Shown here: piece by piece, positions 1-64,000 of the stretch
Layout of the letters: every line of letters begins with the position of its first letter
How positions within the stretch are numbered: the first letter of the stretch is position 1
Assembly: GCA_976551045.1 (NCBI GenBank)
Contig: CDPCPM010000137.1
Location: 1,302,001-1,366,000 of the forward strand
DNA from: Glaucostegus cemiculus
Lineage: Eukaryota
Length of the DNA: 64,000 nt
Direction: 5' to 3'
Notes under the pieces: generated by a model
Seen by the model: only the letters and a program-made list of their open reading frames with translations
Told to the model about the DNA's origin: nothing
Databases searched by the model: none
Translations under genes and position numbers: made by a program

Positions 1-1204
1 CAATATTAAGGTAGAAGCGAAAATGTTAATAAACTAAAATATAAGAAATATTTTATAAAGGATAGAATTATAAAATAATTGTCATAGAGAATGCACACAT
101 TAATCCTCCTGTAATTGATTTTGCAGTGCTGGAAAAGTTGTTAAAAATTATTTTTTTAATAAGTGATTTAAAAACTCGAAGTATTACTTTGTTACAGATA
201 GAGCAGGTTCTCACTAATTTATTGATTACATCAGAGAATGCCACAACAACACTACGCAAAAGAGAAAGTTGTAAATGATAGCAATTACAACATGATTTCT
301 GCATTTAAATGTGCAAAGGTATCCTCCATAAGTTTTCTCTGTTATAACAATGAAGGCTAAAAGCTTTATCATTGATCTCATCACAGTTCTGGACCATTGT
401 TTTGCAGAAGCTGGTCATGTCTGAATGTTTTTCTTAAGCTTTCAAGAAAGCATTCATTGTGGGACGGCAGAAATGCATCTGCTAGTTGGTCATAAGATTC
501 CAGTCACTTTTCTGTGTCTACAAGTACATCAAACTGTTTTCCACAAAATCAAGGTGTATTGCATCATAAATGTGGAATGAAAATGGATGATAGTTCATGT
601 GCTAGTGAGGACCAGCATAGCAATACCATTGATATAGAATATGAGCTGTATGTATTTGAATTCTATGTACATCTACAGTCTTTATTATACACCATGTTAA
701 ACAACTAGATTGACATCTGTAATGGGCCTAAGTCCAGAAGTTGCATTGACTAAAACAATGTAGTAATATAATTGAAGTGGGCTTCTTCATGGAAGATTCA
801 GACACAATGTATTAAAGTTGAAATTTCTGTTACTCTTATCTATTTTAGAGACTCACCTTAAGTCCCAATTAAGTGGACTAGGACCTTGGCAAGAAAATTA
901 ATAGCATCTCATTCCCACTAGGCAACATAGAAAATCAAATGTTTGCAAAGCACATTTAGGAACATGATCTCTCAATTTATGATGCAAATATGGGTTTAGC
1001 TTTATATTTTACATCACATTTCCTCTAGTTACCAATTTTTATTTTCTCACACCAAAGAATGCATACAAAAATGAGAAAGTACGTTGACATACAATTTCAA
1101 CAAATAAATAATTACATATATTCCAAGGAAAATGCAGTGCAATTGCTTATATTCACATATTTATTTAAAAATAATTATCCTTTGTTATTGGATGTGTACA
1201 TTAT

Positions 1205-1555
1205 TATCATTTATTATCCATTCCTAATTGTCCAATGAACTGATTGACTTCCTAGGCTATTTCAGAGGCAGCTAAGAAGCAACTATGCTGCTCTGTCTGG
1301 AGTCAAAAATGGGCCTGACCAGGTAAGGATGGCAGGCTTCCATCCCTGAACGACATAACAGAACTGGATGGGTATCCTACAGCAATCTACTGGATTTACA
1401 ACAATCCAATGGATACACAGTCACTATTACTTATATTAGCTTTCTTATTACAGATTTATTTCATTAAATTACCATAGTAGATATGAGCTCATGTCTCTGG
1501 CTCAATTACTCCAAGCCTCTAGGTATTCAGTCTAGTAGTGTAACCACTATTTCTA
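1205..1555 (-). mobile_element. Decayed SINE (related pieces at ~12800-12900, 48170-48300, 50895-51075)
   Basis: Shared blocks such as atttattatccattcctaattg and ggtaaggatggcagg recur at 50941-51075 (atttgttgcccatccctaattg, ggtaaggatgacaga). Confidence 0.6.
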
Positions 1556-2203
1556 TGCCAACTAGATTTTCTTTCAGTGAATCAAAATGAAGGAGGACAG
1601 TTCTGTTACCTGCATGAAATCTTCCTATTAGACTTTTCTCTTTGCACACTTCCTCAGGCTTAATAACCAGGTGACAAAGTAAAAACCTACAAAAGTATTT
1701 CCACAAATGGAAAGGAAATTGAGGTTATCATAGGCAAAGATATGAATTGTTTGAAGGGTTAACTCTGTTACATTTTTCTCTAATTCCAACTACTTCTGAG
1801 TGAAGCGTGTGAATGATAAAACTGGACTCTGAATGCATGGGGGCCTACAGCAAATATTCTCAAATCCACATTGAGTTGAGTGAGCAAATCGTGTGGAACC
1901 TAATGCAGGTACTGTATCCAATGATGGCTCATACCTAGTTTTAATATTCTACTAAAAAAGGGATAATGTGTAGTCAAAGAACTTGGAACTTTTCATATAC
2001 TGTGATCATAGCAACATTCATTTAAATGGTATATAATTCACACTGGCAGTGCAGATATAAATGCAAGAGGTCACTAATATACTAGAATTCTTCTTCAACA
2101 TCTTACATACCCATGGTGTCTTCATCACAGTCAAACCTCGCAGAATACTATCAATTAAATTTTCAAGAAAATAGAAGACTAGGGCTATCCACTACATGCA
2201 ATT

Positions 2204-2295
2204 TATTGGTATTGGTTTATTATTGTCACTTGTACTGAGGTACAGTGAAAAACTTGTCTTGCATTCAGTTTGTAAGATAAATTCATTACACAGAG
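2204..2295 (-). mobile_element. Young retroposon 3' tail, copy 1 of 3
   Basis: tattggtattggtttattattgtcacttgtac.gaggtacagtgaaaa recurs near-identically at 47002-47190 and 61565-61797; the minus strand ends AATAAACCAATACCAATA. Confidence 0.8.
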
Positions 2296-3367
2296 TAATT
2301 TACTTAGTTTTTCCAAGTGATTGATAATGTTTTCGAGACTTTTAAAAAGTTAGTCCAGTAAGCTAGTGTCTTGAATGAAAATAGCTTGGATAAGGTAAGT
2401 GGCCAGAGATTCCTGCTTCCCTTCTATTGGACAAGTGCACATTACTATGCCGTGATGCGAGTTGATGAGAAATATTGCGGGATATGAACAACTTTTCTAT
2501 TAAAGGCCAGTTTTTTTAGTTTTAAAGCAACTTCAGTTGGTCTTTTAAAACTACTAGTATATTCATATGCCATCCAGCAGTATATTCAGAGTTAAAGTAC
2601 AATAAAATTCCAAATCCGAATGTTTATAAATAATGATCTACTCTCCTGAGGGGGTCTTGATATTCTTTTTCCACAAGCTACTACCCCCATTTCTCTGTCT
2701 GACAGAATCCATAAATGGAAAGATGGAAATATTCTGAGACAATTGATACATGACATTTTATAAACATTTAAATCATTCCCCCAACGCACCTCTTGCAAAT
2801 TATGTGATTTTCAAATAAATCCTTAGGAGGGCACTGTACACTAATCCTAGACCAATTGTCACGGTGTCTGGTGTTAACCCTACTTACCTTCATTATAGTG
2901 TCCACTTTCACATTAACTTAATGCTATACTGCTCCCACAGTATTAATCTTGAACTTTGCTATTTCAGTACACTGTACTAAAATGACTTTGTATTCCTATC
3001 TAGATATCCACAGTCCTATGGTAAAGTTTATCTATTACTAAGCTGAAACTTCATCATCTGACTATACTTATCCTTAACTTAAGTACAAGATCAGAGTCAT
3101 ACTGATTCGTTTAACTGGGAAAAGCGAGTTGGGGTACATGCCATGCAAATTTGGCAGCAAATCGCCATCAGGTTCAATCTGACCCCAGATTGGCCTTGGG
3201 TTTAACTCGTGCTTTTGAATTGGACACAGGGTGGAGTTCAACTTAATCATAGTTGGCAGTCACTTTTAGCATCTGGGCATCTCAGCACCTGTTTTGTTTA
3301 GAATGGAATCAGCTAAATGCCACTGGAAGTTAAAAGCTCTAAACCACAGTTAAGATAATATAAAATG

Positions 3368-3418
3368 AGATATCTTTATTAGTCACATGTACATCAAAAC
3401 ACACAGTGAAATACATCA
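3368..3418 (-). mobile_element. SINE fragment (longer copy at 53345-53482)
   Basis: ctttattagtcacatgtacatcaaaacacacagtgaaatacatc is identical at both positions. Confidence 0.7.
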
Positions 3419-4016
3419 AGAGTTAACATTTGTAGGTTTTGACAGAATGATTCTCAGACTACAGACCAGTGTTATCCCCTGAGACTCCTACCTCCAGAAC
3501 ATTTCAACAGTGCACCCATTTGGGGTCAGACAACCCCCGTTAATCGGACTCCCAAATCTGTGGTAACTCAATCAGACTTATGATTTTTCTTATTTCATGG
3601 CTTTGCTTTTGGAAGTGGGTATTTGCAAAGATACTGGTTTGCTGTCAATAAATTCTAAATCAATATACCAACATCTGCTCTTATCAGTGTTTTATGTCTA
3701 AATACCAGTTTACCACCGAGGTACCTGTGCAGCCCAGCAAGGCAAGAGTTTAGATTCTTGGTATTATAGATATCTGCCTTTGAGCAGGTCTGCAGTGTAA
3801 CTGCAACAGTACAATGTTTGATTTCTATTACATATTTTAAGAAGTGCTCTCCCGCTACTGATTTATCTCCTATATTATCCTCATTTTTGCAGCAACCTTC
3901 ATCGGATTACGCAACATCCCTTAACCCCCTTGTTTATCTGGATTAATTTGTATTCTCCGTCAACGAGTGGCACGAAGGTGTGTTTGGTGCTCGAAGCAGC
4001 ACCTCGAAATATAAGG

Positions 4017-4101
4017 TGCAACAAATAAAAGTTAGTTGCAAAGTATGTTGTTTGTACTGCAACAAATAAAAGTTAGTTGCAAAGTATGTTGTTTGTACTG
4101 C
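4017..4101. repeat. Perfect 41-bp tandem duplication
   Basis: tgcaacaaataaaagttagttgcaaagtatgttgtttgtac twice (4017-4057, 4058-4098), then tgc. Confidence 0.95.
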
Positions 4102-5437
4102 GCATGGTTACTGAATGATGAGTTGAATCAGATTAATTTCGCGAAACGCAAGGTTTCCATGAACGAGGTCGTAAAATATAACATCCAAGGCATAAGTTTT
4201 CTTTGAAGTCTGAGAGATAGAGAGAGGGATAGAGAGATGATGGTATGTGTGGGTGGGTGGGAGCTGGAAGTAACGTCAAGGTTTCTTCCAGTGATGTTGT
4301 TTAGCAAAAGGCAGCCAGCACTGGGCAACTGGTGATGGAGAACACGAGCACCGTCACTGGCAGACTTAACCAGAGAGCTGCCCCGTTCCAATGGTAGTTG
4401 CATTGAAAGGGGTGAAACTCCTGCTCTCTGTTTTTATCGAATATAATTAGCTGGGTCGATTTGGATTTGCCATGTGCCACACGAAAAGCGAAGCATCTTC
4501 ACAGAAGAAGCAGAACTGGATAGCTGGTGTGTAATAAGTTATAAGTTAACCTAAAAGTTATTGATGTCTCCCTAACTGGTGGAGATGTTTAATGTATGCT
4601 GTATTCAGGGCGTAATATCATGGCAAGTTTCTTTCAAAATAAATGAGGATTGTTCTAGAGGAAGATCAGTTCAAACAACATTGCCACCCCAGTATATAAC
4701 AATCGGCTTCATGTTTTAACTCTGAGCTTTCACTGTGAATTCTAAACTAACAACATTAACAGGAACAAAATATCCACCCAGATAACCACTTGCAAACCAC
4801 GTGTTAATCAGTCGGAAATGATCGGATGCTATCGGGTTTGTCCACACCACACCAATTGTCCGGAATATACGGATTTCACAAACTGGGGCCAGTACTGAAG
4901 CCTGGACAATCCTGCCTATAAGGGAGGAGTTGAAAATGCAGGTTTGTCCGGTGCACTCTGTGGATTTCCAACGTTTTATTTAGCCAGCTTTTATTTCCGC
5001 TTTATTGGTTTTAGGTCATTACATATAAGCAAAATAAGCGTTTGTAATTTCTGTAAACACTTCGCCCTTGAAATGTAGTCAGTTTGATTGTCAAATGTCT
5101 CGATTATGAAACAGACTAAGTATGGGGTTTTTTTTGTCTGATGAACTTGAATGGGATAATTGGTTCAAAACAACCGAATTCTTTGGGTGTTTGAACTGAG
5201 TTGAATTGCTGCCCAGCAATCCGAGCCCTTTCCTATTCAGGGCAGTTAGTGCTATTTAAATCTATACGGCGGCCACCATCTTCTAGATTGTCCTGTAATG
5301 ACAGCTCCGCGTACAGTTTGCCGGGGTGCTGAATGAGTGAGCAGCTCATTCAGCCGAACAATATTTGAAAGAGTAGGATCGGCTGGTGACAGAAATATAG
5401 AGGGGTAATTTATTAATCCAGACTCAAAATGTGAAGT

Positions 5438-5530
5438 GGGGGTGGGGGAGGGGATTTAGAAGACTATAAAAATCTAACAAGTGGAAAGGACCCAACTCGT
5501 AGTCAAAGGGCGACGCGCTGGGCGGTTCAG
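5438..5530 (+). promoter_or_regulatory. Candidate upstream core promoter (G-rich box, TATAAAA, GC box)
   Basis: G5-T-G5-A-G4 at 5438-5453, TATAAAA at 5465-5471, GGGCGG near 5520; about 0.9 kb upstream of the ATG. Confidence 0.35.
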
Positions 5531-6384
5531 TCACACAAGTGCCTCAGTCCCTTTTTTTAAAAATAAAATCACACAGGATGAGGACATCTTTACTGCATAA
5601 ACTCCTCATCGTTAGCACTAAGTTCTTTGCGGCAAACAACTGTAAAATTCATGTGATAAGTCGTCAATGAATGTTTATCTAGTGGAAAACTCTCTTTAAA
5701 AGTCGATAAAGCTGACATAGATCACAATAGCAGCGCTCCATAGCGTGCGCGGTACATCAGCGATGAAAGTATTTTATTAGATTGTCCTACCCAAATAATT
5801 AAAACGAGAAGTTCATATTAAGGTTCCTAATCTTATCTGACTTGTGGGTGCAGGATATTCTGGAGGAAATCCATTGGTGCCTTGCTTGCACTTTAGTTCC
5901 GCTTTTAAAAATGGAAACTTGTTAGAATTCTGCCCGACCTTCGCTGGCAAACCCCTGGCCCCCACCCCACCCCTCCCCTCCCCCGGAATAAAAGGTGAGT
6001 GTGTACATTCAAAAGGTATTTTGTGGGTCTGCTGCGTTTTCCGAACGTACACGCCCAAATAGATGAGATAGATATATAGAACCTGGAGGAAGATCCAGGT
6101 CTCATTGTGGCGAAAGCCTGCGACCAGTGCGATCTCTCAGCCAGCCGCCCATTTCAATTTGGAAACGTGTGACATGCATACAGATGATGGATAATCTGTA
6201 ACAAAAAGAGTGCGGGATATCAATTCTCCACTGGGATTTACAATTTACGACGGTTTTACTTTGAGTGCACTGTGACTGAGTTCACAAGGGTTGGCTTGTC
6301 TCTGAATACCTTGGACTGTCTCTGCCTGGGACTCCAATCAGCACGGGAGGAATCGCAGCCCACCGCACAAAGATACTCCTCAGC

Positions 6385-6455
6385 ATGAACCGAAAAACCA
6401 GGCGCTGGCTCTTTCATATTTTCCTCTGCGTGGGAATCGTGTACCTTAAAATAGG
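6385..6455 (+). CDS. WNT7A: Wnt7a coding exon 1 (signal peptide)
   Basis: ATG at 6385 in context cagcATGa; translates MNRKTRRWLFHIFLCVGIVYLKIG, resembling human [24 protein letters not shown]; 71 nt, phase 2, donor AGG|GTAAGT at 6455/6456. Too short for the ORF track. Confidence 0.96.
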
Positions 6456-8086
6456 GTAAGTGGCTTTCGGGGAAAGTTTGCCTTGCCCAGACGTGCCAGT
6501 GATTTTCATTGCAAGCTTTGACGGCGTGATTATGTTTTTGTGTTTATAATAACAATGTCTGCTGTGTGATTGGGATGGTTAACTCTTCAACACTATCGAG
6601 CAGTGTTTCGCTTGCCTAATGCTCGCTAGCTGCAAGTGGGGGTGGCGGGGAATGGGGTGGGGAGGGGAGTGTATTCTATCGCAAATGAATGGAAGCATAT
6701 CTGTGCAAATCTAATTGTAAATTCAGCGCTTAAATGTAGCAGGAAAAGTGGATAGACACCTGTGTTGCCGCGTTGCCGAAGAACACAGGAGGGCAAAACA
6801 ATGCTAGCATTTTATATCACAGGAAGGCAAAATGGAGCGAATAAAAGGTGCACCGTGTCGCAGAACCCATTCTGGGCTCAAACTTTACCAGGTGTTATAG
6901 TTTATAGAGTATACTGGAACGGATCAATCTCAAGCAGAATAAAGTAGGAATAGCTGGCGGGATCCCTTTGGTCACTTTAGCCTTTCTGAAAAATATAATG
7001 TTTGTGGGGTAGCAAGTGATCGCGAAAGGCTGCTGCTTTCCCCGGTGATCCGGTTCGGGTGCTGCCGAACCGCCTAACTCGAGAATGGAGACTCGGCTCC
7101 AACGTAGGACAATGGGACGGCTGGGGTTTACACGATCGCCGGTGCCACAGTTCAATCAGTATGTGCAGATGAGAACCTTCTGCCACTCACATCTAACCCG
7201 ACTGTTTCCCGCTTTAATCAGGGGGTTCACCGATGAACCTCCAGTAACACAGGCTTCCGAACACGGGAGCATAAACTATATGCATAAGGAAAGGTTAAAG
7301 GGGGAGCGAATGGGTGAAACAAGTGCCACCAGAGTTCCTCCAGCATTTTGTGTGTTGCTCCACAACTGCTGCAGTACAGTCCAGTATCATTCCAATCAAT
7401 CCACAAGCTAAATTTGTTTTACATTCAATACGTTGATAGGTACACAGGTACGTTTTAACGTTTTATTTGAATCGTGCTGCGTCTTGATGCACAGGTTACT
7501 TTCAACCACGTTGCATGCTTGATGCTCAGTGAGCTGCAGAACTTGCCCTTCAGTGTAATGTATTGTTTAAGGATGTATATTTCTATATATTTTTCGTACA
7601 AGGTTTCCATAATCTCGGTAATTGTGTTGGTTCGCCTTTTGCTTCACAGTGCGGACAGAGTTACCATTCCTAAAATGAATGGAGGCTCCAAACTACTAGA
7701 GTCCATCAACTGACCCTTCAATTGCAAATTCTCAGAACATGGTCAGATAGATCCCAACAAACACAACAGCGGGAATAAGGGGCGACCATAGTTAGAAAAG
7801 AGGATTTGAAAGTCAATAATAATGCTGTTCAAAATTACATTGTCTAATTCTTGTGATGTCCAACTTTGATCGCCTTCAGGCAAAGTTAAGAAAGTGCTTT
7901 CTAAATCTACCTGAACCTATGAAAATGAGAAAAAAATCTATTAAAATGGCATTGTGCAAGTTACCGGGAAAAACTCCGAGGATTTTGAAGGGCTCTGTTG
8001 TATTTCTGGTGTGAAATACGTGTTTGAAGTTAATAAATATCTGTCGTGTTGCTTTCTCATCCAATGTGTGCCTATATTTGCCACAG

Positions 8087-8313
8087 CGGATTCTCATCGG
8101 TGGTGGCGCTGGGAGCGAACATAATCTGCAGCAAGATTCCGGGACTGGCGCCCCGTCAGCGGGCGATCTGTCAGAGCCGCCCCGATGCCATTATCGTCAT
8201 CGGAGAAGGGGCTCAGATGGGAATCAACGAGTGTCAATTCCAGTTCCGATACGGTCGGTGGAACTGCTCTGCACTCGGCGAAAGAACTGTCTTTGGCAAG
8301 GAGCTCAGAGTGG
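8087..8313 (+). CDS. WNT7A: Wnt7a coding exon 2
   Basis: Acceptor ttgccacag| ending 8086; [36 protein letters not shown]...[19 protein letters not shown]; 227 nt; donor TGG|GTACGT. Confidence 0.98.
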
Positions 8314-10282
8314 GTACGTTAGTTAATGTAAAATCAGCTATCGGTTCCAATCTGTCACTATCTGATATAAGACCATTGGCATGTAAATATAACCTTGTGC
8401 CAAATATACAGGCAAAATTCCTTAAAAATAGCTATACAAGCTCGAATCTTTGGTTAATTTTAATACCTGGAATGGGTTGAATGAAAGAATCCCAATCTAA
8501 AATCAGAAAAAGGAAAATGTGAAATACACTTAGGACTTTGAGCAAAACATCATAATTCTGGTTTATTACAATTTTAAACAAGCCTGGGCCCACAGATCTT
8601 GTGGTTGTCGCTGTAACAGTCAATATTTGTTCAAGAGGCCATCAGAGAAATTGGCAAAATGGCAACTTGTCTTGGTTCTGTTTTAATTAAAGAATCATAT
8701 ATAATGTTAATAACGTAGCTTGTACAGTTCTTTCATCTGTGGGGATCCAAGATTTGCATATTTTGCATTTCTCTGAATCAAAACAATCAAGAGGTTATTT
8801 CCACTTTACTTCCCACAGGTGTACATCTTTTCTATTGTAGTTAAGTTGCTTTGATGGTTCATAAACAGTGCCTCTCTCTTCAGTCACTTTAACCAAGTTC
8901 ATTCAAACAGTAGTCCTACTCTCCTACCCTTGGCTGTGATTCAACAGGACTCGCTTGTTTCTTGGTTACAGCACACACAGGTTATCAGTCATTTTAGTCT
9001 GGGCAGTTTATTAAAATCATTGTCAAACTTCAGAGTTCTCCACAGGTACAGAATAGTTGTTCTTTGAAACACCTGGTGATTATTGACTTTTAGGTGCATA
9101 AGGCACTGAACTTATCAAATTTGACTTCAAAGAAGTTAAGGTATAACATTTGCTACTGTCCTTAACCTATTTAACTGAGCAAGTCATCATCCATTATGAA
9201 TCATACAGCCATTGTTTCAGTATGCATGGCTTATCTTGCATTTTAACCATGCCAAATAAAGAGTGCAATTGTAAATCACATGTTTGGTTTCTATATATCT
9301 ATTTTATACCCCCACAGTTTATGTTTCTGTATAAATATTTCTAATCTCATTGGCACAGACTCAAGCAGCACAGCAGCAAACTATTATTTCTCATAGTTAT
9401 TTTCTACTAAAGATGAAATTCATTCAGAATGTAAAAAGGGGAGTGGCATGAACAACAACATAACAGAGAAACATTTTCCAATTATTCAAATCATGGGCCA
9501 TTATGCAATACTAACTGCAGAGGTTATTGCTCTGGGGAAGACTGAGGTGGCTTCCCCCAGCTTCCTCCTAAATCTGCAAATATTCTGTCATCTGTGACAT
9601 TCCTCCTAGAGTTCACGCCTTTTGAATTTTATTCAGATGTGAAATATTCAGTTAAAATACACTTAATGCACAATCACTGTAATTTCACAATTGTGGCTAA
9701 GAAGTCAACTGACAACAATCGAGGCCACACCTTGGCATTTAGTACTTTATTGAGGAATGTGTAACCCATTTAATGTGCTAAGCATACTAGTATATAGAAA
9801 AAAGACCTTTACAAAAGGAAGTCACAATAAATGGAAGAAACCATCTTTGACAGAGAAATATATGTCAAAGATAGCCTATCAAATTGGATGTATGTTCTGT
9901 GCCTGATGACATACTGGAACAGGCAATAACCATAAAGCTTAGGCAAAAAGTAATCCTGAATCCATTTTTTAAACATGAAATTAATGTCAGTTTCTTGATA
10001 CCATTTGCTGCTGGCATAATTAAAGTTGTTTAATTCCTTTATTTGATAAATGCAAAATTGTTATGCATTATGCACATTATCACATAATTCATTATGTCAG
10101 TTTGGATTTGGCAGACATCAAGCAAACTGTGATTTTAATTTGATATATTTATGGAGATTTAACGATTTCACCTCTGCCAAGTATTATTTTATAGAGTAAA
10201 ACTTAGCACAATACCTCAATGTGTGTCTGATTGTAAAACATAAAATGATATTATTATCACTGGTCTATCAGCATATTAATAA

Positions 10283-10657
<375 letters not shown>

Positions 10658-12349
10658 TGAAGCAATGAAATAATTGGTTACAAAATGTAGCTATTTCCCA
10701 AATATCATCATCAATGACAAAGCATATGCAAAGCTCCATTATCCAAGGTAAACAGTTTTTGCTAAAATGATATACATAGAGCCATTTTAAAAGGCTTTTT
10801 ACTTTAGTCTGGAATTCTGGAACACATCTGTTCCTTATGTTTCAAGGAGCTGCACTGCATAATTAATTACAACCAATCATACAGGGCAGAGAAAATGTTA
10901 AAGGTGATTTATTGCTGAATGCATTGCAGATAACTCCAAAGTTGCTAAGGAGATTTTCAAGTATTCAGTATTATATTTTCCTGCTGTAACAGAGATAGCA
11001 TAGGATAGAAATGATTTTAAGATGAAGATAGTATAAAATCACATAGAGGCATTTTAATGGTTTCATTTCGAATTACCAAGAAGTATTTAAGAATGATGAG
11101 TTACTAGCATTTTTCATAAACTTGATGCATTTTAAGAGCTGAACTCCTAAGATAGTTTCTGATCTTTGAAACTCTGCAATTTTGCCTCCTTAATTAGATT
11201 TGGGTGGGCTGATTGGATATGGAATGCCTGTTGCTGCTTCAGACATTGCTTACAAGCTGGCATCATTTCTCAAGATGGCATTAGGCTGGCTACCAAGATG
11301 CGAATGTACAGTGATGCAAAGTAACGTGGTTGCTTTGATTGATTTTCACTGACACCAGTTGATTTTACAACCTTTTATTCCTTGTGCTTCATCAGTCTGG
11401 GACATGTATAAATACCAACAGAGACACTCAATCTAATGGTGCATTTATTTTGAGCCAGACTTGTAGACTTTCATATTCAAGGTACTGAAATAACAATTCC
11501 ACTTTAAATGAAATGCTGACTCACAGATTATACTTTGAATCAAAATATATTTTAGACAAAGTAGTTATTACTTTATAAGTACCCAGTAGAGAGAATTTCA
11601 TGGTAATTTCCACATAGATGGATATATTACCATTATCATAGAAAAAAATAAACAATCCTTTCATATTTTGGGAGTGGAAGGAATTAGCAAAGCCTCTCAT
11701 TTTATCACGATGATATTTAATACAAATGGAACAATGATGAAAAGAAGTGTGAGCATATTGAATGTATAAAAGTCACATGAAAAATAAGAATTTCAAAATG
11801 CCAGATTTGAAAACAAATATCTTACCAAAATTCAAGCTAATTACTCTGTCAGCTGATAACACAAGTTATGTAATGTGTGGTCAGAGGAAAAGCTGTTTAA
11901 CCATCATTCCATATTCTCAACTATGACAACCATGTCTTCTAATTAAATATATCATAAACCATTATTTCAACATTTTTCACCTTAAAATAATGAAAATTAA
12001 ATTGTGAATGCCTTAGGGTGCTATGGTATAATCTTTCTCTGACCATATAATTTGCTTCCACAACTACTTTATAGCAATATCATAATATCACGCTCCACAG
12101 TGACGTAACACAACAGCATACAATTTTTACTTTCCAAATATTCTTGTCTTTGAGGAAGTGACATTCCAAGTATACACTGCAAAAAAGTTATTTAAGCCAT
12201 AAAGTCTTCAATACAGCTTCGTACTGTTAAACTTAAGGCAAAACTTTGTTCAGGAAATGACTGAAACACCAAATATAGTTGGTGAACTGATATTGACTAG
12301 AGAGATGCATGATGAAATTAGCTGCTACTACTCAGTATCTAGCTAAAAT

Positions 12350-13200
12350 ACAATGCTAGCTCTGCAATTTCACAGATGAAACTAAACTGAAAAGCTCAAG
12401 ATTACTTGGTGGGGCTGATGAAGCAGAAGAACATTGAAAGATTAAAGATTCAGTCAAACAATGGCAAAAGGAATTAAAAATATACAAGTGTCAAAGTCTT
12501 TCATGGCATGCAATTAATTAAAGTTTATTCATATTCAAATGAACTAGCTAAAAGGGAGAACACAACCTGGGACTGATGATAAATTTAACACATAGTCATT
12601 GCAGCAACAAACAAAGCAATTGGAATGCTGAGCTCTCGTTCCAACTCAGCAGAGATTAATTCTGAGGTTGTCGCACTATATAGACCTCTGGTCAGGCAGC
12701 ACTCTGAGTCCTGCATTCAGTTTGAATCATTGAGATGCAAGGGAGTCATTCAAGCCCTGAAGGGAACACACAGAGTAGGGCCATGATGCTGACTCTTCTC
12801 ATCAAAGACGGATGTGGGTGTTGCTGGCAGGGCCAGCTTTCATTGGCCAACCTTAATCCTTGAGAAAGAGATGATGAAGGTACTCCTGCAGTGCTGTTAC
12901 GTAGGGAGAAAAGGCGAGAAAAAAACTGGTCTAGCCTTGAAAGAAAGTAAAAGGCATTGCACTTTCTAAAATGTGCTACAATGATTAGCTCACAGCATTA
13001 TTTCAAAATAAATTAAGACTGCAGGCTTTGGGGTATGGGTATAATGTAGGTTCAAGGTTAAAAGAGTTAGGAAAAACCTATGCAAACAAAGAATGGTGGA
13101 TACACAGAAAGGAGAGTAATGGAAGAAAAAAATATTTGAAATACTCAAAGCACTTAGATGTTGTGATTCTGATGCATATCATTCCAAAGGAAAAAGAAAT
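12350..13200 (+). mobile_element. Highly decayed CR1-type LINE RT/3' fragments
   Basis: Remnants such as tttcacagatgaaactaaact (FADDTKL-like) and ctctggtcaggcagcactctgagtcctgcattcagttt (LVRPHLEYCVQF-like). Confidence 0.55.
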
Positions 13201-14789
13201 CAATGGATTAAATAATCTCCCTCATTTGTTCCCATGTTTAATATTATTGTGAAAATAACAATGTTGCATCCACTGTAATTCTGCCATTATAGGATATTTT
13301 ATTCCTAATTTGTAAATAATTACCCCAATTTTCTCACAGAGTCTACAAGGATGACCACATGGAAAATCATAATGTACTGTTTCGATGGGAAAGTTCTTTC
13401 TTCAGTGTTATCTGTTTCTCTGATATACTAGTTCCCAGAGTCCTTAAGTATTAATTAGTTATATTATGAGTTATGAAACCTAATAGCACTAAATTAATGT
13501 AATCATCCTGAAGCCCCTATTCATCCAAATACATTATAGAAACATTATAGCACGGCACAACATGGTGGGCCGAAGGGGCTGTATTGTGCTGTATTATTCT
13601 ATGGTTCTAAACTGGGACCTTAAGACAAAGTTAAAGACGAATGTTTAGACTTTTGTACACTCCAGCCATATAGTAGTTGTTTGGGTGCAATACTGTTATT
13701 TTATTTTGCTAATGATAGAAGATTGTGGGCCCTTGGACACTTACTAATTCAGGCAAGAAACTGGCTCTGGCCCTAATGGTCTGTAATCGTTCAGAGGTGC
13801 ACAGCATGCTTCAGTGTCCATTCATAGCAATGTCCCTTTCAGAGCTCATTTAACCAAAATTGACAGGATTTTATGATGCATAAATATATATAATGTTGGT
13901 TGCCTTCTTGGATTCTGCTGCATTGATCACTAATGAGCAGCTTCTGTATCTTATCCATTCCTCTGTCATTATGTAGCAGCCTCTGGCCATTCAAGTTTCT
14001 GTCAAGTTTTCTGTGTTCTTTGCTGATATGAAGATGGATATTGAACAGAAGGAGGAGATCTGTCTGTCAGAGATCTTCAGGCTTTGGAAGCAATCATTGT
14101 AAGGATCTTGGGACATACCTTTGTGCCTTAGAGGTAGCAGTGGATTTGAAAGCAACAGAATATTCTTTGAATGATGTGGAATTTATCAAACAGCTGCAAA
14201 AATATGCTGACCTGAAGCTTTCTGGGATATCAAATTATTCTATTGATACCATTCTTGGTGCAGCTAGCCAAGAGCTAACAAGACAGGAGAAAAGACTAGT
14301 CCAGACGAGAAACAGCTTCAATGAGGTTTATGGCGATCTTTTTATAGTCAGATAACCTTTTCAGAATGGGATGACCTTTTCAGAATGTCAAACAAAGAGT
14401 GGATTGTTGAGGAAATAGTGTGCTCTGATTTCCTATCTCACACAATAATCACTCACATTGATTTCTGATGATAGTGCCTGAAATTTGGGGTGTTTGGGCC
14501 TGTGATTTTCACTAACATGTTAGCCATCCAACTTCCCATCCTAGATATCACAATAGCCTGCAGTATTAAAAATATTGTTATCCCTCTCTCCTCAAAATAT
14601 ATGGGCATTGTGTCCTTCAAAAATATCATTCCATCAATAATTTCTCTTTCCACTTTATAATTCTTAAACATACTGCCTTTCAGATTAATTTAGCCTCTTC
14701 AACAACTCCACCTGAATTTCTTTAAACAGGTTTTCACCCCTTGTCAATATTAAGATAGTCTCATTAAAATTAGATATAAAAAAAGAGAT

Positions 14790-15550
14790 TTTCAGTAACC
14801 CTGACAAGAGTGCATCATCCTTCAATGTCCTTCTAAACCTGTAACCTTTGACATGCTCCTCCATTGTTCGACTTGATCAATTTGCCCTTTCTCCTATCTA
14901 AATGTAATACTAAGGGAACTCTGACTTCACTTATTACCTCATCTTTCAACATTGGGCATAATAATCCAATTTTTCCTTTCATTTCCTCACTGTTGCATTT
15001 GACCCTGAACTAACGTTCTGACCCCTATGTCCTCTCCATCCCAAAGACTGGTTATTTCCATCTCCATAAGATGCTTTCATCCTCAATGTTTCTTCCCCAC
15101 TTATATTGTTCACATATCAGCCTGTCCTTGCTGATCTACATTGGTCCTTTATCCTCCAGTGCTTTGATCTTAAATTACTAATTATTGTGCTTCCATCACC
15201 TCACTCCCCAAATCCTCTGGAACACAGCCTTTATATATAGAAGCTGCTGAGCTTTCCATTCCTTTAACTCCAGTGTTGAATTTATGCTTCTCCCTTTGTT
15301 CCAAGATTGGTTGCCTTTTCTTAGTTATCTTGCTTCCATGTCCAATTATCTTTTCTAACACCTTCCACCTCATCCTATAGCTATTGTTCTTAACAATCCC
15401 TCTTTGACAAAACTTTTGTCATCCCTTCTAATATCGTTTTGGTTGGCTCAGTGTCCATTTTTTCCCCACCTATGAAGTGCCTAGGTGTTGTTTCTCTGCT
15501 CTAAAAAGTAAATATCTACATAAGTTGTTGCTGATAAATTGCTGTTGCTT
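14790..15550 (+). mobile_element. Decayed L2-type LINE 3' part
   Basis: Pyrimidine-rich RT remnant ending ccctctttgacaaaacttttgtcatccc...tgaagtgcctaggtgtt...ataagttgttg, an L2-like tail. Confidence 0.5.
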
Positions 15551-16289
15551 TAGTTGTATCCATGGATTTTTACCAATCCATAGGAATTTTAAAAAAAATT
15601 GAGGCCCCTGAATTATTGTGCCTGAATATGGATGGACTGCACCTGGAAGAGGCAGAAGAGATGAGGGATACATTCATCTTTATCGTACTTACCTTTCTCA
15701 CTATTGATGTGGGTAAGTTTCATCTTGTGCACAGCTGTATATACATAGTGGACGGGGAATTGTTTTGTCTAAATGGGAGCAAGTTTGGGACTAAATTCCT
15801 GTCTCGGATGACAAGCAGAGAAACAATTTTGCTTCACTCTTGGTCTTAATGGAGGGGAGGTATCTGAGGGGTTAACTTCCTGCTGCTTCTGGCCAAGGTA
15901 TTCTGATTGGCTTATAAAGTACAAGATACAATTAGAAGAAACTAATATGACATTACTGTTAGTCTTTGTCATTTTTTATACACTTTGATAGTTTAATTAT
16001 GTCTTGTATGACATTGATAAAATTCTTACATCAGAGGATTTCCCATGACGTTGTTCATTCAGAGCCAGACAATGTGTTGCTAATGGCTGCTTAACAACCA
16101 TTGCATTATTAAGGTCATTGCTTTGAGGTGATTGAATAGTTTTTACAACATTTGAGAATATTGGCAACACTTTTGAAAATATGTTATACAAATGTGTCCT
16201 ATTGCCAATCAGATTGTAAATCATGCATTAATAACTGTCAAGAGCATGCTTTACAATGAGACAAATGTGATGCTACAGTATATAAAAAA

Positions 16290-17000
16290 AGCTTTAGAGG
16301 GAAATTGTTCCAGATTATACATGAGTAGGAGGGAGTATAGCTCTAAGGGTGAGGTGAGGTGATAAAAATCTCAATGCACTGAAAGGGTGGTCCAAGAGGT
16401 TGGAGAAGGTGAGCAGTCATGGGGAAGGCGTGGGAAGGTAGGAGAGTTGCGGAAATATTGGTGAGATGACAGTTCTTTGACATTGGAGCACCGATGTTGG
16501 GTTCTGGGGAATGGGAATAGTCGGCTAGATGTGTTTAACAGGGTGATTTGAGGCACAAACGGGAGAGGTGGTTTGGAACCCCAAGGTATATTTTCAAAAA
16601 GGGCTGTTGTTGGTTGAGTGCTGGAAGGGGAGTTTAGAAGGAGTGAGATGGTGTTGAAAAAAAGATTGGCTGCAAGATATTCAAGGCCAGGATCCAGAAA
16701 CTGGTTTTATCCACAGCAACAATTTCCATTTACATAGTTAACATGATCCAAGATACCATACCCAGGAATGCTACTGATCTAACAACTGATTCCAGCCCAT
16801 TGAAAAAGACATTAAGGCAGATAATCAAAAATTTCCCAAAGAGACGGGTTCGAAGGAGGAAAGAAATAGAGGGGTAGAAAGGAATTCCAAAGCTGAGGAT
16901 CTTGTCATTGGAAGTATCTTTGTCAGTGATGGAACACTTAAAAAAGTAGTGAAGAAGTACAGGTTCTCAGAGGGTTTACTGAGAATGGAAGGAGGCAAAC
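16290..17000 (-). mobile_element. Decayed L2-type LINE fragments
   Basis: Purine-rich tract resembling antisense L2, plus a reverse-oriented tail (cagcaacaatttccatttacatag) near 16715. Confidence 0.45.
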
Positions 17001-17439
17001 CATTGAGTCATTAAGTTCAAAAGATCAATATACTTTTGCTCTGTTGCCAAAAACACAGTAGCAAAAGATGACAAGAAGGATTGGAAAAGTGGAAAGGTAC
17101 CTAGCTAGGGGAGGAATTAGGTACTGGAAAGATGGCAAATGAAGGGTTAACTATGAAGGAAATTCCAATAGCAGTGAGTGTGAAAGATTGTAGAGTAAAG
17201 CAGGAGCGGAAAACAGGGAGCAAGGTATGGGAAGCAGATGATCATGGTAAAATGGCAAGATATGCTAGGAGATAACCAGAAAATTAGAAAATATACTGTT
17301 GCTAAGAGTGGAGCAGAATGAGAAGCTAAATGAATATTATAGACTTCATTAATCCTCTGTTCTCCCCATAAATGAGCAGCAAAAATTATTGGATTATTAA
17401 AGGGGATACTGCACTTGAGCCTTACTAAATACAGAGTAC

Positions 17440-17950
17440 CCTGCAATAAATAATGGGAAAACCACAGTATGTGGGCATGGCTAGAGTAAAGGATAGTACG
17501 TGTATGGCAAAACTGTGGTAAATTATTCTAATTTCAAATAAATAGCTAACCTGCAGTTAACCTGCAGTTAATGATGGTACAAACACAGAAAATATTTAAA
17601 GTACAATGATTAAGGTAAACCCACAGTAAATGATGATGAAAACACTAAAATCACAGCAAATGGTGGTAACTTAGCTGCAAATTATACTAAAGGTGCAGTA
17701 AAAGTACCATAAATAATAAAGTAATGGATAATAGTGCCGTAAATGACATTGGAAGTGCAGTAGATGATTTTAAAAATGCTTTAAATGATTTTAAGACAGG
17801 CATAATGCAGCAAATAATCATTACACAGACAAATTGCAGTGAGTCATGAAAAATGCACACTTAATAATACAAGTGAAATAAATTATAGCAAATTACAAGA
17901 AAAAATAGTTAAAGTTCATTAAAAAACACTAAAGTGTTAAAGAACACTAT
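17440..17950. repeat. Degenerate minisatellite-like tract (~20-bp unit, aaa.gcagtaaatgatggt-like)
   Basis: Recurring cacagtaaatgatg / gcagtagatgat / gcagcaaataat words; includes an exact aacctgcagtt doublet near 17548-17569. Confidence 0.55.
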
Positions 17951-18089
17951 AGATATGACTGGTGTTCAGGGTGTGGCAGGGAGTGGTGGACATATTCTAG
18001 GCAGAACAAGAGATAGTGCTAAGTACACAGATACATCACTGAGCATCACAACAGCTTGTCACAAGGCTCTCAGTGTCAGGAGGAGGATA

Positions 18090-18870
18090 TGGGGTTGAGG
18101 AGGTGAAGAGATGTTGAGGACCCTTGGATTCTAAAAGTTGCAGCAAAGTTACTACCATCTGCTGCATTGTTTGTCATCTTCTCAAGTTTCTTAGAATCTA
18201 GAAAGGTCTCAGCTGATGGGAAAGCAGTAAATGTCACACATGTATACAGGAAAGGAGGAAGAGAAAAAATGAGAAATTATAGGTCAGATAGTCTAATACC
18301 AATTGTCCTGAAAATGTTGTAATCCATTACCATTAGACTGGCTACAAAAGTATAACATGTTTGGGCAAAGTGAATACAGTCTTATGAAAGGGAAACTGTG
18401 TTTAACTTTTTTTGGAGAGTTATTTGATGATGTAGCTAGCAGGATACATAAAAGGCAACAGTGGATGTAGTGTCTTTGGATTTCTAAATGGCATTTGATA
18501 AGGTGCCACATAAAAGTTTACTGCATAAGTTAAGGACTCATAGGGTTGAAAGGAATATATTAACACTAAAAGAGGATTAGTTAATAGAGAAAAAAAACAA
18601 GGAGTAGAGAATATATAGGTCATTTTCAAGTTGAGGAACTGTAACTGCTGGGATGACTCATGTTCAATGCTCATTTTCGGCCATTAACAGTTTATATATT
18701 AATGGCTGAGATAAAGGGACCAAATGTAATGCATTCAAATTTGCTGATGATGCATGGATTGATGAGAACGCAAGTTGTGAGCAAAAAGCAAAAGCCTAAA
18801 AAAAACAATCACACAGTCCTGGAGAAAATAATGCGTCACACAATTGTAAATAGGTTTCACCTGGATTAGA
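18090..18870 (+). mobile_element. CR1 LINE reverse-transcriptase fragment
   Basis: gtggatgtagtgtctttggatttctaaatggcatttgataaggtgccacataaaag (VDVVYLDFQKAFDKVPH-like) and tttgctgatgat (FADD), with stops and frameshifts. Confidence 0.85.
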
Positions 18871-19049
18871 AAGCAATAGCAACCATTTTTCCATCTGCAC
18901 TATAAAAGTTTATATGTTTCCAGATTGAAATCTGCATTCAGTGACAATAATAATACAACTCCATTTTCTAGCAAATTGCTGAGCCACATTGGTCAAAAAA
19001 AAAGATTGTCATTCACAGACTAACCAGCTTTTACTAATGCTTTTGCTCT

Positions 19050-20400
19050 GTGCTCCATTATTTAAAGGCACATTCACATTCAACTTTCATCCTTTGCCAG
19101 TTTTGCTTCTTGGCACTCTGGAGGCTGCCTGCTGTCAAATCAATACTGAACCTTCCCTTACTCCCACTTCTGCATTTAGAAAATACTTGCCATGGTCATT
19201 TCTCTGGTCTTACCACTCTTATAGCTGGAAGACTGCAGACGTTAGAGGAACCACAGGAAATCAGGCACTGGGACCACATGGAAGAAAGTGTGAAGGGGCA
19301 TGTTGCAGAAGATCTTACCTAACCAGGATGTGCAGGGACCCATGCCCATATCTAGACTTCTCTGAGAAGCAATGCCTGTGTAGGCTATGCTTCAATGAGA
19401 CACTCGCCCTTGAGATCTGTGCCTTTCTGTGTCCTCCGATACAGGTTCAGGAGCGGGGACTCCTCTAACAGGCAAAGCCAAAGACACACTCACTTTCAGG
19501 ATCATTCCTAGCCATTGCTTCTGATCTATGCCAAATTTCATTGATTGCTGCTCAGCAAGTTTTTAGGGAGGTCACATCTTCTTCCATGTGATCCCAGTGC
19601 CTGATTTCCTGTGGCTCCTCTAATGCTTTAAGTCTTCCAGCAATAAGAGTGGTAACACCTGGGAAATGACCATGGCCAGTATTCTCTAAATTCAGAAATG
19701 GGAGTAAAGGAGGGTCATGGAGGGAGGACTTCATACACTTTTCCTTCAGCCCAGAGGCTGAGCCAGAGAGTCGGAGCAGGCAAATGGCCTTGCCAGCATC
19801 AATGCTTTTGCAATATCCAGCAATCACTGATTGAGCCATTCATGCTCTCCCAACAACTGTAAGGAATCCATTTATCCAATATGCAGCTTGTGGCTGACCA
19901 TCAGAGTGACATCCTCATGGTCAATTCACATGCTTTAGCTCCTTCATTCAAAGGTAGCCACAGTTATTGCCTTTCAAATGTCACACTGCCCAACCATGCA
20001 GGATGAAGAGAAACCCTTTCTTGAAATGGCATCTCACTCCTCTGAGATCCAGATATTGCAAATGAGCGATAATGAAAATGGCATCAACACAAGAAGCTGA
20101 ATGAAGATCGCTACTGACCTCCTCAATGTGAGATCTTGCTGTTTGCATAACCGTGGGGATTTGCTATGGTATTCACTAGCCTTGATCTCCTGCTTTGTGG
20201 TTATCCCTTACTTACTCCACAATTTAGTGACCCAGCGTATACAACCCTTTCCTGAGGATGTACATCTAGTGGAGAAACAGGGGGGAGGCAGGACGAGCAG
20301 GTTGAGGAAGGGGATGAAGTCTACCATGAGGATGAAGGCTGTCCACATCAGCAGTCTTAACTCCATGAGTGCAATGGCAAGGATGCAGTGGGGAGCCCAA
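19050..20400 (+). pseudogene. PIF/Harbinger (HARBI1-like) DDE transposase relic, copy 1
   Basis: Ordered degenerate motifs across frames: YLDFSEKQCLCRLCF..EIC (19348-19420), SGSFLAIASDLCQIS..REVT (19495-19577), REDFIHF (19721), GIHLSNMQLVADH (19863), DLLNVRSCCLHNRGDLLWYS...VVIPYLLHNLV (20116-20230), then an acidic tail. These follow the Harbinger nuclease pattern as I recall it (SGSFQ, GFHSINVQ.VCD, LKxRFRCL, CCxLHN). Confidence 0.8.
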
Positions 20401-20429
20401 TCCTGCAAGTGCTGGGAAAAGATTTCTTG

Positions 20430-20714
20430 GGGACATAGATTTAGGATAAGAGGGGAAAGATTTACGATGGACTTGAGCAACTTTTTCACGCAGAAGGTGG
20501 TGAGTATATGGAAAGAGCTGCAAGAGGAAATGGATGAGGCAGGTACAACCGAATCATTTAAGAAGCACTTGGATAGGGACATGTAGGAGTGGGGCTTAGA
20601 GGGATATGGGCCAAACACAGGAAATTGGGACTAGATGGGTGGTCGGCATGGTTGGCATGGACTTGTTGGGCCGAAGGGCCTGTATCTGTGCTGTATTGCT
20701 CTATGACTATGACT
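20430..20714 (+). mobile_element. CR1 LINE 3' end
   Basis: GHRFRIRGERF..FFTQKVVSIWKELQEE C-terminus, gggccgaagggcctgt..ctgtgctgta, and a (ctatga)n tail. Confidence 0.9.
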
Positions 20715-21479
20715 AAGGCAAAAGCATCACACATATGCTAAATGTCTTCATTTAATAGATCACAAATTCTGCATACTATTCATTGTCATTCATTCATCTT
20801 CAAGCACTTAACGAGTTGACCACAAACTCATGAATATGGAAAGTATATAAAGGAATAGAAGCAGAAAATCTTGGAAATACTCAGCAAATCAGGCAGCATC
20901 GGTAGAGAGATACAGTTTATGTTTCAGGTCATGGGCTCATGATCAAGATTCCTGATTTATAACATCTGCAGTAATTTACCAAAAGATATAGAATCTATTT
21001 TCAACTGTACACTTTCCCAGAAGGTGCCTCTAACGCTCTTGCACAGGTCTGTATCTCAGGCATACAGTCTGAAACCAACTCATCAAAAAATGTCATTGAT
21101 TGCTGAATTGTTCATAGCTTGACCTTGGTCCACTATGGGCCAGTTTGTGAAGGTTGTTGAAATATTTGAATTCAATTACATCTAACTGAACAAATATCTT
21201 CTGCTGATCATATAATTAACCTTACTAGTACCCTCACAGCAAACTACTTCTTCCATTAACCAATTTTCCTGGCGGGGACTGGAAGGTCACTCAAAGACCA
21301 TGGACGTCAGCTATCTGAATCACATCCTATCCTTTCGACTCTTGTGAAAATCAGAAGTGCAAATTAATCAATGAGTTTTGATGTAGTACAGTTTCAGGAA
21401 AAATGGGTTAGTAGAAGTTGGTAGTTCTCTGGGTCAATAAGTTCTTATTTACTCATAGAACAACCAACCTTACTGGTCT

Positions 21480-21860
21480 TTTTTAGCCCCCTGAAACTGA
21501 ACTATTTAGAAAGTGAACATTTAAACTTGGACCTCACTGAGAGTGGTGATCTCCTTCAACTTCAAACACAGCCACAAAGTAGTCTGGATGACTTTTCCCA
21601 TGGAATTCAAAGTCACAGACACTCTCAGCTTCCTAACTCAAGTATCATTCCAGTTTGCTGCTGATCTCTGCCACATCTCTGCATTTGCTTGTCACTTCTG
21701 TGTTATAGAGATCATCCAAACTCACTACTCAAGAAGAGAAGACTTCGTGAACTTGCCGTTCAGTCCACAGGTGCAGGAACTGTGGGCACAGGAATTTGCT
21801 TGCATTGCAGACTTCCTCAAAGTGTGGGCATCTGGAGATAACACTATTCTTAGACCTCTC
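21480..21860 (+). pseudogene. PIF/Harbinger transposase relic, copy 2 (N-terminal half)
   Basis: ORF 21543-21872 contains KVTDTLSFLTQVSFQFAADLCHISAFACHFCVIEIIQTHYSRREDFVNLPFSP..WAQEFACIADFLKV, paralleling copy 1 (DLCQIS, REDFIHFSFSP). Confidence 0.8.
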
Positions 21861-22289
21861 TGGAAATCTTGACTGGAGAGCCTGGTTGTATGACTGGAGA
21901 GTCTCCAAGCCATCCTTGCACAAATAACGTATCTCTTAAAGGCACTGTTCCCTCACCAGCCTGTTCAGGTCCCTTTAAGTGTGTCCTCCTCCATCCCCAA
22001 AGGGGCATTCTCCCATTCCTTCCCAGCATCACACATCCATTCATTAAGTAGCATCACCAGCCCTGTAACCAGAATAGTGCTGGTTGTACTGTGGCATGTC
22101 ACTCAAAGGGCTGGCCGTAGAGGTTGCACTTACAAGACTATGTGCCAGTGCCAGAGAGAATTCATAACAGATCAACAGAAACTGACACGGCACAGTATTA
22201 CACAAGGAAACTCCACAGCACCCATTTCATAATTGAAGTTCTTGATTTTAATGGAATTTTTACAAACAGCATTCGTCTGACCTACAACA

Positions 22290-22700
22290 CTATTTTAATG
22301 TCATTAAAAAGCTAGTATTTCTGTGCCAGGATATCTTGCTACAATTGAACAGGAAATTGGTGAGCCCACATCTGGAATATTAAATATACTTTTGGGCTCT
22401 TTATTCAAGGAAATATATATTTGTTTTGGGTGCAGTGCAGTAAAGCTCACTAGACAGATTCCTGGAACAAAAGGGTTGTTCTATGAGAAAATATTGAACA
22501 GAATGGATCTATACTGTCTTTGGTTTAGAGGATTGCAAGATGATATCATTGAAATATAAAAAACTCTGAGGGGAATTACAAGGTAGCAGATATTTCTCTT
22601 ATTCAGATTCAGAAACTAGGGGCATGTGGGATCACTTAAGCTTGAGATAAAGAGGAATATCTCCTCTAAGAGCATTGTGAATCTTAATGTGGAAGCATTT
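22290..22700 (+). mobile_element. Decayed CR1 3' fragment
   Basis: LTRQIPGTKGLFYEKILNRMDLYCLWFRGLQDDIIEI matches the CR1 FTRxIPGxxGLSYEERL..LYSLE.RRxRGDLIE motif. Confidence 0.75.
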
Positions 22701-25087
22701 TATTGATTCTACAATGGTGCAGAAAAGAAGTTATTTATTAGTGATAAATAACTAATCCCATGTAATTTATTTATATGTAGATTTTTATTTATATATAAAT
22801 AAAAGTTATACAAGTTATATATAAATAAATAACCTGAGATTAATGAGTTTGGGTGTATTAGATTAACTTGTATACAGCAGCGAGGGAGAATTAGACTGAA
22901 GGTCCAAAAAGCAGCCTAATCACTTTTCTATCCACTAACTTAATAATTACAATTAGAGGCTTTCCAGCCACATGTTCTTCCGCGCCTTCTTCAGATAATT
23001 CCATAGGTTCAGTTTAACAGTTGGAAAATATACCTTAGGTTTTAAGAGGATCTTGAATGCAAATGGAGTTAGAACCTGAGTCATCTACTTCTGTCCAAGC
23101 TTTTAAAGATACTGACCCATTGTGGATGTTTTAGGAAATGATGCTGAGGACTGGAACTCCCTTGATACTCAAGAGGTAATTTTTGAATACTTAGCTGGAG
23201 ACTAGTAAGGGAAGGATGCTGAGGCTGAGGGAAGATTTGGAGAATTTGGTCTATTTGGAAAATTTGTTGTATTTATCCTAACTTTATTTTGCCAATGTTA
23301 ATTACTTTGCAGAAGAACAAATTATAGTAATATAAAATGTATGTCAAGAATAGAGCAATAATAGTATCATTGAGCTGATCAGGCTGGATCCATCCTGCTC
23401 TTCAGAGTCAGTGCCCACCCATGAGCATTTAGCCCCCCCTGGATATGGAGGGCTAATTTCAATGTCCCCCACACACTGGTGACTTTGAATCGAATGCTGA
23501 TTAAGGTTTAGGCTCAGGCCCTGGCAGGCTTTGAAAGAACACAGAATCAGGGAACAGCCTTACCTTATGTCCAACTCATGACTTGACTTTAGCAGTTTTT
23601 AAATGTCTCTGAAAACTTGAGACATTAAAATCTTAAAATTTAAGTAAATAATTAAAACATACAAATAGATTGAAATTAGTTAGTTAATTAAGAACACATT
23701 TAAAATAATTAATAACATTAAACTCAAGTAATATCATTAAAAAGCTGACACCTGCCTCCTAATCCACAAGGTTACAATCTCCCTTGAACTGAATCTGCTC
23801 TTACGCTAGGTCTGACCTGATGTAGGATTATAGAGGCAATTCCTGAATGTAGTGTTGAGGAATCCCAATAAGACTGGTGCTCAACTTTGTGTGGACTTCA
23901 CCGACAAAGAAGAATGACACATTCCCTTCATCAATTAGCAAGTCTCAGACTCATGGAAGGTCTGTACAAGTCTGGCATATACCACCATTGGAATGGCTGA
24001 TCATCAGTAATTCTGAAGGGAACTGTTGGTGACAGCTATGGAGACATGTTCCATAAACATACTGAGATGATTTCACGGTCAGTGGTGGGTGGCTCATGCT
24101 CACCACTGAACTCTGATAAAAAATCTATTTCATGTGGTTTCCTCAGTGGGAAATTGAGGGTTCCTTCCCTTGCAGCAATTTCCTGTGTGTCAACAGGAGC
24201 TTCCTTCTGTGCTCGAATGGTAATATGTGGGTAGGAATAAGCCCCACCCACAAATTGGATGTGAAGACCTTGACAGCTCAGTCCCCCTCCAGCATGGTCA
24301 GATTTCAAAGCTGCTAAAAACTCTCATACAAAACTGATTTAAAAATAATTATTCAAACTACAAAAGCTTTTGCAGTTAAAGACACAGAAAAATACTTAAA
24401 ATAAAACAACTAAAAAATAACAAATACTTACATTAGTCCTTTGCAGCTATTCCCCTCCATTGAAATGAATGCCAGGACCAATAATCAACACGTATCACAT
24501 TAGTCACCACATGTGACATCAAACAAAGACATGACCAAGCACACAGACAGATAGACTCGGTCAAATATGGAAAATGTATTCAAAGAAAAAAAACACTATG
24601 GAACATGATGTGGTTGGCATTTCAAAGGCTTGCAAAGGCATAGAAGGCTACAAGTCAAGGGCTCGAAGATGGGATTAATGCAGGTGGGTGCCAAAAATAG
24701 TCAATGGTGGGCTGAATGGCCTGTTCCATGCCGTATTACTCTGATTCTAAACCTCGGAGGATTAAGAGCTATGGAACCAAAAACAAGAGGACAACTAGGA
24801 ATGGAGGAGCAGGAATATGGCTAAATGATGTAACCACAACAGTGGAAGGAGAGTAGCTAATAAAGGTGGAAAGGCAGCAGAATAACAAATGATATGAGGC
24901 TTTGATATGAGATGTCCATTGACTTGTTGATAGCAGTAATATAGTAGGTGAGTGTGTAAGTGCAGACATCAATGTGTTGTGCCCTCCCCCCACCCACGTT
25001 CCTAAAATAGAGATATTATTCACTTTTCCTGCTTAGAATTGGATTAAGCATTCCCAATACAAGGAAAGATCTTGAGTAAATGATTTT

Positions 25088-25819
25088 GGGCTAGAAATTA
25101 CTCAACATGTAAGAATTAGACTGTAGTGCCACTGCAAAGAACCATACTTGCTTTAATCACAGATGCATGGCTGCAGTATTCCAAAGCATGCAGGTAATTA
25201 ATTAGAATTGCAAGTTATGAGCTTTGTGCGCACAATCAGACATGTTCAACCTAAAGTTGGCTAAGTGCAAATTTGCCTCCACTTCTCAAACTACCCGCAG
25301 ATGTAGAATGTGTAGAAGTGTAGAATGTAGATTTGCCCTCAAATGTAGAACGCATGGCAGGGCCTGGCACCAGACACCTTCAACAACTGATCAGGCAGGC
25401 TGCTACTAACCTGGACATTCACAGTAAATGACCACACCCCCTCATGACCCACCACCATCCATTGCCACCCTCACCACCCAGAAAAAAGAAACATTTAAAG
25501 AAAATGGACAATGACAAAAAAATCCTAGAGGAAGGAAGTCACACTTTGCTGCCGGACTCCCTGGCAGCATCCCAAATATGCTCTTCAACAAATCCGGCAC
25601 CCACCTACATCCACTGCATATGCTATTCATAAATCCCAAGAGCGTTCTCAATTGTGCATTGCACGTTGACTGACATCATGGTATAAGTACAGCAAGCTCC
25701 ACACATAAACACATCATACGCACAGGGGACTGTGCCATTATTTTCAAGTGTTTGCTCACATGGATTTTATCTGAAACCCAAATGATATATGCAAAGAGAA
25801 AATTGAATTTCCAGACCCC
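25088..25819. mobile_element. Possible non-autonomous DNA transposon with short imperfect TIRs
   Basis: gggctagaaatt at 25088 and aatttccagacccc at 25806-25819 are imperfect reverse complements; lies near the Harbinger relics. Confidence 0.35.
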
Positions 25820-26465
25820 TTGTTGAAGGAATATATGCACCTCAAACTTGTGCAGGACCTACATTGAGGTGAACTTTCCATAATCCATACCTGGCTTCTA
25901 AATGGAACCACTTATTGCAAAATATGATTAAGGTTTGTATACCGCCATTGGGAAAAAAAACTACTGGCTAATCAAAGCCAAAATTCAAACAAGCCGGTTC
26001 CTAATTCACCATGTAAATATGTTTATTTTCATCTTGGGGCGTATGCCTAGCAATGGTTTGATTTAGTCATTCATTTTTATCCTGGATGGAACAAAGGCAT
26101 TAAGCACCAACATTGCCACAAAACTAACTGAAATGCTAGAAACTGCACTAAAATTGTTAATAGATAAATAACTATTGCCCAGATACTTTCACTACTAGTC
26201 TGTTTGTAAATGTTAATGCTGTCATCCTGAATTTTGACAGCAACTCAGCATTTGTAAAACTTGAGTCATTGAAGATCGATTGATTCTGGTGTCTAGTTTT
26301 CTGTAACGTATTGACCTATACCACTTACATAATCTCATCACCGTTCCAGCCAGAGTCTTATATAATAGGTACATTTAAGATTCTTATAAATTGGAGCAAG
26401 TGCAAAAAATAGCTGATATTTTTATTGTGGGTTTGGTCATATATATTGCATTTCCTTCATTCCAG

Positions 26466-26945
26466 ATCCTTGGAGAGAATATGAAATTGGAATGCAAATG
26501 CCATGGGGTGTCTGGATCTTGCACCACTAAAACATGTTGGACAATGCTTCCCAAGTTCAGAGAACTGGGCTACATATTGAAAGAGAAGTACAATGAAGCA
26601 GTTCAGGTTGAACCAGTAAGGACGCACCGAAACAAGCGGCCAGTCTTCTTGAAGATTAAAAAGCCACTTTCATATCGGAAACCTATGGTTACAGACTTGG
26701 TGTATATTGAGAAATCTCCTAACTACTGCGAAGAAGATCCAATCACTGGAAGTGTTGGCACACAAGGGAGAATGTGTAACAAGACATCTTCGCAAAATAA
26801 CAGTTGCGACTTGATGTGCTGTGGACGAGGATACAATACTCATCAGTATTCCAGAGTCTGGCAGTGCAATTGCAAATTCCACTGGTGCTGCTATGTTAAA
26901 TGCAACACCTGCAGTGAAAGAACAGAAGTTTATACATGTAAATGA
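26466..26945 (+). CDS. WNT7A: Wnt7a coding exon 4 (to stop)
   Basis: Acceptor ccttcattccag|; [19 protein letters not shown] (lipidated Ser206 at 26511-26513)...[19 protein letters not shown]...[14 protein letters not shown]; 480 nt. Exons total 1050 nt = 349 aa plus stop. [14 protein letters not shown] and IKQNARTL match Wnt7a rather than Wnt7b. Confidence 0.98.
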
Positions 26946-27590
26946 AATTGAATCTTTTATAGGGAGGAGAGTCATACCTCCAAAGGAAATACTCCTACAT
27001 TTGCACATCATCTCAACCTAGTGGCTGTGAGTTTGCAAATATTGTCTCGCTCTCTTATAGAATGCAAAATGCTTGAGGATCCCTGTCCAGTAATATTGCC
27101 AGATTCATAAGCCTATCTGGATTACAAGGGGATAAAGCACCTATTACCATCTCCATAAATATTTCAGACAGAATTTAAATACTTAAAAACCTATTTCAAT
27201 TAGTCCATTGAAATGAATCCAGATCCGAAAAGAAAATGGCACAAAGTTAAGAGCCACAGTGAAACCAGCAGTAGCTTGGCTTCAACATAAACCTTTAAAA
27301 TATGGACGATAAATAGGACACAGTTGACAATGCCCCTGTGAGAACTTCTGCTGAGAGTGTGGATTATGCAGATTTAGGTTTCTGCATTTGTGAAAAGCTT
27401 CTGCTTGTTTTGCCTGTCTGGATCTCACAGGATTGGCTTCAGCAAGTATTACTGTTTTCAGTTTCCCATAGACACCGACTTATCAGCTTTTTTCTTTTCT
27501 GTCACATTTTTTCACAGCCATTAAGAACACCATGGTGGACTGAGGGTGGGGTGGGGGTAGGGTGACTTGGACAGAATGACCGACTACACC

Positions 27591-27600
27591 ATTAAATAAA
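27591..27600 (+). terminator. Candidate Wnt7a polyadenylation signal (overlapping ATTAAA/AATAAA)
   Basis: attaaataaa about 650 nt after the stop. The UTR may be longer: AU-rich blocks at 27648-27665 and 28061-28110, and another AATAAA at 29672-29677. Confidence 0.45.
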
Positions 27601-30600
27601 TAGTAATGACAATATTTAACAATATATATAGAGAAAAGAAAAACTAATATTAATTTATTTAAAAAGACAAAGAACTCTACTTAACTTGGGACATTTCTAC
27701 AAAGAAAGAGATTTACTCTTTTTGTGAAATAATTTCTTTAGATACAGCAAGAATTGGATTTGTTTGGCTGTATATATTAGATTTTTGCTCAGATATTTCT
27801 AATAGTTGTAACTGCAGGACCATTCTGCGTTCTGCACCATTGGTTTTTACTGACAGAAGCAGGCATCTTTTGTAAATCTGCTCTTTGGCTGCTAGTTGTC
27901 TGGAACATCAAACTGGAAGTGATCATTTTAAACTCCTACAAACAAAAACTTGATTATTTTCCACTTTGAAACGTCAACTAATTATAAACCATTTGAACTA
28001 AAGCAAATTTGATACTCCAGACAAACCCCATCTTATGGAAAAAGGAACCATAGGTTAAAAGAATATATTTTGTAAAAGACTATTTTTATATGAATATTTT
28101 ATTTATACTGTTTCTGCTTGTATAACTCCTATAACCAGTACTTTTCTTAAAACATGCATAAAAGCTGTGATTGTTTGTAATAGATCTGAGATAATTTAAC
28201 AGCATTAAGACCGATTAGTTTAGGGACAGAACAGCAGCTGGCTGGAGAAATTCAGATTCAAATGGTAGATGCATCAAAATGCACAAACAAAATTTCTTGG
28301 GTTAGCTCTGTCGGGATGTGTGTGTACAAACTGGCTCATTATTGCATTTCAAACTGCAGAATATGCAGAACAAGAACAGGGTATGTAGCATCAATTTTGT
28401 TAGTTGGCTTGAATTCATGATTGGTATTAACTGGATACTCATTTATCCCTTTCAGAAAAAAAAATTGAAATTGCTTCCCGCATGCGTCAGTCATTAAAAT
28501 GTGGGGTTATGACTAGCAAATGTGCTGTGTGTGCTTTGAGATAAAGCTCCATATTGTGGAAGTGTCAGATTGATTTTGTCATTAGCAAGCTTCAGACTGT
28601 GACTGTACAAACTAGAACTATACACAATGTCTGATTCACACAGATGACAGACAGAGCTGTTATCTATAACAACAATGAAAAGTGGTCTATTTCTTTCATA
28701 AAGAATGCTGAGAGTTCAAGAAGGTTTCATTACCAAGAATACACTCAATGTTTGTAGTACTTTACAACACAGGTAAATATTGTATATTTTTTCAAGCGCA
28801 CCACAGCTAATTTGTCATTAAACTTTAAAACTAAATTATATTTGACCTAAAGTACATAAAAGTTGCTGCATTTTCTGCAGCTCAGAAACATAGAACACAA
28901 TCCCATCAGATTTTGTAAAATGTTCACTTTTCTCAAACAATTCATGTGCCTGCCTCAAAAATATTTGCAAGGTTTTTTGATGTCCAATTTTTAGATTGTT
29001 TCCTGGGGAACATATTTTAAGTATACTTAATTATCTTACTACAACTGAACATTCAATTTTGATATTTTACCTGTTGTTGAAAAGGGAAATGCAATATCTT
29101 TGCACATCTTTGAAAAATTAATAATTACAAAATAATTCTCAAATGTGTAATCCTGTTGACCAGAAAAGGATAAGGAATACACATGGCAGTCTGATAAAAT
29201 ATAATCTATCCTTGTTTTGACCCTAATATTCAGCCTGCCTGTTAGGAGTTCTTATATAGACCTCCATGTGGCTCCCAAACCCCAGTGATGTTTATTATAC
29301 CATTTGATAATCTTATCAGAACCCACGGAGTTCCTTTGTTATGAATGATTGTCAGATACTGAAGTGCTGCTTTATTAACTACTTTATATAGTTTCAATTC
29401 TGCAGCATTTAAACTTTTTGTAACCCTGTTTGCATGGCAAAGAAAGTTATCCAATGTCAAAAATATTTCCAGACATTAAATAATAAGTGTAAGTTGGACA
29501 TGAGGAAGTAGGAAAGATAATAGGTTTTTGCAAATTATACTTCCCTTTCTCCTCTGGTCCATTTACGCATGAATCATTATCATTGCTTTCCGTAAAAAAG
29601 GTATCTGCATGTTTTAAATCCCAGATCAATCCAAGCCTTTCAACTTATTCTCTAGGTCAGTTGTATTCGCAAATAAAACTAACAAAAACATCATAGCATT
29701 AAATTCATATCTCTTTGTAGATGAAATTTAAAGTACTTCCTGTTCTACTGTTATAAAGATCCTGAAGGTATACAACATGCTTACTTAAGAAAGAGATGAT
29801 TGGAGTGCTAAATCTAAGAAGGCAAATGTGAATGATAGCTGGCAAATGGTCAGTGTTTCATTAGTTTAAGTTCATCAACCAAGGGCCTATGAAGATGAAC
29901 TGATAAATTATCCACAGTAATATTGTAATGTCTGACCATTTAATAACAGGATGAAAGAAGGCTTTGCTAACAGTTTATGGTGATAATTATGCAGCTGAAA
30001 CTGTCATTCTGATGACTTGCTTGGACAGGAGGAGTGGTAACAACTTAGTGATAGATTGTTTTTGCACAAGACTGCCACAGTGACATCTGTTTTATTCAAA
30101 GTTACACACAAGTTGCTACAACAACGCCAGATTGCTTTGGAGAATGCTGTATAGTTGCTGAGAGAATCTTGACTACCCATTACTGAAATGTTAACTATGC
30201 AAAACTAAATAACATTGGTAACCCTTTGACTGAAAGTCAAAAGTAATGTCGTGATTAATATGGGGGGAGGAAGGAAAGCAGAAGTTTATACAGCTGATGA
30301 TAGTCATTTCTCTAAAAAATGCACAGGGCTGAAGGAATTCTGAAACCACTCAATTCGCATTTATAATACATATACTAAAAACCAAACCATATAGATCATT
30401 GACCGACAAAAAGCAGAGCTTCAGAGTTTTGAGGCCTTGGCCAAATGATCTCACATTTGCATATTTCTGTCATAAATTTGATGTAATATATTGCAGGATG
30501 CTTTTAGTCCTTAAATTTGTCACTCCATCTATTTTCTGAGGGAGACATTAGCACTTCAATTGAAATTTTACAGACCACATTCTCAAAATTTTCAGAGTTA

Positions 30601-30868
30601 CACGTATTATACGAACTACTGGAAATGGTTGAATCCAGAACCCAAACCATTTTTCATATTCCAATTGAAGTCAGCAATCTTTAACAGATAGACATTTTCA
30701 TGTGGGAAAACAAGTTATATTAAAATATAGTTTAAGCAAATTATCTGAATCCACAATTTCCATAGCTATTTACAATCTGCATTATCTTTGTTTTTAGATT
30801 CATTTACATTTTGTTGCTTCAAAAGCCCACCATATTCTCTAATCAAAGGCAATGTACTCTGTCTTGAG

Positions 30869-31346
30869 AGAACATAAGAAATAGGAGCAGGAGTAGGTCA
30901 TCTGGCCCGTCGAGCCTGCTCTGCCATTCAATAAGAATATGGGTGATCTAGTCGTGGACTCAGTTCCACCTACCTGCCTTTTCCCCGTGACCCTTAATTT
31001 CCCTACTATCTAATATATTGTGTATTAAATATATTTAATGTGGTAGCCTCTCCTCTTCCTTGGGCAAAGAATTCCACAGATTCACTACTTTCTGAGAAAA
31101 GCTGTTCCTCCTCATCTCTGTCCTAAATCTACTTCCCCAAATCTTGAGGCTATGTCCCTTAGTTCTAGTCTCACCTACCAGTGGAAACAACTTTCCTGCC
31201 TCTATCTTATCTATCCCTCTCATAATTTTATATGTTTCTATAAAATCCCTCTCGTTCTTCTGAATTCCAGCGACTATAGTCCCAGATGACTCAATCTCTC
31301 CTCATAGGCTAACCCCCTCATCTCTGGAATCAACTAGGTGAACCTC
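30869..31346 (-). mobile_element. CR1 LINE 3' end
   Basis: Minus ORF 31035-31223 (GIDKIEAGKLFPLVGETRTKGHSLKI..FRTEMRRNSFSQKVVNLWNSLP); starts gaacataagaaataggagcaggagtagg. Confidence 0.92.
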
Positions 31347-32699
31347 CAAAGAGCTTTTTGGTCAATTATAAGCACTTTGAAATTATTCATTTGAGAGAAA
31401 GTGAAAAGTAGATTTTTTTAGACATTTCTCCTCTTAATTATTTTTTTCAAAACTGACTTGTTAATCATTTGTTTTTTGACAATATAAACTATCAGTACCA
31501 TGCACATTGCTGTCACTTTATTGACCCACTGGAGGAGTATGTTGTATCCCATCCCATTTCATCTTCTCTGGAGAAGACCATCCTGAACTGCAGAATATTT
31601 TTTCCAAAAAGAACCTAAACACAACTTCTGTCCAAAAATTTAGCTTCCTGATGAAACATCTCACAGCATTAAAATTACATTAGTCTGAATATAAAACTTT
31701 GAAAAACTACTCATACAAGCAAACTAATTAAATTGAATAATCTATAACAATTTGATTAGATGTTATTTTAGCAGAAATAATAAGCAAAAAGGGATTTTGT
31801 TTATAAAGACGTGTTAGTAATTGAAAAGAAAATAGCAGGCAAGTCGCACTTTTTTACCAGATCACTTCAAATATGCACCATTCAAGCCCAATGCTCCAAT
31901 TAACATCACATTAACCATATAAATGAGCAGTAAAATATTCTGAAATAATTGAAATTGAAACCATGAAAATGAATTACAAATTTAAAATGGTAAATTGAAT
32001 TGTATTAGTTATGTGCATAATAGTGCATATATTTAGGTAAAGAATGGAGTATAATTTCACTGTCATTTGTCCTAAAAGCCTGCTTCTTATTCCACCTATT
32101 TGCAAGTGAACAGCCAAACTATCCAGTCATTCTCTGACATGCCATCTATGTATTTGCAAAGAGATTTTTAATCAATGGCATGTTATCGACAAAAAAGTCA
32201 ACTTCAAGTTTGAGCATCTGATGGATGTAATCAATTTTACAAGTTTCACAACATTTCAATCACCTCTGCAGTGTTTATTGTCATTACTTTTCTAGCCAGA
32301 TTCAGAATGGTGCTAGGTAGGAGATAAGGAGATAATGAGAAAACCGCAGAGACCTTACTACAGTATATAAGGTATAGGTTCTGTTAGCTTACCTTTAATA
32401 TGTTCAAAATGTTTTAGTGCGACTTAATTGGTGCACTTTCTAGAAGAGAGGTATGCAGATGTTCCTCCTCTTATAAATAAGAAAATATAAAGTATTTTGT
32501 CCCTAGATATTCAATATTATGTAAATTTATGTTCACTTTTTTATGTTTATGTTGCTGCCTTTCCTGTGAATGCTATCACTGATGTTTCACTTCACAGGTA
32601 TTCACAGTACTCTGTGTGATTCTCCCATTTGCAAGAATAATCTTATATCAGTTGAATTAATCATGGCTAAGGGATATTTGTCAAATTCGCTTTTTATTA

Positions 32700-32970
32700 G
32701 TGCACTGGGTCAGCAGTTTGTTGGCTCCACTTCTACACTGCACAACAATCTATATGAAATCTCCAGTGTAGTACTGATAAGGTATTGCATTTTTGAAGGT
32801 GTCAGCTTTCAGTTCAGCTATTAATCCAATGTCCCTTCAGTTCTCTCAAGTGGATTCAAAAGATCAGATAAAGACTGTTCTGAAAAATAAAAGTGATTCT
32901 CCTGTATTCAGGTCAATGTTTATCCCTCAGCTAACACCACTCAAAGATACACCTTCTGATCATTATCACC
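32700..32970 (+). mobile_element. Deu-domain-like SINE (SacSINE1/AmnSINE1 superfamily)
   Basis: ctctcaagtggattcaaaagatc...ttctcctgtattcaggtcaatgtttatccctcagctaaca resembles the Deu core as I recall it (ctctcaggtggacgtaaaagatccc...gtcctggccaatatttatccctcaaccaaca). Confidence 0.55.
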
Positions 32971-33229
32971 AACACTACACTGAACACCATGGTGAAACAA
33001 AATAAAATGCTAGTTATTTTCTGCCTCATTATGAAGATCTTCTTGGCTTTTTATGATGAGCTTTATTTATATAATGAGTGTTTTAGTTAACAGTAAGTTT
33101 CAAGATATTTATGGAAAAGCATAAGGATGCACTGAAAACTGAGGTCCTCAGTTTGGTGATGGGGGAGGGGAAGGGAAAACAGATTTCAGTATCATAAGGC
33201 AGGACCTGGCAAAAGGTAGGTTGGGCCAC

Positions 33230-35250
33230 ATCCAACAAATCGGAGTCATCTCAAAATGAATTAATGTGAATTCAGAGTCAATGTATTCCCATAAGGCTGA
33301 ACGGCAAGGGCAAGGGACCCTGGATGTCAAGGAATATCAAGATTTGTATAAAAAAAAGGAAGCATATGGCAACTAAACAATGAACTAAAAACAACAACAA
33401 TAACAACAAACAAGAACTAAAAACAATGGAGGCAGGAATATAGAAAGAGTGGGAGTGGGGTGATAAAAAGTTTCTAATAAGCAATTAAAAGGGTAAATAG
33501 GGTACATGAAATATTACTGGCAGACAAGACTTAGGAAATCCCAAAGCAATTTATAAGTATATTAAGGGCAAGAGGATAACCAGCAAAAGATTGGGCCTAT
33601 TAGAGCAATCTGTGCATAGAGCAAGAGGATGTAGGTGAGATCTTAAATTAATACTTCTCATCTGATTTCACTCAGGAGAAGGACTCTGCAGCTGGAGAAC
33701 TCAGGGAAGGGCACAGTGAAATCCTAGAATAAATTACCATTAAAACAAAAAGTGTATTGGATGTCTTGGTGGTCTTAAACATGGATAAATCTCAAGGGCC
33801 TGAAGAGATGTCTCCGAGACTGATATGGGAGGCAAAAAAGGAGGCTGCTGAGGCCCTAACAGAGAATTTGAAATCTTCACAGCCACAGGTGAGGTGCCAG
33901 AGAATTGGAGGACAGCAAATGCAGTATCTTTATTCAACAAGACCAGCAAGAATAAGCCAGGTAATTACAGGCCGGTGAGTCCAACATCGGTGGTACAGAG
34001 ATAATTGGAAAAAAATTCTGAAGTACAGGATTAATGTACTGTGGGGAGGACAGATTAATCAAAGAAAGTCAGCTTGGTTTTGTTATGGGAACATGCTACC
34101 TGACCAATTTGACTGAATTTTTCAAAGAGGTAACAAAGTATACTGATGAGGCAAGTGCAGTTGATGTGGTCCACATGGACTTCAGTAAGGCTTTGATAAG
34201 TCTGGGTTGGCAATAGGAAGCAAAGGCTTTGGTAGAAAGTTATTTTTGTAATTGGAAGCCTGTGACCAGTCACATAGCACAACGATTGGTGCAGGGACAC
34301 TTACTGTTTGTGACATACATTAATGATTTGAAAGTAAATGTAGGAAGTACAATTAGTAACTTCACAGTGCCACAAAAATTAGTGGTGTTGTTGGATGAGA
34401 AGAGTGTAGGCAATATTGCTGAGTTGGTATGATAGGGAGAGCAATGGCAGATGGAATTTAATCCTAGTAAGTGTGAGGTGTTGCAGTTTGAGACTAGGAC
34501 ATACATAATGACTGGCTGGGTTCAAGGAAGTGTTGAGGAATGGAGGGACCTCAGTGTAAAAGAGCAAAAACCCCTGAACAATACACCAAGTGCTGGGGGA
34601 ACTCAGCAGGTTAGGCAGAATCTATGGAGAGGAATTTGACATTTCAGGTTGAGACTCAGCACAGGTAGATAATGTTTTTTTTAAAGAAGGCATAGGGGAT
34701 ACTTGCCTTCATTAGCCAAAGTCAGGAAGTTATGATACAACTGTTTAGAGCATTGGTTAGGCCACAGCTGGATTACTGTGTGCAGCTCTGGTCACGTACA
34801 AGACAGGCGTGATTGCATTGGAAAGAGTGCAGAGGAGATTCACCAGGATGTTGCCCAGGATGGAGTGTTTCAGATATGACCAAAGACTGGATAGTCTACT
34901 TTTCCTTGGAGTAGAGGAGATGCCTGATTAATGTATACAAAATTGAGGGACATAGAAACTACCAAAAATTTTTCCCCATAGCAGAGGTTTCTGAAACCAG
35001 GGGGCATACGCTTTAAGGGGTAGGAGATTTAGAGGTAATCTGAGGAAGAATTTTTTCACCCAGAGAGCTTGGACTCTGGAATGCACTGCCTAGGGAAGTG
35101 GCGGAGGCCGGGACTTTCACAATACTTAAGAAGCATCTGACGAACCCTTGATTCACCAAGGCAGAGAAACTTACAGGCCAAGTGCTGAAAAATAGTTGGC
35201 TGTGTTGTATGACTCCAGATGTCTTTACATGGATCTGTCCTTCCAATTAA
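33230..35250 (+). mobile_element. CR1 LINE ORF2 (RT and 3' end), decayed, with a small Penelope-type piece at ~34575-34655
   Basis: ORF fragments DKSQGPEEMSPRLIWEA, LIKESQLGFVMG..LTNLTEFFKEVT..VDVVHMDFSKA, LLFVTYINDL, MEFNPSKCEVLQF. Confidence 0.92.
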
Positions 35251-35994
35251 CTTCACCACAGACGACAGTCTCCTTTTCAAAGATTTTTACCCTTTAGAAA
35301 TTTAAAGCCCTTTGGGCTCAACTTCTATAGAGGTTCTCCCAGTTATCAGCAGTAATTCAGCAAAACATCTATGGAAAACTGAAAGTGGCAGCAGGTGATT
35401 GGGGAAAATCCTCAAAGAAACTTGTCAAATAAATCTAACTGATTAGAATGGGAGGTCTGAGGGAAGTCCCCTCATTACGTAGCTTATGCTTTTGGATATT
35501 CTCTCACAACGTAATGAACCAAGGTGGGGGTACCTTAGTACCAGGTATAGTGCACACAGTCGCAATTGAATAAATTTCAAAACCTACAAGTCACTGTTAA
35601 GTGAATGCACATCATAGTGGGTGACTAATAAATGAAGGTGACTAAAAGAAACCTGTCTTGCTCCGTCTTGAATACAGGGAGTGAAGTGATGCCAAAGACA
35701 AGTGCTATTTTAAAATTGTTTAATTATATTCTCCCCTTTTTTTAAATTATCCCTTTTCAGTTTATTTGCATCATCTATGTTTCTTCTGTTGTCGTCAACC
35801 TGAAACATTAATTTGATGTCTCTCCATGGATGCTATCTGACTTGCTGAGTGGTTCCAGCACTTTTGTTTTTATTGGTGAAGTTGTGATCCCTCTGTCCTT
35901 ACCCTTCAGGGTAGTATTAAAGAAGTCCTGACAAGTTGTTGTAGTTCATTTTGCAAAAGGTCCATACCACAGCTACTGTGCATTTTCCTATCTT

Positions 35995-36032
35995 CAGTTC
36001 TGAAGAAGGGTCCTGACCCGAAACATTGACCG
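35995..36032 (+). ncRNA. Minimal type I hammerhead ribozyme motif, copy A (degenerate)
   Basis: cagtt CTGAAGA a gggt-cctg-accc GAAA ca TT gaccg: core CUGANGA 36000-36006, stem II 36008-36019, GAAA 36020-36023, NUH-like site ending 36027. Confidence 0.6.
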
Positions 36033-36374
36033 CCTGCTTTTCTCCACGGATGTTGCCTGACCTGCTGAGTTCCTCCAGCATCATCATGTAACCCCACCCC
36101 CTTTCCCCACAAACCCCCCACCCCCATCATGCTTCTTCTCTTCTTCCCTTTCCCAGCCTCTTCTTTTTAAACCTTTTTTCCCCCTCTCTCTCATTACCTT
36201 TGACCCATCCCATAGTGGATCTGCTCTCCCCTCCTCCCCTGCACCTGCCTATCACTATCTCTTAACTGCATCTACCTATCACCACCCTGTGCCCACCCTG
36301 CCTCCCCCCTTTTGTCCATCTATTACTTCTCTGCTTTTCCCTCCTATATATTGGTCTTCCCCTTTTCCTATCTT

Positions 36375-36412
36375 CAGTCCTGAAGAAGGGTCCTGACCCA
36401 AAACATTGACCG
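36375..36412 (+). ncRNA. Minimal type I hammerhead ribozyme motif, copy B (GAAA mutated to AAAA)
   Basis: cagtc CTGAAGA a gggt-cctg-accc AAAA ca TT gaccg; stem I cagtc/gaccg has 4 of 5 pairs. Confidence 0.5.
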
Positions 36413-37163
36413 CCTGCTTTTCTCCATGGATGCTGCCCGGCCTGCTGAGTTCCTCCAGCATCATCGTGTTTCTCATCTATATTCCAGCATCTGCAGTCCT
36501 TTGTTTCTCACTGTGCATTGTCTACCTGAATCAGTGGTGAAGGAACGAGTGTTTGCTTAAGGTAGTGAATCATGTGCAAATCAATTGGTTTGCTCTGTCG
36601 CAGATTTTGAGCTTTTTGAGTATTGCTGGAATTGCACATCAAAGCAAGAAGAGTGTTCAATCACGGGATATCTCAGTGACAATATCCCACTTCATTATTT
36701 CCACAACCGTGAATTGACTGCTTTTGGATTGAAATCAAAAGATAATAAAGTTTATCAGGTTAACAAACGCAAATTCACCATAAATATGGCAGCAAATCTC
36801 AGAAGAAATTTTGAAAAATAATTGGATTGGAAGTCAGGAGGCACATCAGTTAAGACAGTGAAGCTTCCAACGTTGCAGCATCAAGATCACCTCTTTCATG
36901 CACTGCTGACATAAAAATTGATGCCTATCTAGAAAGGCCTATTCTGCCCACATGAGGATAAAAACTGAAGGACTGTGGTACCCAAACACAGTTACCTAGT
37001 TCCTGTTTCTAGCTGAGGCTTGTTTTAAGGAACTCATGAGAGTAGTGTATCCAACTTGCCAAAGTCTATGCATGGATTACTTACTCTGTCAAGGTGGGAG
37101 GGTAGCTATGGAGAACAGAACTACATTAAAGCTTGATCATTGATGATCATGAACATTGATTGA

Positions 37164-37861
37164 TGTGCATGAACATTGATTGATGTTTATGAACAGGAGA
37201 AGGAGTGACCTGGAAAGTTATCATAGTCTGTATCAAAAAATATTTTTCTTGAATAGGTCCAAAACTACCACACAAAAAGCAAATCAATGTGACCTGATAT
37301 ACTTCCATAAGTTTAGCAAAGAAAGAATTTTGAGAATAGTAATGAAGTGGACTATGATATTTTGTGCTTATTGGGTGTTCTGTAGGAGCTATAAAAACAT
37401 TAAAAGTATTGTTTCAAGTCTTCTCTGCTTTCACTGATAGCCTCTTCAGTTTTGGCAACGCAGTTAACAATCAAATACAATGAATAACACCATAAAAATA
37501 GATAATTCCTTCTGTCAGTAAATTGAAGCACACAGTTAAAACCATAATCTGTTCTACATGGTCCAGAGTAAAGTCCATTACGCATCTTGGTAAAGACAAA
37601 TAGGCAAGTAAGTCAGCAAAAACAAATCATGAAGGAAATGAAAAGGGATTGCTGATCACACACAAAAGAAGTATCCTTAGGGACAATTTGGACAGAATTT
37701 GCCTGAGTGCAATGGCTACACCAATACTAAAGTACTGGCAACAGTTTGTACTTCCCTCTAACATTCGGATTCATAGCCAAACTAATGTTGATCTGTGCAT
37801 GAACATTGATTGATGTTTATGAACAGGAGAAGGAGCGACCTGGAAAGTTATCATAGTCTGT
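37164..37861. repeat. 68-bp dispersed direct repeat (37164-37231 and 37794-37861), 1 mismatch
   Basis: tgtgcatgaacattgattgatgtttatgaacaggagaaggag[t/c]gacctggaaagttatcatagtctgt; offset 630. Confidence 0.95.
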
Positions 37862-38399
37862 CTCCAGGCAAACCTGCATCCATCACTTTGCCTTGTTTCC
37901 TTCCAAAAATATTGGAATTTTCATTGGGAAGTCTGTTATCCCAGAACTGGGGACATAGTTAAGAAAAAAGTACATAGCCAAAACTATAGAAGAATACTGA
38001 TTGATCCCTTATGTGATTACAGGAAAGAAAGAAAAAAGATAAATAAATAGCCGGAAAATGCTGATTCAATTTGCACTGTAGTGTACTCTATTTTGAATAG
38101 AGTAAATTGTACTCCAAGTACTTATTATCCATAGATGGATTTATAATTGAATGTTACATTAGTTTGAATGAAATCTAAAGGTTATCACCAATGTTTAATG
38201 TCAAAATAATTAACTACAGCTTATGGAGCTTCTTCTGGCACATGTCAAAAATTCATTTGTGAAATTATCATGTGGATATAAATATGGCATAACTGAGCTG
38301 TACCACTTTTTTTTTAAGATTACTTGATTCTTCTTTACAGTCAATAATCAAATCTGAGGATCTTTAATGAATCCAAACAGAGAGAGGAACAGTCATAGT

Positions 38400-38690
38400 T
38401 GTCACACTAATTGTATTCTTAGTGCTTTTAGACAGTAGAGTCCAAGTCCTAAAGCAGCTCAGAATGAGAGGTAGGCTACTTAAGGCTAAGATGTAGGGAA
38501 ATCTTTACCCCAGGTGTGGTAAATCTTTGGAATTCTCTCTCCATAGAGGGCTGTCAAAGCTCTGACATTGGATCCATTCAATCAGAGATTGATTAATAAT
38601 TGGAAGAATAACCACGGTCTTGATAACTAGAGGAGCAGGCTTGAAGGGCCAATTGTTTTACTCCTTCTCCTGTTTCTTGTTCTCTTCTTA
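38400..38690 (+). mobile_element. Decayed CR1 3' end
   Basis: gtggtaaatctttggaattctct (VVNLWNSL) and gagcaggcttgaagggcc..tactccttctcctgtttctt terminus. Confidence 0.7.
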
Positions 38691-38774
38691 CTACAACAGA
38701 CAATAGGAAATATATTAATCTGATGAAGCTGCAGAATGTAAAAATCGGTTCAATGAAAATGGTTCACAGTAAAG

Positions 38775-40135
38775 GAAGAACTGCATTTATACAAAGCCTT
38801 TCACAGCATCAGCATGTACCAAAGGCAATGAAATACTTGTAAAATAGAATCATTTATGTAATGCAGGTGTCACAGCTACCAATTTGTGCACTCTATAGTC
38901 CCACACACAGCAACACAGTGATGGCCAGATAAATTCAGACAGCACTACAGCACTGAAACAAGTCCTTCAGCCCATCTAGTCCATGCCGGCCCAGTTTTCT
39001 GCCTAGTCCCATCTACCTGCAGCAGGACCATAGCTCTTCATACCTCTCTCATCCATGCACCTATCCAAACTTCTCTTAAATGTTATAATTGAACCTGCAC
39101 CCACCACTTCCACACTCACACCACCCTCTGAGTGAAGTAGTTCTCTTTCAGATTCCCCTTAAATATTTCACCTTTCACCCTAAACCTATGACCTCCACTT
39201 CTAGTCTCACCCAACCTGAGGGGAAAAGCCTGCATGTATTCACTCTATCTATACTCCTCATAATTTTGTATACCTCTATAAGATCTCCCCTCATTTTCCT
39301 GCACTCTAGGGAATAAAGTCCTAACCTATTCAACCTTTCCCTATAACTCAGGTCCTCAAGTCCTGGCAACATCCATGAAAAACTTCTCTGTACTCTTTCA
39401 AGTTTATTGGTATCTTTCCTGTAGGTAGGTGACCAGCCTCACCAACATCTTATACAACTTCAACATAACATCCCAACTCCTTTACTCAATGCCCTGATTT
39501 ATGAAGGCCAATGTGCCAAAAGCTTTCTTTACAAATCCATCTACCTGTGATGCCACTTTCAAGGAATTATGGATCTGTATTCCGAGGTCCCTTTGTTCTA
39601 CCATACACCTCAGAGCTCTACCATTCACTGTGCAAGTCTTACCCTGGTTTGACCTCCCAAACTGCATCACCTCACACTTGTCTGCATTAAATTCCATCTG
39701 CCATTTTTAGCCCATTTTCCCAGCTGGTCCAGATCACTTTGCAAGCTTTGATAGCCTTCCTCACTGTCCACTATGTCTCCAATCTTGGTTTCATCCACAA
39801 ATTTGTTGATCCGGTTTACCACATTATCATCTAATGATATACAACAAGAGGCCCAGTGTCAATCCCTGTGGCACACCACTAGTCATAAGCCTCATATTTC
39901 ATTTTAAATATTAGCCCAAGCAATGAGGAGAGCTCTCCTGTTCTTTGCAATGTTGCCATGGGATATTTTATCGTGAACGAAGAGTTCAGACTGCCTTCAT
40001 TTAACATGACATCCACAAGTTGAAACCTTCTGTCAGTTCGACATTCCCTCTACCGCTTCAAAGTACCAGACTGGATTATGTGTTCAAGTATCTGGTCAGA
40101 GAAACAACCCACAACATTCAGACTCAGAGCAAGTG
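38775..40135 (-). mobile_element. Deu-domain-like SINE split by a younger CR1 insertion
   Basis: Tail half 38775-38935 (aactgcatttatacaaagcctttcac) and head half 39895-40135 (ttgccatgggatatttta..tttaacatgacatcc) flank the CR1 at 38936-39893. Confidence 0.55.
38936..39893 (-). mobile_element. CR1 LINE 3' part (relatively young)
   Basis: Minus ORFs MEFNADKCEVMQFGRSNQ..EQRDLGIQIHNSLKVASQVD..KKAFGTLAFINQGIE and MLPGLEDLSYRERLNRLGLYSLECRKMRGDLIEVYKIMR. Confidence 0.95.
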
Positions 40136-42559
40136 GTAATAATTACAATATTTTTTTGTGTTAGAGGTAAATTTCACTCCATTGATTTCTAAAAAGAAAA
40201 GAGTTAATTGAATGTTTGTAGTTTGGTTTTAAGGGTAATAGATGGAAAACTGTGGGCTGGCAAGGTGCAGGTGGAATTTTTACCCTCAGGGGCTTTTTAG
40301 ATTTGATTGAACCAAACCTGGTTTTTGGACTCCTGTTGGATGGCCTGAAGCAGTGAATTTCTTGATGGAGTTGTATTTACAAACATAAATTTTATTGCAT
40401 ATTTCTAATAACACCTGTGCACACCTGGAATGAGACAGCACATGAGATTTACGGTGAACACTCATGAACTGGGTTGCTGGAGATTTGCCATAACCCAGTG
40501 TCTGTTACTGCACGGTTCAGTGTCAAACCAATCAATCCAGTTTACAACAGAATCAATCTGCAATTCTCAACTGGATTTTCTGATTTACTACATCAAGCTA
40601 CAGTATCAAGCACATAATTTTCTCTAATGGGAAACTGTGTTCAATCATTAAACTTTTCAATGTTTTTATGCAAACATGTATTTACATCATAATTGCAGAA
40701 ATAACTGATTATCCATCTTAAGTAGAATATTTGCAATCAATAGTTTGCTTTAAATTGAACTAATCAAATCCATGCACTCAATCTGTTTTACTACTATGTG
40801 TCCCCCATGAACCTGATTCCAAAAGCAGTGTGCTGAAGCATCCATACCTTATGTCTTGACTTGGATATTAATAGCTCTGGTCTACTGATGCCTTCAAAAT
40901 TGGTCTTTTCACATTAATCCATTGTTCAGCATTCAGTTTGACAACACCTTCAGACCTAGATCTTTACCGCCTGCAGGAGCAAGTCCAATGGCCAAAAGAA
41001 TCTCCAAAGCTTTCACCGAAGTGCACAGCAATCTGCTTTGGAAGTATATCATCAATACTTCAGTGGCTTTGGGCCAACAAACGCCACACCTAACGAAGCT
41101 TCAGGGGGTACTTTCTCCAGTGGTTCAAGTAGCTCACCGCCACTTTCTCAAAAGTCACAAGGGATGGGCAATAAATTCTGACCATGGCAGTGATGCCAAT
41201 GTCCTATAAATGAATAAGAAAAGAGTTCCTCATAATCACAAAAACCTCACCATCTCAATTAATCTCATGTTAGCAGTTCAAAAAGATCCACCTCTTTCAG
41301 ATCAAAACCAAAGTCTTTCTGTGATTGACACAACAACTTTTTCTATTAAATTCACTCAGATGTAAACATTGGTAATGGCCTATTTTAGGAGGCATAACCA
41401 TTGTATGCTTTTTCTCAAAGGTCTGACTTTGAGTCTCAAGCCCCTTTTGATTATCCAGAGGAGCTAATATCTCCTGTCACATCTACACCAGCACTTCATC
41501 CATTTCACCCAGATGTAAAATTGAGGCATTCACCTCTCTGGCAATAACCCTAAGCAAGCCCTGGAAATGGGAGGGAATGACCTCCGGTACTGTAGATTTG
41601 AGGGAAAATTCCTGCTCCTCCTGACACTGTGGCAATGTTTTACGAAAATATGTTATAGAAGTTCTTGCCATGGGTTGTTTAGGCTGTAGCCTCTGCTGAA
41701 GAATTCTTGCCGTAATGTAACTGAAGCCAAAACCAGATTTTAGGTCCTTCACTTACTTATGCAAAACAGGTTTAATGGCTGGTATTGACACCTGTTTATC
41801 CAATATCTTTTAAGCATCCATGGTGCATGAGATAATTGCGCCCAAATAAACTACTGTTGCACCTGGATGACTAGGTTAACAGGACTTTGAACTCAATTTT
41901 GATTTTGTAGGATTCTACTGCCATACATTCATAGCAATACTGCCAAATGACAACTGTGACATTTCCCTAATGAAACATGAGATCTTTTGTTAAGAATTTC
42001 CTTTCATGCAAGTTTTTATTATAAAACTATAGATTCTACTCAATGTTAATAGGAATTTTGAGTGATCATTCTGTCCAATTAAAATTTGGATACAACATGA
42101 TAAGTGATTCAGAACTCTTGTTCAAACACTCTATACAGTAGTTTCAAGATAAACACTCAGTACAAACTCAGTAGTTTCAAGATATACATAGTTACATGAT
42201 TACAAAGATTAAAAATCCAAGCACCTGTTCAATTAATTATTTGATATAATTTTAAACATATTAGTGTTATCTTGATTCAAATCCAATACTATTGATCAAA
42301 ATGAGAAGGTTATTCATCAATCTATAATCTTAACCAGAATACACTGATAAATACTTATGATCTGGTGCTGAATACAACTCATATAGCCAGTCAGGCTTGA
42401 AGCATTTTAAATTTAGTAAACCACAATCTTAAACAACTAATTCCACCAATTTCTGCAAAATAAAATGTCCATTTAAGATTTATAATCCATTAAGGATTAT
42501 TTAAGTATGACCCCAGTTTTTGAAAAGTTATTAGCTCCTGCTGATTTAACCTCTGCGTA

Positions 42560-42880
42560 CAAGTTGTAAAGGACTTGCAGAGTCAGGAAGTGAGCCATTT
42601 GCTACAGCATATCTGGCCTCTGACCTAATCTTGTCACCAGAGAAAGTTTATGACTGGCCCAGTAGGTTTCTGTTCAGTGGTGATATCCAGGATGTTGATG
42701 GTAGGGATTTGGTGACGGTAATGCTGTTGATTGCCAAGGAGTAGTAGTTAGACTCTCACCTGGTATGTGTTTGACACAAACATTACTTGCTACATTTCAG
42801 GCTGTGGATAAATGTTGCCCAGATCTTGCTGCATGCGAGTAGGGACACATTCATTATTTGAGGAGTTATGAAAGGAATTT
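42560..42880 (-). mobile_element. Decayed LINE RT fragment
   Basis: gtttctgttcagtggtgatatccaggatgttgatggtaggga..cagatcttgctgcatg resembles antisense LINE RT sequence. Confidence 0.5.
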
Positions 42881-44751
42881 TCTCATCTTCATCGCGTGCA
42901 GGATGCCTCCAGCTCAACCAGCACCTTAATGATTCTTAGTCTTAGGCAGAAACAGTTTTTGCAGCTATGAACATTTGTGACAACGTCATTATCCACAATG
43001 TACAACCATGCGTCATTATCATTTGTTCTTGATTAATTACTGCTTGGCTATCTGCAACTTATTTCTTGAACACTGATCACTTGAGTTCTAGATTTATTTG
43101 AATGGGTTAAATTATCTTGATGTGAAATAAACTGATCATTAACTGTGTTTAATTATATGGTTATTTATTTGTTATTAGCGTGTGTACAGACAGTTAAATT
43201 GGATTGATTCTCGTGTTTTCCAAGGAAAGCTGACCTGCTACTTGGGAAAAGGGGTGGTTATAAGGGACCATAGACCATAAGACATAGGAGCAGAATTAGG
43301 CCATTCAGCCCTTAAGCTTTAAAGCAGGAGAGAAAGGCAGAGAATTTAGGGAAAGAACTTCAGACAGGGGGGGCCCCAGTATCTTTCAGGATACCATTTC
43401 CAATTCTGGTATGGGGAAAGGACACCAAATCAGGGCCATGGAAAGTTTGATTCAAGTTGTAAAGATGGATCATATTACAGGTATAGTAAGCAGAAGATCA
43501 TGAAAGGATTTTTACATTAAAATCATTTTACATTAAAATCAGGGCTTTAAATTTGAGGCACCTTGGGATTGGAAGCTAGTTCAAATGGAACTAGAAACCA
43601 AGAGAGGTTAGCCAGCCTTGGGTGAATAGAACAGGCAGAGCACAGAAAGCCTCAACATTCATAACCATACCCATATTCATTTGATCCCAGGATCCTGCCA
43701 AGAGTTGGGCCTGCATTGAGGTATAAGTTGGTTAAACTAAAGGCCTGGCTTGCCAGATACAACTTAAGAGGCTTGAGAACCTGAACAACCAGAGCATACT
43801 TCCACAGATATCTTGTACCTAGTTAAGAAAGAGAAGAAATATATGGGGTCAATGCTGTACTGATGAGAGTGTTCAGAAATAGCAGAAGCCCAAGGAGTCT
43901 GAGTCGGAGCAGTGAGAGTGAAGGGGGGTTGGCTTGTCTTCTTTCAGGAGAACAAAGCACGTTATAATGTACATGAGCCATAGTCTGTGGTATAGTGAAC
44001 GTGTGGAAGACTCAGCTGCATGGGTTGAGGCCTGGGTGGGGCAAGGGAAAGGGTGAGTTGAGAGGGGGTTCTTGGAAAGAAGAAAAAAGGGTAGGGGATT
44101 CAATAGTTCGGAGAATAGACAGGAGTTTCTGTGACAACAGATGTGACCAGAATGCTAAGATGTATTCCTGGTTCTAGGGCCATTCACTGAACAACTGCAG
44201 GGCATTCTGAAAGGGGAGGGTGAAGTTCCAAAGGCTGTGGTTGACATTTGTATCAATGACAGAGGGAGAAAATGAATACTGTACTGCAGACAAAGCTTAG
44301 GAAGCAAGAAAAGAAGCTAAAACAAAAATCAGGATGTTTAAAGGAAAAAGACTCTGGATTACTGCTATTGCCATTGGCTGGTGAATACTAAAGTAGGATG
44401 AAAGGGAAGAAAAATGTATGCCTGGAGAGCAGACATAGAAGAGAATGCTTTGGGTCGCTGAGGATCTTCTGGGGGAGGTGGGACAGCATACGAGCAAGGT
44501 TTGCATCGCAACAGGAACAGGGAGCCCAAGGGTAGAAACGGAAAGGAGAAAAACTAAAATGGGAGATAGAAAATATCAAAGAGAAAAGAGAATGCACTAG
44601 TGCAGGACAATGACAGAGGTAATGATAACCAATGTTTTAGGAAGGGGCAATCGAGTACAAGGGCACATTAAGAAATAGTAGGGGAAGATGATGAGGTAAA
44701 ATTAAATTTATCTGAGTGCACTTGGTATTCAGAACATGATAGATACATTGA

Positions 44752-44940
44752 AAAAACAATGAGATGCTGGAGGAACTCAGCAGATCAGGCAGCAGGACTT
44801 TCCTGAAGAAGGGTCTTGACCCGAAACATTGACCATCTGTTTTTCTCTTCGGATGCTGCCTGGCCTTCTGAGTTCTTACAGTATCTTGTTGTTTTTTTCC
44901 ATCTAGATTCCAGCATCTGCTGTTCTTTGTTTCATGTAAC
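44752..44940 (+). mobile_element. Penelope-type fold-back mini-insertion with hammerhead core
   Basis: 11-bp TSD agatacattga (44741-44751, 44941-44951); inverted partial repeat gatgctggaggaactcagcagatcaggcagca, then CTGAAGA (44803-44809) a gggtcttgaccc GAAA (44823-44826) catt gacc. Confidence 0.75.
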
Positions 44941-47001
44941 AGATACATTGATGACACCAAATGGGTATGATCTATTTGCCATTGCAGAGATATAGTTGCC
45001 ACATGACCAAGGATGGACACGAAATTGACAATGTGGAAGAATAGACAGATAGGAAAAGACGGTGTAGGAGCTTTTTTAATAAAGGACTTTTGGGATATTA
45101 AATCAGTTTTGGTAGTGATGAGAAACAGTAAGAAGTCAATGATGGGAGTAGTTTAGAGGTCCACAAACAACAGTTGTACTGTAGGAGAAAAAAATGAATC
45201 AAGAAGTACTAGGGACTTGAAAGGAACTGCGATTTTAATCACCATATATATTAAGCAAACCAAAGTCCATAGCATGTAGTTGGGGTGGTTTGTTAGAGTA
45301 ATATATGGAGGAACCAACCAAGGAGAGGTTATTTTAGATCTGATGTGATCTAATGAGATAGAATTAATTAATGATTTCATAGTAATGTACACCTTAGGAA
45401 AGCGTGATCACAACAGAGGAGAATTTCAAGTTCACTTTGAGGGTGAGAAACTGGGTTGGAAGTTAATGTCCTAAACTTGATCATAATTAAAATAGTACAA
45501 GGACAGAGTTATCTAAAGTGTACAGGGTGAATAGATTAAAAGGTAATGAGGTTCATGAGATGTGGCTGACAGGAGATATTTAGTGAATTTCAGCATAGAT
45601 ACATTCCAGTAAGAAAAAGGCCCTGAGAGGAATGCATCATCCTAACTAAAGGGGTGAAAAATGTTATCAAATTAAAAGGAAAGCCATTCAGTGTGGCAAA
45701 TATTTATGGCAGGCCAGATGAGTGCAAAAGCAACAAAGAATGACTTAAAAATATAGAAGACGAGTAAACTAGCAAATAATATAAAAACTAGACAGAGCTT
45801 CTACAGGCTCTGTCTAATTTTATCTCTATCTACAGGGTCTGTCAAGGAAGACGTACATTCATCTCTTAAAGGACGAGACTGGGGAATTATATCAGGGAAG
45901 TTCTGAACAATTGTTTAGATCAGCCATCATGGTAGAAGACACTAAAAATATTCCAAAAATAACAAAAAAAATGAGAGGTGTAAGAGCTTAAAATGATCTC
46001 TATTACTAAAGGAAAAGTACATGGTAAAATAATGGGTCAAAAAACTGACAGGTCCCCTGGATCTGATTGTCTGCGTCCTGGGATCTTAAAGCAAGCAGCT
46101 GTAGAGACAGTGGATATATTAACTGTAATCTGCTAAAATTCCCCAAATACTGGAGATGTCCTAGAGGATGGGTAAACCACAAATGTAACACCACTATTCA
46201 AGAAAGAGAGACGGAAGTCAGAAACTATGGCTTCATGTCTGAAATTGGAAAATTGCTGGAATATATTATTCAGTAGGTTACAGCAGGACATTTAGAAAGT
46301 CATAAAGCAATCAAGCAGAGTCAACATGGCTTTAAGAAAGGAAAAATCACATTTTACATTTGCTAGAGTCCTTTAAGGATGTTACAAACTGGGTGGATGA
46401 CACAGCTGATGTAGTGTTTTTAGACTTCTAGAAGGGTTTGGTAAGTGCCAATTAAAAGGTTACTTCACAAGACATGAATGCATGGGGTTGGGGTAACACA
46501 TGGCACGAGCAGGAGAATAGCTAATTATTAGAAAACAATTGGGATAAATGGGTCTTATTCAGACTGGCAATTAGTAACTAATGGAATGCTACAGGCATCA
46601 GTGCTGCGGTCTCAACTATTTACAATCTATATAAATGTCTTGGATGAAGGGACAGAGTATAGTGTAGTCAAGTTTACTGATGAGACAAGAGTGGGTAGGG
46701 TGAGCAAGTTGTGAGAGGTCACAAAAAGCTGTAAAGGGATAGAAATAAATTAAGTGAATGAGCAAAAGATTAGCAGATTGAATGAACTATGGGAAAATGT
46801 GAGATTATCCACTTTGGAAGAAAGAATATACAGGATAATAATTAGTTGAATAAAGTAAGACTGCAAAATGTTGTGGTAATATAGGGATCTTGTGGTCCTA
46901 GTGCATGATACATGAAGGATTAGCATGAAGCTAGAGCAAGTAATTAGGAAGGTTAGTGGAATATGGGCCTATATTGCAAGGGTATGGAGTACAAAAGTAA
47001 G

Positions 47002-47190
47002 GTATTGGTATTGGTTTATTATTGTCACTTGTACCGAGGTACAGTGAAAAGCTTGTTTTACAAACCAATCATACAGGTCAATTCATTACACAGTGCAGTT
47101 ACATTGAGTCAGTACAGAGTGCATTGATGTAAAAACAATAACAGTACAAAGTAAAATGTCACAGCTACAGAGAAAGTGCAGTGCAATAAG
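47002..47190 (-). mobile_element. Young retroposon 3' tail, copy 2, inserted into CR1
   Basis: Same sequence as 61565-61797; the host CR1 reads gagtacaaaagtaagg|...|aggttttgatgcaac with taagg shared at both junctions. Confidence 0.85.
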
Positions 47191-47634
47191 GAGGTTTTGA
47201 TGCAACTTTACAAAGTGGTGGAGAGAGCGCAGCTTAAGTATAGTGTACGGTTTTGGTCTCCATATTAAGAGATGGAGAAACTTGCACTGAAGACAGTGCC
47301 GAGAAGGTTCACTTGCTTGATTCCAGATAATTTATAATTAAAACATACAAATTTCTGAGTAGGATTGTCAGAGTAGATGCTGAGAGGATATTTTACCTAG
47401 TCTGGGTATCTACAACTAGGGGACATCCACTTAAGGTGGAAATGAGGAGAATTTTTTTTCAGAATGTTGAGACACTTTGGAGCCCTACTTCAGGAAGCTG
47501 TGGAAATGAAGTCATTGAATGTGTTCAAACTACATAATGATAGGTATTTGAATTTCAAGGAAATCGAGGGAGTGGAAAGCTGCTATTGAAACCAAGATTG
47601 TATCAGCCATGATCCTATGTATTATTTCACAGAG

Positions 47635-47912
47635 GGATACAGCATAGACACAGGCCCTTCAGCCCACTGAGTCTGCACCGACCATCAAGCACCCATTTAC
47701 ACTAATCCTACATTAATCCCATTTTTATTCACCCCACGTTCTAATTAACTTCCCCTAGGTTTAACACTCATCTGCACAATAGAGACAATTTACACTGGCC
47801 AGTTAACCTACTGTTGCAGGGAGAACTTGCAAATTCCTCACAAGCAGGACCTGTGGTCAAAATTGAACCCAGGTCACTGGTGCTGTGAGGTAGTGGCTCT
47901 ACCATTTGTGCC
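47635..47912 (-). mobile_element. tRNA-derived SINE with CR1-like tail (HE1/V-SINE-like); related copy ~51880-52152
   Basis: cacaggcccttcagcccac tail, gacaatttacactggccagttaaccta core, attgaacccaggtcactggtgctgtgagg (reverse B-box-like head). Confidence 0.7.
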
Positions 47913-49889
47913 AAAATTTGTTTGGAATGCTCAAATGGGAGTTGAAGGAATGAAATCATGTTGAAGGTATCAGAAGTCATGGAGGATAATCTCTTGAATG
48001 TGGAGGCAGGGATAGAAGGACCAGAGGAAGTTCAGCTGGAAGGAAAGGGAGGGAGAACAGAAGTGCTGGGAATAAAAGGGATCCATTTGGGAGCCTTGTC
48101 ACCCATGTAGAGGGCAAGCCTCAGTTACGGAAAAAAGACTAGCTTATAAAATTATGGGAAGTCTATCACCCTTATCCAAACTAATTTATACGTGACTCCA
48201 GACCCGCCAAAGTGGTTGACCCTTAAAAGCTTCCATAGTTCAGGGTTAACTAGGGATAGACTATAAGTATTAACATCTGGAAATATGAACAGGTTTAAAA
48301 ACAACACTAACCTAGGTCATTGTATGCTATGTGTCTGACTGTTGCCAGGCTTATAATGTGGTTATTTGTTAATTTTTGATTTACCAATGCATCAACATTA
48401 GTTCTGCTGCATAATGTTCAGCAGGACTAATGTTCATCATTTTTCCCACAGCAGGATTGTGACTGAGCAACATCATTCTGCAGTTTTGCTGGCTTTCCCA
48501 GAGTGAGATCAATCATATTCATTATGCCATTTGGGTATCTGTGGGCCCATATTACATTCTGCATGAACCAAAGCAATTTTATTCCCTCAGTATCTAGCTG
48601 GAATGTTCTCACCCATATCAAACTTACCTAGATTCTGTCTAATGCCTTCACTTTATGCTAATTACATGTCCAAAACATTTTTGAAACATCTTCTTGGGGT
48701 TACAGGCTAATTACAGCAATGGCTTATCAGAACATGCCCAAACACCAACTGCAGACAGAAGCATGGAAAAAATTGAATGAAGTTTTCTGTAAATTATTTT
48801 GAAACATACCAGTGGGTTCTTGAAAGAAAACTTCAGATGTCCCAACCGAAGAAAGGCATTTAAAATAGAGCTTTGTGTTGAAGCCACAAGATGGTCACTG
48901 AAAAACAAGATGAAGACAAAGTAGAAAGATATAAATTAACATAAAGAATAATCTTGCAGATTTTTTAGAACTTCAAGATCTGTTACAAGATGATAGCTAC
49001 ACATGATGGAATATTGGGCCCCAAGAATGACTATCTTTCCACAATATTTTCCTGCTAGGTTCCTTAATTTAGTTATCTCTTTCTCTTGTTGGGAATTACT
49101 CAAAGATAGCACTTCTGCAAAATTATAAATGTATGAGTTAAAAAAACCTCCCCAGAAACAAGTACACATAATGGTTTCTCTTGTTTCAGGTAGTCTGGGT
49201 AGATGCAAGAAATACTTTAGCACTAGTTTCTGGTATCTGGTCAATTTGAATAACACAATTAAAATCACCTAAAAAAAGTCTAGTTGTTTATCTCATTGCT
49301 CCTTCCAAACTGTCTTTTTTTTCCCCACATTTACTTCAAAAATGATTCAATACCTTGGGTACACTTCCAAACTAAGGACATGAATGGTAATATATAAAGA
49401 ATTTTTTTTTCAGTCAGCCACCAAAGTCAATTGTGCTGCCTTTATATCATCTGTGGTGTGTAAATGTGGTTGGTATCATCTACCACAGAACTTCCCTGTG
49501 TGGTTTCTTTGAAGTGTGTAATATATAACTTTTTTTTAAGTAATTCTTTTCTAATGAACAATCCTACTTAGATGGCGTGATCCACGTTTGTAAATAGGCC
49601 GAAAGTGATCTGAATCAATGGTGGTGACCATTTCTTGTGATAAATGTGCTGGTTAGCAAGTACTTCACCTTCAATAGATGTGAACACTTCCTCCTCCACA
49701 TCCCCATGCAGTGTCCCTCACATAAAACCTGCTTCTCAATATCCAAAGGGTGCATTGATATAGTGGTCAGGCTAACACATGGGGTCAACAAGTACCAGCT
49801 TGCTCTTTGGAGGTTGCCTGATAAAATAATAAAGAAGAAAATGTCAAATTCTTGCCTCTAACCGTCAACTTTAAACATTAAGGCAAAGA

Positions 49890-50702
49890 AAAAGTTGCAG
49901 ATACTGGAAACCTGAAATAAGAATTCCAGAAGTAGTCACCAGGTTAAGCAGTGGAGAAAAAAACAGAATTAACATTTTGGGTTAATGACCTTTAATTGGA
50001 ATATGGAAAAGATAGAAATTAAGCAAGTTTTAGGTTGCAGAGAAAATGGATTTGGGCAGAAGAGATGGATATCAGTGACAGAGTGGAGGCCAAGTAAGTG
50101 ACTGACACAAGCACTTCTGGTGCCAGTTGAAAGATAGTGCTAAAGGTTAGTGAATTCACCTGAAAGGGAGACTCTTGAGATTTCAGTCACTTTAATTCTA
50201 TCCCAGTCTGACCTCCCTATTTTTGGCCTTTGATGCTGTTTCAATGGAACTTAACAGAAACTCAAAAAGGAGCACATAGTCTTCTAATTTGCACATTACA
50301 GCCTTCCAGACTCAACAGTGAATTCAATAATTTCAGATGATCTGTCATTCCAGTCTTGTATCTCACATTTCCTGCATTCAGTTTTTCTCACTCCCTCTTT
50401 AGTGTTTCAGATTCTGTTCATCTCCTGTTTACAGCTGCCCCAGATATACTGTTTGTTATTCACCAGCCTTACTACCCTCTTTCAGCTAGCACCCGAGTCT
50501 TTCATTCCTTCCTCATTTTCACACAATCACAGATCTTTTTCTTTGTTCTCCACACCACTTCTCTACAATTTAAGACCTGTTTCATTTCTAACTTTTCACT
50601 GTTCAGATGAAAGGCCATTGACCTAAAATGTCAATCTTGTTTTTCTTCATGAATGCTGCCTGACCTGCTGATTATTTCCAGCGTTTTCTGTTTTTATTTC
50701 AA
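49890..50702. mobile_element. Old inverted pair of Penelope-type terminal repeats
   Basis: Left arm ~49890-50050 is an imperfect reverse complement of right arm ~50550-50702; decayed core CAGATGA (50604-50610)...AAAA TG TC (50625-50632). Confidence 0.6.
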
Positions 50703-52189
50703 GTGTAATCATTGTTGACCTGTGATTTTACTGCAGTCAGATGTGTGTCTGCGCACACGTGAACAGACAGCTCTCTGGTGAAGTGAACACCAGCTTGAGC
50801 TTGAAAAATCCTCCAGCTTCTCCACTGCTCACTCTCAAACTGCTTTCACTGCCAAAAATTCCAAGGCAATCTCTTAAAAAGTCAATGATGAGAATTATTT
50901 CATTTGTTCATGGAATATGGACATCATTAGCAAGGTCAACATTTGTTGCCCATCCCTAATTGATCCCTTGGCTTTATCAGAGGCTGGGCAAGAGTCAACT
51001 ACAGCAATTGCACATGTGCTGGACTGGGTAAGGATGACAGATTTTCTTTCCTGAAGAACAATGGTGAACCAGATGGATATACGTGTCTGTTATCAGATGT
51101 AAAAAGCAACTATGAATAGCAGGCAGAGGAAATATTGGAAATACACTGAGGAATATTATTGTTACTGAGTGCACAGATTCGGGGTCACATTCCAGCATGA
51201 AACCCATTAACACCCATATTCATGGAGTTAGCAGTTGGAGTGGCAACGAAAATCTGGTGAAAAAAGAAAATTGGTACTGAGGGAAAATGAGCCAATGTAT
51301 AATTTTAACCCAGCGAGCACAGTAAATAAATAACCACTGAGGTAAGTTAAAGAAGCAATGTCATTATCAACACACAGGGGGGAATTATCAGAACACAAGG
51401 AAATGAAGTATATTGGGTCCTTTGTGTATTAAGTAGCTGTACTGGTTAATGTTCACTTGGAACAAATAACAACTTAATATTAGTTCTAGTGAGTGGAGGT
51501 CAAAGGAAATATTTTACTGAACACGAATACTGATCTTATCAACACTATGTTTATATCATTGTGGTGTTTCGCAGAAGTGGGATTTGGTAGATGTGATGAA
51601 AAATGACTGGAAGAATACTTGCTGCTGCAACACCTGATTTATATGCAGCGAGGTGCTGCAATCAGGAAGGTTTGACACCAACCTTTCCCTCCTCCAGGCA
51701 GGTTCTGGGAAGAAGGTTTTGCCAGCTCATTTTCCACTTTGCATCACCTCTGCACTACCTGACGGTTGGTTTTCCCAGAAAATCCTTGATTCTTAGTAAC
51801 TGGAATGGGAGTGCAGTCTTATGATGAATGGTTGATAAGGCTAGGCTTGCACCTGAATTAGAGCTTGGAAATGGGTTCTTCAACCCAACAAGTCTGTGCC
51901 AACCACCTATTTTTATACTAATTCTAACCTCACCCATTATTAAGCAACAACCCCTTCCAAACTCTATCACTCACCTACACTCTGGGGACAATTTACAGTA
52001 GTTAATTAATCTAGCAACCCCACAAATTTGAGATGTGGGAGCAAACTCACAAAGTCACAAAAACATGCAAACTCAACACCTGTCAGGACCAAACCAGGGT
52101 CGTTGAAGCTGTGAGGCAGTAACTCTACTCATGCCACTCACTGTACTACCCTAGCTGACCCATTCCACCGCTGGAATTCAAACACACAG

Positions 52190-52975
52190 GATCCTGAGAG
52201 GTCCTGATTTGGTAGATGTGAAGATCATGGCCCCTCTTGTGAGAGAATCTAAAATAAAGGGTAAGACATATGAACTGATTATTTTTCCCTCTCAGTGTTG
52301 TGGGTCTTCAGAACATTCTTCAGAGTCTTTGAATATTTTGAGGGAGAGTAGATGGGTACTTAGTAAGTAAGGGGTGAAAGATTAACATGGGTAGATGGGA
52401 ATGTGAAGTTGCAGTTACAATCAGATCAGCCATGAACTTATATGATTTTATTACAGGTGAAAGGATGCAGAAAAGACTCATAAGGATGTTGTCAGGACTG
52501 GAGGGCTTTAGTTATAGGGAGAAACCAGATAGGCTGGATCTGTGCCCCCTGGAGCGAAGGAGGCTAAGGGGTGGCCTTAAGAAGGTTTATAAAATCATGA
52601 GGGGCAAAAAAAGGTGGATTCTCACAGTCTTTTTCCCAGAATAGGGAGGTTTAAAACTAGAGGGCATGGGTTTAAGGTGAGAGGGGAAAGATTTAAAGGG
52701 GGCACAGAGGAGCAAGTTTTTCAACACAAAAGGTGGTGCCAGATGGAATGAGCTGCCAGATGAAGTGGTAGAGGTGGGTATGATTACATTTAAAAGATAT
52801 TTGGTTAGGGACAAGGATAGGAAAGATTTAGAGGGATATGAACCAAATGGGATTAGCTCAGGAAGACACCTTGGTTGGCATGGATGAGTTAGACCAAAGG
52901 GCTTGTTTCCCAGCTGTATGTCTCTAAATGGCAAAGCTGGTTTGAGGGGACAAGTGACCTACTGCTCCTAGTTCG
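52190..52975 (+). mobile_element. Nested CR1 3' ends
   Basis: ERMQKRLIRMLSGLEGFSYREKPDRLDLCPLERRRLRGGLKKVYKIMRG (younger, ~52455-52927) inside an older CR1 tail. Confidence 0.88.
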
Positions 52976-55002
52976 TATGAAGATACATTCTCAATCAGGG
53001 ATAAGTCCAAGTTGAAGTATAAAGCATTATCAAATGGCACACTTCTGCCATTGCACACTTGCACTTCTTATTTAAGAGCTTTGTGAACATTTTCTATGAC
53101 ATATGTCAATTTGAGTGAAGTCTTGGATACAAGCAGGAGGTGGTCAAATCTTGCAGGGACTACAAATCCAGGAGGTCAATGTGCTATTTTTTTAAATTTA
53201 CTGACTGAGTGAATACTGAGTAAATTACAGTGTAAGCAAATCGAAGATCAAAATCAACTCACTACATAATGTGACTGAATTAAGTTTTGTTTATTACCTC
53301 TGGAGTAGATGTTGTGTTTAATCCCAGAACTCTAGGTTCTTGTTAAGACCTTTATTAGTCACATGTACATCAAAACACACAGTGAAATACATCTTTTGCG
53401 TAGTGATTTTGGGGGACAGCCTGCAAGTGTTGCCACACTTCCGGCACCAACATAACATGCCCATACCTTCCTAACCTGTACATATGTTAGATGGACTTTA
53501 ATAAATGCAGTTTTTATTGCATCTTTTCACTCTACATGTGGAAGAAGAAAGTGCTCTGAGTTATAAAGGACAATAAGATTTCCCCAATCCCCACCATTTT
53601 TAATACTTCTGACATTGTCAACACCTGTTACCATGCCCTAACATATCAAAATAAGAGCACAATCCAAAGGTATTCCTTTGGTAAATCATTGCAGGGACAC
53701 AAAGAAACAACTTGTTCATATGTGCTTCAAAGTATATTTTAAATAATCTAGGAAGTTCCATCAAAACATTGTCCACTCAGTGAGAGGGCAGGCAGGCATA
53801 TACTATTTTACCAATGGTAAGAAGAACTACACATTTGCAGCAAAGAGAAATATGTTTTAAAGATCTGCCAATATTCTTTCCCCTTTACTCCTTTCTCTAG
53901 GGATTCTGCTTCTTTGGAATACAGCTGAAGGGGTTCTGCACCCACTCAGATACTTCCTGACCTTTATTCATGTGTGCTTTGATGGTAAGCACTGACAAAC
54001 CACTTTACAGCAAAACTTGATTCTAAGCCCACCTGAGATCCCAAGATATACATTTTCAGGTCAATGGTAAACAGCTGTAGCAAGTCTGTCCATTTTTTTG
54101 GCTCACTAACCTGAGATGTCATGATCATTCGTAGTACTTTTTTCACAGCTGACTTAAATGATCTAACACTATGGAGGTAGGAATGATCTTGAAATCTCCT
54201 TATTTTGTAATGTTTAATGACTTCCTGAATAAAGTTGCCACATCATTGAGGAATATGTTTAGTTTCTAGTTTCCAAAACAAATCAAAAATTTGGTCACTG
54301 TGGAATGAAATGATGAGAATAACGTTACATTTCACAGTTCAACAAATCTGTATCTATCCAAAATAAAAGATATGATCTCTGACAAGTTGCATTTAAAATC
54401 AGAAGTTAAATCTGAGTTCAGTGCAGAACAGAATAATTTGCACAAATGACACCAGCTCGAGTCTGTTCATTTGGGATATGGTTCAAACTTGTACTGTAAA
54501 AAAAACTTTTGTTGGTGTTGAAACACTATTGGTAACTTAAGATGCAGCTATTCTACCTTTGACACGTTAATGCATATAAATACACAAGAAAAAGAATCCA
54601 CTTTACTTGTCCTCACCCAGCATCAAAGGGACAACAGTGGGTCAGTTACCCTTTAATCCATTGCTTGGTTTTCCCTTCCATAGACTTTGTCAAACAGCCA
54701 AAGTCCATATAAATCTTAGACCAGAGTTACCATTGATTCCATAGTCTATTACCAGTCTTATGTAGTTGATCAAGTTGTATTACAGATGCAAATCAAATTT
54801 AGGAAACTGATCTATATGCATCATAACTGCATAGTGCTCAACTACTAAACATTAGAATTTTTATAAAAGGGTACTTCTAAATATCAAAATGCAAGCTCCA
54901 AATAAGATTAGCTTTATGTATTGTGATGTCCATTTGGTTGCAGCAAAGTCTTTATTTTGATTATATCATGCCAAGCACAGGATTAGGGCAGAACAAACTA
55001 AA

Positions 55003-55190
55003 GTATTGTAGAAACTTGAAATCTGAAGTAAATAAGAAGATGCTTGAAAATTCATCAGGTCATACAGCATCTGTGGAAATAGTAACAATTAACAGTTCTG
55101 ATGAAGGGTCTCAGACTGGAAACAATACCTATTTCTCTTTCCTCAGACCTGCCTGACCTGCTGCAATTTTCCAGCATTTTATTTTTAATC
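55003..55190 (+). mobile_element. Penelope-type fold-back relic with CTGATGA hammerhead core
   Basis: Inverted arms around cagtt CTGATGA (55098-55104) agggtctcagactg GAAA (55119-55122); right arm ctgcctgacctgctg..ttccagcattt as in the other copies. Confidence 0.6.
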
Positions 55191-55989
55191 ACAGTATTTG
55201 GACTACTGTTCTTGCAGATTAGAAACATCACATGGGTTGAGTGTTCCCTTTGCTTCTTTGTAATTTCACTACGAAGTGGATCGTGTAGTGTCAGAAGGAT
55301 TGTCAGTGCAAGTCCCATTGTGGTCAAAGTTATTGCAAGAATATAAGTTTGCTCTTTGGTGTGTCATCATGTGATACTTTGATACCTGACAAGCATAAAG
55401 AAAATTCAGCAGCAGTAAGCTGCTAGCAGTCTGCATACAATGAAAAGGTAATTGAAGGCTTAATTAAGTGTTATCAGATAGCAAGTTACAACATATCAGA
55501 ATTATGCAGAACCATAATTTAAGAAATTGCACACATTTCTTTTAGTATTTGAGCTGGGAAAGTAATATTTCGTAATGCATTTAGTTTTAGGAGACAAACA
55601 TTTATTGGGCTCCCTAGAGGAAAATGTTTTGCAATTCTTTTTTCCTGTGGTGGAATTCTAAGACAGTTGAAATTTGAGACAAACTTTTACTCTTTAGTTA
55701 CAGTAGGGAATCGACAGGTATGGTGTTGTGGTGCAGATTAGCCAAGAGCTAATACAATAGCAGAGTGTATTCAACGGGCTGAGTGGCCTGCTTCTGTTGG
55801 AGTTCCTATTCTAGCCTGAAAGCACTTAAATGGATCGTTTCCATTGATGAAATACCTTAGGAACAAAACTGAAACAAACTTGCCTTCCAGCCCAGTAAAG
55901 TTATTTTGGAAAGAGATACCTGAATAAAACCCTAGTGCCTTGTAAAATGTAAGCTTCAGTATGCACTCTTCATTTGAATTGTTCCAAGT

Positions 55990-56900
55990 TAAACGCACTT
56001 TGAAAGGATTCAGGGTATTGCCGCATTATTGCAAACGCAAAAGAAATGTTTTAAATAGGATCCAAATACCGAACGTTGTTTTTTTCAGTTGGTCATTTGA
56101 ATGTAATTGTTTTGCGAGGGTTGGACGGGAGAGAAAACTGGAAGATTTTAATGGTATAAATCGAGATGACTTCGTTCTTCCCCTCCCTCCGAGGCTTACC
56201 TTCTCCAAATGCGCCCGATGAACAAACTCTTGCCCCAGCCCCGGGTGTTGGAGAGCGAGGACTCCACTGAAGCCCGGCCCCAGGGTGGGCGTTGAGTGGT
56301 TTAAGGGCGGAGTCTCATCTCCTGTTAAAGCTGGGAGACTTTGGAATAGTTTTTAACTATTAACATTGTTTTAATTTAACTTTAATTCAAGTATTATTTA
56401 AAACACTAATAAATAATTTAAATCAATAAAATATAGTAAAATGAGTAACAAAATAAATAATCACTTTTTTCCCCCTCCTAGCCTCTGCTATTACCTCCGA
56501 AGTTGTGAATTCCCCATTCAAGTGAATAGGGACAGTTTAGGATCGCGGAATCAGATTCCCGAGTGTAATAGGCTGACATTCGTCACTCAGTTGGACCTGG
56601 ATGGTTGGTGGGTCTGCACCAACCTGACTGGGGCTGAAGGCTTTTGGAAGCACCAGCCATGGGCGGTATGATTCGGTCCAAAGAACTTCTGCAGTTTAGT
56701 AACTGAGGTTAGGGTATCCGACAGGTAAACCTTGGAGGAAACCTGTCTTTTGGGGCTAAATTTTCAAGTGAACGCTCCTTGGCGAGGGAAGTCACGCGTG
56801 TTTAGTGTCCAGATTTCACCACACGGGCCTAGTGTGGGTGGATGGCAGGAGAACTGTGGAGACGGGAGTTGACAGGCCCGCGAGTGAGGTTAGGTTACAG
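55990..56900. promoter_or_regulatory. Second CpG-retaining island, promoter-like on the minus strand
   Basis: Local CG enrichment; Sp1 box GGGCGGAGT 56305-56313; the minus strand reads TTAAA (56304-56300), TTCAGT Inr-like (56271-56266), then donor AAG|GTAAGC at 56200/56199. Confidence 0.55.
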
Positions 56901-56989
56901 CGATACAAGTGGGGGAATCAGATTGATGGGATTATGCTGTGAGCTGGAATAGACTCAATGGGCCAAATGGCCTCCTCCTATGTGAAAAG

Positions 56990-58710
56990 AAACTACAAAA
57001 AACTGGAACATGAGGGGGCAAAGAGTGGGAAGAATTTCTTAAGTGTGTATAAGGGAACTTTCTTGACTAGTAAGTTTCTAACCAATGAGAAGGTGGCATG
57101 GGTGGATTTGGTTCTGGAAAATGAGCCAGATCAAGTGATCAGTGGAAGCATGGCTAAGAAATAGTGACCCTGATGTCATAAGCTTTAGAACTGATGTGGA
57201 ACCGGATATAGATTACTCCAAGGTAAGAAAAATGAATTGAAGAATGGCTATTTCAATGGGACAAATCAAAACACATTGCCCTGGGTAAATTGGAATCAAA
57301 GTCTGACAGGCAAAACTATTTGAACAAAAGGGATTGGAAATCAAACTAGGGATATTGCTATGAAGGAGAAAGACTGGGAAATTAAAGCCAAATGAACAAA
57401 GGGAGAGAGAGTAAAATAGAGTAGTAAAGAAAGAGCATATGACAAATGCCAGTTGTTAACACAAGGGCAAACTAGGCCTATTACATAAAATTCAGGAAGG
57501 AAGAGGAAATAAGCAAGAACATGAGAAACAACTAGCATCAAATATAAAAGAGGGTCCAAAGATGTTTTGTAGGCATGTGGTCAAGAAAAGGATGATTAGA
57601 GAAGAGGTGGGGCTTGTCAAAAAGATCAGCTCAGGGAACGTGATTAGGTATTATGTTAATACCTTAAATTGGTTTTTACCAAGGGATAAGATGCTGCTGA
57701 AAGTTCTGTAAAGGAAGGGGTAACTGAAAATCTGTTTGAACTGAAAATTGATAAAGGGGAAATATGGAAAGGATAGTTGTGCTTAAAGTGGATAAATAAT
57801 CTGGTCAAATTGGTATGCATTCTAGATTACTGATGGAAGTGAGTGAGGAAATTGCAAATAATGTATAGATACTGGGAGTTGTTGCCAGATGACTAAACAA
57901 TTGCAAATATTACACCCTTGTTCAACAAAGGGTGTAGGAATAATAGTCAAATATATGTTGCTGATGGGGAAAATTTTAGAAAGAATAATCAAGTATTACT
58001 TTGGCACTCTCTTGGACAAGTGCGGATTGGTGAGAGAAATCAAGCATGATTTGCTAATCACAAATTATGTCCCTCTTAATAGAGTTTTTAATGAAGTAAA
58101 GAGGGTAACAAAGAAAATGCATTTGATGTGGGGGCGATGGTCTTGAAAAAGGAAGTTTAATAAGGTGCTGTGTAAGGTGATCATCAAGACAAGGCTATTG
58201 TAAGATGAATTAAAAGTTGGCTAAGAACAGGATTCAGAAAGTAGTAGTAATGGGTATATTTGTTTTGGGCTAGAGAGAAGTGTACAGTGGAATTTCCCAG
58301 GGGCCAGTACTTGGAGCTTTTCTTAGTATATGTTAATGATTTGGACTTGGATGTAGAGGAGACAATTTCCAAAATTTGGAGGGAATGATACTCAGATTGA
58401 TATTTGGCATTCCAAGGATTGCAGTAGAAAGAGAAATTGCATAATGGGGGTTGTATGTTCTGGAAATTAAAGCATTAAGGGAAAAGTTAATCAAAGTCAC
58501 ATGATATTATAGGGACCTGAAGAACTAAACAAAGGAAAGGTACTTATGTTAGTCGGGGAATCAAGTACTGGGACCATAACTACAAATCACAGCAAGACCT
58601 TTAGGGAGTGAAGTTAGGAACTGCATCAATATGCAAAAGTTGTCGAAGTATTGAACTCTCTTTGATAAGTGGCAATTGATGTTTTTCTCAATTGTAGAAT
58701 TTAAATGTGC
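56990..58710 (+). mobile_element. Decayed CR1 LINE ORF2
   Basis: VDLVLENEPDQV (endonuclease end), cttaaagtggataaa (LKVDK), ccaggggccagtacttggag..tatatgttaatgatttggac (PQGSVLG..YINDL-like). Confidence 0.85.
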
Positions 58711-61410
58711 TTAGGGCAAACAAACTGTGAACCAGTGTAAATAATTACAGAGAATCCAGCACACAGTGGCACTAAGCACAAACCACACATTAAATTCTGT
58801 GATGTGTAACGGTATTTCATTTGATTCCAGCCAGGTTAATCTGATATCTGAGTGAAATCTCCAGACTGAAGTGTTCAGGAGAGACATTTCGCTGGAGTCT
58901 TGACAATCTGGCAGGTAAAAAGAGTCCCGGCCCTGTTGCTGTGTGTGTGCTGTTTGGCCATGTTCACTGGCAGGGTGGCAGAAGGGGAGGGGGTGTCCTA
59001 AACTTGACTTTTAACAGAAATTTGACTTTGCATCCATGAGCACACAAGTTTGAAAGCTTCATCAACAAAATAAAAATAAGATGCTTATTTCTACTGTCGC
59101 TTCTGATTTGTGAAGTTGTTGGAGCTTTTACTCTAAGTATTTGGATTGAGATCATATTATCTTTTGTCACAATCCAGAAACTAGGTTAGCTAATAGTCGG
59201 CACCAATTGCGGATTTGCTATTAGAACTTTTTTGAATTCTGAGCCAGGGCACATTGCCAGCAAAGGTAAGGCATGACAGATAAAGCGCCTCACTTGTTCC
59301 TAACAACACAGTATCTGTCTTTGCAAAACTGAAGGGTATTAAGGAACTTTTGTTTAATGCTTTCAGATTTAGGTAAAAAGAAATATGAGAGCCATTTCCA
59401 CAGTAATTCACATACCCTTTGATTGTATTCCTTGAAACCTAGTCCAAGTTTAATCCATTTAGTCTAGACCTAGCTTGGTGTTGTGGTTAGAAATTTAAGC
59501 TCTAAGTCACAGTTCTTTTATCAAAAGTAAGACATAAAGATATAAGAAAATCCATAGAAGTGTGGTATTGATAGTTTGGTCTTGTTGCCTTGGGGTTTAA
59601 TTTGACTCCCCCATTTGCTGTCGTAGTGTTTTGCTGTTCATTTTGTGTGTGTCAAACATGAAATATGACAACAGTTTGACTCTCTTAGATACTCAATTAT
59701 CATTCTTGCCATAAAGGAAATTCATTTAGTTGTAAATTTGTCATTAGACTTCATCAAAACCAGCAAAGTCAGAGTTACGTGTTCAGTCAGTATTGTTTAT
59801 CTTGGTGTGCAACAGCAAACTTTGTGTATTTCATTTCTGAAACAAAGGTTGGCATTTCCTTCAAGTGCACCATTTGCAATTTCTTGTCATATCTTGTGAT
59901 CTTACTTCACAGTTAGCCAGCCCTGTGATCACAGGCCCTTATTTACTAATGGGAGCTTTTTTTCTTACCTGTTTCCAATAAACATTTTAGAGAAATGCCA
60001 ACGTATCATCTTACATTTATACAGAAGCGCCCACTCTTTCACAGCAAACAGGGATTCATATAGGGGAAAAATGGATAGATGGCTTTCTCTCACGTCTTTG
60101 CACCTTCCGCCCTCTTACTTGTTTCTGGATGTGCTTAAATGGGTAACGCAGTCTTCATTTGTACCCTTACAGATGCTTTTGATAAAGTAGCTTGCCGCTA
60201 TTGCAAGGGCCTAACCCATGCAGGAACACCATCTGGGGAAGACCACAAAGCTTTGGCCTGTCTTTTCTGTGAATGTTTCTTATGGATATGATTTACTTTG
60301 AATAAAATTTCAGCAAGAAGACGTAAATAAGTACTCAAAAAAAAATTAACAAGTCCAGATGGGGGTGGTGAGCTGCAGTTATTCTTGTGGGGGAAAAGAT
60401 GCGCTGTTATGTGGGGATTGAATCATGTGTTTTGTAATTGAAGAGTTTTACTTCTGTCTCAATTATTGAAATCCTACACATACTGAAAAAATTCCAAGAA
60501 CAATTTTCCTAACCAACATATCATTGTAAAAATGAATACATTTTAATTCTTTTCTGATCTGTTTCAAAAACCAAGGCAGAAACTTTGATAAGGCACATTT
60601 CCACTTTGACTGTAGTGTTGCTCACCTTTTATGGAACTGCTATTAAAGCCACAATTAACATACTTGGAGATTGTGATGATGGTGCTTTATCCACCTTTGA
60701 CATGGTCACGCATGCCATACTCCTCCATGCTACTTTACCAGTATTCTACTTAATGGGACTGACTTGGATGAGATACAATTCCTTCTGGTTAAACATTGGT
60801 GAAAACTAAACCACCGTTTATGCTTCTGCTGTGAAGCATAAACATTTTCATAGCTGCTTGTTTTGTCCCACTTCCTGGCTGATGTCTTAGGGAAACCCTA
60901 GATTTCTTAATCAGAACCACTCCAATCTTTATCCTCCTTGAACTTCAGCTCATCCAAAAGTCTGGTGGTGATTTGCTTATAGACAGATTTCTTTCAGAAG
61001 GTTTTATTTTGAATACAATTTGAACAATCTGAAACATATGGTAAATGTGGCATAGTTGGTAGGACTGGGTGGTCTTGAACCTCAGATTTAGTTTTTCACC
61101 ATTAGGTTTCTCCTTGCCTTGTGTCTGGATCTGCTATAGACTAATCGATAAAGACTGTTTGCAATGATTAGACTGCAAATTCTTCGTTGTATCCTGGGGT
61201 AATGAGGGTAATAGGTTAACTAGACAGGTCTTTTTTGTCCAGCAGTTCTATGACATTATGCCACACGAAGAACCCCATCATCCCTGATTACATTGGCTCT
61301 CAGGATCTTCCAATTAAATTATCATCCTTGTGCTTTTCCCTAGCTACGTAACTTCCTTCAAAACTAGAAATTTCCTCTCAGTCAGAGTTTTAATGCCCAA
61401 TCCCATGGAA

Positions 61411-62376
61411 CTCTTCTGGGCTTTCATGGTTCTGCAGTCATCTGGGTCATACATCAGTTGCTACTTAGGTGACAAGGTTCTCACTACACTGCCTAATATA
61501 AAACACAGTATGAGGACAAGGACTTAAGTTTGGGAAGGAATCTGATGAAGCTCTAGTAGTTCTGTATTGGTATTGGTTTATTATTGTCACTTGTACCAAG
61601 GTACGGTGAAAAGCTTGTCTTACAAACTGATTGTACAGGTCAATTCATTACACAGTGCAGTTACATTGAGTTAGTACAGATTGCATTGATGTAGTACAGG
61701 TAAAAACAATAACAGTACAGAGTAGAGTGTCACAGTTACAGAGAAAGTGCAGTGCAATAAGGTGCAAGGTCACAACAAGGCAGATCGTGAGGTCATTTTG
61801 GTAGTTTTGGTAGATACCATACAATCAAACAATTGAAGGTTGATAGAATTATTAAATTCTACCAATATATTTGCAAGTTGTTCATTATTAGTATTCTTAA
61901 ATCAGAAACAAAGGCAGACATATTAGGTTATGTGAAAGCCTAGTCAGAAAGATGGGTTTTAAGGAGCAGATGGAGAGGGAGCAAGATATGGGGAAGGAAT
62001 TTCAGAGTGCACCCTGAATGCTGAAGCAAAGCATGAAAATGAAGAGTTGGTTAATGTCAAATCAATAGTGTACACAATATTTAAAGTTCTTGATTTTGTT
62101 GTTTTTAAAAATCTGAATTCTGTTATATAAAACTGAACAAAAAATACATGTACAAAAGATTGTCAACTACAAATTTAATTTCAACTTTTAATTGTTCAAT
62201 TGCCTAGTATTCAATAAAGTTACAGAACCACCAGAGCTTCATAAGATTTCCCCCTGGCCTTGTGAACTTGTCCTTATCTTGTGTTTTATGTTGTGTAATA
62301 TATGGAGACCCCTGTCATCTAAGTAGCAATTGGTCTGTGACTCAGCTCACTGAAGAACCATGAAAGCCTAGAAGTG
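61411..62376. repeat. Long imperfect inverted repeat (MITE-like), left arm interrupted by a retroposon tail
   Basis: 61411-61566 is an imperfect reverse complement of 62221-62376; pairing continues at ~61801-61850 versus ~62175-62222. Confidence 0.8.
61565..61797 (-). mobile_element. Young retroposon 3' tail, copy 3 (longest)
   Basis: Near-identical to 47002-47190 and 2204-2295. Confidence 0.85.
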
Positions 62377-63409
62377 TCACATTTTTTATTTTACTTTTCT
62401 AATATCAAACGTCAGATTTGGTGCACACAGCAAGCAGCCTTCAAAATCCTGAGTAGTGAAATTATGACACTTGGCTTGTGCTGTTGAGCATTAAGTATAC
62501 AGTGCCATCAAAAACAATGCCAAGCCTCCAATGGAAGCATGAAACTTGGTGGAATGAATAGGTGAGCACTGGGGGAAGGAATGGATTGGAGGGAAATCCT
62601 AATAACCCCAGGCCTTGGTTGTCTTATGTATATCCAGGCAGTGTTGAAGGTGCAGTGCTTAAGTTACCAGACCAGAAACTTGGAACTTGCAATCCAGAGA
62701 TGTGGGTTCATATTCCGTGATGCAGTTGTAAATTTAAATTCAATTAACAATATAGAATTAAAACAATGTAATTACCCTTAGTAATGAAACTCACAAAAAT
62801 ACTAATTCATAATACATCTGGTTTATTATGGCCATTGCAAAAGAGAAAATTGTCATTCTCGTGTTTGGAACCTGATCTATATATGACCTGACCTGCTGCA
62901 ATGGGTTGAATTTTATATGCACTGTCAAGCCTCTTATTGTTATTATAACTACTACATTAATGTAGAAAATTATATCAACCTTGGCACCCAATTTGGACAC
63001 AATAGAGTCAACCATACAAAATCCTCCTTGTAAAAATGTTCCTGTAAGTTAGAATGATGTCTAAATTGGAAGAACTGTTTGACAGAGTAATTGACCAACT
63101 GCCTTCACAGAATCACACTTTATAGATACCATGCCAGACTCCTTCATTACAATCCCTAGGTAACCCTGTACCACTAAGCAGGCCACACCACTAAGGGGGA
63201 GGTTTGTTATTGGGTGGGGGGGTGGGTTGCGTGGACATGTGCGGCACAGCAGTATACAAGTGGAAGGAGTAGCCCTGGGAGTCATCAGCATTGACATCAG
63301 ATCCTGTGAAAGGTCATGACATCAGTTTAAACGCAGATAAGAAAACCTGATTACCACCCACCATCCTCCTCCAGATGACGATTCAGTGCTCCTCCATGAT
63401 GAACAACAC

Positions 63410-63870
63410 TTAGAACATAGAACAATACAATACAGGAACAGGCCCTATGGCCAATGATGTCTGTGCTGAACATGATGCCAATTGAAACTAATCCCATCTG
63501 CCTGCACATGGCCTATATCATTCCATCCTCTACCTGTTCATGTTCCTATCTACATGCCTCTTAAATATATCTTCTTCCACTACCTCTCCTGGTAGTGCAT
63601 TCAAGCACCTACCATGCTCTGTGTTTAAAAAAAAATTGCCTCGTAAATCTTTAAACTTCTCTCCTCTCACCTTAAAGTCTGTGCCCTCTAGTATTTAGTA
63701 TTTCCATCCTGAGAAAAAGACACTGACTATTTACCCTATCTATGCCTCACATAATTATGTATACTTCTATCATGTCACTCCTCAGCCTCCAACACTCCAA
63801 GAAAAAACAATCCAAATTGGCCCAACCTCTCCTTACTGCTAATACCCTCTTATCCAGGAAACAGCCTGGA
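63410..63870 (-). mobile_element. CR1 LINE 3' end
   Basis: tagaacatagaacaatacaatacaggaacaggccc tail and ctatctatgcctcacataatt.tgtatacttctatca antisense CR1 C-terminal coding sequence. Confidence 0.88.
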
Positions 63871-64000
63871 AGAAGCACAAAAAAATAGCAAGGCTCAGAA
63901 TGTACTCTGAATGAGGGACTTCAATGTCAATCACTAAGGGTGACAGTAGCAAAACCACTGGCTGAATCCTGAAAGCCACAGTTATCTGACTGGGTCTGTT

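Follow-up and report, generated by a model that had tools for sequence, protein, structure and literature searches.

The window, the whole stretch of 64,000 nucleotides that was analysed, comes from a genome of 2.85 Gb. Coding exons of a Wnt-family gene lie on its forward strand at 8037-8477, 10283-10657 and 26379-26942, and an insertion of 525 bases lies about 9 kb past the last of them on the same strand; nothing ties the two together. The insertion is flanked by a 10-nt target site duplication (TSD), ACTGTGCATT, at 35975-35984 and 36510-36519 (+ strand), which was read directly and recovered by a repeat search of the window that extended it to 13 nt with one mismatch. Two direct repeats of 107 nt each, 93% alike and offset by 380 nt, occupy 35983-36089 (arm A, +) and 36363-36469 (arm B, +), and the TT that closes the left TSD doubles as the first two bases of arm A. 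The 273-nt spacer between the arms (36090-36362, +) is 79% pyrimidine. No recognisable protein was found in six frames over the 525 bases, in which the stop-free stretches have no Pfam match. Arm B is followed by 40 nt (36470-36509, +) that are missing from arm A and include an optional tail of about 30 nt. A preliminary description had reported the 10-bp TSD, two repeats of about 100 bp at an offset of 380, a pyrimidine-rich spacer and no meaningful ORF, all of which were found again.

Each arm contains a minimal type I hammerhead motif on the forward strand, motif A at 35995-36032 (core 36000-36027) and motif B at 36375-36412 (core 36380-36407). Both consist of CTGAAGA, an unpaired A, a GGGT/ACCC stem II, (G/A)AAA, ACATT and a CAGT(C/T)/GACCG stem I, and every element that had been named earlier could be read at both sites. 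Hammerhead position 17 is 36027 in motif A and 36407 in motif B, which places the predicted cuts after the bases where cleavage had been proposed. Damage to the two copies had also been described, and both ACAT for ACGT and AAAA in motif B are real and correspond to CpG decay. In motif A, G16.2 (36025) is changed to A and one base of stem I (35999) is altered; in motif B, G12 (36400) and G16.2 (36405) are both A. G12 has a catalytic role in the hammerhead. On sequence grounds, both window hammerheads are predicted to be dead, with G12 lost in motif B and the self-complementary AACGUU lost in both. This palindrome is needed for the dimer helix in the dimer model, as given in the accessible text of PMC4209133. 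Rfam returned no hammerhead match on the window or on an intact family copy, and is uninformative for the minimal motif because the intact copy was also unmatched.

Judged by its sequence, the insertion derives from an abundant Penelope-like element (PLE) of Neptune type, of which it comprises the 3' UTR, pseudo-LTR (pLTR) and tail. The 15-nt hammerhead core has 7,719 exact occurrences genome-wide and a 32-nt version has 2,702. A search with the element gave 6,298 candidates; among the best 40 scored, every other top match starts at query position 111-142 and reaches the 3' end. Upstream of that point, other family copies extend for variable lengths into coding sequence, in which translations give DKG, an RT core, a thumb, a CX4CxxC linker and then GIY-YIG/CCHH (L005, L010, L102, L103, L086, L098 and L111; all copies broken). 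The RT core includes a YIDD motif. The Penelope origin that had been proposed is borne out, and RT and GIY-YIG sequence lies upstream in the family. Pfam matches on the parent were weak and below cut-off (RVT_1, E 0.042; GIY-YIG, E 0.023), in two of five fragments. The translated IYCIxCSKCGLLYIGET places two cysteines between GIY and YIG, with histidines further on, and a zinc-finger-like linker, CPCHRCNTC, lies between RT and EN in L086, L074 and L103. A CCHH motif and a CX2-5CxxC linker define EN+ Neptune-type elements, and Penelope and Poseidon are without the linker, in the part of PMC8557442 that was available. By these definitions the parent is an EN+ PLE of Neptune type, an assignment made on motifs; Nematis, too, has a linker motif. 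The spacer at the locus is accordingly the pyrimidine-rich 3' UTR of this parent, beginning at its stop codon, rather than a retrozyme spacer; arm B is the pLTR in its native place, and arm A is a second, tail-less pLTR piece.

Longer copies give the natural layout of the family. An upstream, direct-order pLTR that includes the tail and leads on into a putative ORF start was found in L117, L141 and L149, three of the 38 longest copies fetched from 436 candidates; the 38 include six of one segmental duplicate. L149 is a full pLTR-ORF-pLTR unit with hammerhead cores 3,455 nt apart, and the natural hammerhead-to-hammerhead unit of the family is about 3.45 kb. Pairs of PLE hammerheads about 3 kb apart, as in the family unit here, are described in the accessible part of PMC4209133. 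Six near-identical stretches of 7.5 kb with a copy of the element (L126, L130, L138, L143, L144 and L147, on C108 and C590 of G000) represent a segmental duplication or a tandem cluster. The 3' part is common to a sibling family that differs in its stem II and has a GUC cut site; loose ends of this family fall at window position 36422, and it is commoner in the RNA of a relative.

The majority sequence of 99 family copies that were not picked by their cores is an intact minimal hammerhead, with CUGAAGA, an extra A, GGGU/ACCC, GAAA, the palindromic AACGUU and a 3-bp stem I. The expectation of an intact consensus behind damaged copies was therefore correct. The average divergence of the copies from the majority is 6.6%, CpG sites are changed in about 20-35% of copies, and every core position is kept in 27 of the 99. 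Divergence at non-CpG sites is 3.6% in the core and 4.5% outside it, with no clear selection on inserted copies. A hammerhead descriptor gave 89 matches in 1.06 Mb of fetched loci and none in shuffles, a comparison that is circular, the loci having been picked by motif, and that shows no covariation.

Arm A differs from the majority at five positions and arm B at four. Seven of the eight changed sites are private to one arm, and the sole shared one is the CpG change at G16.2, which is present in 29 of the 99 copies. The arms have aged apart since insertion, because the sole shared change is at a CpG site. Contigs from DNA-like runs of three relatives stop 25-28 nt inside the tail at the orthologous right flank, where minus-strand ends were interpreted, and one 172-nt contig crosses the left junction; the flanks differ by about 4-9%. 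None of the relatives' contigs listed crosses the junction between A and B, and no empty site was found among the joints listed. We take the insertion to be older than the splits from these three relatives, which appear to share the site. We therefore read it as old and doubled on landing, since the arms share one CpG change and three relatives appear to share the site.

Family ends were determined at 89 loci, a sample drawn from the first 100 cores in the list, on the contigs that head it, and selected for cores that look intact; 88 loci could be mapped. Of these, 56 are solo, 30 have an inverted second arm and two have a further direct arm, 0.8-0.9 kb downstream with no ORF-start sequence linking the arms. 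At the 89th locus (L154), a 40-nt stretch with the hammerhead core is duplicated in tandem (L154 1501-1572) beside an inverted arm. The 3' ends form two groups, with 46 of 88 at the base equivalent to 36506-36509 and 37 about 23-40 nt earlier (~36473-36481); five are shorter still. An optional tail of 30-40 nt is known for PLE insertions from the available portions of PMC8557442 and PMC3846280, and two internal RT start sites in the Anolis element, in the part of PMC11167929 at hand, fit two groups of 3' ends. One tailed and one tail-less arm make up 26 of the 30 inverted pairs; arms B and A do likewise, but in direct order. Arm A ends at reference position 1531, and tail-less second arms end in the range 1512-1543. 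Of 83 family copies, 23 have TSD-like repeats of 8-19 nt on either side, as does 1 of the 81 shifted controls. The window TSD is beyond chance, because it starts where 46 of 88 family copies end and because the family has an excess of TSDs over controls.

The 5' ends of mapped copies are scattered over more than 1.4 kb. The preliminary description had set a 380-nt family against ordinary debris, meaning ends of an autonomous element truncated to varying lengths, and the latter is what we found. There is a pile-up of 5' ends at the front edge of the hammerhead, reference 1435-1442 (window 36373-36380), with 22 ends in 8 nt, partly forced by core-based picking; it includes the more-than-unit copies L149 and L211, and it may mark the transcript start. 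In L154, L155, L068, L170 and L032, the 5' end of the inverted second arm lies at the AACGTT palindrome or the predicted cut, a weak excess. A group of five second-arm 5' ends at reference 1465-1470 (cut 1469/1470) was considered as a sign of cleavage in vivo and set aside as weak, as four of them extend 3-5 nt past the cut into AACGTT.

The preliminary description had proposed a non-autonomous retrozyme family, in which dimeric hammerheads release a 380-nt monomer that is circularised and re-inserted. Two direct-order hammerhead motifs with a TSD agree with such a family, as do the intact majority with its palindromic AACGTT and the report of PLE-derived retrozymes with a mean unit of 363 bp in one chondrichthyan (in the accessible text of bioRxiv 10.64898/2026.07.22.740005). 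Against the proposal, the junction and the two-core spacing of 365-395 nt were found at this locus alone. The junction (36088-36091, +) is a 2-nt overlap (GT) that the end of arm A shares with the stop-codon region of the parent ORF (TAA 36089-36091). With a 91-nt junction query, all 39 other scored matches, the best of 327 candidates, cover one side only, and a genome-wide pattern search for the junction returned the window as its sole match. Among the 7,719 exact cores, direct pairs at a gap of 350-380 occur once, at the window, and inverted pairs at nine loci; direct pairs occur once at a gap of 255-285 (L211) and not at all at 200-230, these searches covering exact matches in three 31-nt windows, which diverged or otherwise spaced tandems may escape. 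The genome thus gave no sign of a family of 380-nt units in the junction and spacing searches. TRF found no array at the locus, and the insertion amounts to 1.28 units. The insertion includes 40 nt (36470-36509) that lie outside the interval between the cut sites. A 380-nt circle therefore could not have served as template for the insertion, and it would also be missing both 3' ends of the family. The circular monomer folds at -30.6 kcal/mol, against -29.1 +/- 3.5 for 100 shuffles (z -0.4), with 28% of bases paired; retrozyme circles are highly self-paired in the part of PMC7229834 available. The RNA of another species, from three runs of one study of which 18-24% each was read, is weak evidence: read ends do not accumulate at 36407, and none of the 15 joints listed, 40 more being outside the listing, is a back-joint of 380 nt. 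Taken together, we consider a retrozyme family very improbable.

Two further alternatives were weighed. In one, a full-length pLTR-ORF-pLTR copy landed and a microhomology-mediated DNA deletion of about 3.07 kb, from the upstream pLTR to the stop codon, then left a remnant that is just as one-off and inert. The same sequence, the TSD and independent divergence of the arms are all expected from this, more-than-unit copies exist (L117, L141 and L149), forward skips were seen 18 times in 192 loci, and similar deletions are reported for rotifer Penelopes in the available part of PMC3846280. Copies with an upstream pLTR are rare, however (3 of the 38 longest, from 436 candidates, compared with 6,298 for the 3' end), so scarce that they cannot supply the five of 89 loci in which ORF-start sequence is joined to a pLTR; the breakpoint at 1531 also falls within the 1512-1543 end range of tail-less second arms. 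A later deletion is on this showing unlikely, while retaining more weight than the other alternative, that arm B was later duplicated locally, at the DNA level, to give arm A. The change of G16.2 to A common to both arms would suit a duplication, but it is at a CpG hot spot, the remaining seven of eight changed sites are private to one arm, and arm A sits exactly within the left TSD, all of which makes a local duplication scarcely credible.

The likely explanation, in our judgement, is that the 525 bases are a single old 3'-end insertion of a Neptune-type element whose second hammerhead arose by an RT jump during the same insertion. The GIY-YIG endonuclease would have nicked the target with a stagger of about 10 nt, giving rise to the TSD. 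Reverse transcription would have started at the end of the tail (36509) and proceeded past the hammerhead and along the 3' UTR until, after 420 nt, it reached the stop codon, where the RT would have jumped over the 2-nt GT overlap to the 5'-region pLTR of the same or a second element RNA. The landing point would lie about 10 nt inside the second, tail-less end of the family, and a further 107 nt would have been copied before TT served to join the new arm A to the target. Afterwards the insertion would have decayed neutrally; no progeny was detected. We infer the jump from the layout of the locus and the family, and a later deletion in a full-length copy yields an identical sequence. ORF-start sequence is joined straight to a pLTR in five of the 89 core-picked loci (L063, L160, L162, L178 and L210), skipping at least 3 kb, and in L160 and L162 TSDs enclose the whole unit. 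In these five loci and L211, landings lie 201 to 531 nt past the hammerhead front, all different, compared with 91 at the window locus.

A second direct two-core locus, L211 (1495-1905; G000:C45:11785556-11785859), has cores 289 nt apart. Its pLTR begins at the hammerhead front, includes the tail and extends about 118 nt into the ORF start, where a jump leads to the 3' pLTR. A monomer of this locus would retain the tail and the RT start region, and its second core is damaged by a deletion. It is conceivable, although we think it somewhat unlikely, that the window locus is a stillborn proto-retrozyme. RT back-jumps, at about 1 in 20 insertions, might occasionally make a two-hammerhead non-coding unit in one step, able to cut as a dimer when new; units in which the tail and the RT start site stay between the two cuts, such as L211, could be recopied and found retrozyme families, and units without them, such as the one described here, would die. 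If true, this would offer a concrete birth mechanism for animal non-LTR retrozymes.

The closest published parallels are insertions of EN+ PLEs of the Neptune clade. In the available portions of PMC8557442 and PMC3846280, these share with the insertion the 5' truncation, the hammerhead pLTR, a tail (about 30 nt) that only one arm carries, a variable TSD of about 10 bp, partial tandems and inverted second arms, and with the parent the CX2-5CxxC linker and CCHH GIY-YIG. All of pLTRs, partial tandems, inverted arms, the optional 30-40 nt tail and TSDs are present in the parent family. The insertion differs in that its tail-less arm is in direct order and no ORF remnant is present, a rare layout in the family (one locus, versus nine inverted, at 365-395 nt). 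With the minimal hammerheads of PLEs, the family has in common the CUGANGA/GAAA/NUH core, an extra base between 9 and 10.1, the G10.1-C11.1 pair, a palindromic 15.2-16.2, a short stem I and no helix III of its own; in contrast, its stem II has only 4 bp, the two window copies lack some core bases, and any self-cleavage by the family is putative.

A Poseidon element of Anolis (PAc; Frangieh et al. 2024, PMC11167929) is described, in the accessible part of that paper, with two fixed 3' ends, which lie past the hammerhead at a distance of about 30 nt from each other and match two internal RT start sites, and with the next ORF beginning after the tail, as here. It belongs to another clade, and its start codon is at stem II, whereas the putative start codon here is about 36 nt past the tail and is placed from sequence. 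Non-LTR retrozymes, as far as the available text of PMC7229834 and bioRxiv 10.64898/2026.07.22.740005 goes, are also non-coding, with direct-repeat type I hammerheads at a few hundred nt, a TSD longer than 4 bp and an origin in PLE pLTRs. The lack of coding capacity and the TSD of more than 4 bp at the insertion are equally true of any PLE stub. The insertion has no monomer fixed at many loci, no multimers or two or more consecutive units with complete hammerheads, no two complete cores and no self-paired circle, and its hammerhead is minimal, not canonical. A rule of two complete units is stated in the accessible part of bioRxiv 10.64898/2026.07.22.740005, with cleavage in one of nine frog dimers. 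Our literature search, which covered openly accessible papers, found no published work naming the family.

The window element is an ordinary truncated PLE insertion, retrozyme-like in layout only. As one dead copy among thousands, it is of little import itself, and it cautions that two hammerheads within one TSD do not prove a retrozyme family. It is also a fossil of PLE insertion, a process that is still poorly understood. The two start sites, the pairs of tailed and tail-less arms and the frequent 5' back-jumps can be counted genome-wide in this family, and an in vitro system exists for the Anolis element.

Among the indexed data sets that contain the stretch, none was recorded as RNA. The family is covered in both orientations in the relative's RNA, which we read as read-through of many genomic copies. 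One joint in these reads, from 36468 back to 36186, was supported by nine reads in one run and one in another, in both orientations; it is probably another direct tandem in the relative's genome, with an arm that ends where arm A ends. Two other PLE remnants lie in the window. An older, diverged Penelope-type end fragment of another family (35798-35871), 69-75% identical to the arms, is 100 nt 5' of the insertion. The other, at 44749-44933, is an inverted pair that belongs to the same family or a close one and consists of a short, tail-less minus-strand arm and a tailed arm that starts at the hammerhead front.
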